A DNA stretch of 63,978 nt, counting the filler, from Licmophora abbreviata (taxonomy: Eukaryota): the NCBI GenBank assembly GCA_900291995.1. It is 10 parts of 10 records of this genome, joined end to end, with 100 filler letters (N's around TTAATTAATTAA, not from the genome) between each part and the next. Parts side by side here need not be neighbours in the genome. Positions count along the whole stretch, not along the records: positions 38,265 to 45,776 come from OLMU01005264.1; positions 45,877 to 47,738 come from OLMU01005265.1; positions 47,839 to 51,867 come from OLMU01005266.1; 7 more parts are not named here. One strand, given 5' to 3'. Shown in pieces: positions 1 to 63,978 of this stretch (the stretch's first letter is position 1; the number at the start of each line of letters is the position of its first letter). The position numbers were made by a program, and so were the translations under genes. The notes beneath the pieces are model-generated. The model worked only from the letters and a program-made list of their open reading frames with translations. It did not search any database and was not told the DNA's origin.

Positions 1-69
1 GTAGACTGCATGTTGTGCGGTGAGCAACTGCGCGACGGACATGACTCACGACACCCGACACACCATCAG

Positions 70-490
70 CCACCACATTCATTCCATAACGTTCGGAGAA
101 CCTTTCCCATTATCACCGAACCCCTTGGTTGATACATCGCAGATAATTGAAAACGAATCGGGTGGGGTCGCACTCGCACATGTTACAGCGCGACTGATTC
201 CCACGCGGTACCAACGACTCTTGTCCTCGCGAGATACCTACCAAGTTTCGGTGACGGAACACGTTCTACAACCCGAAACCTTAGTAGCACACGGTAGCCC
301 CCATCTACCAGGTTTGGTAGTGATGTATGACTTCTCTCCCTTGGCCGTGCATCACGTCGAAGCGAGAGACAATCTCTTTGTATTCTTGAGCTCTCTGGTA
401 AGCATTGTTGGTGGAGTCTTTGTGACGGTCGGTCTCGTGACGGGATGCTTAGTGCATTCAGCCGCAGCTGTCGCCAAGAAGATTGACTAG
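70..490 (+). CDS. 3' exon of an ER-Golgi intermediate compartment protein (Erv41/Erv46/ERGIC3 family, COPII-coated ERV C-terminal domain); 5' part lies outside the window
   Basis: SHHIHSITFGE and PGLVVMYDFSPLAV..E.R.NLF.FLSSLVSIVGGVF match the ERGIC C-terminal domain. The C-terminal KKID is a di-lysine ER-retrieval signal. Probable acceptor CATCAG ends at 69. Confidence 0.85.
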
Positions 491-954
491 ATACATCTAG
501 CTACTACAGAGGGTATGCCGACACATGGTTCTTTTTCAGTGTAGCTTATTAGCAAGGCTGTACCCTGGTCCGAGAGGATCCTAGCCTAGCTGTTAGACTT
601 CTTCTAGGGTCTACCCGTACCGGTATCATACGCCTTCCGCAACTTTGAAATGACCTTTTTGTATCGTGATACAGATGGTGTCCAAACCGTTACTTATTTA
701 CATGACGAATATTCGACATTCCAATAAGCTATATATGTCTCATGCGCATTCTTCAGTCATGGTCGCCTGTCGTCGATGAGAGCGTCAGTTGGGCCGCATT
801 GCGGCGTGCTGTGACGACGCGGTGACAGCCACGACCTCCACGCCGTTCCTATCATTCCCAAGACACGCCGTTGACCGCAAGTGTTCCTTCAACGCATGTC
901 GTGAATCACAATCACCCGTAAAGGTCTGAACGATCCGTCTAGAACGCTCTCACC

Positions 955-3900
955 ATGGCATCTTATCTGCTAAAAAGCGTTTATTTTGTGACCCGGCCAG
1001 TGACCAAAGTTGGCGAACTTCTGCTGTACCCCTTTACCGAAGAAAAACAAGAAAGCGGCGAAATTTCCGAAGAACTTGGCAACGAGGATGAGGATGAGGA
1101 ACGCCTCCAGTCTGTGACTCTAGAGGGGAATCTGAGTTATCGCAAAGGGGGTGGATCTGGAAAGCGTTTTACGTGGAAACGGCGATACGTCGTCTTAGAC
1201 ATGACGGAAGGGGGAGGTCTCTCGGTGTTTCGTCTGCACGAACCAAGACCGATATTGCGACAGATGTATACGAAGCTGCATCGACAAATGAGTACAGGGG
1301 ACGTCAATATCCATCGAGTAGAGAGTCAGCACTCGAAGGATGTTCTTCTTCACATTCCGGCGAACGCGCCGTGGGCTGTGAAGGATGTACCAGACTCATC
1401 ATCTCTGTTTACACTTGAGATTTCCACGTCAGGGAGCCAGCACTTTCATTTTGACCAAGACGATCCGGATGATGGCTTAGAGGCTACGTCCATGGCGGAG
1501 GGTAGCTTTGTCACCAACGACTACTCTGAGTCACATGCGGATGATGGAATGGATGACTCCGTCAGACAGAAACTCGAAATGAGTCTGCAGAGAGCTAAAC
1601 GACTGCACAAGCCGATGCGCTTCTATTTTAAGTGTCCCCGAAAAGGCAACGAAAAGGCTCTGTGGCTTCGAGCGTTCAGCAAGGTCAACAGGCTATCATC
1701 GGAACAGAGTCATTTGAAGAAGCCGCTCTCGGCTTTGGCAAATGCATTGCTTATTGGAGACAGTCGGATTCGTACTCCGACAAGTGCCGCATTTGCGAGG
1801 GAAACACGACAGCTTGATCGATCTTTTGGGGCTTCTCCTAGCGTTGTCGCTCTGGATACGAGCGACGTGACCGACTCTTCACCTCGCAAAGGTCGAGTGG
1901 CAGGCACGGAATTCAAGGTACACCCGACCTATGCATACCCCCATGCTTGGATGACGCAGCAGGAGCTGAAGGCCGAAATGGAGCTGCCATCGACAAAATT
2001 TGATGACTTGAGACTCGCATCCCGGCGCGACGAGGAGATTGGTGTTATGAAAGTCGAAGTTCTCGAATGCATGGGGCTCCCAAAGCTGGATCGCGCTTCC
2101 GACACGGATCCGGTTGTTTACTTGGTCTGTGGGTCATACGCCTTCTCAACTGACGTAATCAAGGAGACATCCAATCCTATATGGCTTCGAAAGACGAAAC
2201 GAGCTTGCATATTTCCGATATACCATGGCTTTGCCAGGCTGTACGTTGGCGTGTTTGACGACGATCGAGGTGTCAGCGATGACTTTGCAGGGCGCGTCGT
2301 GCTGGACCTGGCGAGGCTTAGACCAGGATCACGCTACGATGTTACGCTGCCCTTGCGAGTCTCAACTCATGTGTATTCGAAACGACCCAGGGGTGCGATC
2401 CGGCTGCGATTTCAGCTAGACTGGAAGAGTGAGCGCGCGGCTCTTCTCTCATACATTCCAAAGAAAATCAATCTCCATCGGGACTTGAGCCGTTACAAGC
2501 CGCGGGAAGACGTAACGGTGATGTGTGCAGACGAAAAGTCGTTTCAAAATATTGCAATTACTGTGCACGGCTCTCACTTGCCTGGGAGATTTTCGTACAG
2601 TCAGTTTCGTGCTGTGCTGAGAGAGATCGCGCTCACCCGGAAAGCTGTCATGATGATTTTACGGCTGACGATTCGTGAGACAATCCGATGGGAGAATCCA
2701 GCGATTTCTTTACTTGTCTTCCTGGCCTGGATGCATTCTGTCTACGCTAACCAGTTTGCTCTTGCACCAGCTTACTTCGTTTGCTTCCTGCTGGCTCAGC
2801 TGGTTCGCTGCTACGCCAAGTTTGGGATTGACGGGCCTGCTCAGCTTGGCTTCCTACCTCCGACGTGGGAGGAGCTTCTAAATGCGGTCCTCGTAGACGC
2901 GGGGTCTGAATCGTATTGCATTGAACCGCTTGACTTGCGAAACTTTAACGAATCGCCACGTTCTACTGCCAACGCTTCCCTCTCGATGATGCCGTCACTC
3001 AGCGGATCGTCGGTTCACACGACAAGTAATGGTTTTACCCAGACAAGCCCTCAGGTGTCCACGCATGAACCCAAGCTTAAGAGTCTCCTTCGTCTGTGGG
3101 GCTTCCTCGATGATCGCGATCACGACCCTCTCAATACTCACTTGGAATTTCCGTATGCTCGAAGTGCCGACTATCCAAAGTTTACCGTTGAAGACGGACT
3201 GGTGCCGAGGAACGGGAGAGGTCAAAAGGAGGCCAGAGCGGAGCGCAAACGGGCAAAGCGCGACACACTGCAAAGTAGGCGTGAGTCTTTCGTTAGTGTT
3301 GCAGTGGTTGTCCCTGCGTTTGTGAACTTTTGGAACTAGTCTCATATTTTCACGTTTTCTTCTACAGGAAAACCACCTCGTGGAACCATTGGTAGCCCAC
3401 GTCGTGGCCGATTGCCTTCTTCTGATGGGCTACTTTCGACTAATCAGTCGTACGATCTCTACACAATCCAGGATGTTTCGTTTGACGATTTGGAAAATAG
3501 CTTTTCGACGGTCGATGATGATTTAGGCACGACCTCTGAGCATTCATCGGTCATGCGAAGCCTCATGGAGAGGAGCGGAAGTCACGACGAATGGGAGGGA
3601 ACCGACCCTGGCCTAGTGGCAACCGATAGCAGTGATGCCTCACTGCTCGAGCCAGAACTGCCCCTCTTCATGCAGCTTCCCGAGCAGGATATTGACAAGG
3701 AAGGGGTGAGCTCTGGTAACAAGCTCACCGACGATCTTTCTGAAATCAAGTACAAAATGCACGAGTTGACCTGCCACCTCTTCCACGATAGGGCGTATAC
3801 TGTGAAGGACCCCGACGCCGTCTTTTTTGGACACGAGCATCGGGCATCTCGCAAGTCGGAATACGATGTACAGCGCCGCTTGGATAAGTCGTTGGGAATC

Positions 3901-4719
3901 GGGCAGTACTCGCACGCGAACCCGATCGTAGCAAGAATCGGACTGTATCTTGAGCCCATCATAGGCTCGGCACTGAGTTTTCTTTGCTTCTTTCGGGCTC
4001 TCTTCAATGTGTTTACTTGGCGAGACCCTTTCCTTTCCTTTTGGGTGTCGGTCCTTGCCTCGGCGGTCATTGTCATTCTATTCATCTTCCCATGGCGGCT
4101 ATTTTTGTTTGTTACGGGACTCCTTGTCGTCGGTCCACAGGTAAGAGAATCAAGTATGCGAGTCTTGAAGTGTATTGCCAGCAGAAGATATCTCACATGA
4201 ATCGTTGTCGCCGCTCTTGTGCAGAATTACATTTTTCGAAAGCTCCACGAGAGACGCGAACGAAACGCATTGGTCTCTTCAACACCCCCTGAGCCGGAGG
4301 AGCCGCCTGTCGATGTGGAGGAACTGCTCAAGCAACAACCTGTGGTCAAGGCACATGGTCAACGAGACGTGAAGCCCAAGAAGGTTGATTTGAAGACTAT
4401 CAATCGCCGAGAAATCCATCACGTCGTTGTTCCGTACTCGCCACTCATGTATCAACGCTTCTACGACTGGCCACCGGATCCACAGTACGCTCGAGTCAAG
4501 AAAGCAGAGATGCGACCGAAGAAGAAGCTTTTGCGAAGCCACGCCGTGGTCAGCGACGATACCTTCGCCAGACCGTCCCCCAAACGAAAATTTTCGGCCG
4601 GTCACGCGCCCACAGCCAGAGCACGAACTCTCACAGCAGACGACGTGTTGCTTTCGACTGGCACACACAATCATTTACGATCAACATCGGAACAACTGCC
4701 CGTCAAAAAGTACCAATAG
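955..4719 (+). CDS. PH + C2 domain multi-pass membrane protein (MCTP/PRT_C-like). Exons 955-3280, 3368-4140, 4225-4719
   Basis: PH-like N-terminus (LEGNLSYRK..WKRRYVVL; ..KALWLRAF), C2 domain (KVEVLECMGLPKLDRASDTDPVV; VFDDD..DDFAGRVVLDL) and C-terminal TM region (NVFTWRDPFLSFW). GTGAGT..TACAG and GTAAGA..TGCAG introns join three ORFs in frame. Confidence 0.8.
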
Positions 4720-4874
4720 TGGGCTCATAGAGAGAATAGCTAACATCAGCGTAAGAACATACATTAGAGATACACAACCTAATCGCATCTCCGCTGATGC
4801 CGGAATTTTACTGGTACTGCAAATCTCTCCTTTTTCTTCGCTAAAAGTGCGCGTCCCCATCACACATTTCATCA

Positions 4875-5223
4875 TCATGTCGTACGCAAAGGCGGCGATA
4901 CTAGTACGACGATGTCTCCACGCACGAATAGCATCCCAACCTGGCGTGTCGCCTTTTTAACAAGTTCCTCGTCTGTCTCCGCATCCACTTCGGTAGTGGT
5001 GACAGTTTCCTCCACTTCACCGAGAATCATATTGAGATGCTGGTCGTATGCCTGTAACAACAATAGAGAGATCGCAGTCAGATACGGCCAAAGGAGAGGC
5101 GAGGGCCCACAAGCATCAAGTCACACTCACATGAAGTCTCCCTCGAAGTTCTCGGTCATTTCGACACTTGACGTAGACTCGCTCGTCGATGGAGAGGCGA
5201 ATCAAGTCTAGAGGCTCCTCCAT
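4875..5223 (-). CDS. LSM3: U6 snRNA-associated Sm-like protein LSm3. Exons 5223-5131 and 5051-4875
   Basis: The spliced product [47 protein letters not shown]...[17 protein letters not shown] is canonical LSm3. GT..AG intron at 5130-5052. Confidence 0.96.
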
Positions 5224-5524
5224 TGTTTACAAATAAAAAGTAGAAAGAGCAGACGCAAAGCACCCAGGCTGATGTAGACGCCGCTGTTTTGGATAATGTC
5301 ATGGTCGGCGGATGAGCGCGGCAGCCGGATCTCCCCGAAGGTCGAGGGCGTCTGTGCGGCGTACGCACGGCGGAGAAAAGATGCGGCGCCGGTTTGGCGC
5401 ACAACGTTGCTCCCAATGTGCCGAGACATACACTGCTGACTTACTTTTTGGCCCTGCAACGCTCTAAATGGATAAAACAATTACGTATTCATGCTCTTGA
5501 AGCTAATTTATCGAATTCTCTCTC

Positions 5525-6358
5525 TCAATCCGAGAACGGAATACCGGCTGCAGCCAATCGTTCTTCATATGTCTTCTGCTTCGTTTCTGTGACTTCGACT
5601 TGCTGTTCTCCTCCGCCACTCTCGTCTACCTCTTCTTCCTCTGAAATGACGCCCGTCACTTCGGGAATGTAGTGCATGAGCATATTTTCGACTCCATTCT
5701 TGAGTGTCACACTGCTGCTCGGACATCCCACGCACGACCCTGCCAATCGGACAGTCACAAGACCAGTACCCTCCTCGAATCCCACATACCGAATATCCCC
5801 TCCATCCTCCTGCACTGCCGGCCGAATCCTTGACTCCAGAAGCTCCTTAATCATGGCAACAATCTCATCGTCATCCTCGAAAATTGTCGTATCCGTCACG
5901 AGCGCTGCTTCGGCGACCGCTGGCTGGTTCGATTGGTAAAAGTCCATGATTGTCGAAAAGACTTGCACCTTGACATGAGTCCACTGATTCTCGGCATATT
6001 TGGTAATGGTGACAAAGTCACTTCCAAAGTACACACTCTTGACTCCATCCACGGCAAACAGCGCTTTGGCAAGAGGCGATCGTGCGACATCTTCCTTGTC
6101 CGAGCGAGTCGCATAGAAGCCGTTTCCAGATGCCGCTTCGCCTTCACTCTCTTCCAATACAACACGACCCGGAAGAAACTTGAGGGATTCGGGATTGGGG
6201 GTTTCTTCTGTTTGAATAAACATGGTACGAATCTGCTGTTGAAGACGAGACAAGGGTGCGGGAGCAGGCGCATGCCACGACGACGATGCACCTGGGTGGC
6301 GTTGTGCGGCTCCTCGTACCGCCGAATTTAGCAATCTGGATGCTCTGGACGCTAACAT
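5525..6358 (-). CDS. NFU1: Mitochondrial NFU1 Fe-S cluster scaffold
   Basis: Arg/Ser-rich presequence, then [19 protein letters not shown] (Nfu_N) and [37 protein letters not shown] (NifU CxxC). Confidence 0.96.
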
Positions 6359-6828
6359 GACAGTGTAAAAAGAGAATAAGAGACTAAAGAGCGACCTTGA
6401 CGAAGAAAGCAACAACAGTCTCGTTTGGTTGAAGCCTTGTGTTGTTGCCGCGTTTTTTAGTTTTTTGTCTTTTTGCGCGTGTGTTCACGCGGCGCGACGC
6501 CTTTTTGTCGTCGTGCGCGTGAGATTGCGTTCTTCGGAATTCCGAGCAATTTCGACTCTGGCCGTCGTCCGATCGAGTCGAGTCAGTCGAGTCGCGCCGG
6601 TCTGTCGCGTCGTCGTCGGACTCTGAAGATGGCACAACAAACAGCGGCAGTGTGCTCTCTCCCGTCTGTAGCAAAGCGGAGTGTTTCCTGGTGAGAAACA
6701 GAGTAAGCCACAAAGGCAGACGATCTGTGGGGGAATAAAGAATTGAACCGAGACAACGCGAAAGCGAAATACTCGAGCCGACTGTCATACACAATCACCG
6801 CTGTGAAGCTACGGCAGGAGCCCGAGGC

Positions 6829-9800
6829 ATGGATTCGTATCCTGGTGACTTGCTGGCCGGGGTCTTCCCCTTGGTCTTTGCAGTAGACGCAATCACCTCA
6901 TCTCCGACTGCAGCGCTCCAGGAGACCTCAACCGATGAAAATCCAGGAACTCTTTCGCCCTCATCCTCGACTCGCAGTTTGTTCGATCGTTTTCTCGATG
7001 CCATTGCCGCCAGTCTCGTCGACGACGAGGCGGACGATGCTAGTGCCACTACTGCACGATCCAAGAGTGGCAGCGAAACCTTATCATTGCTACTGCGCGG
7101 TGACGACGATGAGTCATCCGATGAGGAGGACGTATCGCTGCGTGGCGCACGTCGCTCGTCGCCCTTTATGAGACGACATGCCTCCAATAGTAAGAGTACC
7201 TCCTCCTACGCCAACTACCACTCCAATGAAGGATTCTTTCAGCGTGCGCGGATTTTGTCGATCAGTACGAGACATGGCTTTCCGCCCAGTAAGGATCCCG
7301 AAGGAACGCAAAATCGCGCATTGCTACTGGCGCAGGCGCGGGCAGGGACTTCTCGACAAAAGAAGACTCTCGAATTGACATCGATTGAAGGCATTCTACC
7401 TGCAGGGTGGCTGGAAAAGCATGTCCACGCGCTACCTTCGGCACTGCTAGTAGTAACGAGCCTTTCTCAAGAGGAAGAGCAGGATGAAGCGAACGATGAG
7501 CACTTGCTCGAAACTATCGAACACTTGCAGGAATCATTGGCACAGAAACGAGAATGTCACATTCACGTCGTTTGCTTGATTGAAGACATGGCTAGCATCT
7601 CCCAGAGTCGCATTGATACCTGGTTTGATCATATCCACGCCAACTCGAGTATTGGTTCCTCGGAAATTTCGATGCTGAGTCTGGACGACTTGCTGCCCTC
7701 GAGCTCAAGTTCTCCCGCCCTGCGTGGGTTGCACAAAACGGTTCGAGATGCCAGTCTGGCATACTACTTGCGACAGGCACGACGGGCTAAGCGTAAACAC
7801 ACTCTCTTGGGACACGACCGTCAGCCCAATTTACTGCCATTGGCAGTGCGGTACTGTTTCAAGATTGGCATCTTTTACGAGTTCCAACTGAAGCATGCCA
7901 AGAGTCTTAGATACTTTGCCGAAGCCTATCGCCATGTCGAAACGTACTATCGGTACTTGCAAGGCATTGGCCCTAAACTGTCGACTGCCGAGCGTGATGT
8001 TGTGGTGAATCCGCAGGCGGACGATACGGTGGAAATGACCCTGCCGAATGAGTCGGAATCAAGGGTCGAAGACGATGATGACCAGGCACGTACTTATCCA
8101 CACGTCGGTATCGACAAGGAAGAAGAAGAAGAAGAGAACGAAGTTGAACTCAGAAGCGCAGAAGAGACAGTCCCAACTGAAAAGAATCTAAAACAAGAAG
8201 ACAACGAGACCCCTGATGATATGGCCCACCAATGTCGAGCCGTGGCCGACTGGCTCAACTTCAAGCTCCTGCAGGCAGGATTTCTGTCGTCTGCCTACAC
8301 GGAGTCACCCGATGGCATTCTTGCTGCTGCATCTCAATGGAAACGACACTCACAGTGCTTTTTAAGAAAGGACAAGTTGAATCCTGGATGGAACCACTGG
8401 CTGTACGTGTCACAGCAGCGTCTGGTCATGTCGCAATTGGTCGAGCGTCATAAACCGCGATCCGTGGAAGGGCTCTCCGCGGAGACTTTGATCCGCTGCA
8501 GTGCGTGGAGGACTTATCAAGCGGTAGTGGAAGCAACCTTGCGCCTGGGAAAGGAGTTGAGCGAGGAACAACCCAAGAGTGCTGCTCGATCGGATGCGGC
8601 AGGCTCAGATAGATCTGGAAGTTTGAGACAGCGCTACGTTGGAGACCTTGACAGCGAAGGCCTGGCTCCTCGCTTGGAGGCGGAATCCAAGAAGAATCAT
8701 ACAGGTAGGAATGTTCGCGGGACTCATATGTGCATTGCGAAGTTGCTAACACAGCTGTACCAACATCGTTGCGTCTCTGTCAGCCCTGGCTCTTGATTTG
8801 GTCCTTCGTGCTATTGCACTTTATGAGAGCGAGGTCGAAACAAAGCGAGCGTCAGAGGAAGAAGACTCCAAAGTGCTTCTTCTCTCCGGTGCGCGCCTGT
8901 ATTATCTTGCTGGCGGAATTTTGCTCGGTGCCGCGCGCTCCAAGCAAGCCATCCCCCATCTGGAAAAGGCTATTCGATTTGCCTCCGGTTGGGATGGCCT
9001 TGAATCGGTAACTCGCCGCATGCTCATTGCTTGCTACGAAAAAGATGGTATTGAGCGCGGCGACTCCCTTGGAAGTGAGGCATCGTCATTTGTTCTCAAT
9101 AACCTATACAACGCAGGAGCGTCCGCTGACACCTTAAAAGACATCATTGATCAATACGCAAACTCAAATGAAAGAAATCCTCTCAAGTGGCATCACTCAT
9201 ACATCAACGAATCGGACTCCTCGATGCCGGTATCATTTTCAGTTACGTTCCCTGGAGCTACCCACGCAACGGCTGGGGATACCGCGAAGGCGACCGTTAC
9301 TCTCATGTCAAATTTGAATTATCCAATCCGTGTGTGCTCACTTGGCTTACTGAGCTCAGTGGATCGCATCGACGTCCCGTCGTCGGACCTTCTGACTGCT
9401 CAGAATGTCGCCGTCAGCGGTGACAGCGTCGTGGTCCACCCCGGCACAGTGGTGGTCGTATCGACAACGGTTGCCTTACCGAGAGACATCAAGAAGATCG
9501 TGGTGGGCGAATCCAGCAGTCCTGAGAAGGAGGCGATACCCGGAAAGGGCATCTCAGCGAAGAGTGCAAGGCCACGGACGGCTGGGATATCTGCAGCCGG
9601 TAAGTAGGCAGGTCATGGTGATCATCTTTCCATGACGCTATTGTATGGGTTTCTGACCGTAAACATTGTTCCACTTCCCACAGCCGGGGCACGCCTCGTC
9701 TCCGAGAAAGACTTCGGCTCTGGACCCAGCGCTCAATGGAGCCTCAGCTGCCTCGGCGGAAGAGCTTTGCGATGCGATGGTATTCGTCTGATGTTTGCTC

Positions 9801-11637
9801 CTCTAGCCTCGAAAGGAGGCTCTGTGCCTTGCGAAACATCTGTGATTGAGTTGATTGTTGAAAATGAGACACCGGAATTGCCATCATACGCAAAACGGAC
9901 GCCATTCGAACTCGACAACTACGTGTGCCTGGCTTGGGCCCGCACTTCGTTCACGTCTCTTACAAGCGGCCCTCGCTGCCTTCGTGTACATGGGCCGATG
10001 CCAAAGATGACTGTTACAAATATGACAAACTCGATTGTCGACGAGAAGGCGTTGGAGGGAACAGTCAACCGTATCCTTCTGAGATTGAAGGCCGGGGAGA
10101 ACGAGATCTGCAAAGATGTCAAGTACACAGTCGCCTGCTCGAGCACTGTGTTGTTATTGGACGGAACAACACGAAATTTGACGCAAGAGGAGGAACCTCC
10201 ATCCCCAGGCAGGAGGGCTGAGGTCGACCCTACGATCATGCGCACACCAGTCCTCGTTGGAACGACACACACCGCCAGAACAGATGCCAACGATTGTGGT
10301 TTCCACTTGCCACCGGGCTGGAATCTCGTTGGAAACGGACAGAAAATTGACAACGACGACGCGTTAGAGGTCGTCTCCTGTTTGACTGGGGGCGAGGAAA
10401 CATTCATTGAACTCGATCTTTATAGACCCGCACACTACGTAGATGGGCTGGTCTCTTTGAGTGATGGTATCTGTCAGACTGATTTTGATATTTCCGTGAC
10501 ATACCGCCAGACAAGAAAAGTAGTTTCAGAAGATATTTCCGATGCTCAAACGGAGTCGGCGCTTGAAACTGATGTATCAGATGTCGTTTCACTGGAGCAC
10601 AGCGGTTCTGTCATCTGGACCTCGCCGATCTCGGCCGTTTTTAGGTTGTCAGGTTTGAATAGAGCCTTTCCATCCGGAAGTCGTCATCCTACGAATCTTT
10701 GTCCACAGGAGTCTCTACAGGCACCACAACTCGGATCCTCTACGGACCCTGCAGATTCTGAAATTTCTTTGATTGACGGCGAGCAAGTCAGCGCGAAGTG
10801 TGTGGTTAAGGGCAACGACAGTCTTGGTGTAGCTGTAACAAAGATGAAGTTTGAGGTGAGTGTTTTCGGCTTGGCGTATTCCGCTCCGGTCGGGTTGGAC
10901 ATGACTAACCTTGTTTTGTCGCTCAACTGTAGAACTGGAACGACCTATCTGAGGATGAAGACAAGGCATGTACCTTCCGTCACGTGTCGGAAGGCACCGA
11001 GGACAACGTGCTCTACACGTCGACGGGAGGAGAGCTCACTGGTCAGCTGAGAAAGGGCACAGAACTCGGTGTCACATACACGGTCGAGGCCAATGTGCAC
11101 ACCGAATACAAGAAGGGCGGTATCACAACTTCTTTGGGCGCCATTTCTGTGCTGTGGAAGCCACTGCCGACACCCCTACCGGAAGGCGTGGCTGGAGGCA
11201 TTGTTCACGGCCCACTCGTCTTGGACGAACCTTCCGAAATGAAGTTCCGCGGTCCTCCCTGCTACGTGGAAAGTGCCCCATTCGAAAGTGTCCTGCAAGC
11301 GCTCCCCACTCCCCCTCGCGTCGCAACTCCGTTCGAAATGTGCTATCATATCTCCAACAAGACTGGCGTTCACCAGAAACTTTCGGTGCGTATGAAGGAT
11401 TCAACCGACACGGACAGTCAAGCCTCCCCCGCGGACCAGGGAATCTTGGTGTCGGGGTTGGTGCAGGGAGAAATTCGCTTAGCGCCCTACGAGACCCAGA
11501 CGCTGTTGTATACAGCCCTGGCGATGCGCGCCGGAAAGACGATGCTTCCCGCGCTAAACATTGCAAGCGATCGATACAAGACTTGGGTAGTGAATGGCGA
11601 TGCTGTTGCCAGCCGGCAGCTCTATGTGCTTCCTTAG
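6829..11637 (+). CDS. TRAPPC11: TRAPP III subunit 11 (foie gras/gryzun-like). Exons about 6829-8704, 8784-9599, 9684-10855, 10933-11637
   Basis: N-terminal DSYPGDLL..PLVF, EGILPAGWLEKH..LPS, VRYCFKIGIFYEF and VADWLNFKL resemble TRAPPC11. Four collinear ORFs are separated by canonical GT-AG introns; the C-terminus looks like Ig-like beta domains. Confidence 0.85.
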
Positions 11638-11855
11638 ATAAACTATCCGGTTGTAACTTGAATGGAGAAGGCAATCAGCGCGGGCCTTGCTTCAAGTGCG
11701 TAGTCAACGCTGGAGACTATTGTTGACTAGTTAACTCTCTAGATCCATATGGGATCGGTAAAATGACCCTGTTTCCGTCCTTGTACCCCTATAACACTGA
11801 TTATTATCTACTACTCAACATAAAAAGAATAAAGATTCTTCACGCGTTTTCCAAG

Positions 11856-13208
11856 TCAGTCTTCGAACCGCACAATTTCACATTCCAAACTTTCCAAGTT
11901 GACCAAAACCACCTCTCCCGAAGAACTGAATTTGGGGACACATACCAGTCGGGTATTTTCACGAAAGGTATTGGTATCAAATTGCTTGCAGTTGCCACAC
12001 ACGTAGAGCTGAGGCGTCTCGGTCAGGACCATGGGATCCGTCTCTGCATGAGGTACCGTTGGAACCGAATCGGGTCCGGTGGGACAGACATGTCCCAATT
12101 CGAGTGTCTTCTGCATGGCTTCCAGTTCCGAGTAGGGTGTAAACAAAGTAGAGTCTTCTTTGGTTTCCTCGTCCTTCGTCTCCTCGTTCGTACCAACATG
12201 CAACAGACTCTGCTGCAAGTCCCGAACATTACGACCATCCGTCGCAAGGACCATACTTGAATGAAGTCCCGCCGCGTACGGATTCGGAGTGCGAAAGAGC
12301 AAGGGATGGCTTCCAAACGTTTCCGAGTACTTCAAAAGACTGCTGTGCAGAGGACGCTGCGGCCAGTTCGCCGTGGTGGGATCATCCTCGCCAGGCAGCA
12401 AATCGACGGGCACGCCGGCGGCACACAACTGCGCAATCCAACCGTCGAGCTCCTTGACGCCAAAGTCTGTCGCATCTGCGGACGTGCTGCCGCCCAGAAT
12501 GAGGATGCGGGAAATCTTGGCGGCGCCTTTGGCACTCAGCTGGCCCTGGACGTAGGCCAAGAGCATGTCGCGCGTCAGAGAGGATGCATTGGGATTGCCG
12601 CATTGCAAGCCTGACACGAGAAGAACGTGAGGAGCTGCGCCACTCGTAGTCGGAGGAGTAGTGCTGCCGGTAGAAATACTCGCCATGGGGGCTGGAGAAG
12701 GAAGATAGAAACGATCGACGTGAAGGATTCCGCCTTCCTTGACGGTCCCCTCGACGGCCACTACCGCGCCGGTACAATACTGGTGGACCTCGTCTGTTTT
12801 CAGCGTGACACGTCCACTCTCATCTTCGAGAATCAAGACGTCACTCGCACGACACTTGGTCGTCATTCCATCCTTGGATAGCACTATGGGCTGTTCCTCC
12901 ACGTCACCCTCCTTGACGAGCGTCCCAACCACAATGCTGGTCACGTCTTCGCGCAACTCCAAAACCCGCTGGACGCGAACTGCCTCGGCACGTTCCACGG
13001 CGGTCCAACAGCGCGGTTTCAGCATAGTGAGTCGTTTGGCATAGACGTGTGAATACTGACGCTGGTAGGGGTGCTGTTGCGAGGCGTCGCTGTTGGCACT
13101 GGAAATCTTGTTGCTGGTGCTGGCAGCAATGTTGGTTTGGAAGCGTTGCCACTTTGGAGTGTGAGCGGCGAAGGCTCTCTTTGGAGCAGGAGACGTAGAC
13201 ACAGTCAT
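11856..13208 (-). CDS. POLD2: DNA polymerase delta small (B) subunit
   Basis: YQRQYSHVYAKRL, LILEDESGRVTL, VDLLPGEDDPT..WPQRPLH, GHVCPTGPDSV and PQLYVCGN motifs. Confidence 0.95.
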   Translation of the reverse strand: MTVSTSPAPKRAFAAHTPKWQRFQTNIAASTSNKISSANSDASQQHPYQRQYSHVYAKRLTMLKPRCWTAVERAEAVRVQRVLELREDVTSIVVGTLVKEGDVEEQPIVLSKDGMTTKCRASDVLILEDESGRVTLKTDEVHQYCTGAVVAVEGTVKEGGILHVDRFYLPSPAPMASISTGSTTPPTTSGAAPHVLLVSGLQCGNPNASSLTRDMLLAYVQGQLSAKGAAKISRILILGGSTSADATDFGVKELDGWIAQLCAAGVPVDLLPGEDDPTTANWPQRPLHSSLLKYSETFGSHPLLFRTPNPYAAGLHSSMVLATDGRNVRDLQQSLLHVGTNEETKDEETKEDSTLFTPYSELEAMQKTLELGHVCPTGPDSVPTVPHAETDPMVLTETPQLYVCGNCKQFDTNTFRENTRLVCVPKFSSSGEVVLVNLESLECEIVRFED

Positions 13209-13615
13209 GGTAACGCGGTGCTGAGCTGTAAACAAGAAAAGAGTAGGAACAAGAGACAGAGACACACACAATCAAAGCAAGTCCACCCAAAGCGTCGATC
13301 ACAGCCGTCTGTGTGGCCATGATCATCTGCAGCACAGCCTTGTTTTCTAGTTCACCGCGCACGCCAGCACCCTCACAAAAATGGCGCGCCACGAGCTCTC
13401 CTCTGTCGCATCATCGAGAAAGCGCGCGCCGCTTGCGTCAGTCTCGCCATCATCATCGTAGCCATCCGCCAATGTGAATGTTGCCACAACGCAGTCTATA
13501 TACTGAGCTGTGGATGGTCTCCGTGACATAGTCGTGAAGCAGTGGAAGCAAAACGAGAAGCGCCTGACGAAACGAGGGCTCAAGCTTGTCTAATCTCCTT
13601 GAATCAGTCTCCATC

Positions 13616-14254
13616 ATGTCGCATTCGAACGACAAAGAAGAACCGCCCCCAAAAGTGAACGACGGCACCGTGCGTCCTTCCCTTTCGATACGCTTGGTCC
13701 GACACGCCGAATCTCAAAACAATCAAGTGTATCGCGATGCTCGCAAGCTCTTTCGTGGTGGTACTCCTGACTTTGACGAGGCGGGATGGAATCACTACGT
13801 CGACACCAATCGACGCGCAGATCCAGGATTGAGTGACATTGGGAACGTACAATCGCACCGGTTGCGGGATTTTCTCGTCCCGCACCTCACAAACCAAGCC
13901 TCTCATCCAGTACGCTTCATTGTCAGTCCGATGCGTCGGACGCTCGAGACGATCCGGCCGACTCTGGAGGGACTGGAACAGGAAAGTGCCACGGCGGCGA
14001 CGCGCAAGGCCAAGGTGATTGTCCACGGATTTTATCACGAATCGGAAGGATGTCATCTTCGGGACAAGCCGGAGGAAGGCATGAATCCGACGGAAATTTC
14101 GGATATGCTGCAAGAATCTGGCGTGTCGATGGATGTCTCCTATGATGGCTTTCCGGATCCCACGCGCGGCTGGTATGCCAACGGGACGGGCGCCGAAACA
14201 CGTGCAGCGTCCGAGGCCCGGGCTGCCAAGTTTTACATTTGGCTCTGCGAACAT
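13616..14254 (+). CDS. Histidine phosphatase / phosphoglycerate mutase family protein, truncated by a gap
   Basis: LVRHAESQNN (RHG-like catalytic motif), DPGLSDIGNVQ and VSPMRRTLET. Confidence 0.85.
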
Positions 14255-14354
14255 NNNNNNNNNNNNNNNNNNNNNNNNNNNNNNNNNNNNNNNNNNNNTT
14301 AATTAATTAANNNNNNNNNNNNNNNNNNNNNNNNNNNNNNNNNNNNNNNNNNNN
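14255..14354. other. Assembly gap linker (N-run/TTAATTAATTAA/N-run). Identical linkers at about 30650-30749, 38165-38264, 45777-45876, 47739-47838, 51868-51967, 58882-58981, 60758-60857, 62822-62921
   Basis: 100-nt N blocks with a central 12-mer that gives stops in all six frames; an artificial spacer. Confidence 0.98.
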
Positions 14355-16385
14355 GAGGGAAAGGCGCTCCATCTTTTTGAATTTCGGAAGGTGTACCATA
14401 CCTAGATCGGAAAGGTCTGTATCCGCTAGATCAAGTGAGGTGAGATTCGGGACGACTTCACCGTCGGCGAGATGAGCAATTGCCCAATCGCCAACCGGAC
14501 AAGAATCCAGATTTAGTTCTTGAAGTGCGGGTAGATTGACTAAACGAGACAAATGAACATCTCGAACACCAGAGTAGCATAGCTCGAGAGACTTGAGGGA
14601 ATCAATCTTCCCTTGCCAGGAGTTGCGCCTACAAGAAAGAACGTGAGCAATACAGGAGATCAACGATGAGTCGCGAGCAGCGACAGTTGGCATCGGTAGT
14701 CTGCTTGCAGGCTAGTGTAATTACTTACAATATTCCAGGACAGTAGGAAGAATCTAATGTCGTCAAGTGACGGAGCTGTGCAAGCGTTTCACCGAGTTTC
14801 CCGCTACCAATACTTGAACAGCCATTCAGGTCCAGCTCCTCTAGAGCGGTTAGTCGGCCAATGTGCGGAACCCCCTCGTCCGTAATGGGGCACCTTGCCA
14901 GTCGCAATATCCTTAGCATAGAAGATCGACCCGGCTGCTGTGTCAGTGTCTCAAGACCACGATCCGTGATGGAACGACACCAGCCGAGAGACAATTCTTC
15001 AAGAAATTCGAGCCCATGAAGATGATCGAGGCCTCCGTTAGTCAGGAGATCACACTGAGACATGTCAAGCTTCCGAACCTTAAAAAGGTTCGACATGGCA
15101 ACAAGAGACCGATCTGTGAGGCAGCGACAGCCATCAAGGGCCAGTGCTTCGATCGAAGAGAGATGGGAGATATTGATAATGCCTTCATCCGTGAGGCGTC
15201 GACAATTGACGAGGGAGAGGGTGTGGAGGCGATGAGAGGCCTCAAAGGCTATCATCCCCCGACCGACCAGGGAGTGGCAACTGTCCAGTTTGACAACTTC
15301 AAGTGAGCTTAGATCGCTCAGTTGCATCAGTCCTCTGTCGGTTAGATTTTGCGATCCACGTAGATCGAGGAGAGTTAACGACGATGCGATCGGTGAGTAT
15401 GTCAGGTTCGGAATATCACCGCTGTGCATGGTAAAGTCGGTAGGAACCATAGGGGGTGACTTGGATGGTGGTATAGCAAACGGTTTTGTGTCCTCCAGTA
15501 CTGGCCCAGTATGAGCCGGTCCTGGCTCAAATGGACTCGAAGACGCCGACACAAAGGACGACGTTGAGCACGACGAAGATGAGGCTTCATGGTAGGTGAA
15601 AGCAGCCACGTCTGCACTTCGAGTTGCTACTTTTCCAACGTCATCCAGATCCATGGGTTCCATCTCATCGTAGGACGGAGAAAGGTTGGATAGTCGAGGG
15701 GAAGAGGTGGTGCTGCGGGTACTTAGTGGCTCGAGCCAGTCATCGGTCACTCCTCGACAGCCTGCAAGTGACAAAGTTCCGATCTCACAGTTTCGGAGAA
15801 TACGAAGCGTTGTGGCGTTGAGAGCTGCATGCTGCATCAGCGACTTGACAATAGCATCAACCACATCCTGCGGAAGGCCTGGAGGAAGATCCCCGTCAAG
15901 ATACGGAAGCGAACGGCATAGAGAGTTGACGCTGAGATCGACAAGACTCTTAGGTGAGCGACTCTGATCGTCGTTCATTACGTAGTTGTCTTGGACTGGA
16001 TAGAGGTTCTGAATTGACCCATTTGGAACCTATTTCAGGAGACAGAGAAAAGGGTGCGACAACAGAGATCAGAACAAGAATTCTTGTCATCGACGACTGA
16101 ATGAATTCGAAATGAAGCACATCATCTTACGTACCTCGGAGACAACCGAGTGTCGTACTGTCCTGGGAAGCTGCTTCATCGAGCGACTATGATTTGACCC
16201 TCTTCGTCCCTAAATGTTGAAGCGATATCAGCACGATCAAAGCAAAAGATCAGTCGAAGAACGAAGTGATCTATGATACAAAATTCACCGGAAAGTTTAA
16301 GGAAAACGAGACGTTTACTCACATTTGTGTCAGACTGATGATACCAAGATCCTCTCTGCCTCTGTGCGGAGCATCCTCCTCCCAT
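14355..16385 (-). CDS. Leucine-rich repeat protein (AMN1/FBXL14-like LRRs) with an N-terminal MGGGCS acylation motif. Exons 16385-16323, 16209-16135, 16029-14729, 14628-gap
   Basis: Many LxxLxLxxCxxITDxG repeats. The hand-spliced upstream exons are in frame with GT-AG boundaries and give the start MGGGCSAQR. Confidence 0.8.
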
Positions 16386-16999
16386 GTTGCTCATTGAAGA
16401 TCCTTCTGCTGACAAGCTAGACTCGTGCCTGGAGCGAAGACGTCCCCGTCGACAGATATAGTGCGTTCGGTCTCTGTTTGTTCTGTTCTGATGAGATGTG
16501 TTGAATTCGCACGTTTTTCTTGATCCTTCCCGCAAAAAGGATGTGTTGACACAAAAGAACCCGGAGGCAGCAAGTATTCAGGCCCAATGCGAGTTATTTA
16601 GCGAAGTGGAGGTTCACGCCAAGTTTGCGGTCTGTCTATCGTCCTCGTATCCCCTAGACGTAACTTACTTTCTTACCTTCGCGCTGGTGTAATGTACTTG
16701 GGTTCAACGAGTATGTACGTGCTTGCTTCAATGCACGTACTTTTACTCACCCAGCTAGTCTCCGATTGCTCGTCCTTCATTGTAAGTTAGTCATCCATCC
16801 ATTGCGTGGGGCGCAACATTGAATAGCACTAGCTATCACCAGACATCACTTTGCAGGAGTCGGCTTTAAGCACTGTCGCACCCAGTCACATGGCAAACCG
16901 AACGATAACGAGGGGTAACCTACCTGTCACTTTTCACCTACCGTTGTTACCTACCCTTCTATATTTTCGTAGGACAACACTAGCAATAACTCATCATCG

Positions 17000-17746
17000 T
17001 CACCGCGGTCCATATTGACCCGCCGCACCGTAGCCTGGCGGCGGTCCTGGAGGGGGTCCGCCAGGTCCTCGACCAAATCCGCCTCTTCCACCACCACCGC
17101 CGCCTCCGAATCCCCGTCCTCGACCAAACCCACCTCGACCTCCGAATCCGCCCCTACTTCCACCGAACCCACCTCGTCCACGACGTTCATTGGCTTTTCG
17201 CAAAATTGCAGCTGCCTGTCCCACTGCTGCGCCTACACCCTCCGGGGGGGCACCACTGTGCTTCCTCCAGTGCTTTATTCTGGTATGATCAGAGAGAGAA
17301 CCGCAATAAGAGACAAGGTCAAGGTGAGCAACACTACGCAGCACTCACCTCCAGAGAGAATGACACAGTTCAGAGCTGACCAAGGCAGTAGCACACAACC
17401 AAATGATCCACAGTGGTCATAGCACACAATCCATATCCTCTCCTAGAGACCTGCCCTCGTATCGCAAAACTTACCGTTGAAACATAGGAGCGTGTTTTAA
17501 CATGTCAGGAAGAAGGATAAAAACAATTTCAGGCCCTCTCAAATAGACCTGATTTGTCTTGCGCTTCACACCGTTTACGTCCGTCACGACAGCATTCTTG
17601 ATGTACAAATTCATCATATCTTCGGCCTCAAAGAGTAGTCCGCGAATCAACTCGCCCTTTTTGGTTTCGACCGTAATGACGGAACCTTCAGCGTCGTGGA
17701 GTAGCACAATTGGAATGCCGACGCGATTGTTTCCGACAACCGACAT
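17000..17746 (-). CDS. SNRPD3: Small nuclear ribonucleoprotein Sm D3. Exons 17746-17475 and 17279-17000
   Basis: GIPIVLLHDAEGSVITVETKKGELIRGLLFEAEDMMN..VYLRG..ILLPDMLKHAPMF plus an RG/RGG-rich tail; intron 17474-17280. Confidence 0.95.
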
Positions 17747-18128
17747 GGCTATTTATTTTACCACAGTGTATCAGGGGGTTGTGAGGAGTAAAAGCTGAAG
17801 TAAAACTTGAGAGGGTCACGGCGTTGTCCGATCTCGCCATTGCCGCCGATTGTCGATGCGATTATTGCTTGCCCATTTCGAGGGGAGCGAACCACATTCG
17901 TGCGGCCGTCGTTGCCGCCACGTATGTTATGGTAGCAGTTCTACGCGATAACGAAAACGATAGCTATTTTTCTCGTAGCTCGGTGAGCTGCGAGACAACG
18001 CCAAATTTGCGAGGGTCCTCATTGATTGCATTGTGCTCATCATCATAATCTACTTTTCTACATCCGTTTCATTGATAGTTTGGACTTACTGCTGTACTTG
18101 ACGAAAAGACGAAAACCTAGTAGAAAAG

Positions 18129-18521
18129 ATGAGATTAATCGCGTCTATCCTGCCACGGTATCATCGGCTACTGACCGCGCGACGGCTTCTTGGAATCGCC
18201 TCAAGCCGTCGTTGTCTGGCATCGGATGAATCCTCCCAACCCAGCAGCACCAGCAAAGCACCAGAATGGCGTCAGCATCAACTGAACAAGCTTCAGTCCA
18301 AATTTGAGGAGCCTCTCCAAATTTCCAGTGACGAGGAACTCCAGCCCATGTGGAAGGAAATGGAGAGTCGTGTGACTCGACGGCGGTCTCTCACGCTCGA
18401 GCAGCGAGGGGGGAAGAGCGGACGAGCTAACATTCGGAAGACAGATGAAGAGGCATGGCTACAGGCGGGATTGTATGATGAAGGTAGAAAAGAAACAGAT
18501 GAGGAGAGCACAGAAAAGTAG
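18129..18521 (+). CDS. Small hypothetical protein with a mitochondrial-type presequence
   Basis: Arg/Leu/Ser-rich, acid-free N-terminus followed by a globular-looking part (LQPMWKEMESRVTRRR..GRANIRKTDEEAWLQAGLY). Divergent from SmD3. Confidence 0.6.
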   Translation: MRLIASILPRYHRLLTARRLLGIASSRRCLASDESSQPSSTSKAPEWRQHQLNKLQSKFEEPLQISSDEELQPMWKEMESRVTRRRSLTLEQRGGKSGRANIRKTDEEAWLQAGLYDEGRKETDEESTEK

Positions 18522-19787
18522 AAAATGGAGGAAAAATATCGAGAGATGGAATGCGAAAGGTGACCGTAGATGTGCATCGGATGCTCATGTTGCTAGTCAA
18601 CTTTCTGGACGGGGAAGCTCATTTGCTATGAAAAGATGCCAGGGCCGAGACTCTCGTCCCTTTTACAGAGGTGAGCACAAAATTCGATGCAGCATCATGA
18701 GGAAAGTGAACGCAATGCAGCAATCGTCCAGATCCCGTGATCCTTGCCGCAGCGGTCTTTCCCAGATAAGAGCTTGCAGGCGTTTTCGACCGCGCGAGCC
18801 CTTGTTTTACCTGGTCCGATCCAGCCAAACCGAGACCTAGACAGTTACAGGGCGTACATTTTGTTGAATTCCGTAGGGTGGCCAGAGGAGAAGGGTCCTT
18901 AAACGTACGAAAGAATGACTCGCCTCACGTTGCCTTTCCTGTATACTTTATGCTTGCAGGCTGACGAATAATGCGTCGTTTCAATGCGTTCGATTTCCAT
19001 TAGGTGTAACTTTTGACGATACCGCACTGAAGGGCGTCTTCACTTTCATGCTCCGTAGCTCACGCAGCAGCTCCCATGTTTATCTGTCTACCACACGGTA
19101 CATAACATTTCAGTACACAAAAGCTCATGTTTATCCTTGCCGCTTATGTCGCTGACTCGCTCCGTCTCCAGCACCCATCTTGTACTTGCTCTCGTCGCGA
19201 TATCCAAACTTCCTTTTAAGTTGCAAGCGCTGGGGGTGACGAAACAGGCGATACGAGCAATTAGTGCGAGAAAGCTTCGTCAGTCGCGCGTCATATTCAG
19301 GGCAATCGCAGCGACTTTCTCTTTTTTTCGTGACATACCTTTTGACTGTACCATCGTCGGGTTCTTACGGGGATGTTTCCTTGGCCATACGTAAGCCACC
19401 GCACGAGCAGGAGCGTGACAATAATGATCAGCGGCAACCAGGACCCTTGCCCTGATGGATCGTCCAGATCTTTCTCCATTGTATCGAATCGCAGGCGAAA
19501 TTCTCAGCTGCCGGAATGCAATCGACAATTTGACAGAGCGAGAACCCTGAACGCCGACATGTATGGCTCTGAGCAACGAGAGATGATGTGTCTTATCCTC
19601 ATGGCTCAACGAGCAATATGCTCGCGTCGCACCTCAAAAACTCAATTCTGCTGATGATCCATCCAAAACCGATAATTTCTGGAAAATTTGACATTTTTAA
19701 CGATAGGAACAAAATCGAACACACACGAAAGGTTTTGCGGAAGATTTCAGGCGAGGTGGAGTTCATAAACTCGTCACAGTGTCGACC

Positions 19788-21110
19788 ATGGCGTCATCGG
19801 TAGGCGATGACAGCACACCGGCCGCCGGCCCAGCAGACCGTGCTGCACTTTGGATCACTTACATCAATATTGCGTTATACGCGCTATGCTATCAGCTCCA
19901 GCGCCCTGTCGAACCTTTTTTGATTGAATCGCTCTCTGCCAAGAATGGCAATTCGGACTCTGTCTCGAAAACGTACGGAGAACTGCAGTCGTTCTTTTCG
20001 ACCATTCAAACCGTCGGATCGCCGCTCGTGGGGATCTTGTTAGATAGGGTGGGCATTCGAATCGCGTCTGCGGCAGTTTTTCTGGCGTCAGCCGCCTCGT
20101 ACGCCATACTGGCGAATGCCAACGACTTGAACCTCTTGTTTTGGAGCAAGGTACCGACCGCCCTGCAACATGCCTTTTTGGTAGCACAAGCGACGGCTGC
20201 CTCGTCGACAGGTGGGAATGCGGCGGCTCGTGCACAAGCTTTAGGACGCATGACCACTGCGTATACAGTAGGAGCAACGGTTGGGCCTGCGCTCGGTGGG
20301 TTCTTGGTCGACTCTTTGGGTGACTTGTATCTCGGCGCCAAGCTGGCGGTCGTTGGAAGCCTGATTTCGGTGGCGTTGTCTCTGTTTTTCTTACCAGCTA
20401 AGCAGACCAATTCATTGGATTCTGCTTCTTCTTCCCAACACTCTAAGCGCACGTTTCTTGAAGAGCTGCGCCATGCAGGAATGATTGCCCTGCGCTCCAA
20501 CTTGTGGCCGCTCATGGTCGTCAAAGTGGTTGGTGGCGTGGTCGCGTCGATGCACTCGACGGCACTGCCGCTGGTACTTACTCAACGCCTTAACTTCGAA
20601 GCATCTCAGCTGGGATTGTCCATGTCCTCGAGCATGTTTGCGGTAGCGGCCTTTGGCGCCATCGGCATGGCACCCTTGACCTCCTGGCTGGGCGCAGCCG
20701 GCATGGCCAAATCTGGGCTATTTTCTCGTGCCATAATGGCAACAGTGTTGGCGACGGTCGTATCGATAACAACTGGCAATGACGGGTACAGCGTCGCTCA
20801 TATAGTAGGAGCATCGGTGCTACATGCCTTGGCGTCCCATGCACTCGCCACGGGCCTCACCACGCAAACAACCGGTGCGGTTGACAAGTCGGAACAAGGA
20901 GCTCTGTTAGGTCTCGAACACGGATTGTTTAGCATGGCTCGTATTGGGGGGCCTCCCATGGGCACCTTTTTGCTGTCGACCAGCATGGGCTTCTGGTCGG
21001 TGGCGGCATCCTGTGGCGCGATCGATCTGGCCCTTGTGGCTGTGCTCTTGACAACGGCGTACAAAACGATGCCCAAACAGCAAGGAAAAGAAGATATTCA
21101 CTCAGACTAG
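19788..21110 (+). CDS. MFS transporter (SLC22A18/TetA-like)
   Basis: About 11-12 hydrophobic segments, a motif A-like GILLDRVGIR and GATVGPALGG. Confidence 0.85.
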   Translation: MASSVGDDSTPAAGPADRAALWITYINIALYALCYQLQRPVEPFLIESLSAKNGNSDSVSKTYGELQSFFSTIQTVGSPLVGILLDRVGIRIASAAVFLASAASYAILANANDLNLLFWSKVPTALQHAFLVAQATAASSTGGNAAARAQALGRMTTAYTVGATVGPALGGFLVDSLGDLYLGAKLAVVGSLISVALSLFFLPAKQTNSLDSASSSQHSKRTFLEELRHAGMIALRSNLWPLMVVKVVGGVVASMHSTALPLVLTQRLNFEASQLGLSMSSSMFAVAAFGAIGMAPLTSWLGAAGMAKSGLFSRAIMATVLATVVSITTGNDGYSVAHIVGASVLHALASHALATGLTTQTTGAVDKSEQGALLGLEHGLFSMARIGGPPMGTFLLSTSMGFWSVAASCGAIDLALVAVLLTTAYKTMPKQQGKEDIHSD

Positions 21111-21156
21111 CTTGACAACCTAGAGTTTGTATTTTCACTCAAAAAGTCATGCATTC

Positions 21157-22585
21157 CTATCGACGCCCTCTTCGGCCCTTTTTGGAGGGCTTTCTTCCAC
21201 CGCCCGATGAGGCACCGAGCCTCTTGAGAGCATCCATTGCCATCTTGTCAACGACTGGTTTCACGTCCACATAGTAACCAACGCCTTTTTCACCATTTCG
21301 GAATACGTAGTCCTTCTTCGATCCAGCAAACTTTTTCGATTCGATGAACGCGGCATCCGGCTCAGCGGGAGTCTCAGATGTTCGTGCCTTCTTAACGTTC
21401 ACAGTCTTCGCCACCTCTGCACTTTTTCCCACGACACTGTCCGTTACACTTTTCTCAGATACACTTTTGCTACGCTTCATTCCCTTTTTGTTCGTCGGCT
21501 TACTCTTTGTTTCGTCCTTCCCGGAATCCTCCTCCAACTTCTTTTGCTTCTTCAACGCTTGCACGAGTGGGCTTTTGGCCGCTGCCAGCTTTTTTTGTCT
21601 CTTCATGAGTTCCACCTTCTTTTGCAATTCTTCTTCCTCCTCCTCTGCTTTCAGCTCTTGGTTGGTATCAAGCCCCGCCAGCTTGGCAATCTCGACAAGT
21701 TCTTCAGGTGTCTTGCTGTAGATTGGAAGGGACATGCTCGAGGGCGTCTTGATGGCGATGGATCGAATATTGGCCCACTTGCGTGGGATCCTTGGGGAAG
21801 CATTCCGAATGACCGCTTGAATGTTCTCCACTAGCTTTTTGGTAGGCATACCCGTCGTTCCAGCACTAGAGAGAGAAGAAGGTGAAAAACAAGCGTGAGG
21901 GGCGATGGACTGTGGACTAACAGAGCTTCGAAAGAATTTCAAAATAAACGCACCGAACAGTCAGACAGGTCCCGGCAGGAATGTATAAGAACGTCGACTG
22001 GAGTGCCTTTACAACACTAAAGGGCAGCGCCTCCTTTCGAGTCACGACTATTGGTATGGGTTGCTTCTTGACATGAAAGAACTCCTTGCCTAGAGCCTTG
22101 GTTAGCATGGGAAGGATACGATCGTCCGCCATGAAGACATCGTATCGACGCACGAGCTCGCGGCGCTGTTGAAATCGAGCATGCTTCTTCCGCAGCGACT
22201 GGAGACCCAGGACCTTCTTGACAAACTTGAGTTGTTCAGGGAAATGCTCAATAAGTTCCTTCACCCAAGGTTTCGATTCTTCCTTGACAATGAGACAGAC
22301 GGATGGCTCTTCGAGCCCTTCATCGGCACTTTCTTCCGAAAGTTTGTAGAGTGCATGGGGGATTTCCACACGAATCGGTTTAGGAGAGGGGTGTTCTGGC
22401 ACCAACTCCAAACCAAACTGCACTTGGATGGCCAGGTCGTCGCCCAAGAGCGATGGATTCGACTTGGCGTCTTGGACCGACTGGTGGTGCTTGAGCAAGG
22501 CATCAGTTGCTCTCTGGACCAGCGCCGACTCCACTGTAGTCTTCCCGGCACTTCCCTTCCTATTCTGCTTGATTTGAGCGGGCAT
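21157..22585 (-). CDS. RSL1D1: Ribosomal L1 domain-containing nucleolar protein (RSL1D1/Cic1/Utp30). Exons 22585-21954 and 21865-21157
   Basis: VCLIVKE, YDVFMADDRILPMLTKALGKEFFHVKKQPIPI and LVENI..WANIRSIAIKTPSSMSLPIY, with a Lys-rich tail. Confidence 0.88.
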
Positions 22586-22963
22586 GGTTTCCTTTTTTAC
22601 ACCCACAGATGCTTCCAGAAGGACGTCGTGTCGGTTTTGTCGCCGGTCAAAGACAAATGGCGCCAAAAGAAAAGTGTGTGTGCGAGAGCAGAACTTTCGT
22701 GGTTGTGTGGTGGCACAAATTTCAGAGCGCATAACCTATTCAAGAAATGGAATCTGGAATCTGAAGAAATAGACTGTTCGCCACGTACTAGGTTTGTGTT
22801 CTCGCGGCTGCGTCGTCGCGACGCGTCGTGTCGGACAATGATGATCGCGACGCATACCACCGGATGGACGGTTCAAGGAGAGTGTGAACTGTAACAATCG
22901 AAAACTCGAGATCAATTTCTACAGAGATTGACTGCAGACACGTCAGGGTAGAGAAACGAAAGG

Positions 22964-25900
22964 ATGGACCGAACTTTGACGGAAACTCCACTCGTGTATC
23001 CGAGCTACCCAGTGCCAGTCGGCAAACGCTACATCGTCAACGATGTAGAGGGAACCGTGTCGTCCGTATCGTCTTGGAGCCGCGACGCTGCATTATTTTA
23101 TTACGGTGGATCTGATCAGCTGCTGGGATCGGCGAGTATTTCGGAACTTTCGAATCAAATGACGGTGACGACATGCGCCTTGCCGGTGGATCCGAAGATC
23201 CTCTCTGTAACGCTGACCCAAAATCAGAGGGTGCATGATCGCATCGAGCTAGATCTGGGACAGGCTGGCTTGTATGGACTTCACGGGGTTCCCACTGTCA
23301 AGGTTCAGTGTTGTTCCGATAGATTGGTATTTGTGGATGCACGAGGACTCGTCCTTGTTGTTAACCTACACATTGATACCAATATGCATTTCAATCTGAA
23401 TTCGTGCTGCGTCATCTCAATCCCTGAGCTCCTGCAAGACGAGTACATCGGAGCGGAAATATCATCGTCCATGGTGGCATTTCCTTCCTCGCGCTATGTT
23501 CTTGTCGCTATGTCTCCGTTTCTCGTCATGGTAGACCTGAAAGAGCAAGATATCGAAATGTGGAGTCAGACACAGACTCTACAAGATATGAAGTCTCGCA
23601 CAGGCGGAATACTGGCGAAGGCAAGTGATTTGATCCTTGGTCGGAGCGCGGACGCGATGGATGAAGATGTCCTCGACATGCCTCCGATATCTGCGCTCTG
23701 CTTGGCCAAGGAACAAGACTCATCCTGCTACATCTTCACGTTGCACTCGAACGCTACTCTGAGACGATGGCGACTGGACGCCCAGGAGACGACTCCGAGC
23801 GAAGTCGTTCTCTTGACTCTTCCCATCGACCGTACGCTCCCACCATCCTCCCAATGGAGCGAAACGTCCTCTGCAGTGGCGCTGACGGCGCGAGTCTATG
23901 CCGATTCAGTATGTGCTGTGGCCATTTACATCAAAACATCTTCGGATCAAGACGACAATACCTTGACAGCCCTATTGACCTCTGCGACCGTTCGGCCAGA
24001 AGACGCAGACTCCACGAGATCTCTGGAAGTGCCAGAAGACATGGCCTCGCTGGTGGGAATGGAGTTCTCCTCGTCTACTCGTTGCAGCTTGACGGCCCTA
24101 ATGAAGACCGACGACGACACTGTTGCATTTGTGTATTATCCACCGAGCTATCTCTCTATGGTCAGTGCGGAACCGACAGTGACAAGATCGACTTTTGATC
24201 GACTGGCGCAGTCGGAACAAGAACGCATCTGGAAGCTTTCCTTTCCGATCTCGCCCGCAACTGATTTTGATGAAGAGATGCATCGCATGGACAAGTTCTA
24301 CATGCAACGATTGTTCCGTCCTTTGTATCCACGTGGTGACGGGACCGTCACGGCGCCTCTAGCTGAGACGGTTCGCGCAGCGCTCGTCAAAATCGTCCCA
24401 GATCCTCGTCGTCACGAGAGGATCGAAGAGGGCTGCAGTCTTGAGCTGGAAACGCTGCTGGCCATTCAGGATTGGCGACGCAAGGAACATCATCAAGGAT
24501 CAACGCCGACTCGTCGTCGCAGAGAAGATAGCGCTACCAGCTGGACGCCCACATCGATCTACGACTCGTACGTCGCTCGGTCAGATGAAGATGCAGATTA
24601 TATGGACGATGAAGTGTCAGAGGCACAAAACCTGGAGGAAGAATCCAGAATCGCACAGCTACAACGACACGAAAAACGTTGGCAGAAGCTACTGACGGCG
24701 GTCTTCGAGCAAGAGCAACGAAATCGCACACCGCTGGGGTGGTCGGGTGGCATTATTTTGCGCGCTGGAGTGACGTCAAGCTTGCAAGAAACAAGAGAAG
24801 CGGATCAAGAATCGACTACATGGGATATTCTCGATGATGCCGCTTTTCGCGTGTTACATATCGTACAACAGAATCCGGACCTTTCCAGCCGCCTCCTCAC
24901 GCTGGAGGCGAAGCTATCTGAGATTGTGGCGCATGCGACTCTGGCACTGGGAATGCCGTCAGCGGGCTTAGAAATGAGAAACGAGCTGGATGCGATTAGC
25001 TCCTCGGCTGCACAGGAAGACTTGTTGAACCTACCGACACTTGTGGAGTCGACGAAGGGAGTATCCAATGACGATTTACTTTCGTGGCTGGAAGATGGTC
25101 TTCAGTCTTCAGTCTATCGCAACCTTCCTGGCGTACAATCTATATCTCTGGAGTGTTCCAATCGAGCTGCTCAAATCTCACGGACGACTGCGATGGCCGA
25201 TTGCCAGACACGTCACGCGGCGTGCTCTCTTTATATCCAGTGTGCCGATTCGCTTCGCCAGTTACGACTTGGCAGGTGCCTGCTCCTGCTAAGTCTCAAA
25301 GAATCTCAGAATGTGGCAACAGTAGCGTTTCGGGAATACCTACTGACTCTCGCTGTCCTTTGGACATCCGCTCAGATGGTGCCATTGCCAACGACAGGGA
25401 TGCATGCCACTGAACGTGTAGAGATTCGAATCGGCGGTCTCAATACCTCTCCCTCTCCTCGTCCCAAGAAGCGGCTCAGTTTCAGTCACGGCACGGAAAG
25501 TATCCTTCAGTCAGACGCAAAGTTGAACATGACGACTGCTCTTGATGTCCGCATGATTCGGCTTTCGCAAGAGATGGAAGACATGCCGAGTGCTGCTGAT
25601 CTAGCCAGTGCGGCATACACGTCCACCTTTCTGGTTTCAAGATCACCCCAGAGCATACCTGAAGGTTTCTCGGGTCTACTTCCAGAGCTCGGGTTGCTGC
25701 CTATTCCTTCGGACAGGTCCGTCACCAGTGACTTTCCACGACTGGCCCTTCGATTGATGAGTCCATTTCTGGCTTTTCCTCCCACGAACGACAGCGTGCA
25801 TACCACTTTCGCGAGGAAGGAAGCCATTGCAGAATGCCTGCTTATCGAGGCGAATGCGGTCGCTCAGATAGAATCTCTCTCCGAATCAGAATGTGACGTA

Positions 25901-28180
25901 CTCCGAGCAAGAGCCTGTGATCTGCTCGTCGCGCGTGACGCACCATGCACGGCTGACGGCGAGGTTTTGCAAAGGGTGTACCAATCACTGCGCACAAAGA
26001 GTGAAGGGATGCCGGCGCTTACCGCACTAGACGAGAGCAGCGATAGCCGAGATAGACTAGTGGCTTTTCTCCAGCAACTGGTTTGCGACGACCGACCTGT
26101 TCCAGCGCCGGAAATTGTCCGGCTGGCCATGCAACCGACAGCAAGCCTTATCTTTCTTCCGTTGGCTCTCTCTCAGCAGCGGTCTCATGATGGTACTAGA
26201 GCCGCTTTGGTGGCTCTCGCTGAGTCAATGCTCCGAATTTCAAATTTAACTCGCCGTCTCTCTATTTTGGAGCGGCACACTGAGTTTGGAAACCACTGTG
26301 ATTCATCCGAAGGCCTCAACTTCCTTCTCACATATATCGAGGAGACCATAACTGAGATGACTCATCTTTTTCCTTCAGACGTGTACCAATCAATGGACGA
26401 ATACTCTTCCCTCTGGTCGTTTCTGTTTCGACATTCCTGTTTGGCGCGCGACTGGACGAAGGCCTACTATGCATGCATGAATCATCCAGTCCACGAGCAG
26501 AAGGTCAAAAGCTATTCTAGCCTCGTGACAGCAATGGTGGATGCTGGAGCATTGCACAAGCTCATTCACCTCTCGTCGGGTACCACCGGAAGGGCCGTAT
26601 CGCAGGCTGACGTCGAAGGGGTAAATGACTGTGTGGATCTATACGAAATCGTGGAGGAGGCTCTCGCGCAAGCAAAAGGAAGCGATTTCTTTTCATCGCA
26701 GTCGCTTGGTCGGCAGATGGATTACCTCGGATATCTTTATGCGGTACACGCCTCGAAGGGGAACTGGAAGAGGGCCGCACAGGCGATGGAGGCGCGTCAT
26801 GATATCGTGAAGGCCGCGCTTGCTTCGTCGGACGAGAACCGATACGCTGATCCCGTCGACGAAGTTGCCGGGCTGAATGATCTTGTTCTGACATCGCTTG
26901 TAGCCGCAAATGCTATACAGCTAATCAATGATCCTTCAAACCGCTTCCTTGTGGCGGGTGAAGTTGACCCGTACCCTCTCCTTCCTTTCCTCAATCCGCC
27001 GGGGGACAGCACCGAGAACCGCACGAACCAAATGAAGAAGAGGGAAAGGGAAGAACTTAGCCAGCAAACTCTCACGCCATTCAAGGTATTCCAGCAGGAT
27101 ACGACACGTACGGATCCAGGTAGCCGTCTCTCTCGATTTGTCGCAGCTGTCGATCTGAACTATCGCGCTACGCAGGAAATCTCATGGAAGACGCTTTCTC
27201 TGGACGGTTCTGAGGCGTCGTCGGACGAGGGCAGCATTGCATCAGCCGATGATGATTACGTGCTTGTTGTTCGCCTCGCTTCAATGGGATACTTTACACA
27301 AGCCATTCGGCTCGCAAGCTCGGTCAGTCGAACCCGCAAGACGCTTTCAGGAAGCGGCGGAACAGGCGGTCGAGAGTGGCTCCTAGACTCCATCAGCTTC
27401 CTACTTCGTTCGCATATAATTCCGATGGCAATCGACTCAAACCCGTGGGTGCAGCGTTCGGATGGTAGCATGGATATAGAAAACCCTCCGACAACCACGC
27501 GGACGCTCTCACAGCTACTTGACGCAGCCGACGCGATATCTGGAAACTTGTGTTATTCGGTTGTGCCAACGTGGGGACATGGGGCACGCCAATCGGATTT
27601 TGCCAGTACCATCGCTGCTGGGAACCTTATTCGGCTGCTGACGACGTCACATGCAGCCATGTACCCTTCGCTTGTCACAGAAGTTGCGGAACGCTTCCTT
27701 GATCTCAGTGCTGAGCTACCGAGCTGGCTGGAGAGTCTACTCTTAGGGGCAAGCGCAGAAACAAATAGCCTTGCCGGATTGTTTGGCCGTACTCCTAAGA
27801 GTGGAAGTCGCTCGTACCCTGGAGATGCGTCGGCTTTGCTTGGGTTCTACATGAAGCGAGCAATGTACAACGAGGCTTGCGCGGTTGTATCTAAGACGAT
27901 GCTCGGTCTTCACCGCAGCACTAGTGGAGAGGCTTGTCGGGAGTCACTTGCTCCATCGAGGCTTCCAGAGACAGGCGACTTGGATTTCGTTCCGTACGGG
28001 AAAATCGATCAGCTGTGGAGCATTGTCGAGCAGCTTCTCCACGATAGCCGAGTCAAGGATGGTGACAAGGCGAAGCTCAAGTGGTCGCGCCGCGACATGG
28101 AGACGGCCCTAGAGAAGCATTTCGAGCTTCTGAAGATAAGTGAGATGGGAATGCAGAGCGCTCGAGCACTGGTGGCCTAA
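22964..28180 (+). CDS. NUP160: Nucleoporin Nup160/Nup120-like
   Basis: 1738-aa ORF with a beta-rich N-terminus (IFTLHSNATLRRWRL) and a helical C-terminus. LWSFLFRHSCLARDWTKAYYACMNHP and YLGYLYAVHASKGNWKRAAQAM resemble Nup160 motifs. Confidence 0.75.
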   Translation: MDRTLTETPLVYPSYPVPVGKRYIVNDVEGTVSSVSSWSRDAALFYYGGSDQLLGSASISELSNQMTVTTCALPVDPKILSVTLTQNQRVHDRIELDLGQAGLYGLHGVPTVKVQCCSDRLVFVDARGLVLVVNLHIDTNMHFNLNSCCVISIPELLQDEYIGAEISSSMVAFPSSRYVLVAMSPFLVMVDLKEQDIEMWSQTQTLQDMKSRTGGILAKASDLILGRSADAMDEDVLDMPPISALCLAKEQDSSCYIFTLHSNATLRRWRLDAQETTPSEVVLLTLPIDRTLPPSSQWSETSSAVALTARVYADSVCAVAIYIKTSSDQDDNTLTALLTSATVRPEDADSTRSLEVPEDMASLVGMEFSSSTRCSLTALMKTDDDTVAFVYYPPSYLSMVSAEPTVTRSTFDRLAQSEQERIWKLSFPISPATDFDEEMHRMDKFYMQRLFRPLYPRGDGTVTAPLAETVRAALVKIVPDPRRHERIEEGCSLELETLLAIQDWRRKEHHQGSTPTRRRREDSATSWTPTSIYDSYVARSDEDADYMDDEVSEAQNLEEESRIAQLQRHEKRWQKLLTAVFEQEQRNRTPLGWSGGIILRAGVTSSLQETREADQESTTWDILDDAAFRVLHIVQQNPDLSSRLLTLEAKLSEIVAHATLALGMPSAGLEMRNELDAISSSAAQEDLLNLPTLVESTKGVSNDDLLSWLEDGLQSSVYRNLPGVQSISLECSNRAAQISRTTAMADCQTRHAACSLYIQCADSLRQLRLGRCLLLLSLKESQNVATVAFREYLLTLAVLWTSAQMVPLPTTGMHATERVEIRIGGLNTSPSPRPKKRLSFSHGTESILQSDAKLNMTTALDVRMIRLSQEMEDMPSAADLASAAYTSTFLVSRSPQSIPEGFSGLLPELGLLPIPSDRSVTSDFPRLALRLMSPFLAFPPTNDSVHTTFARKEAIAECLLIEANAVAQIESLSESECDVLRARACDLLVARDAPCTADGEVLQRVYQSLRTKSEGMPALTALDESSDSRDRLVAFLQQLVCDDRPVPAPEIVRLAMQPTASLIFLPLALSQQRSHDGTRAALVALAESMLRISNLTRRLSILERHTEFGNHCDSSEGLNFLLTYIEETITEMTHLFPSDVYQSMDEYSSLWSFLFRHSCLARDWTKAYYACMNHPVHEQKVKSYSSLVTAMVDAGALHKLIHLSSGTTGRAVSQADVEGVNDCVDLYEIVEEALAQAKGSDFFSSQSLGRQMDYLGYLYAVHASKGNWKRAAQAMEARHDIVKAALASSDENRYADPVDEVAGLNDLVLTSLVAANAIQLINDPSNRFLVAGEVDPYPLLPFLNPPGDSTENRTNQMKKREREELSQQTLTPFKVFQQDTTRTDPGSRLSRFVAAVDLNYRATQEISWKTLSLDGSEASSDEGSIASADDDYVLVVRLASMGYFTQAIRLASSVSRTRKTLSGSGGTGGREWLLDSISFLLRSHIIPMAIDSNPWVQRSDGSMDIENPPTTTRTLSQLLDAADAISGNLCYSVVPTWGHGARQSDFASTIAAGNLIRLLTTSHAAMYPSLVTEVAERFLDLSAELPSWLESLLLGASAETNSLAGLFGRTPKSGSRSYPGDASALLGFYMKRAMYNEACAVVSKTMLGLHRSTSGEACRESLAPSRLPETGDLDFVPYGKIDQLWSIVEQLLHDSRVKDGDKAKLKWSRRDMETALEKHFELLKISEMGMQSARALVA

Positions 28181-28284
28181 AATATGTAGGTTCTCGAAGA
28201 CTTAGGACGTTGGAAATTAGTACTTACAAGCAGTCGACAATATCTTCGTACCAGGTAGTATCGAGTTCGAGCTTTCGCTATCGC

Positions 28285-30391
28285 TTACTTTTCGGGCATG
28301 GGTAGGCTTTCTGTCCTGGATGATGCACCGAATAGACCCATCAGTCCCTTCTTCCGAAATGCCTTTGGTAGGTCCGTATTGACAAACGATACCTGTCCAT
28401 TCGTCACAAGGTGATGGAACGTTTCATAGTCGTCCGGGTCTCTATTAGCATAGCCCCAAACACCCACAGAACAAGTCGCCGCCATTGCATTTAGAGCAGA
28501 CGTTCCCGTGGGATCCAACATTTCCTTCTGGAACTGCATGTATACACCGTCCAACGCGCCATTCTCTCGATGCAGCCACCCCGCAATTTTGCTCATATCT
28601 TCCACACCGACTTGAAGCTCGCACGGAATCTTTGGTTTGTCATATACTGTCAACAACATGAGGCTTGGAATAATCCGCCTAGGCACGTCTGTCGTGGTTT
28701 CCCTCGGCGAAGAGCCGTTTGACGAAGATGCTACCGCGCAAACTGGCGGACTGGCCGAAGATGCCGTAACAGCAGCCAATTTCGACGATGGCGACATTGG
28801 CCCATTTGGGAGTGACGTGTGCATGCTTAATTTTGGTGATGAGGCTAATGGAGGCAACATTGGTGTCGTTGTAGGTGACTTGATCCTGGGCGAGGGTATG
28901 AGAGGCGCACATGCTGCTTGTGCTGCAGTTGCAGAGTCGCTGGCTAAGTCGCGATCGCTTTGACGCGTGCTCAACGACAGGCCGACGCCGAAGTGATCGA
29001 AAGAGTCACGGCTGCAATAAAATAAATGAATAGGACAACGGCCGTGAGATCCTAAAACACAAGCAGACTGGCCAAATTAAGCCACTTGGTACAACTTACT
29101 GCTGTCCCAGCGGCACAAAACCGCCAATGTCACCCCCTGTTACGTCCGCTGGGTCAACCAGCAACGATAAGTTTCCTAAGCTCATCGTGGATCGATGGCC
29201 AGGTCGCAGACTCCCACTAGACCCTCCTCCTTCCAATACGGCTAAGTCATTTCGCAAGGTATGCATCGCATACAAGTCAAACGACATAATGACGGCGCAC
29301 TGTGCCATCAGATCCGGATGCCGAATAAACAGTCGGGCAAGCGCTTTGGCGGCATCATTGTTTCCAGGTTTGATTTCAATAATCAACTGCGAATCCCCTC
29401 CAATCGCACGGGCACTTCGCAACACATCAATGAGCAATGGGGGACGAATCCCACTCTTGAGCGGCAAACTAATCAATTCTCGAAAAGTCATGTCACGTAC
29501 GTGACAGTTGTACATGGGCGAGTCCTTGTCGAGCGCCAAACGTGAAAAATCCTCATCATGGGCTAGCACCAACTTCTCGTCTCGGGTCAATGCGATGTCG
29601 CATTCACACAAGTGAATACCATTGGTCCATGCCGCTTCGTACGCCTGAAGCGAATTTTCCAACGGTCTCCTATCGCTTAATCCCTGCGGGTTGTGGAAGC
29701 CCCGATGAGCGACGATGCGAGATACTTCGTCCTTTCGTAGGGACTGTACCAGACTTTTAAGCCAGGCAAGTTCCTCCTTGCGCCTTTCCACTGCGGCATC
29801 ATGCTGTCGACCTCTACGCTGCTGCTGTACATAATCAGTTGAACACTCATCATCGTCTTCGCCATCATCTTGTCCCAAGGCATGGCGTAAGACACTCAGA
29901 CCGTCTTCGAGCGTTGGCTGCCCGACAATGAAGTTGGAAGCATACAATTTCGGCAGCAGTCTGAGACTCAATTTCTCCTTGTGTAGTTTATCAAATTTCT
30001 TCACGAGTTTGCGCAGCGCTTCCGCATTGGTCAGAGATGTTTCATAGATGGCGTTGATGCTGGTTAGCAGTTCCTGTGATGCCTGCATGCCTGCATGGAA
30101 AAAGTAAAGGCGAAATGCCTTGTCGGGAGAAGCACCTCGTGCTTCCAATTCATTTCCCGCAATTCCTTGAAACACGCGTTCCCACAATAGGCACATCGCC
30201 TCATCAAAGTCCTCCCTCGCCTTTGCAAGACATTCATTCCATTGATTCTCGAAAGTCTGGGTGCAAATTTCGCTACTTACAGTCTCGCCCTCGATAAATT
30301 CATCGCGAACTTGTCGATACGGAACAACGTACAACTTGCTTCCCTGATTTTGATTCAGAAATGCTGCTACGTGCACACCAAATTTGACCAT
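28285..30391 (-). CDS. SPX domain + glycerophosphodiester phosphodiesterase (GDPD) protein. Exons 30391-29100 and 29011-28285
   Basis: MVKFG start and NAEALRKLVKKFDK (SPX). IVAHRGF, ENSLQAY, ECDIALTRD..VLAHD, IIEIKP and VSFVNTDLP (GDPD). Confidence 0.9.
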
Positions 30392-30768
30392 TGTTAATCT
30401 GAAGTACCAGCGGAGCGAGGAAATGCAACATGATCGATGCGCAACAATCAACAATCAACAATGCGCCCTCCATGAGGCCTGATGAGGGTCGGTCTTATCG
30501 AGTGCGAAGCTTCGCATTCTTCGTACAAATGACGTCATTCTCAGCGCGCGAAGAATTTTCCTTTATCTTCGCACCCTTGGCACACAACCAACAGTCGAGC
30601 TGCTCTGCCGTTTCTGGCCTCTTTGTATCTTCCTTGTTCGTCCCTTGATNNNNNNNNNNNNNNNNNNNNNNNNNNNNNNNNNNNNNNNNNNNNTTAATTA
30701 ATTAANNNNNNNNNNNNNNNNNNNNNNNNNNNNNNNNNNNNNNNNNNNNCCCAAAGGAAAAAGCCACC

Positions 30769-31608
30769 GTGAAAGCACAAGTGCTGGAAGCAGTCAAAGA
30801 ATTTACATCTTACCTACGCGAGTTCCCTACGGAAAGGAACAAGATCCGCAGAGAAGGGACCGAGCATATATTCACGCCAGGCGCCAAGGACGACAGGGTG
30901 TACACAGAAAAGGACTTTCCGCTGATGCAGGGCCTGACAACCATCTTTGGAAATCCACAATCTAGTGAAAACGAAAAACTTCGCCAGCAACCAAAGACAA
31001 TGTCGAAGAGTTACCAGACACCGGCAAAACAGCAACACCAGGACGACAGCTTGACCAAGACACTTTCGTACGCTCACGCCGCTGGAAGCACAGTTGTCAC
31101 ACCCTCATCAATCACGTCACCCGGCAATACCGTATTGGAAGAACTGACGACCAAGCTGACAAAGATGAATGAGGAGTCTAGCGCCAAAATCAAAGCATTA
31201 GAAACGAAGTTTTTCACAGAATTGCAAAAGGTACAGGAAGCCACAGCAACATTGCAACAAGAGTACAAAATGGAATCAGACGGTTGGAAACAGACAATGG
31301 AAACGGCTATGACAAACCAAGCCGCGATGATGGACCAACTCAGCGGCCAAATGTCACTTCTCCTTGATCAGATTTCTCCGAAAGCATTCTCCCCCGTCCG
31401 TCCACAGGGTAAGAAACCACGTAAGACGGCCACACCAGATAGGAGCCAGAACAGGTTCTCCCCCCTGACAGAGACAGACGAGATCATGTCGGAAGCCGAC
31501 AATACAAAAGACGACTACATCACCGACATCAACAAGCCAGTCCATCCCATGATCGACACCAGTGAGCCACCGCGCGACACCACGAGCCGCGGAGGCATCA
31601 CAAAATGA
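30769..31608 (+). CDS. LINE ORF1, C-terminal part (coiled-coil region); 5' end lost in the gap
   Basis: Open frame directly upstream of ORF2 with a heptad-like region (LEELTTKLTKMNEESSAKIKALETKF..LQQEY), an SYA motif and QNRFSPL; same compositional bias as ORF2. Confidence 0.75.
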   Translation: MKAQVLEAVKEFTSYLREFPTERNKIRREGTEHIFTPGAKDDRVYTEKDFPLMQGLTTIFGNPQSSENEKLRQQPKTMSKSYQTPAKQQHQDDSLTKTLSYAHAAGSTVVTPSSITSPGNTVLEELTTKLTKMNEESSAKIKALETKFFTELQKVQEATATLQQEYKMESDGWKQTMETAMTNQAAMMDQLSGQMSLLLDQISPKAFSPVRPQGKKPRKTATPDRSQNRFSPLTETDEIMSEADNTKDDYITDINKPVHPMIDTSEPPRDTTSRGGITK

Positions 31609-34600
31609 CCCCTGGGAGCTTCAGACAACGACAAACCATCACGCATCATCGACCATTCACATTGCCACCAGAATTCACCCAGCATCATAACACCCAACAA
31701 GTACCCAATTTCCACACACCACCACTGACACACATCGACGAGATCAGCATATTTAATGACAACAACACCGACAACAACACCGACAGAATGCCTATCGTCC
31801 TCACTTCCCAAACAAAAACAACAAACACAACCAAGACAAACTACGACAGACGGAACACAAACCATGTGAGAGCACCGACACTGCAACACCGGATTCCATC
31901 GCACCGAAAACCCAACAAAGAACCGACCCAACAAGCGCCCAAGGCAACCCAAGCATTCAAGGACGACAGAATATACGGCGACACGTTGACTCAACCAAGA
32001 CCCAACAACACAATACGGATCGTTGTGCAGAACACCAACGGACTAAGGATTACTCACGGAGACCGCACGGACTTACAATACACTTTTGCCAGTCTCCAGG
32101 GCATCCAAGCGGACGTTTTTGGACTTACGGAAACCAATGTAGATTGGAAGAATCCAATGATAAGAGCCGACTATAGACAAATTGCAAACAAAGCATGGCA
32201 ACAGTCAAAATCGTCACTTTCGACAAGCAAGACGCGAGCCAAGCATGGCTACTATCTCCCAGGCGGAACCACCACCACAGCAACGGGGAAATGGAGCACA
32301 AGAACAGTCGCCACAGGATACGACGACATAGGCAGATGGAGCTACATTACAATGATGGGGCAGAAAGAGAGGCGAATCACGATTATCACAGCATATAGAG
32401 TATGCGAGCAACGGCCGCCGACACACCGACAGAAAAATACCAAACAACGAGCAACACAGGGAATGACGACGGCGTATACACAACAGTATATTCAACTGGT
32501 GGAGGATAGAGGCATGGAAGACCCCGACCCAAGAGAGGCCTTCGTACAAGACATTATTCAGTTTATCAAACAAAAAGAGCAACAAGACCACGGCATCATC
32601 CTGATGGGCGATCTAAACGAAGCACTGACGCCAGGCAACCACCGCGGAGCAAGCCGGATCCTCCAGGAATGCTCACTTATCAACCTCCTAGAACTTCGCC
32701 ACATGGAACCTACCCCGGCGACGTATATTCGAGGGTCCGCTACGATTGACCATATCCTTGGAAGCCCTGACATTGCGGACCACGTTATACGATCAGGTAT
32801 GCTACGATTTCACGAATGCATCTTTTCCGACCATAGGGCGCTGTACGTCGATATCAACCATGAGACCCTATTTCAAGGAAAACAGATGGAAGATCAAGTG
32901 GATAGAAACAATCGAAGACTCATCTCCAGCAACCCAACGGCAGTGACGAAATTTTTGAAAGTTACAGGACAATACTGGAAAGATCACCGTATAGCGGAAC
33001 GACAGGCCATACTACGGCACGACTCTACAACACTCTCTCTCACGGATTTAAAGAACAGACACTCCAGCATCGATCGGGACATTGGGCGCTCAATCCGAAT
33101 GGGAGAAAAACGTCTCGGCAGACGCCACCAAGGCAGCTGGTGGTCTCCAGCACTCACACGTGCAGCGAAAACAGTCAAATACTGGAAGATTCGGGTGTCA
33201 GAGGTTAAAAACAAACAGTCATCCCAACAGGCTAAAGAGAAAATAAAGAAGGAAGTGACCATTGAGGATACCAACGATAACGGATGGCAGTATCTGACAA
33301 AACAATTGAAAGAGGCATGGCAACATTGGAGACTGGCCAAGAATGAAGCCGCACAACTCAGAGACGATCACCTCACGGAACGGGCAAACGCTTACATAGC
33401 CAAAGGAAACATGACCGTCGCTCAGGCCGTTCAACATATAAGAAATGCAGAACATCGACAGGAGGCATTCCGCCGCATACGGACGACTTTGAAACCTTCC
33501 CAATCTGGTAACTTCGCATGGCTTGAGACCTTCAACACGCATACCAAACAGTGGGAGACATGCACCAACGGTGAGACAATACAAAACAAGATCCTGGAAC
33601 GGAACCTAAAGCACTTCCGACAAGCAAACGACTCGACCTTCGCGAACCCTACCATGGCGCACAGAGTAGGCCGATCAGGCCTCAGTCGCGCTGCAGACGA
33701 TATCCTACGCGGCCAATTTAGCACGTCGACACCGGCACAAACTTCAGCTCTACAGGCTTTTCTGAAAGCATTCCAAGCACCTCCCGAAATTTTAGACGAT
33801 TCCGCCATCGGTAAAACAACTATCTCTCCTCAGGAGTTTGCGACAGGGATAAGGCGTTGGCGCGAATCGACCAGCACTTCCCCATCAGGCCGACACCTCG
33901 GAATATACAAAACAATGATCAAAGACGAGACGATGCTACAAGTGCTGACAGACATGGGAAACCTCTGCTTTGAGAACGGATTCGCGGCAGAAAGATGGTT
34001 GGTTACAATACAATGTGTGCTGGAAAAAGATCAAGGCAGCCCACGACTCCATCGAGTCCGCATCATACACCTCCTCGAAGCCGATATGAACCTGTTTCTA
34101 AAGATACATTGGTCAAGACGAATGATCACAAATGCGGAGCAACATGGCTGGCTGAACAATTCACAACATGGCGGACGACCAGGACATCTGGCTACGGATC
34201 CCACTCTCATACGACTCCTAAACTGTGATCTGAGTCGACTGACAGCAACTTCCTTAGCCCTGGCAGACAAGGACGCCATGGCGTGCTATGACCGGATGGT
34301 CAACTTCGTGATGTTCGTGGCAAGCAGAAGACTGGGCGTTCCCAACAAGGTAATTCAAACCTTTCATGACGTCCTCGCTAACATGACATACCACGTAAAA
34401 ACAGCACACGGCGTCTCGGCGAAGTCATATCAAGGAACAACCCAAAACCCCACACAAGGACCAGGACAAGGTTCAAGCAACGGGCCGGCACTCTGGACAG
34501 CGACATCTTCCCCCATGCTGGAGGCGCTTACACAGGAGACCCTAGGTATGAAATGGCAGGACCCCACTCAGTCGATCTCGTTGACGACACATGCCATGAT

Positions 34601-37600
34601 GTTTATCGATGATCAGAATTCAGGAGTGAACGCAAACCATCAAACAATTCAACAACAATACGATCCAACCCAAGCGCTTATCAACCAGATGGAACATACA
34701 GTTGAAACATGGAATGAGCTCCTATGGCATTCAGGAGGGGCATTGAATCCCATCAAATGCTACTGGTTTCTACTGACGTATGAACTTAACGGCAAGAACC
34801 TCCCACAATTGACGACAGAGGATACACACCAAAGGACACTCACTATTACCGACTACCAGCAGGACCAACCGGTGCAGATACAGAGGATCAAGACACAGGA
34901 CGCTAGACGCACACTAGGAATTCGGGTTACAGGGGACGGCAAATACGGCGCACAACACCAATTTCTAAAGGAAAAGGCTGAGATTATGGCAAAACGTCTC
35001 TTACGATCAGGCTTATCACGGGCGGCGGCATGGACAGCGTACCTGGCGGTCTACCTTCCGGCTATGCAATTCTCACTTTCGGTGGTACCATTGACAGCAA
35101 CACAGGCTAACGAAATACAGATGAAAGCGACCGCGGCATTTCTGGCGAAGACAGGTACCAACCGGAACATGCCACGCGCAGTGGTATACGGACCCGTGGA
35201 GTCGACTGGTTTAGGCTTTCGAGACCTATACGTCGAATCCGGAATCCTACGAATCATGTACTACATCGGACATATGCGGAAAAGAACGGAGATCGCAACG
35301 CTCTTGGAGATTCAACGTCGAACCATACAACTGTGCGCAGGCGTCGGCTTCGACATACTACAAGACACTTCCACCAAGATCCATTATATCGACCAAACGA
35401 ACTGGCTGATGCAACTGCGGAACTTCCTCGGTGATCACGACCTTAGTTTGCACCACACCTCCACCTGGAATATACAAAGGCAACGGGAAGGCGACAAGTT
35501 CTTGATGGACATCTTCCGCCATGAGAAATACAGGAAAACGGACATGACACACCTCAACTACGTACGACTCCACCTGAAGGTATGTATGCTCTCTGACATT
35601 ACAACAGGCGACGGAAAATCACTGGTCGACGCATTCATTGACGGTAAACAAAGCGAACATTGGAGATCCAAAATACAATGGCCCAGATATGAATGGTCTC
35701 CCAGTGCACACCAACTGAAATTATGGAGTCGTGCCCTCGGACACCTGACACGTTCCAGAAGCGACCATACTCTAGTTGAACCACTAGGAAGATGGCTACC
35801 AGTGGAACGCCACCTCTCATGGAATGCACAGTACGACCATCAAAGGGACAGCCTACAGTATACGACAAACGGACGACGACAAGCAATTCCGCGACTTGTT
35901 ACACGCACGAGGAACCGAGGCTTGAGCAATCTATTCTTCCGCCAGACGGACTCAGAAATCGAACATCTACCACATCCTACGACACCAACACCGATGACAC
36001 CAACCACGCGTCATCCAACTTCGAGACCAGGGATATTCAAGGCATCTACGGCACAACTCATGCCAACAAGACACTACCAGAAACCAACGACATTCAAACA
36101 ACATATCCGGACTCTCCCAAGTCCCATTGCCAGATGGATACAAAGCTTCGAAATTCCCAACCAAGACCACCTGGATCAACTTCTACGATCCAGGCACCCT
36201 TTATTTCTGGCCACAGACGGGTCCAATCTGTTCCCAAACGCTTCGTTTGCATTTAACATCGCCGACACCTCAGGACGGATATTAATACGAGGCTTTGGCC
36301 CTGTGGACGGCAACCCAGTCTTCATGTCATCGCTTCGACCAGAACTCTACGGCATAGGTAGCGGCTTGACCTTCATTGAACAATACTGCAAATTTCACGG
36401 AATCCCGACACAAGCAATCAGAATCAAGAACCTATCAGACAGCAAGGCAGCTATACAAAGATCATCAGTAGCGAACTCGCAACTCAGAAGTATCTTCGAT
36501 CACATGAATGAATTCCAAAGATCGAGAATCATCAGTGTTTCAAAGCTCACCATGCCAGAAGAGGACGTAGTATGCGAGATACGAGAGACACTGCTCCGAA
36601 TGCAACCTGACATTACATTCGAATGGATAAAAAGCCATCAGGACGACCTCACACCGACACAGAAGATGTCCGTAGAAGCACAACTCAACATAATGGCTGA
36701 CCACGACGCGGGCCAATACAGGAAATACAATCAGATCGGACATCGAAAGACACAGCCGGCTCTCCACTTTCCAGGCGCAGTTGTCAACCTCCGTATCTCA
36801 CACCGCATCGCCACAACGAAGATTCCGGCACAAATCCGACAACACATACGGGGAGCCATCATGGGCACATACATGCAGGAACGATACGACTGGTCGACCG
36901 CAACATGGAACACGATCGACTGGCAAACAATAGGACAATGCTTCAAACAGCTCACGCTCAACGAACGAGTGAACACGGCGAAAATGATACACGGCTGGAG
37001 AAACTCAGGAAAGCAGCGCCGCCGTATCGATCCCAATGCCACCGACCGATGCCCGTCATGTCACGCAAGGAACGAGACACCAATGCACATAATGAGTTGC
37101 CAAGCAGAAGAGAGAAAGACCAAAAGAGAAAAAGCCCAGAGAGAACATATCACGAGCACTCTGCTAGCAGGTGAGACGGCGCGACCGATTTACCACACTA
37201 TCACCACAGCGATTCAGTCTTGGACCACATCACCAAGTGACAGCCCTATTCCGATTCCAGAACCATCAACGGACGATCCCCTACAAGCAACACTCTCGTT
37301 AGCAATTGCTGAACAAAACATTATCGGCTGGGAAATGTTCATGCGAGGCATCATTTCCAAAGAATGGGCAGGAGCACAACGGATATACCTTCAGGATAGA
37401 TTCCCAACGACCGGATTACAGAAGCTCCTTACATGGCGACGCAAACTAATACGGGCGTTATGGCAATTCGGGGAACAAGAATGGCAAGCCAGAAACGACG
37501 ACCTACACGATGACGATGACTCCTCAACACGTCGAAAGAACAAAAGGATGATACAAATGTACTTCGGAATCCAAGAGGAGTACAGCGAACGCGATCGACA

Positions 37601-37946
37601 ACTTCTCTTCCACAATCAACAGGCACTCCTCGAAAACACCACACAACATCAACAGTCGTGGATCACAAATGCACAACGACTTCTCAGTGCAAGACAGGAA
37701 CTCCAATATCAGCAGACAGTTAAACAAGTTGACAACCGAACAAGCGACACAAAGGAAACAAACCACGCCAAAGAAGGGAAACAAAAGAGACGAAGACATA
37801 AGTCAGGACAAACAAACACGATGGATCGATACCTCATTCGACACCCAACACAACCGACACCGCACAGAACTACGATACCACGCCACGACACAGCAGAGGC
37901 ACAGCACAAGACAACAGAACACACGGAACAACCTCAATCACGATAA
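31605..37946 (+). CDS. LINE ORF2 polyprotein (2113 aa): APE endonuclease - reverse transcriptase - RNase H - CCHC zinc finger
   Basis: APE: QNTNGL, GLTETN, LMGDLNE, TIDHILGS, SDHRALYVD. RT: TSPSGRHLGIYK, RIIHLLEAD, QHGGRPG, DAMACYD, GPGQGS, FIDD, RTLGI. RNase H: LATDGS, RPELYG, SDSKAAI, WIKSHQD, NIMAD. Zinc finger: CPSC..ETPMHIMSC. Confidence 0.95.
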   Translation: MTPGSFRQRQTITHHRPFTLPPEFTQHHNTQQVPNFHTPPLTHIDEISIFNDNNTDNNTDRMPIVLTSQTKTTNTTKTNYDRRNTNHVRAPTLQHRIPSHRKPNKEPTQQAPKATQAFKDDRIYGDTLTQPRPNNTIRIVVQNTNGLRITHGDRTDLQYTFASLQGIQADVFGLTETNVDWKNPMIRADYRQIANKAWQQSKSSLSTSKTRAKHGYYLPGGTTTTATGKWSTRTVATGYDDIGRWSYITMMGQKERRITIITAYRVCEQRPPTHRQKNTKQRATQGMTTAYTQQYIQLVEDRGMEDPDPREAFVQDIIQFIKQKEQQDHGIILMGDLNEALTPGNHRGASRILQECSLINLLELRHMEPTPATYIRGSATIDHILGSPDIADHVIRSGMLRFHECIFSDHRALYVDINHETLFQGKQMEDQVDRNNRRLISSNPTAVTKFLKVTGQYWKDHRIAERQAILRHDSTTLSLTDLKNRHSSIDRDIGRSIRMGEKRLGRRHQGSWWSPALTRAAKTVKYWKIRVSEVKNKQSSQQAKEKIKKEVTIEDTNDNGWQYLTKQLKEAWQHWRLAKNEAAQLRDDHLTERANAYIAKGNMTVAQAVQHIRNAEHRQEAFRRIRTTLKPSQSGNFAWLETFNTHTKQWETCTNGETIQNKILERNLKHFRQANDSTFANPTMAHRVGRSGLSRAADDILRGQFSTSTPAQTSALQAFLKAFQAPPEILDDSAIGKTTISPQEFATGIRRWRESTSTSPSGRHLGIYKTMIKDETMLQVLTDMGNLCFENGFAAERWLVTIQCVLEKDQGSPRLHRVRIIHLLEADMNLFLKIHWSRRMITNAEQHGWLNNSQHGGRPGHLATDPTLIRLLNCDLSRLTATSLALADKDAMACYDRMVNFVMFVASRRLGVPNKVIQTFHDVLANMTYHVKTAHGVSAKSYQGTTQNPTQGPGQGSSNGPALWTATSSPMLEALTQETLGMKWQDPTQSISLTTHAMMFIDDQNSGVNANHQTIQQQYDPTQALINQMEHTVETWNELLWHSGGALNPIKCYWFLLTYELNGKNLPQLTTEDTHQRTLTITDYQQDQPVQIQRIKTQDARRTLGIRVTGDGKYGAQHQFLKEKAEIMAKRLLRSGLSRAAAWTAYLAVYLPAMQFSLSVVPLTATQANEIQMKATAAFLAKTGTNRNMPRAVVYGPVESTGLGFRDLYVESGILRIMYYIGHMRKRTEIATLLEIQRRTIQLCAGVGFDILQDTSTKIHYIDQTNWLMQLRNFLGDHDLSLHHTSTWNIQRQREGDKFLMDIFRHEKYRKTDMTHLNYVRLHLKVCMLSDITTGDGKSLVDAFIDGKQSEHWRSKIQWPRYEWSPSAHQLKLWSRALGHLTRSRSDHTLVEPLGRWLPVERHLSWNAQYDHQRDSLQYTTNGRRQAIPRLVTRTRNRGLSNLFFRQTDSEIEHLPHPTTPTPMTPTTRHPTSRPGIFKASTAQLMPTRHYQKPTTFKQHIRTLPSPIARWIQSFEIPNQDHLDQLLRSRHPLFLATDGSNLFPNASFAFNIADTSGRILIRGFGPVDGNPVFMSSLRPELYGIGSGLTFIEQYCKFHGIPTQAIRIKNLSDSKAAIQRSSVANSQLRSIFDHMNEFQRSRIISVSKLTMPEEDVVCEIRETLLRMQPDITFEWIKSHQDDLTPTQKMSVEAQLNIMADHDAGQYRKYNQIGHRKTQPALHFPGAVVNLRISHRIATTKIPAQIRQHIRGAIMGTYMQERYDWSTATWNTIDWQTIGQCFKQLTLNERVNTAKMIHGWRNSGKQRRRIDPNATDRCPSCHARNETPMHIMSCQAEERKTKREKAQREHITSTLLAGETARPIYHTITTAIQSWTTSPSDSPIPIPEPSTDDPLQATLSLAIAEQNIIGWEMFMRGIISKEWAGAQRIYLQDRFPTTGLQKLLTWRRKLIRALWQFGEQEWQARNDDLHDDDDSSTRRKNKRMIQMYFGIQEEYSERDRQLLFHNQQALLENTTQHQQSWITNAQRLLSARQELQYQQTVKQVDNRTSDTKETNHAKEGKQKRRRHKSGQTNTMDRYLIRHPTQPTPHRTTIPRHDTAEAQHKTTEHTEQPQSR

Positions 37947-38471
37947 CACTCAGACAGATGCAGCACTCACATAGCAACAACAAACGCCGCCACCAAACAG
38001 CCAAAGACAAGTATTAAAGGACGCCGCCCTTCGGGGGCCGCAAGTACCAGAGGTTCCTATCTCGAAAATAGGTAGGGTAATCTCGGTTCTTAAACAAACG
38101 TTACCTATAGTTACGATGATCATGATAGGGAGATGGTCCCAGTTGAGCCATTTTGTGCACCCGCNNNNNNNNNNNNNNNNNNNNNNNNNNNNNNNNNNNN
38201 NNNNNNNNTTAATTAATTAANNNNNNNNNNNNNNNNNNNNNNNNNNNNNNNNNNNNNNNNNNNNGACAACGCAATTCTACGACGATTCACGTACCTCTGG
38301 TATATAAAAAGTCGTTTCCTCTAACTTTCCTTTACTTTCCTTTACTTTACTTAACTTTTTCTTTTTTTTCAATTGTTAGCGGATTCGTAGTAATTGCAAG
38401 ACGCCGGCCACATTCAATATCAACACGCCGCTCGTTCTCTCCCCGCGTTTTGAACAAGCGGCCCTCAAACG

Positions 38472-39494
38472 ATGCTACTACGATGTCTCGCCTCTTGGAT
38501 GCTCCTACGGTCAGCCTCTGCTGCCCGTCACGGCGAAGATATCCTCCAGAAACTCGCGGCTTTGAAACAATTTCAGCCAGAGGCCCTTGTCGACGTGGGG
38601 GCGAACCGTGGGACATGGTCAGAGCGGGCTCGCAACTTCTTTCGCGATACCAGCACCGCCTTTCTCCTTTTGGAAGCTTCGGAACAGCACAGAGCGAGTC
38701 TAGAGCAAGTCGTCTCGAACGTGGGAAACGCAGAGTACAAAATAGCGCTTCTTTCGGGTCATCCCGACACAGAGCTCGAATTCTACGACGGGGGCAATAC
38801 CGGCAACAGTATCTTTCGGGAAAACACGCATCACTACGACAAGGATGTCCCTGTGAGGCGCAAGACGTTCACCCTGGACCAGTTAGTACAAGCGAGCTCT
38901 GTACTCTCCAACAAGACCGTTGACATTGTCAAGATTGACGTACAGGGGGCGGAGCTCATGGTGCTCGAGGGGGCGCACCGCGTGCTCGAGCAAACGACCT
39001 TTTTGCAGCTGGAGATTTCGAATGTGCAGTTCAATATTGGCGGTGCGTGCGGCTGGCAGATTCACGAGTTCCTGCATCGGTATGGCTTTGTGATATACGA
39101 CATTGGAGATGTCTTGTACGGTGCCACTCTGTTCAAGACTCATGGCATAGGTCAGTATGACGTGTTGTACGTCAAGCCCGACTCTCCTCGACTCCCAGGA
39201 TCTCTAAAAGCAATGTCTGCGAGTTACTGTCCGTTGCAAGGGCCCTCCAATTCGTCTATGGCGCAGAGCAATGATGGTAGAATAGATCGTGGTATGGCTG
39301 GTTCCTCGCCGACGACGAACCATGCGCCAGGCATGTTCGGAGTGAACGCCGACGTCGCCGGAGCCAATCGCTTCTTACCTCCCTTGTATGTTCATTTGCA
39401 TAGCTTTTCTTTTGGCTTGATCGTGGGGCTCCTGTGGAGCAAGATACTGTCATATCGCGCAGCAAAGAAGACGACGACCACGGCTCGCTCGTAG
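38472..39494 (+). CDS. FkbM-family (Methyltransf_21) SAM-dependent methyltransferase with a putative signal peptide and C-terminal TM helix
   Basis: LVDVGANRGTW, TLDQLV and DIVKIDVQGAELMVLEGA motifs. Confidence 0.88.
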   Translation: MLLRCLASWMLLRSASAARHGEDILQKLAALKQFQPEALVDVGANRGTWSERARNFFRDTSTAFLLLEASEQHRASLEQVVSNVGNAEYKIALLSGHPDTELEFYDGGNTGNSIFRENTHHYDKDVPVRRKTFTLDQLVQASSVLSNKTVDIVKIDVQGAELMVLEGAHRVLEQTTFLQLEISNVQFNIGGACGWQIHEFLHRYGFVIYDIGDVLYGATLFKTHGIGQYDVLYVKPDSPRLPGSLKAMSASYCPLQGPSNSSMAQSNDGRIDRGMAGSSPTTNHAPGMFGVNADVAGANRFLPPLYVHLHSFSFGLIVGLLWSKILSYRAAKKTTTTARS

Positions 39495-39805
39495 TCCGAC
39501 CTACCTAGCTATCTAGCAACTACGAGTAGTAGCTACTCTCTAGACCCAAGCGAGTTTGAGTTTCACATACGATCTGGCTCTGTGGTTTCACATTGCACAC
39601 TCTAGCTTTCATTGAACTAGCTTAGCTATCTACATTCGAACGTATTGTCCGTGCACGATATCTCTGTCGACTACGTGATCTAGCATTTTTACATTTTTAC
39701 ACTACACCACGAATGACTTCCTGTGAGTCGAGTGAGTCGATCAGTACAACGTTCTACGCAACGCAGAGCAAACTACTACAAAATACAAAATACACTGGTT
39801 TGACC

Positions 39806-41742
39806 ATGGCGGACGTCTTTCTGATTGTCGCGATTGCTGTGTCGCTGATACTGCTATTTATCGTTGGGGTTTATCTTCTAGTACACTACCAACACCCTGA
39901 CGACAAGAATGAAGCGTGGGCCCCGAAAATAGTCGTTTTATTGGGCTTTGTGTTGGCCGGTTGCACCGTCTTGGGCTTACCGCTCGATGTAGCCAACAAC
40001 GAAGAGTACCCCGGTACGTAGAAATGGCGTAGAAGTCAGTACCCAACTGACGCTCTGTCGCTGGAACGACTCCAGTGTCATTTCTGGTGTGAATCAGCCG
40101 CTAAGAGGCTCTCGTTTCGAGTCTCTTTCACTGTCCGAATCCTTGCTTGGTCAAAAAAAGGGATAGGCTCGAGGGGGCTTTTCGATTTTGTCTTGATCTG
40201 CAAAAACGAGCCGCCTGTTCTCACTCCCGCGCCCCGTCCTGTGTCTTGTACCTGGTATCCTCCTCGTTCGCAGGCTGCGATGGCTACGATACGAGTTTCT
40301 GCGGAGGACTCAACATGGAACTATTTTGGACGATCATTTTCTGGATGATTCCAGTGTGGATATTCATCTTGATTCCCTTCAATACTTTCTTCTACGAGGC
40401 CGACGACGGCATGCTAATGGCCGGCACGCCGCTGGCGGGTCAACAGAAATCGAGATTCGTACAGGCTTCTTGCAACCAGCTAGTAGTCTTGATTATCATC
40501 GGTCTGATATTTGGACTGACGTATCTCTTTCTGGGAGAGACGAGTATACCTGTACAGGAGTACGTGGGCGGAACCGTCTTGGACGCACTCACCGCCGGCA
40601 GTGCCGGCCCTGGAACTCTGTACAGAACTCAGGAAGCTATAAATCAGACGGACGGTGCTTTGCTTCCTTTCAGCACCGGAAATCTACAAGATATTACACA
40701 GAATGACGTCGCGCTGTTGGGGCAAGTGCAGGGCCCGTCTGAGGTGACTGTGACCGTGGACGTTGATGTGGCGACTTTTTATGCGGGTTTGATGGCGTGG
40801 CTCGGGTGGTTTCTCTTTGCCATTTTTGGCGGCATTGGGATAATTGCTCTGCCGGTCGACTTCGTCTTTACCTACAAGCACCGGACGCGTGTCATGGGCG
40901 CTGTCGAATTGGCCGAAGCCAAGTTGGAGCTGCAAGAGCGAGTGAATGCCATCGTCGACATTGGAGAGCAAATCAAGATTGAAAAAGAAGATCGAGCCAA
41001 GACCGGAGCCGCCAGCGGAGGCGGCATTGGTGACATGTTCAAGCTCAACTCGACCAGACGCAAGGATGCCCGTTCGGAACGAACGACGATGCGGGAATTT
41101 CAGACCGCTGTCTACCAGCTCGAGTCGGACATTGAAGATTACGAGGCCTGCTCGGACGCCCGAGAAAACTACAATCCGCTCGTTCCGTATGCTGCAATCC
41201 TGCTGGCGTTCTTCTCGTTTCTGATTAGTCTCGTCTGGATGATTCATGTCATCGTGTACGTGTTTCCCGACCCGCCGTGGCTTTCGTTTCTCAACACATA
41301 CTTTCAGTGGTTCGACAAGTGGTTTCCGCTCTTTGGGGTGCTGAGCGTTGCCATCTTCACCGTCTATTTATTATTCTGTGCGGTCAAGGGGTGTTTCAAG
41401 TTCGGTCTGCGATTCTTGCTCATCTCTCTTCATCCGATGAAGCCAGGGCGGACGTACATGTCAAGTTTCATGTTCAACACCGCCCTTGTATTGTTCTGCG
41501 CTCTACCGGTTGTGATGTTTTGCCAGGAGGCCTTCTCGGGTTATGCACAGAACACAACTCTGCGGCAGATTTACGGTCTCCAGATTACGAACCTCAAGTT
41601 CTTCTCCTATTTTTGGAGAAACAACGTTTTCATCTACGCCTTTTTGGCTATCGCGTTCTTGACAGCGCTCTATCTGACATGCAGACCGCGTGGCGAGGAC
41701 GCTGCGGCCCTTGCCTTACGGAAACGAGTCAAGTCAAGGTGA
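39806..41742 (+). CDS. LMBR1-like / LIMR family membrane protein. Exons 39806-40013 and 40274-41742
   Basis: YLLVHYQHPDDKNEAW.PK, LPLDVAN, PFNTFFYEAD and HPMKPGRTYMSSFMFN; in-frame GT-AG intron. Confidence 0.9.
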
Positions 41743-41847
41743 ACACGGCAGGAGGTACACTACTAGGACGTAATTCTTTCGTCTAGCTGAAATGGCATTA
41801 TTGATTGAAAAACGTTCCGCTTCTTTTCAGAATCGTTGCTGCACTTT

Positions 41848-43599
41848 CTATTGAGATGCAGCCGCTGCCATGACCGTTCCTTCATCCTCGTCGCTATCTT
41901 CACTGCAGTCGTCGTATTGGTCGGGGACAATGCAATGCGCACCAGCCGATATTTGGTTGCTCGCAGCCGCCTTTGCGACAGCATGTCCAGCAAATGCCGC
42001 ATCGCGCACTCCGGCGGCTTCTGCTGTGGGGTAGTGGTAAAACAGCTCTGCGGCATGCTGTCGGTAGTCTCTCAGTTGCTCCACGGCAGTTGAAAGCCCC
42101 GACGGCGTTCGCACAACCCCGACATAGTCCCACATGGCCTTCCGTACGAGACGCAGCAGTTCCGAAGCCAATCTTCTTGTTTTCTGTACCGACTTCGGGT
42201 GTTGCTCTAACAAGCGACTTGAGTCAAAGTCCTCTCGAATCGATTCACTCGACGATTCCAGTACTGTTCGGGCTTTTCCATAGACATCTCGACTTTCGCT
42301 GCTACTTCCGACATGGTCCGCGACAGACGCTCCGAATACAAGTCCCTCCAAGAGCGACGTCGAAGCTAGACGATTGCCCCCATGCAATCCCGTCCGTGCC
42401 GCTTCTCCAGCTGCGTACAAGTTGGCCAACGACGTTTGGCCGTGCAGGTCGGTGGTGACGCCCCCGCATGTGTAGTGTGCAGCCGGAATCACCGGAAGCA
42501 AGTCCTCGGCGATATCGAGATTCCGTTGCTGGAGATGCGCATGAATGGTCGGAAAGCGTTGATACAACCATTCTCGCTCACGGTGCGAAATATCGAGGTA
42601 GACCTCTCCGCTGCGCTGGGATTCTTCAAAGACACCTCGCGCGACAATGTCTCTAGGTGCCAGTTCCCCTCGCTCATCAAAATTTTTCGCAAACGCCTCA
42701 CCCGACTTGTTGCGCAGTATCGCTCCTTCACCTCGAAGCGCTTCAGTCAATAGAAAGCGCGACTCATTCGGAATGTTGAGAGACGTCGGATGAAACTGCA
42801 CATACTCCAGTTCTTGAGTCGCCACTCGAGATCGAGTCGCCAGAGCGACACTCGAACCGAGAGCATTGAATCCTGCAGGATTGGTACTGTGCTGGTAGAT
42901 GCCACCTAGGCCTCCACTGCACAAGACGACGCCGCGAGACGCCAGTTCGGTCCGAAGCACATTATCTTGAAGCACCTGTACTCCAACGCACACGTCATCC
43001 CTTACAACCAGATCTGTCACGACACTGCGACCCTGCAAGGTAATGAGTGGATGCCGGGCGGCAGCCTGATTGATGTGTTCCGTAATGATCTTTCCAGTAT
43101 GGTCAGCGTAGTGTAGAATTCGAGGAGCCGCGTGAGAAGCTTCCAAACAGAGCGAGAGCTCGCCCGTTTCTGTTCGATCGAAGGGAACATGTGCGAAGGG
43201 GCCTGACTCATCTAGCAAGAACTGTTTCACCCGTTCTGGACCTTCGGCAGCTACCTTTTGCACCGCGTCGTCTTCGCAGAGTCCCGCTCCGGCTCGATGG
43301 ATGTCGGACGCCAAGAGCGACGCCGAGTCCTGTGAGACGGGGTCGTAATTTCGGTAGATAATGCCTCCCTGCGCCCAATACGAGTTGCAGTCGGTAGAAG
43401 CGCTACCAGCAAACAGAAGAGTCACGGGAATTCGGTAAACTTCGGCCGCTAGCAACGCTGCGGCACTTCCCGCCACACCGGACCCCACCACCACGAGCCG
43501 ATCGGAGGAGGGTGAGGAACTCAGTGGCCGTCGTAGAAGCCCCGTACAAAGTCTATGGCGTTGTAGGGCCGCCGTACGTTGTATTCGTGATAAAATCAT
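41848..43599 (-). CDS. nadB: L-aspartate oxidase (de novo NAD biosynthesis)
   Basis: VVVGSGVAG (FAD binding), NSYWAQGGI, EASHAAPRILH..DHTG, EYVQFHPT, LLTEALRGEGA, ELAPRDIVAR, PAAHYTCGG and GLHGGNRLASTSLLEGLVFG. Confidence 0.93.
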   Translation of the reverse strand: MILSRIQRTAALQRHRLCTGLLRRPLSSSPSSDRLVVVGSGVAGSAAALLAAEVYRIPVTLLFAGSASTDCNSYWAQGGIIYRNYDPVSQDSASLLASDIHRAGAGLCEDDAVQKVAAEGPERVKQFLLDESGPFAHVPFDRTETGELSLCLEASHAAPRILHYADHTGKIITEHINQAAARHPLITLQGRSVVTDLVVRDDVCVGVQVLQDNVLRTELASRGVVLCSGGLGGIYQHSTNPAGFNALGSSVALATRSRVATQELEYVQFHPTSLNIPNESRFLLTEALRGEGAILRNKSGEAFAKNFDERGELAPRDIVARGVFEESQRSGEVYLDISHREREWLYQRFPTIHAHLQQRNLDIAEDLLPVIPAAHYTCGGVTTDLHGQTSLANLYAAGEAARTGLHGGNRLASTSLLEGLVFGASVADHVGSSSESRDVYGKARTVLESSSESIREDFDSSRLLEQHPKSVQKTRRLASELLRLVRKAMWDYVGVVRTPSGLSTAVEQLRDYRQHAAELFYHYPTAEAAGVRDAAFAGHAVAKAAASNQISAGAHCIVPDQYDDCSEDSDEDEGTVMAAAASQ

Positions 43600-43939
43600 G
43601 GGATCCGACAAGATCCTGGAAACGTTCTCCGTATTGCGAGAAATCGACCTGGGGGGCGATTCAAAGACTTCAAGGATGAGGGGTGGCTCAAAACTGACTA
43701 CGCAGGTTTCCCAAAGCTGGCTTAGCAACTACAGTCTCTTGTTCCGGCAGAAAAACACAAGCAACAAGCGTCAGAAGTGACGGCAGATTTGGTTGACGTC
43801 GGGAGTTTGAAGTTGGATGATACGCGCGAGGTTCCAAGTTTCTGTGGACGCGAAGAGCTCGGCTCTTTTCTGTGTCTCGATTTGTCAGATCTCTACGAAG
43901 CTCTTCGTAGCGTGTAGAACATCTACCATGAATAAGTAC

Positions 43940-43975
43940 GTAGAAATTCAGTATTGCCCTACGGAAAAGATGGTG
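43940..43975 (+). mobile_element. Possible tiny relic of a Ty1/copia RNase H
   Basis: Translates to VEIQYCPTEKMV, resembling the copia RNase H motif (I)xxxYCPTxxMxAD; no further homology visible. Confidence 0.4.
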
Positions 43976-44590
43976 ACGTCAAACACAATTTCTCTATTTG
44001 ACTCACTCGACTCGACTGACTCACTCAACCGTGGAGAAACTTCCAGAGGGAAAAACTTCTATAGGTAGGCTACGATAGAGAGAAACTACTCGTAGACTAC
44101 TAGTACGAGTACTCTCTCAAAGTAAAAACTAAAAAGTAATGAGGACTGAAAGCTACGGTGCAATGCGGTGTGCGACTCCTGACTATACATGTCGCATCGT
44201 GACGGGGTACGGTATCATACCGTGCCTGCTCTAGCTATAGCGATAGTCTAACTCACCATCGTAAGCTATTCATACTTGGAAGCTGTTTAGACGAGACGCA
44301 GCCAGAGGCCATGGATCTTCAGCTGCTACTGCATCGACACACTAAATCTACCAGGTACATCCAAATTAATTTTACCAGTCAGTACAAATCAGCAAGAACC
44401 ATATTCTTATGTAAGTTGGTACCTCAGGCTCCGAGGATACTAAAAGTCTAGACAACATGCCACTGATTCAGCGACGCCGGGCGCGTTTCTCTGTCCTACC
44501 ACACGACAACGCGAGACACGGGCACATCCCCAAGAAACAACGTCTCCGCTGACACCTCGAAAAGACGGACTCGACTCATCCGTTTAAAAA

Positions 44591-45670
44591 CTAGTGCTCT
44601 GGTATAAAGAGAACCAATATTCCAAAGAGGGCGGCCATCATGACTCCAACGAACGGGGATCGGTCCGAGCCTGTCGCACTAGTAGGGCCCAATGTAGGAG
44701 GAAGCGAAGGTTCTGTGGGAACACCCGGTCCGTCCGTAGATCCCATGAGAGTCGGGTTCTGACTGGGCGGAGACGACGGTTGGATCGTCGGTGGGACCGT
44801 TGGAGGAAGGTTCAAGCATGTGCCATCACAGTCTTGAATACTGCAGGGGTCTTCGTCATCCAGCAAAGCCGAGCAGTCGAATGCGATAGTACCGTTGCAA
44901 ATACTGCAGCTGCTACAGCGAGGGCTATCCTCCGTAACGTCGTCTACGGTGTCGGACTGAATAACTTCACAGCCACCTGAACAGTCAGAGAGCGACCCAA
45001 ACACGGGACAGCCAGAGTACTGTACAACGAATCCCTCCAGAAAGTCAGGATCTTCCACCAGACAGTCCTGAGATCCTTCTCCTCCCTCAGGGGTACAGGC
45101 GACTGTCAGATTACTCGCATTGACGCAGTCTCCCTCGCAGTCAGTTGTCGCACACTCGTTTGCATCGACATAGAGATTCGAGCAGTCAAAACCGACAAGC
45201 GAAGGGCAAATCTCGCAGTCATTGCAAGTGGCGGTCTCGTTTGTGATGTCTTCATAGACAGTAGCCGCGTAAACTTCACAGCTCGTGCAATCTGCCGTGG
45301 AGGTAGCTGTGGCTGGGCAGCGAAAGACTTGAACCAGTCCCGGGTCAGGGCGACCCTCCAGCCAGCACATAATAAATCCGTCTTCAGCCATTAGACATTC
45401 TGCTTGTTGAAGACGCCGGTTTCCCGATTCATCGACAAAGCTACCGGACGCAGCGATGTCGGCGAAGAAGCTGGCCTTCTTCCGGGCTTGCTTCTCCGTC
45501 GCTTCGGCGCCAGCACTGATTTCGGTGTCTGAATGTAGGCCAACCGGCGGGTTTCCAGTTTCGGAAAGATCGTTTGCCCTTCTGACTGCGTTCTCGTCTA
45601 CCCTCGCTTCAAAACCCAGCACAGCATGTCCCATGAGGACACATACGGCAAGGATGGTCGTACAATGCAT
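44591..45670 (-). CDS. Secreted, probably GPI/TM-anchored acidic Cys-rich protein with two 12-Cys domains and a Pro/Thr stalk (paralog A)
   Basis: Signal peptide MHCTTILAVCVLMGHAVLG, RRLQ, two ~90-aa 12-Cys repeats, PT/PS linker and a hydrophobic C-terminus. Confidence 0.85.
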   Translation of the reverse strand: MHCTTILAVCVLMGHAVLGFEARVDENAVRRANDLSETGNPPVGLHSDTEISAGAEATEKQARKKASFFADIAASGSFVDESGNRRLQQAECLMAEDGFIMCWLEGRPDPGLVQVFRCPATATSTADCTSCEVYAATVYEDITNETATCNDCEICPSLVGFDCSNLYVDANECATTDCEGDCVNASNLTVACTPEGGEGSQDCLVEDPDFLEGFVVQYSGCPVFGSLSDCSGGCEVIQSDTVDDVTEDSPRCSSCSICNGTIAFDCSALLDDEDPCSIQDCDGTCLNLPPTVPPTIQPSSPPSQNPTLMGSTDGPGVPTEPSLPPTLGPTSATGSDRSPFVGVMMAALFGILVLFIPEH

Positions 45671-46302
45671 CGTTCGTGGTGGATTTTCCCTCTCCAAGGG
45701 TGAGATAATGACCGAGGTCGTGTCAAACAATGACAAATCAATGGGCCAATGGATTTGATTCATTCACGTTGATGAANNNNNNNNNNNNNNNNNNNNNNNN
45801 NNNNNNNNNNNNNNNNNNNNTTAATTAATTAANNNNNNNNNNNNNNNNNNNNNNNNNNNNNNNNNNNNNNNNNNNNTTGATCCAAATTGGCGCGCGCCAG
45901 GCACCCCATTGATAAATTTCATTTGTATATACACACGAATACATTCGATTTAAAGGTCGGTGGCATGTTTCGGTTGCAAATTCTCAAATTTGCAAATTTG
46001 CAAATTTCAAATTTCGATTTGCTCGACAAGGTGCACATCGCGTCTCCGGTGGTCTACCGGTACGATATGAGTATTCGTACCAGGAATGATATCATCAACC
46101 TCTACTCCGAGTAGACGACATCCCGGTATAGACCCCAGTGAAGTCTCACGATTTAAATTGTGCTTCAGATTCTTTCGTAGGTCTCTATATGAGTCTATAA
46201 GAACGAATCGTCTTAGTTTATACATCTAACCGTGCCAGGTAGGGTATCTCTGTGCTCTGAACCAACATCATCGCAAAGCTTCACTCCTCCCGTTCTCGCT
46301 CG

Positions 46303-46698
46303 TCACTGGCGCCAAAGCCACTGGATTCGTTTGTAATAACTCACGTAATGTAAGATCGCTCCTCCCGCGAACAAAACACCTATCGGCATGTTCCATGCAT
46401 GTAGGGCGTACCCACCGAAACCCAGAATTCCAAGCTCCAGAGCCAATCGTGTCATACCGCTGACGACAACAGGAGCTCCACCACCACGCGAGGGATCATT
46501 CGGGACGTTGAATACTACCCATGCACACGTGGATAGTAGAGGAAGGCCTATTCCAAGGACTGGTTTTGACCATGTTGTTTGAAACGCCGTCCAGCCAAAC
46601 TGTCCGATTCCGATTAAACTGGCGAGTTCCAGACTGAACCTCAAGGCGCCATTCCAGATCGACATCGCGGGAGGCTCCTCTCCACCACCTGAATCCAT
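46303..46698 (-). CDS. YrdB/DUF2568-like small membrane protein
   Basis: LRFSLELASL..GW, GIGLPLL..AWVVFNVP.DPSR.G.APV and RLALELGILG match the bacterial YrdB pattern; intronless. Confidence 0.75.
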   Translation of the reverse strand: MDSGGGEEPPAMSIWNGALRFSLELASLIGIGQFGWTAFQTTWSKPVLGIGLPLLSTCAWVVFNVPNDPSRGGGAPVVVSGMTRLALELGILGFGGYALHAWNMPIGVLFAGGAILHYVSYYKRIQWLWRQ

Positions 46699-47443
46699 GC
46701 TGGTTTTTCGGGGATAGCGACTGAACGCAGCTGTTTTGCTTCTCTCGTGGAGTCTTTCTGAGACGAGATGCGGTCGTTGTGTTGTTCGATGCGGCCGAAT
46801 TCTGCGGGTGTCTCGATAAGCTGCAACTGACCTTGTGTGGAGTCGGTCGAAGATATCCCCGGTCGTTGAATCTAACAGAAGCGGGTGTGCAGCAAGGGTG
46901 GCTCTGCTGCCGCAATGTAAGAAACCTACCAAGCTTCTCGCGACAGCTTTCTTCCCACGACGGCGCATCCTAATCCATATCGTACAACAACTTTTTTTAA
47001 CGCTGTGTACAGGTGCCGTGTCGATGATGACTTGTCGATCGAAATAATGTTGACAAGAACGGCGGCGAAAGCGACTTCCAACCGACTTGACTCACTCGAC
47101 TCGGTGCCGTCGAACGCATCTTGTGAATTTGTGATGATGTTGTGAAAAAATTGAACACACTGAAGGTGACCTGACATCGAACATCGCACGCCGCCGCTGG
47201 AGCGTGGTTAAAGTCTTACTTTCTGTCTGATGCAGTCTACGCACCTGATGATGCGCTCAAGTCAGATTCTGGATAAACTGGAGTTCAAGAGTAGCAGCAG
47301 AATCCAGGAACGCGTACGATATATGATACTTCAACCCTATCATTGTAGAATATCGTTCAAACTCAACTCAAAGATAAAACAAGTTTCTACATCGGGCTTC
47401 CTAAATGACTAACGGTTTGAACATGGGATTGCAACCCTCATCA

Positions 47444-48981
47444 TCAGGCGAAGAACGTAAACCAACCAAGGATCAACGTGGGGATCAACGCAAGACTGTT
47501 GGCAGCGGCACCAGACGAGGGAGACGATCCAGGGTTCGGGAAGAGTGGATCTGAGGAAGTCGGCGGCGCCGGTTCGCTGACAGGAGGCTGCTGGGTTGGC
47601 GGCGTCTGTGTCGGGAAAGGCGTTGGGAGCGGATTCGGTGCGGTGACAGGAGCCTGTGTCGGGAAAGGCGTCGGGAACGGAGTAGGCCTGGGCGTCGGGA
47701 ACGGAGTAGGTGCGGTGACAGGAGCCTGTGTCGGGAAANNNNNNNNNNNNNNNNNNNNNNNNNNNNNNNNNNNNNNNNNNNNTTAATTAATTAANNNNNN
47801 NNNNNNNNNNNNNNNNNNNNNNNNNNNNNNNNNNNNNNGGGCGTCGGGAACGGAGTAGGCCTGGGCGTCGGAGGCGGACCGGGCGGGTCCGCGGTGAAGC
47901 AGTTACCTCCACAGTCGATGTTGGCACACTCTCCCTGCGCCACGTTGGAGCATTCCCAGGCGACGCTCGAGCTGCAGACGGTACAGCTGCTGCAGATCGG
48001 ATCCCCACTTGTGAGGGTGTCAGGGCTGTCTGTTACAACAACATCACAACCTAGGCAGTCAAGAGTCGTCGTCGCTGAGCTGGGACAGTAGAAGACCATT
48101 ACAAATCCGTCCCCGGGGACGTCGTCTAGAAAACACACAAGATCGGTACCGGGTGGTCCATCGGTGGACTGGAAGCACTCGGCTGTGTTGCCACTAGGTG
48201 TAGGTGCAGGCGCCGTTGTCGGACGCGGTGTAGGTGCAGGGGCCGTTGTCGGACGCGGTGTCGGTGGAGGTGGCTGCGGACTTCCGGTACAACCCGAACA
48301 CGAAGCTCTGGCACAATCTCCTGTGGCAATGTTTGAGCAGTCATACGCAATCGAGCTGCTGCAGACGGTACAGGAGTTACACTGTGGATCGTTGCTGCTG
48401 AACGAGGCGATGCTATCACTCGCGACAACAATACAGCCTCCGCACTGAAGAACGCTGGTGGCGCTTTCAGGGCAGGCAAAGAAGATGGTGACAAACCCGG
48501 GGCCTGGCACGTCGTCGACGGCACAGGCAATACTTCCATCGTCAAGCCTGAAGCACTCTGCTTGGAGACGGCGGCTGTGGTCATTGTCGACTGGACCGAG
48601 GAGGGCCTTGAGATCGACGGGTCCGGCGATGTTGGCAAGGAAGCCCTTGTCCCACTTGTATGCAGTCTTGCGGCGTCCACGAACACCTCCGCCATCTTCC
48701 GACTCGTCTGGGTGGAGCGCGTTCTCCAGAGCTGCGATCACCTCGGGATCGGTTTCCTTTGTGAGGAGGCCGGCTCCAGTCTGCTTGGCAGACACCCTGA
48801 GACTGGTAAGGTCGGTGGCGTTCCCAATGGCGAAGCCACCCGTAACAGAGAGATGCGTGCCCTTGAGACTGATGGTGCCGACAGGAGAAGTAATCGGGAT
48901 GGCTCCCAGGTCAGGCGCGGTCATCTCAACGGCCGAAGTGACACTGAGAGAGGCAAGAAGGACAGTGAAGGTGCGCATCAT
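47444..48981 (-). CDS. Secreted, probably GPI-anchored acidic Cys-rich protein with two 12-Cys domains and a Pro/Thr stalk (paralog B); spans the gap at 47739-47838
   Basis: Signal peptide MMRTFTVLLASLSVTSA, RRLQAEC and two 12-Cys repeats. PTPRPTPFPT repeats occur on both sides of the gap. The C-terminus PSSGAAANSLALIPTLILGWFTFFA* was read by hand, with the stop at 47444. Confidence 0.85.
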
Positions 48982-49695
48982 GGCAAAGGTGTTGTCTGAA
49001 TGTGTGAGATGCAATCTAACCTTGCAAATATTGTGTGAACCTACCCATGGCCCCGCACATAGCAACAAGACTAGAGCGCCATTCCGCGAACCACAAGAGT
49101 CTTGGGTGGATCTTGCCAAGATCAAAGATCACGGATACCAGTATGACTCACTCGACTCGACTCACTCACTTATTCCAAGCACGACTGGGCCAGCCTGACT
49201 CGAACTAGTCGGACGGTGCCTTCGAGGCAAAGAAGCCTGTCACCACAAAGGCCTGAACCTGAGTTGCTCGCCCTCGTTGCGGCCAAGAACAAAAGTGAGT
49301 TGCTAGTGTTCGTACTGCATAAACACACTTTGGGGGTTTAGCGCCAAGTTCAAAGTGCTGGTGAAGTGTATTCCTCTTTTACAGAACTATGTGTGCCCTG
49401 CGACCGTCCTCCCCCCGTCATGCTTCCGTTTCGGCGTGCCCGGCGGTCGAGCTGGTCGGGTTGGCGCCCGTGCGCGCTCTCTTATACTGGGTAGTGCTGT
49501 AGCGTCCTCCAGTGTTGAAGGTTCGATACTATACGACGTTTGAACGTGTCCGTTGTGATGTTGTGATGACCTGCGAAGACGACGAGCACTGCAGCCAGGA
49601 CTGCAACGCTTGATGATAGGCTGCCGTAGTCTAGCAAACCTGCCCCCCGTTTGTACCACTGCCCCCCGTTAAACTTGATCCAGCCCCCAGAAACG

Positions 49696-51738
49696 ATGAG
49701 CACACATCACGTGCGCGTAATTGCCCGGATCCGGCCCCTGTCCTCTACGGAACAGCAGAAGGGGTCGCAAGAAGCGGTGACTTCGATAAAGGAAAGCGGC
49801 GTGGGAAAGCATCACTCATCGAGGGAGCCGGAACTGGTCGAGACGAAAGGAAACGTCAAGCGATGGTTCGAGCTAGACGCCGTCTTGGACAAGAAAAGTA
49901 CGCAGCGAGAAGTCTACGAGCGGTCGGGGGCGTGCCAGGCGGTTTGCGAGGATATTTTTCAGGGTTTCAACGCCACCTTCTTGGCGTACGGACAAACTGG
50001 TAGTGGAAAGACTTACTCTATGGGAACTGCGGCGCGCGCCTCTGCTACTGACTCAGAGCTTTCGGAAGAAGATGGTATGATCCCAAGGGCATGTGTTGAC
50101 TTGTTTCGGAACGTTCAGGAGAAATGCGATGGCAATGCACGGGTCGAACTCTCTTATCTGGAAATTTACAATGAAGAGGTTAGAGATCTGCTGTCTCCCG
50201 ACGCAAGCGCCGACCTCAAGATACGAGAAACATTCACTGGTGAAGTATACGTGTCAGGTCTAACGGCAAGACAAGTGTCATCTCCGGCTGAGGTGGGAGA
50301 ACTCATGGAGCGGGCATCGAACAAACGAGTCGTCGCTTCAACAGCGATGAATGCGGTGTCGAGTCGATCTCATGCGATCTGCACCCTTCGTGTATCCGGA
50401 GTCGTTGAAACCCCTGAAAAGGAGGCACCGGAAAAGTTTACCTCCAAATTGACATTGGTTGACCTCGCTGGTTCCGAGCGAATCAAGAAGACCGGAGCTC
50501 AAGGGAGTCGGAGGCAGGAAGGCATTTCGATCAACAAAGGTCTTTTCGTACTCGGTCAGTGCGTCTCTGCCTTGGCCGAGTCGAAAACAAAGGGGCCTTC
50601 GCGGAAGCCTCCGTATCGCGAATCCAAGCTCACACGATTGCTTCAAGATTCATTAGGCGGAAACTCCCGTACCATCATGGTGGCTTGCGTGTCGCCGGCT
50701 GACTTTAACATTGACGAGTCGATCAACACACTACGATATGCGACCAGCGCGAGAAAGATCAAATCCAAGGCTACTCGCAACATTGTCCAGAACATCAGCC
50801 CCGAAGAGGCTGCCGCATTGCGTCGCGAGAACCAGCTTTTGAGGAATGAGGTGACGGAGCTGCAAGCGGCAGCGAACAGACTTCAGCGTACCATGTCAGG
50901 CTCGTCGATATCCCCGTCTGACTCTGGAGATGAACTGGAGATCGTTAGGCAGATCAGTGAAGACCAGAGTGAAGTAGGAGCAGCCGTAGATGACGAAGTG
51001 GCTTCGTTGAAAAAACAATTAAAACGTGCGCAAGCAACGATACAGGACTCTCAAGACTCCGCTATGCAGTTGCCCGCAATGAAAGTTGAGATGGAACTTC
51101 TTCGAGAAAAGGCAAAGCGAGTTCAACAACTAGAAGAGGAGAATCTTCAGTTGCGACAAGAACTTGACGAGGCTCACGCGGATGGAGATGCAGCACGCAA
51201 CGCAGCCGCCAAACTTTCGGATATTTTGGACCACCTCAAAGAACTACGGCGCAACGAAATCGATGAAAAGAAGCAAGACTTAAAATACTTGAAGAAAGAC
51301 GAAGCCTGGGTACTTTTCATGGACTCGCTGCTGGAGGGACGGGCCGAGCAACTCCGCCGGCTCGCAACAGATTTTGATCTCTTTAAGGGTGTCGTCGACA
51401 ATAGAGCCTCTTCACCCCCGGAATCGCGAGAGGGTCGAAGCTGGTGGGGCAGACAAAGTGAATTGGATCCAGAGTTGCGAGATCGCGTGATTCAGGAACA
51501 CACAGAGTACTTTCATACACGAATGGTAGAGCTTCAGGACGACGTCAAGGAAGAGTCCCAGTCATTGCAACAAATGATAGAGTCAATTCAACAAGCATCC
51601 ATCTCTTTGCAGGAAGAAATCGGCAACGACGAGATGAAGGAAGAGCGAGAGGATAGAGCCGATATGCTTGTCAGGCTGAAACAAGTCTGGGCTTCGACGC
51701 GATCTCCTCTCAAGGGCATACATTTTGGTCACACCTGA
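49696..51738 (+). CDS. Kinesin (N-terminal motor, kinesin-4/KIF21-like) with coiled-coil tail
   Basis: VRVIARIRP, AYGQTGSGKT, YLEIYNEE, SSRSH, LVDLAGSER and KLTRLLQDSLGGNSRT. Confidence 0.95.
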   Translation: MSTHHVRVIARIRPLSSTEQQKGSQEAVTSIKESGVGKHHSSREPELVETKGNVKRWFELDAVLDKKSTQREVYERSGACQAVCEDIFQGFNATFLAYGQTGSGKTYSMGTAARASATDSELSEEDGMIPRACVDLFRNVQEKCDGNARVELSYLEIYNEEVRDLLSPDASADLKIRETFTGEVYVSGLTARQVSSPAEVGELMERASNKRVVASTAMNAVSSRSHAICTLRVSGVVETPEKEAPEKFTSKLTLVDLAGSERIKKTGAQGSRRQEGISINKGLFVLGQCVSALAESKTKGPSRKPPYRESKLTRLLQDSLGGNSRTIMVACVSPADFNIDESINTLRYATSARKIKSKATRNIVQNISPEEAAALRRENQLLRNEVTELQAAANRLQRTMSGSSISPSDSGDELEIVRQISEDQSEVGAAVDDEVASLKKQLKRAQATIQDSQDSAMQLPAMKVEMELLREKAKRVQQLEEENLQLRQELDEAHADGDAARNAAAKLSDILDHLKELRRNEIDEKKQDLKYLKKDEAWVLFMDSLLEGRAEQLRRLATDFDLFKGVVDNRASSPPESREGRSWWGRQSELDPELRDRVIQEHTEYFHTRMVELQDDVKEESQSLQQMIESIQQASISLQEEIGNDEMKEEREDRADMLVRLKQVWASTRSPLKGIHFGHT

Positions 51739-52106
51739 GCGCAGACGAGGCTAGCGAAACCTAATGCATGGAGAAGACGTAGCCGAGGAACCTATGAGTT
51801 GCTGTATCATATCATAGCAGGAATCTGTCGACCTGACTCTAGCCTTCCGTTAAGCGTTTACGTCCTANNNNNNNNNNNNNNNNNNNNNNNNNNNNNNNNN
51901 NNNNNNNNNNNTTAATTAATTAANNNNNNNNNNNNNNNNNNNNNNNNNNNNNNNNNNNNNNNNNNNNCCCCCCTCTCGTGGGAACGAAGCTTCAAGTTGA
52001 GGCCCGAGCCTGATTCTGAAGTCGAGTGAGTCGATTCCGACTGACTCGACTACGAGTACAGTGAAATTCACTGCAACCTCCAATGATATCATACGTACGT
52101 ACCACC

Positions 52107-53058
52107 ATGGCGCACTTGACCGAGGTTTTTGAGGGCGATCTCATCGATTGTTTTCTACAATGGCTGTTGAAATCGACTACAGCCTTTATTGAACACGAGA
52201 ATCTGAACTTGCCCTGGTATTTCGGGCTTTTTTGTTGGAATTATGCTCTCGCGGGCGTCGTCTTGTTGAACTGCCGACCCACGTGGATCGGTCGCACGGA
52301 TTTCCCTTACACGGCTTTCGCTTGGGTTTTGATACTTATGCAAGGTAGGTAGAGGAAGAATAGGGTGTTTCAGGACCTGTGGTTGGTTGCGTTTGTAATG
52401 CGAGACTGGCGCATTGTCTGTGACCGGCGACAATGAAGTCGATTTTGTTGACTCATCAAAATCAAATTATCATTTCGTACACACAGCGCCACTGTCGTTT
52501 TATGCCGACTATCTTTACATGGACCAAGACAGCATACTCCACGTGCTCGATCGCTGTTTGGCCATCCCTTGTTTTGTATTGGAACTGAGCAAGATTTCCC
52601 TAGTGTGGCGACATGGGCGGGCGGCACCGACTGCAATAGGCAACACACTGTTGGTCTTTTTGGCAACCGGAGCATTTGTCATGTCTCAACGCGCACAGAG
52701 TACCGAAGACCGTGAGGCTTTCATTCTGTGGCACAACCTTTGGCACCTTTAGTAAGTTCGAGCGATTGTCATGTGATTCGTCGTTGCAGTGTTTTGGGGC
52801 GCTAGCTACCAATTGTAACCGAGCCAGCCCTAACCACGCTCTTTCATTTATTATATGTACAGCCCCCTCTTGACTGCAATCTTGACCATCTACGACTTTG
52901 CAATATTGGGTCGTTTCGAACAGCCACCCCTTCCGTCCGAGGCTAGTAGCACGTCGTTGCCGGTACTACTGTCGTCGTTGCTCATGATGGAAAGCACCCG
53001 GCGTGAGCACCACTCCGGCAAGGCGAATGCCAAGGCCTCGAAGAAGAAAGTTGTGTAG
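52107..53058 (+). CDS. Hypothetical multi-pass membrane protein. Exons 52107-52344, 52487-52751, 52863-53058
   Basis: Three ORF pieces join in frame via GT-AG introns: ..LILMQ/APLSFYADY..DR..FILWHNLWHL/YPLL..; several TM segments. Confidence 0.7.
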
Positions 53059-53586
53059 TCGTGTGCGAGAGGGACGCATAGTATGCATGTCGCGGAGTAT
53101 ATGCACACAGGAATAGAGGAGTAGAATATGGGGTCGGCAAGCAAGAGGGTGTCGCCTCGAAAGTTTTGGAGACCATCGATTTTGAACAATAGATAGATCG
53201 GTTGACATTGACATACATAGAGCCATCCCGCTTCTCACCAGTCCGTGCGTTCGTTTCCTTCAGATTTATGGGGTTTAGGTTAGTCTTGATTGCATGATCA
53301 CCATCGATCGGTCCGAATTGAAGCTCGTCGCCAAGAGCTTTTGCACGGCGAATGCGTTCAAACTTTCTTGGGCGCGCCAAAAAGGGCGAGCGGGCCAGCG
53401 CGCACTGTGCGCCACTGAGGCACCTTTCAAACTGCGGCGCGAATTTCAAGTTCCAAATTTCAGTTTACAGATTTCACCTCACTAATCACCGCATTGCTGT
53501 TGTTGTCCAATCAGCGCAGCATTCGCTCTCTTTTCAGCTTGTTTGCTTGTCCACTCGTTCCCCAAACAAGCTCTTTCTCCTGCCCA

Positions 53587-55497
53587 ATGAAGTACCTTGT
53601 GGTTTCCGGCGGAGTGGTGAGCGGCCTTGGAAAAGGCGTGACCATCTCGAGCATGGGCCGCCTGCTCCAAGCGTGTGGCTACAAGGTGACGGCCATCAAG
53701 ATTGATCCTTATCTCAACGTTGATGCTGGAACCATGAGCCCATTCGAACATGGTGAGGTAAGAAAAAAGGATGCGAAATCTGTGGGTAGCGGGATTTACG
53801 GAGAGTCGATTGCGAGACACACCATGAGCTTACTTTTCCATCCCCGCTACACACCGCCACCATCAGGTCTTTGTCCTGAACGACGGGGGCGAATCGGATC
53901 TCGATCTTGGCAACTACGAGCGCTTTCTCAACATTCAACTCAGTAGCGAACACAACATTACGACTGGGAAGGTCTATCGCAACGTGATTCTTCGCGAACG
54001 TCGAGGTGACTATCTGGGCAAGACCGTCCAAGTAGTGCCTCATCTGACCAATGAAATTCAAGACTGGATTGAGCGTGTGGCAAAGATTCCCGTCACTGCG
54101 GACGGTGCAACGGCTGATATCTGTCTCATTGAAGTCGGAGGTACCGTCGGCGATATTGAGAGCAGCGTGTTTTTCGAAGCACTCCGTCAGTTTCAGTTTC
54201 GCGTCGGACACGATAACTTCTTTCTCTGCTTTGTCAGTCTAGTTCCCGTCTTGAGCGACGAACAAAAGACAAAGCCGACGCAGCATGGTGTCAAGGATCT
54301 GCGGAGTTTGGGATTGTCGCCGCAGCTCATCTTTTGTCGGTCCACCCAGCCGCTCGAAGATGCCACGAAGCAGAAGATATCCAACTTTTGTCATGTTCCA
54401 CCAGGCAATGTCATTAGCGTCCACGATGTCGATAACATTTATCAAGTCCCCATGCTGTTGCAGCAACAGGCTTTGCATGAAATTTTACAAAAGTGGTTCC
54501 ACTTTGAGCCCAAGACACCAGAGTTGGGAGATTGGACTAAAATGGCCGAGTCGCTGGAGTCGTTTCCGCATACCGTCAAGATTGCATTGATTGGCAAATA
54601 CACGGGACTTGCCGATTCGTACCTCAGTGTCATCAAATCGCTCAAACACGCTACTATCGCTTGTGAGCACCAGTTGGACTTGCTGTGGGTCGAAGCGACC
54701 TGTTTGGAAAAATTGGACGAGGACGGCAATGACAAATCGAATACAGAAGAGTACAAGGAGGCATGGAGCAAGGTAGAAGAGGCCGACGGCGTCGTGGTTC
54801 CAGGGGGATTTGGAAATCGGTGAGTTTGATGTAATTGAGATGATGACATAACTCTATCAGTGCATGCGAAACTCACGAATTCTGTTGTCACGACCCGATC
54901 GAACCATACCCATGTAGCGGCTTCCTCGGAAAGGTGCTGGCAGCTGAGCACTGTCGTGTCAATGGAAAGCCTTTTCTGGGTATCTGCCTTGGCTTTCAAG
55001 CCATGGTGGTGGAGTATTCGCGCAACATTCTGGGATGGACGGGCGCCAACTCGACGGAATTCAATGAGGATTCGCCACACCCCGTTGTTATTTTCATGCC
55101 AGAGATCGACAAAGAAACCATGGGAGGAACCATGCGTCTGGGATCGCGCATCACTAAGTTCACGCATCGGCACGTGGATGGAACCATGTCGACTGCTCAG
55201 ATCATGTACGACTGCAAACCAGAAGTGAGCGAACGACACCGTCATCGATACGAAGTGAATCCAGAGAAAGTGGAGGCAATTCACGAGGCCGGACTGATCT
55301 TTGTAGGACGGGACGAGACGGGCACGCGGATGGAAGTTGCAGAGCTACCGCGCACTCAACACCCATACTATGTGGGCTGCCAGTACCATCCGGAGTTCCA
55401 GAGTCGTCCACTGAAGCCAAGTCCTCCATTTCACGGACTTATTCTTGCGGCGTGCGGCGCCTTGGGACAGCATTTGGATGCAGCGGAAAAGGCCTGA
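53587..55497 (+). CDS. CTPS: CTP synthase. Exons 53587-53757, 53867-54819, 54918-55497
   Basis: [70 protein letters not shown] and QYHPEF; introns are in frame. Confidence 0.97.
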
Positions 55498-55677
55498 GGG
55501 TGATCGGAGAGGATAGAATGACGACAATACTGTATGTAGTTTGGGGCTAAGAGCTATGTTGTCGGTGGAGATTGCTCGTCAAAGACATGCGCTTACTTGT
55601 CTGGACCTGGTCTACTACTGTAGTGAAAGCGTAGCCATAACCGGTACTATCCTATTTCTGGACAGTGATTAAGCAGA

Positions 55678-57273
55678 TTATTCATCCTCTCGTACCAGAA
55701 GGGACTCACGGAGCTGCTCATCTACACAGTCTTCGGCCGCATCGTCCTTCTCTTCCGCCACTTCGGACTCGACAAATGGGCGGATCGGCAAAAGCATAAT
55801 GCCACCGAAGAGCTGCATGGCAGCGGTAATCGAGAATGTGAAGCGATACGAGCGCTCGTCCGCCAAGATACCCCCGGCCAAGGCGGACCCAGTCCAACCG
55901 AATGCAGCAATACTCTCAAGGCTCTTCCATCGCGCTCTCTGATTCGAGGGGACATTGTCCATTAAGATACTTTCGAGCAGCGGATACGTCGAGTTCATAA
56001 TACCAGTACGAAGCAGGTAGACGACGACAATGAGGCCTCGATTAGAATCACTGAGATTCTCTTCATCTTGACTCAGCCACGTCATATAAAAAAGCAGACT
56101 GGTCCCCATAATGTCAAATAGTATCGTCGTCTCTACCCGTCCCAGTTTCAAACTTACTCGTTGCGCGACGAAAGACAACCATGCAATGCTCACGGGAACC
56201 GCCAGAAAGATGGCTTGGACCGCGACATTGCTCAAGCCAAGCTCCTTGAAAAATAAAGGAAAGTACTTGACACTTGCCCCCGAGCCAAGTGAAACTACAA
56301 GAGACGATAAAAACAACACGTACGGAATGGCCTTCTTCCCGAAAGAGTCTGATCGACTTGCTGTTTCATGTAGAGCCTGAGCTTGAGACTCCTCCGCCTG
56401 CTCTAGCTCGTCGACCAAGCCACCCTCTTCTTGTCGTCCTTCAGGCTCATCTTCTTCTGTGACAGCGTGCTTATCACTGAAAAAGAACATGATCACTGCT
56501 ACCGGAATTTCCAACAAAACGCCCACGCAAAAGACGGGGTAGATTTGATGCAGCGACCAGTCTTCGGCATTGTTTGAGAGCGTCAAGAGCAGCACAATAC
56601 TTACAATAGGTCCAACGGCGGATGAAACGAGATAAATGGAATACACCCACGTCAAAAGCTCTGATCGCCTTCCCTTCCGGACACTATCGGCAAAGAGTGC
56701 TTGGCAGGGTCCACTAGTGACGCCGCTCACAATACCCCAGAGCCCCAATGCCACCACGATGAGGATATAAGACCGCATGGCTAGCTCGGTAGACTCACTG
56801 GCATGTTTCTCAGCGCTCTGCAAGGCCCATATTGTGATTGCAATGGTCACCAGTGTCAAACATCCCCCGTAGGCCACAATTCGACTCTTGCCATAGACAT
56901 CGGCAAAGTACCCAACCGGCAGGGCAGAGAACAATTGCGTCATACCTTGAACGGCTTCAGCAGCACCCACTAGGGTATTGTCCTCTTGAGACTTCCCCAT
57001 GGCCTTGCCGAGAGCAAAGAGAAATCCCGACAGTACCACAGCACCCCATATACTATCGGCCACTCCCTCGACGGCTACCAACAAGAAAGTCAGGCGGACA
57101 TTGAGGTTCTTCCAAGGGTCGTTACCATGCACGGCACCGCTTTGTTCTGGAGTTTGTCGCCGTAGCGAGTCATCTTCGTTCTCTAAGCGTTCGTCAAGGG
57201 AGGGAACAGTGCCAGAAGAAGGCTGGTGAAGAAGCGGCTCTTGGAGCGACGACGACGAAGGATCGAGAGACAT
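55678..57273 (-). CDS. MFS transporter (12 TM)
   Basis: Two bundles of six hydrophobic helices, a GYFADVYGKSR motif A and acidic dileucine-like motifs (QEPLL, ESLL). Confidence 0.85.
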   Translation of the reverse strand: MSLDPSSSSLQEPLLHQPSSGTVPSLDERLENEDDSLRRQTPEQSGAVHGNDPWKNLNVRLTFLLVAVEGVADSIWGAVVLSGFLFALGKAMGKSQEDNTLVGAAEAVQGMTQLFSALPVGYFADVYGKSRIVAYGGCLTLVTIAITIWALQSAEKHASESTELAMRSYILIVVALGLWGIVSGVTSGPCQALFADSVRKGRRSELLTWVYSIYLVSSAVGPIVSIVLLLTLSNNAEDWSLHQIYPVFCVGVLLEIPVAVIMFFFSDKHAVTEEDEPEGRQEEGGLVDELEQAEESQAQALHETASRSDSFGKKAIPYVLFLSSLVVSLGSGASVKYFPLFFKELGLSNVAVQAIFLAVPVSIAWLSFVAQRVSLKLGRVETTILFDIMGTSLLFYMTWLSQDEENLSDSNRGLIVVVYLLRTGIMNSTYPLLESILMDNVPSNQRARWKSLESIAAFGWTGSALAGGILADERSYRFTFSITAAMQLFGGIMLLPIRPFVESEVAEEKDDAAEDCVDEQLRESLLVREDE

Positions 57274-57836
57274 CGTTAAAATCGAGTTTCAGAAACGCAA
57301 ATCTGGGTCGACCAACCAGTGGGGTTAGGTTGGCAAGATCAAGTAGTCAACCAATAACAGCTCGGGATAATAGGGGTGGAAAGGCTTTCACAGCAGCAAC
57401 GTGACCGCACCATCAGTTTGGCAGCGGCAAAAGTACGAAGTGCGAAGAAGTCTTGAATTCTGAATTTGGAATGAGTCATGAGTGGGAGCCTGCTCGTGAC
57501 CGACTCCACTCTGATTGACTGACTCGACTCACTCTATCTGTACCGTTAGGATCCGACTCACTCGACTGGCTCTACTTTGCTTCGGATGATGATCGCGCTA
57601 TCCCGCTTAGAAACGATCGTCATAGCCACCACGGGGCGACAAAACCAACAAGTAACATGCCTCTTGCCGGATACATCAGTAAACTAGTCGGAAGTGGCCC
57701 GAATCCAGCCCTACCGTACCTCTCTAGATACCGTACCTCTCTAGAAGTATCAAGTACAAACTCATGGTACCGAAATAAAAATGCTCAGCAGGCCTCACTA
57801 GCTAGCTTAAAGCTCGAGGTACACATTTACGGTAGC

Positions 57837-58574
57837 TCAGTCCTCCGTAGATCGAGAAGACAATATCTTCGAAAGAATGATCATCCAAAAGAAGGAAACC
57901 GTCGCCATGACTGTGATGCGCAAGTGGGGCGGGATGATCGTGAAGATCATGGTGTTGACAGGCAACCACAACGCGTAATACTTCAGAAGTAGACCGTGAT
58001 TCCTTACGTCATCAATGTATTGTCGAACTCCCTTGACGACAGAGTATTTGAAGACTAAAGCTTTGACGGCGTACGCCATAGGGATACACACCAACGCGTT
58101 GTGAAAGATGGCGTCGAACAAAACCTTCTTGACGACCACTGCTGGCGTTGTGGCACTTCCAAACATGTGCGTGTAAAAGTTGTTGTATATCAGCTCTTGC
58201 ACGCATCCTTGATACAAGGATCCATACAGAAGAAAAGACAGAGTTCTTCGACGATCTAGCTTCTCGCTGACGTTTTCCTCTGACTTCTGCTGGCTCCGCT
58301 GGGCGACGATATCTGCCATCGTCGCCTTTGTGCCAGCCACGACGGCAGCGGCAACAAACGGATTGGCTTTCCAGAAGGCATTCGCAGTCGACAGAGTCGT
58401 CGAGTGTAGCTGCGTGCTGCCTCCTCGATGCACCGAGAGAGCGCGGTGGAGACCACGGTGAGCATCCAGCCGCTTGCCGACCCGACCACAGTGCTTTGAG
58501 ACCAGCGACGAGCAAAAAGGAAACAGGACAGCTAGAAGCAAGATCGTGGACATCCGAAGCGTCTTCCGAGCCAT
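57837..58574 (-). CDS. Mpv17/PMP22 family membrane protein with an N-terminal targeting extension
   Basis: KATMADIVAQ, DRRRTLSFLLYG, KVLFDA and WLPVNTMIFTIIPPHLRI..VSFFWMIILS. Confidence 0.9.
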   Translation of the reverse strand: MARKTLRMSTILLLAVLFPFCSSLVSKHCGRVGKRLDAHRGLHRALSVHRGGSTQLHSTTLSTANAFWKANPFVAAAVVAGTKATMADIVAQRSQQKSEENVSEKLDRRRTLSFLLYGSLYQGCVQELIYNNFYTHMFGSATTPAVVVKKVLFDAIFHNALVCIPMAYAVKALVFKYSVVKGVRQYIDDVRNHGLLLKYYALWLPVNTMIFTIIPPHLRITVMATVSFFWMIILSKILSSRSTED

Positions 58575-58768
58575 GACTGTGTCTCTCTTCTATACTTTTG
58601 GTGCTGGTTAAGCATAAACTAAGGTTTCAGAGGATACAAGTGCAAGAACAAGGTCAATACAGAAGGAAATGTGAGTGATGACGAACGCAACGAAGCAGAA
58701 TTCGAGAATTCGGAGTGACATTGAGTCATGAGTTCTGGAATTCGTGACTGCCCGGTAGAAGTTAGTTC

Positions 58769-59080
58769 GCTCCAACCAACGATATCTTCCCGTGGAGCTC
58801 GACGAACTTTTCGACACTTTGGCATCGATACGAGCACAGAGAAACGTAAGTCTACCAGATAAGTAAAACGAAGCTCTACCANNNNNNNNNNNNNNNNNNN
58901 NNNNNNNNNNNNNNNNNNNNNNNNNTTAATTAATTAANNNNNNNNNNNNNNNNNNNNNNNNNNNNNNNNNNNNNNNNNNNNGCTCCAACCAACGATATCG
59001 TCCCGTGGAGCTCGACGAACTTTTCGACACTAGCACAGAGAAACGTAAGTCTACCAGATAAGTAAAACGAAGCTCTACCA
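58769..59080 (+). repeat. Near-identical duplicate flanking a gap (58769-58881 vs 58982-59080)
   Basis: Same sequence on both sides, except one T/G substitution and a 14-nt indel (TTGGCATCGATACG). Confidence 0.9.
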
Positions 59081-59412
59081 GAACATTAGAACTGGTACTT
59101 CTACCAATTTTCATTCACGGTCCACTCTCATGGGCATACTGTATTTGCTTGACGTCGAGAGCTGGACACGTCGAAGCGGCGAAAAGCGTGCGATCGCCAA
59201 CAAACCAGCGACAGAGCAACATTGACCAGGTTGGGGCTTGGGAACATCGGGAAGGGTGGTCTCATTGTCCATGATGACGGCAGCAACGGTCATCAATGTA
59301 CCGGTTTGCCTTTCTCAGTATGACACGAGACCTTCTCTGTCGTACATTCAAGATGGTTCACTCCCACATCAATATTATCTCCAATCCCCGAAAGATTAGC
59401 ATTGCAAACACC

Positions 59413-60538
59413 CTATCCTGCTAACGGCGCCCCACTAGTCCCACCCAAAATGTCAAGAGCATTTTTGATCCATGGAATAGCCCCAATGAGCACACCCCAA
59501 ACCATAGTCATCCACACCGCGCTCAACTGAATTGGAACATTCCTTCTACCTTGTCTCGTCAAGACAATGTCATACGTCAGATGCGCTGCACATATCGGTC
59601 CAATGAACACACGAAAAGCCACAAAGAAGCAAGCAAATACTTTTTCGATCATCGGCAGAAGTGCTTGCAGCCATGGCGCCGAATCCAGGGATACTGCCGT
59701 CTTTGTAATTCGCAGCAGGTTCATAATGGGCGCCGTAATCTCACCCAGAAACATGAGACTCAAGGCGGACATGTGTCCAGGCCTGGATCAAGCGCGCCGA
59801 CGTCATGTACAGGGCCGTGCCTGCGTGATGACCGAGAAACATGAAATCTGTGATGCTGAGAACGGGGCCCGAGCCAGGAACCCAGCGATCGGCAATGAAC
59901 TGAATGACAGCATCATACAACTGTAGCAAGCGACAAGTTCAGGGGTATCAGTCGAACGATCTGTTGCAGTTCCTGACGACAACAGTTCTTACCATATACC
60001 CCGTACAAAACTGCATAAGCGCAGTAGCAGCATCCTGCCACCAATGCGGGTGCACATCCATTGGATCCGATGGCGAGTACCTTTCTGTCCGCAAACAATC
60101 GAAGAGTCCAATCACCAAGAAGGTTGAGTGACAGATGGTGGCAATGGACCCTCCAAACGCCCGACTCTCCTTGTGCGGCCAGTTCCCCTGTCTGGAAATG
60201 GCATATGCCATACTGTAATCCAGACATGTCAGGAACGTGGCACTGACCAAGGTGAAAGTGAAGTCCAAGTCCGTGAAAGGAAGACAGATTTTTTTCGGGG
60301 TGAGCCTGTAGAGAGCTACCCACGGTTTCAACAGAGGCGGGATGCAGTCTCCCCCCTGCTGTACATCAACTTGCTGCTGTTTTGGACTCAGTCGTCTCGA
60401 TCTATGAAACAGCTTACGCTTCGAGGGGACCAAAGGTAATCTTGACGATGGTAAAAGCGTATTGGAGGTACCCGCCCCCGCGATGCATGGGAGCTGGAAG
60501 GGCGTCAGCAGCCACAGGATAATCAAGAGCACCTTCAT
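59413..60538 (-). CDS. TLC (TRAM/LAG1/CLN8) domain membrane protein; intron 59992-59921; apparent one-base insertion frameshift near 59780
   Basis: FCTGYM/LYD, FLGHH and (G)HMSALSLMFLGEITAPIMN are TLC motifs. The last two lie in different frames. Confidence 0.75.
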
Positions 60539-61311
60539 TCTGTCTCGCACGTCTCTTCTCGCCACTCTTAACGACGATTCTATGCCAATCAGAGCCCCAG
60601 GTGCAAGTACTTTGCCAGGGGATATGCCGGATGACTATGCTGTCAAGTGTAAAAGTGGCGTCGTAAGAAAAACAAAAAACGTACTTCGCGCGCTGGGGAT
60701 CGTCTTGATCCACCCGACTCCGACTGAATCACAGGCTATTTATCCCCCCACTATTTCNNNNNNNNNNNNNNNNNNNNNNNNNNNNNNNNNNNNNNNNNNN
60801 NTTAATTAATTAANNNNNNNNNNNNNNNNNNNNNNNNNNNNNNNNNNNNNNNNNNNNATGGAATATGAGATGAGAACCGACCATTTCACATATCCCAATA
60901 TCGATGCGAACTGGTTCGCCAAAATTCAAAATTCCGTTCTGAATGATGTCAACTCGCACGATAAAACATGATCACAATTCGTGCACCGTTCGCAAAACAC
61001 GAGCGTATCTCCAACGTGTCTCTGCCTGGATACACTGCAGTGCTGCACTTGTAACAAGGTAGGCACCAGTAGAACATGGGCGATATTCACGCAACCAGAG
61101 TAGTCACGATCGAATCACGCCAAGATCGTGACCGGACCGAGAATGTTGTAACGCAGCATATTTCTACTTGCAAGAATACGTGTCAACGAGGACGAAGTAT
61201 CATATTTGTACTGACTTGAGTCTCATTATAATTCTGCACTGTTGCCACCTCTCCCCTCTCTACTCACAGTATTTTGGATCGTCAGTGATCTCTCACGTCG
61301 TGTCGTCCGTC

Positions 61312-62495
61312 ATGAAGATCTTGACCTGCTTCATCACTGCTTCGCTTCTTGCGAGAACAGTTTGCAAAGAGACGCACCTTCGTGGCCTGAAGGCGATCCA
61401 CAAGGACGGCGAACGAAAGCTGTGGACAAAGAATAACATCTTCAGCAAGCAAAGTATGATGATGATGGGCAAGAAGAGAATGATGTCCATGTACCCCAGG
61501 CGAAAGCCAACCAAGGGCGGTGGCTACCATAAACCGGCTCCCAAGCCTGTCCCAACTCCTAGCGCTGTTCAGCCTGATTCACTCCCGACGAACAAGGATG
61601 TCATTGTCGTTGGGGACCAAATATTCCTTCGACGGGCACCTCCGACTCCCATCGACCCTGACCCAGTCCAGGCTCCTACTGCCGCTCCGAGCGACACATC
61701 CATGCCATCTCCCTCACCCAGTCAAGTTCCGACGGCCTCACCTAGCGACACTCTGATGCCATCACCTTCGCCCAGTAGTAGACCAAGCGCGGTTGATGCC
61801 GACAAGGTTCCTTCAACAGCTCCGACCGAAACTCTGAGGCCGTCGCCCTCGCCAAGTATGACGCCGTCGGCATCTCCCAGTCAGAGTCCCAGTACGCCCA
61901 CAACCGCGCCGACCGAAACGACAGCTCCATCTCCATCTCCCAGTAGTTATCCTACTGTAAACATTGACCTGGACATCTGCCAGCCTATCACGTGCCCTAG
62001 TGGCCAGAGCTGCGATCCCCTTGATGGGACGTGCCGTCCCAACAATGCTTTGCGTCCCTGTATTGCTGTCATTGACGAGAGCAGTCTCCTCGATTCGTTC
62101 GTCACGACGACTTGGCGACGCTTTCGCACAAAGTTTCCAGATCGTCCTTTTGTTTGCTGCAACCACAGATTCCAGTCACCAGCAATGCAAACTTGTTCCG
62201 CCCGCCTCTATTTGAAACCGACGTGCGTACCACATTCTCATTGGTGAATCGAGATAATGGAAACGAGACTCTGGCGTCAGATTGGGCCGGAATCTGTGGT
62301 ATCAGCGGACTAGCCGTGACGGGGATTGACTATGTGGCGTTATTTGTTGATACCTCATGGAGTATGACTCTGGATACTGTGGGGGAGTCTTACAACCAGT
62401 TTCTCAGTGATATCGCGAGTAGCAGTTTGACAGTGCGGAGTGTCGGCAATGCGAACGAAGACTGGATTACTCCGTTCATTGTGAACTTGACCTAA
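61312..62495 (+). CDS. Secreted Met/Lys-rich, Pro/Ser/Thr-repeat protein with a Cys-rich module and a C-terminal globular (vWA-like) domain; apparent one-base deletion frameshift at 62148-62151
   Basis: Signal peptide, HLRG and RKL motifs, PSPSPS repeats, CQPITCPSGQSCDPLDGTC and CIAVIDES..RPF|CLLQP..VALFVDTSWSM..EDWITPF. Confidence 0.7.
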
Positions 62496-62921
62496 CGGAG
62501 ATATGCTTTATGCTCTACTTGGAACGACTATAGAGGTGTATGGCTAGATGTTTATGAGAGGGATTCGATTTGGGGTATTTGATTGGTATTTGATGTTGCT
62601 ATGCATTTTTTGCGCTGTCGTTGCTGTCTTTTTTCCGCGTCCCGTGTCGGTCCCGAACCCCGTATCGAATAGGTTATGCATGAGCGCGCGTCGAGCCTGC
62701 GGACGAGGTGTCACCCAAGATTCTCGCCACGAATCTTCGTGATGACAAACGCATCACACAAAAAGCATTATTGAGCGCGGTGACACCTCATCTCCCCCTT
62801 GTTGCAACTTCTTGCTCGCACNNNNNNNNNNNNNNNNNNNNNNNNNNNNNNNNNNNNNNNNNNNNTTAATTAATTAANNNNNNNNNNNNNNNNNNNNNNN
62901 NNNNNNNNNNNNNNNNNNNNN

Positions 62922-63802
62922 TTCCATTCCTGGTCGTCGCACTCGACAGCAATCACATACAGACTGTCATCAAGAATGGTAGCAGATAACAAAAAGACTG
63001 TATCAAATGGACCGAATCCCAGCCCAAGATTGGTTGTGGAATCGCCACAAGTAAGCGGCGCAGATGCCATATCAAACTCGTAGTACGTTTGATCTTTCTT
63101 GATCGCCTTCCGCCCGCCGATTAGGTCAGCCGCACGAATCTTCTCTAGTGACGACGGAACGTCAAGTACTTTGCCGAAACCAAGGGTCGTTGCTTTATCC
63201 AAGCGGTCTAACTTGGTAGCACCCGACGTTTTGTAAACAAAGATTCGTTTGCAGGCCTTCACATTGGCTCCCTCTGAGCTGTCGACGTACAGATCCTTGC
63301 CAATCGAGCCCCACTTTTCGGGCAAGAGGTACGACAGCCTCACGTAATCGCCATTGCTGGTGCCCTCCGACGCCATGCCGTCGATGAAGGACAGCGAGTT
63401 CTCAGAACGGTCCCATTTGAAATCGATTCTCCGAGACTTTGCCTCGTCCGCCGTCACGCCTTCCTTGAGCGACCCATCCGGGTTGAAGAGCGTTGACATC
63501 AAGTCTTGCGGTTCCTCTGCATCGGCAGATGCTACTGGGGCGACTGCAAGGGATGCCGTGCAAAGAAGTGATGAAACAAGGAACCCTCGTCTGTCTGATT
63601 GAGTAGTCGACAGAAGATCGTCACGCGGTGACTTCTCTCGATCGTCATGCTTAGCTCTTCGTCTCATGCACTGTCCACCAGTTTCTCTCCGATGAGTGTT
63701 TACAGAAGTCTGCCAGGCTTCTACCACCGTCCAAACGAGGCAGTGAGCCATCGTCGCGACCCAAATGATTCTTCGACTTGATACTAGCGTGGAAAGTCTC
63801 AT
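62922..63802 (-). CDS. Thylakoid-lumen PsbP-like domain protein, 3' end truncated by the gap
   Basis: Signal peptide ending VEA|W, a transit-like region and a Tat signal (DRRGFLVSSLL..VASA). The mature domain has LSYLLPEKW, YYEFDM and DSLYVIAVE. Confidence 0.65.
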
Positions 63803-63978
63803 GGTTGACCTTCGATTTATTCATTTATTCATTCTCCGCCGCGATGAAGGTCCCATCGCCGTCAATTGCGCGCCACCGACTGTGACACAGACACACCCGA
63901 CCACATCCCACCGGGAACTCGAATCATTCGATCTTTCTAGGCAGAGACGCTGACCTCCAAGCAAGCAAACAACCCAGG

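What the first reader, a model, noticed from the sequence alone, without database searches (positions are those of the whole stretch)
44591..48981. Paralog pair of secreted, probably GPI-anchored proteins built from an unrecognised 12-Cys acidic domain
Seen in sequence: both genes have signal peptide - propeptide - RRLQ - two ~90-aa domains - Pro/Thr stalk - small-residue site plus hydrophobic tail. All four domains share 12 Cys with the same pattern: C..C, [FY]xCP, CxxC, CxxCxxC, [FYW][DE]CS, C, CxGxC. They are strongly acidic. Established: RxL sites mark propeptide processing in diatom cell-wall proteins such as silaffins, and frustulins use Ca-binding acidic Cys-rich repeats with Pro-rich linkers. 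Paralog A even contains CEGDC, but the 12-Cys spacing is not the frustulin ACR pattern. Inference: a possibly undescribed family of diatom cell-surface, frustule or adhesion proteins expanded by local duplication.
Basis: partly seen in the sequence, partly recalled or inferred. Interest (0 to 1): 0.72.

Follow-up and report, generated by a model that had tools for sequence, protein, structure and literature searches.

The report
Undescribed 12-cysteine diatom surface module
Two neighbouring diatom genes encode cell-surface proteins carrying a small, acidic, cysteine-stapled domain with no known family or structural match, which also turns up on membrane receptors and secreted proteases and so probably works as a general binding module.

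Summary
Both genes are real, intron-free, and carry two 89-94-aa domains with 12 Cys each; a metagenome contig bridges gene A's assembly gap in frame. The picture is wider than a pair. This diatom genome has 21 such domains in 12 genes at four loci, and 76 outside proteins match at E<=0.001 (3 set aside). The domain is a mobile extracellular module: it sits in signal-propeptide-RxL-stalk-GPI-like proteins, type II membrane proteins, type I membrane proteins with PDZ, and trypsin or subtilase fusions. No Pfam family passes its cut-off; the AlphaFold model is confident (pLDDT 93, nearly all beta) with no clear fold match. It is not a frustulin: the genome's true ACR domains are a separate family. 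A and B are old paralogs (34-40% per domain), not a recent duplication. New here: a conserved propeptide motif and three likely disulfide pairs. Best reading: a disulfide-stapled ligand-binding module displayed on mucin-like stalks. Ligand, location and expression are not shown.

The parts
44591..45670 (-). Gene B, 359 aa, intron-free (an in-frame ATG at 45763 would add 31 aa)
45614..45670 (-). B signal peptide (aa1-19, judged by hydropathy)
45446..45469 (-). B propeptide motif, degenerate form (FFADIAAS; fails the strict pattern)
45407..45418 (-). B RRLQ, predicted RxL processing site
   Evidence: RxL role from PMC4557024 passages
45125..45397 (-). B domain 1 (Cys1-Cys12, 91 aa)
44816..45097 (-). 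B domain 2 (94 aa)
44681..44815 (-). B Pro/Thr/Ser stalk
44594..44680 (-). B small-residue site, spacer and hydrophobic tail (GPI-like signal)
45777..45876 (.). Assembly gap between B and A, not bridged
46303..46968 (-). Intervening gene, DUF2568 (E 4.8e-16); not part of the family
47444..48981 (-). Gene A, at least 478 aa across a gap
48931..48981 (-). A signal peptide (aa1-17, judged by eye and hydropathy)
48619..48642 (-). A propeptide motif FLANIAGP (family pattern F-x-x-[DN]-[VI]-x-x-P)
48562..48573 (-). A RRLQ, predicted RxL processing site
48289..48555 (-). A domain 1 (89 aa)
48178..48288 (-). A Pro/Thr linker with a 30-bp repeat (2.5 copies, 48197-48270)
47899..48177 (-). A domain 2 (93 aa); AlphaFold model pLDDT 93
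47516..47898 (-). A Pro/Thr stalk with repeat tract and assembly gap (47739-47838); a much shorter in-frame form is in one contig of run X3
47444..47515 (-). A small-residue site (SGA), spacer, 16-residue hydrophobic tail and stop (GPI-like signal)

Best explanation
The 12-Cys unit is an independently folding, beta-sheet, disulfide-stapled, strongly acidic extracellular binding module. Genes A and B make precursors that enter the ER, are cut after RRL, receive a GPI anchor, and show two modules at the end of a probably glycosylated Pro/Thr stalk on the cell surface, where tandem copies bind a ligand with avidity: a cationic protein or polyamine, or a Ca2+-bridged glycan or neighbouring cell surface. 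The same module serves as ectodomain of membrane receptors and as targeting domain of secreted proteases. Shown: genes, domain boundaries, architectures, conserved positions. Inferred: secretion and disulfides (about 0.9), RxL cleavage (0.8), GPI anchoring (0.75), a binding or recognition role (0.55), the ligand class (under 0.3).
For: Every full-length member read has the domain on the non-cytosolic side: after a signal peptide, after a type II helix (ending at the C-terminus), or before a type I helix (heuristic flags in 86 proteins, many fragments: 40 signal-like, 9 type II, 39 RxL, 28 hydrophobic tail). Fusions to trypsin (P0047, P0071), subtilase (P0038; C6005, with a P-domain) and PDZ-bearing type I proteins (P0001, P0054). 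The type II N-terminal platform also leads to FG-GAP repeats in this genome (L063, E 2.7e-15, across a probable intron), so the ectodomain is exchangeable. 81 of 121 aligned domains keep all 12 Cys; losses come in pairs C8+C11, C10+C12, C1+C2. Fixed core spacings with variable loops (C5-C6 9-20, C8-C9 7-13). All 105 near-complete domains are net negative, median -13; conserved D before C9 (82%), N after (89%), D before C11 (67%). Model pLDDT 93, pTM 0.82. Gaa1 and a C13 peptidase are present.
Against: No ligand, location or expression data. Seven or more domains lose a single Cys. C8+C11 loss is one subfamily, so one event; C1+C2 is one domain; six Cys stay unassigned. C4-C7 has GATA-finger spacing in 29 of 81 domains and gives a weak GATA hit (E 0.018). 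AlphaFold did not dock the propeptide motif (pLDDT about 50). GPI and signal calls are heuristic. Acidity alone is common in diatom wall proteins and does not show binding.
Confidence: 0.55

Rival explanations
1. Structural coat protein that works like frustulins or pleuralins: acidic Cys-rich domains bridged by Ca2+ form a protective layer on the frustule or the organic layer beneath it, with no specific ligand.
For: Same design logic (presequence, RxL, acidic Cys-rich repeats, Pro-rich linkers; PMC4557024 and PMC4712521 passages); about 90-aa length as in pleuralin PSCD; P0071 carries this domain next to a CEGDCD motif.
Against: Membrane anchors of three kinds and protease fusions; only 1-3 copies per strict-family protein; no ACR motifs in 121 domains; the genome has separate ACR genes.
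Confidence: 0.2
2. Metal-binding module: C4-C7 (CxxC-x17-CxxC) binds Zn or another soft metal, or the acidic surface scavenges or detoxifies trace metals.
For: GATA-type spacing and a weak PDB sequence hit over exactly that stretch (E 0.018 and 0.12); C3-C7 are almost never lost; frustulins are reported to chelate cadmium (passage).
Against: Secretory location favours disulfides (established knowledge); C4-C5 spacing is 1 or 3 in 9 of 81, C6-C7 is 1 in 2 of 81, C5-C6 ranges 9-20; His is 0.4% of residues.
Confidence: 0.12
3. Inert, protease-resistant spacer or shield: a stable, lysine-poor domain used as filler or decoy against grazer and bacterial proteases.
For: No Lys in mature A or B; 51 of 105 domains have none; paralogs are highly diverged (mean 36%).
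Against: The domain is usually distal, at the tip of the stalk or the very C-terminus of type II proteins, where binding domains sit; conserved surface-type D/N positions; conserved propeptide motif.
Confidence: 0.1

Closest known systems
Frustulins (ACR domain)
   Same: Diatom, presequence with RxL, acidic Cys-rich repeats, Pro-rich linkers (passages).
   Different: ACR is about 50 aa with CQGDCD and VPGCSG motifs; this domain is about 92 aa, 12 Cys, has neither motif (0 of 121) and does not align to the genome's ACR domains (hhalign 0.4%); it has membrane anchors.
Pleuralins (PSCD domain)
   Same: About 90-aa Cys/Asp/Ser-rich repeated extracellular domain (passage).
   Different: Pro only 4-6% here; no N-terminal Pro-rich domain; direct comparison of Cys patterns was not possible.
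SiMat7-like / silicanin proteins
   Same: Signal peptide, RXL site, conserved Cys, C-terminal membrane segment (passage).
   Different: Eight conserved Cys per protein against 12 per repeated domain; the window genes end in the hydrophobic tail.
Craspedostauros adhesion proteins CaFAP1, CaTrailin3, CaTrailin4, Ca5609
   Same: PTS-rich stalks alternating with Cys-rich domains of no known family (passages).
   Different: CaTrailin3 repeats and DUF1/2 have six Cys; no CAA domain here. CaFAP1's Cys domain was not seen, so it is not excluded.
Accessory binding modules of animal surface proteins and proteases (CUB, SRCR, LDL-A, PAN); recalled
   Same: Works-like analogy only: small disulfide module shuffled between anchors, receptors and serine proteases.
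   Different: No sequence match in Pfam.

Membership tests
Frustulin | ACR domain of about 50 aa | tested here: not met
   89-94 aa from Cys1 to Cys12; definition from PMC4557024 passage
Frustulin | CQGDCD-type and VPGCSG-type hexapeptides | tested here: not met
   C[EQ]GDCD 0 of 121, VPGC 0 of 121 domains; definition from PMC4712521 passage
Frustulin | Profile similarity to ACR domains | tested here: not met
   hhalign probability 0.4% against 11 motif-centred stretches from 10 own-genome loci, one of them (L046) probably a chance match; reversed control 17.5%
Frustulin | Presequence with RxL and Pro-rich linkers | tested here: met
Frustulin | Ca2+ binding, EDTA-extractable wall location | not testable with these tools
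   needs experiment
Pleuralin (PSCD) | About 90-aa domain rich in P, S, C, D | tested here: inconclusive
   Length fits; S 4-16%, C 12-13%, D 9-14%, P 4-6%
Pleuralin (PSCD) | N-terminal proline-rich domain before the repeats | tested here: not met
Pleuralin (PSCD) | Sequence or fold match to a solved PSCD structure (existence recalled) | tested here: inconclusive
   Not listed; presence of the entry in the libraries was not confirmed
SiMat7-like / silicanin | Eight conserved cysteines | tested here: not met
   12 per domain, 24 per mature protein; definition
Silaffin-like | KxxK motifs, lysine clusters | tested here: not met
   0 Lys in mature A and B
EGF, furin-like, TNFR and other Pfam Cys-rich repeats | Score above the Pfam gathering cut-off | tested here: not met
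   Best: SLR1-BP 19.6 of 22.7 bits, DUF7247 14 of 27; TNFR_c6 E 0.47 in 2 of 18; no Cys-domain family in 76 relatives
GATA-type zinc finger | CxxC-x17-CxxC spacing | tested here: inconclusive
   17 in 29 of 81 domains, range 9-20; E 0.018; domain is acidic and extracellular
GPI-anchored proteins | Signal peptide, small-residue site, spacer, terminal hydrophobic tail | tested here: met
   Heuristic only; no trained predictor was run
GPI-anchored proteins | Host has the transamidase | tested here: met
   Gaa1 over cut-off; one Peptidase_C13 with motifs recalled as GPI8-like; other subunits not searched
CaFAP1-type mucin-like proteins | Same Cys-rich domain | not tested
   Sequence and Table S6 of the preprint not seen (passages only)

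The most novel reading that the evidence does not exclude
The domain is a diatom-invented fold that acts as the ligand-binding unit of a combinatorial surface-recognition system: variable loops on a fixed disulfide frame, mounted on GPI, type I (PDZ) and type II receptors and on proteases. The conserved propeptide motif keeps it inactive or sorts it until RxL cleavage, and the domain-bearing kexin-like protease on C6005 is the unidentified RxL-processing enzyme for these proteins.
Probability: 0.12. Interest if true: 0.8.

Novelty: new variant of a known kind. Interest (0 to 1): 0.5.

Why it matters
Diatom surfaces govern adhesion, colony formation, mating and contact with bacteria, yet most of their proteins have no annotated domains. 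This gives a sharply bounded module (boundaries fixed by type II members that end at Cys12), a ready profile, a confident model with no clear structural match, and small proteins that can be expressed. The mature proteins have no lysine and few arginines, so tryptic wall proteomics would tend to miss them (inference). The fusion to a subtilase with a P-domain gives a candidate for RxL processing, for which PMC5501833 names only candidates (passage). The limit: diatoms hold many undescribed Cys-rich modules, and no function is shown.

Tried and rejected
Pfam on the two genes, 18 domains and 76 relatives: no family for the domain. NCBIfam: 4 families with one member each of 18, best E 0.00095, judged CxxC noise. 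PHROGs: 0 of 18. DUF7247: 0 matches in the genome, and nothing in the controls either, so uninformative. PDB by sequence: a weak GATA finger and one unrelated chain. Fold searches: Foldseek 0 at E<=0.001 in PDB and in viral models; VIA-align best Z 3.8 (rmsd 4.0, 72 aligned) and 4.2 (rmsd 5.0, 63 aligned), 0 of 48,161 at Z>=5; this does not show a new fold. ESM Atlas: no usable hit twice. Word-based protein search: 0, 1 and 1 hits, limited by crowding. Pattern scans of metagenome, prokaryote and viral contigs: no confirmed relative; weak evidence. Propeptide-domain complex: no verdict, score 0.00, alignments not used. No RNA holder listed. 21 clusters looked up gave no accession or informative name and no NCBI or UniRef member, so the hosts of the relatives are unknown. 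Tree of 105 domains (16 of 121 dropped as short or under 10 Cys): quick tree only, 50 of 102 inner branches open; used only as a hint. Multi-SIT genes do not narrow the diatom class (PMC6114903 passages). One diverged contig in X2 (depth 2.2) shows 5 changed and 1 silent codon in domain A2: too little to test selection. Set aside from the 76 hits: P0059 and P0064 (unrelated repeats), P0074 (a different repeat type). Earlier scan notes: nothing in 4 look-ups. Ten paper searches and passages of eight papers showed no description of this domain; the library lacks most subscription journals and no supplements were read.
Full report
1. Observation. On the minus strand lie gene B (44591-45670, 359 aa) and gene A (47444-48981). 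Each has a hydrophobic N-terminus, a propeptide ending RRLQ, two domains of 89-94 aa with exactly 12 Cys, a Pro/Thr stalk and a terminal hydrophobic tail. The Cys pattern arose in 0 of 40,000 shuffles. Gene A crosses an N gap inside its stalk repeat. One X3 contig (depth 4.93, of 4 runs from at most 3 samples and 2 studies) aligns from 47864 and has a loose end equal to window 47574-47603. The tool does not say which 30 letters it prints; I read them as adjacent to the junction because a continuation into the repeat would have aligned further. That join is in frame, so domains and tail belong to one gene and the stalk seems to vary in length. The gap between A and B is not bridged.

2. Host. 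The genome has several silicon transporter genes (best 708 bits), its own CEGDCD/VPGC-type ACR genes (11 pattern matches, 0 in the reversed control), Gaa1 and a C13 peptidase. It is a diatom with at least part of the GPI machinery. The class was not determined.

3. Family in this genome. One domain as query found 20 matches; a second query found 16, all among them. With a frameshifted third domain on C1522/C1521 the count is 21 domains in 12 genes, a lower bound. Seven genes are signal-propeptide-RxL-GPI-like (A, B, five on C1519-22), four are type II membrane proteins (C4195-96), one is a subtilase with a P-domain and a hydrophobic tail (C6005). A's two domains are 57% identical; A against B is 34-40%, close to the mean of 36% over all pairs, with no significant DNA match. 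The pair is old, and each gene has equal or closer relatives elsewhere in the genome.

4. Family outside. The profile found 76 representatives at E<=0.001, 46 at 1e-10, 8 at 1e-30 among 1.84 billion. Three were set aside. Of 74 outside proteins aligned (73 plus P0001), 49 have a 12-of-12 domain and 64 have at least 10. Architectures add type I membrane proteins with PDZ (P0001, P0054), trypsin fusions (P0047, P0071) and a second subtilase fusion (P0038). The two trypsin-fused domains fall in different parts of a weak tree, a hint of repeated recruitment. The type II platform also leads to FG-GAP repeats in this genome. None of 21 clusters looked up had an NCBI or UniRef member. That the hosts are diatoms is an inference from RxL sites and the CEGDCD motif in P0071.

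5. Anatomy of the domain. Median spacing is C-9-C-16-C-9-C-2-C-17-C-2-C-2-C-8-C-7-C-4-C-3-C. Conserved besides Cys: G in the first hairpin (83%), P (88%), F-x-x-C-P, [YF]-D-C-S-N, D before C11, G after it. Joint losses suggest C8-C11 (one subfamily), C10-C12 (3 domains) and C1-C2 (1 domain); single losses also occur, and six Cys are unassigned. AlphaFold gives a nearly all-beta fold at pLDDT 93 from 18 sequences, and about 91 over the domain in a second model. No clear fold match was found. The C6-C9 core resembles another unannotated repeat that shares chains with a 10-Cys variant (hhalign 78%, 26 columns; reversed control 0.7%), a lead to a wider superfamily.

6. Propeptide. The motif F-x-x-[DN]-[VI]-x-x-P lies 22-102 residues before the first domain in 18 of 35 RxL members and 1 of 29 others (that one has a degenerate RxL site); shuffles give 0.05. 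The pattern was written after seeing the sequences and the members are related, so this shows conservation, not function. A narrower DNA pattern matched 3 places in 29 Mb, all the family genes it was drawn from, with 1 control match, so in that form it is not a general sorting tag. AlphaFold left the motif undocked (pLDDT about 50).

7. Mechanism. Most likely (0.55) a disulfide-stapled acidic binding module, released from its propeptide at RxL and shown in tandem on a GPI-anchored stalk. The basis is its constant extracellular and usually distal position, its exchange between anchors, receptors and proteases, and a fixed frame with variable loops. Rivals are a frustulin-like Ca2+-bridged coat (0.2), a metal-binding module (0.12) and an inert shield (0.1). 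RxL cleavage rests on published diatom precedent (PMC4557024, PMC5501833; passages). Glycosylation, anchoring, ligand and expression were not shown.

8. Comparison. It works like frustulins, pleuralins, SiMat7-like proteins and CaFAP1 in layout, but fails the defining tests for frustulins, silaffins and SiMat7-like proteins. Pleuralin and CaFAP1 could not be compared directly. Papers seen as passages only: PMC4557024, PMC5501833, PMC4712521, PMC3820600, PMC7335047, PMC6114903, 10.1101/2023.03.06.531300, 10.1101/2021.09.18.460806. Table S6 of the trail-protein preprint, not seen, bears on the CaFAP1 question.

9. Verdict. A real, apparently undescribed mobile domain of diatom surface proteins, within a known kind of protein. 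Interest 0.5: solid and testable, but without function, named hosts or expression.

Noticed in passing
G000:C6005:249-3528 (L035) and P0038: Subtilase with P-domain, a 12-Cys domain at the N-terminus, RxL sites and a hydrophobic tail; catalytic motifs look intact (recalled motifs). Candidate RxL-processing protease.
   Followed up: partly
window 31566-37946 (+) and 30750-31608: Uninterrupted 2126-aa ORF with an endonuclease domain (PF03372, E 8e-8) and a reverse-transcriptase-like region by eye, after a shorter ORF: looks like an intact non-LTR retrotransposon; strong AT skew.
   Followed up: partly
window 46303-46968 (-): DUF2568 gene between A and B; recalled as a mostly bacterial family, so possibly horizontally acquired. 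The true start is probably an internal Met.
   Followed up: no
window 30650-30749: The window goes from contig C5259 to C5263; C5260-C5262 (about 44 kb) are not in it. C5261 holds an ACR-repeat gene.
   Followed up: partly
G000:C845:1751-5794 (L039): Tandem or fused silicon transporter repeats (multi-SIT-like), three domains in a row.
   Followed up: partly
G000:C1522 near 100-160 and C4196:1183-1486: Third domain of one paralog has a frameshift (assembly error or pseudogene), and a decayed domain copy lies upstream of the C4196 gene.
   Followed up: partly
P0067, P0069, P0072, P0074: A second unannotated Cys repeat type, with no Pfam hit, shares the C..C..C...DC.N core and occurs in the same chains as a 10-Cys variant.
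   Followed up: partly
P0071: Trypsin, one 12-Cys domain and a CEGDCD (ACR-type) motif in one protein.
   Followed up: partly
P0010, P0016, P0043, P0044; P0026, P0039, P0040: Further small Cys modules at the C-terminus: knottin-like CC patterns, and a repeat ending in ACCxCGGG; no Pfam hit.
   Followed up: no
window 47980-48120 and 48988-49166: Run X2 holds contigs about 93% identical to the window beside identical ones: a diverged allele or close relative.
   Followed up: partly
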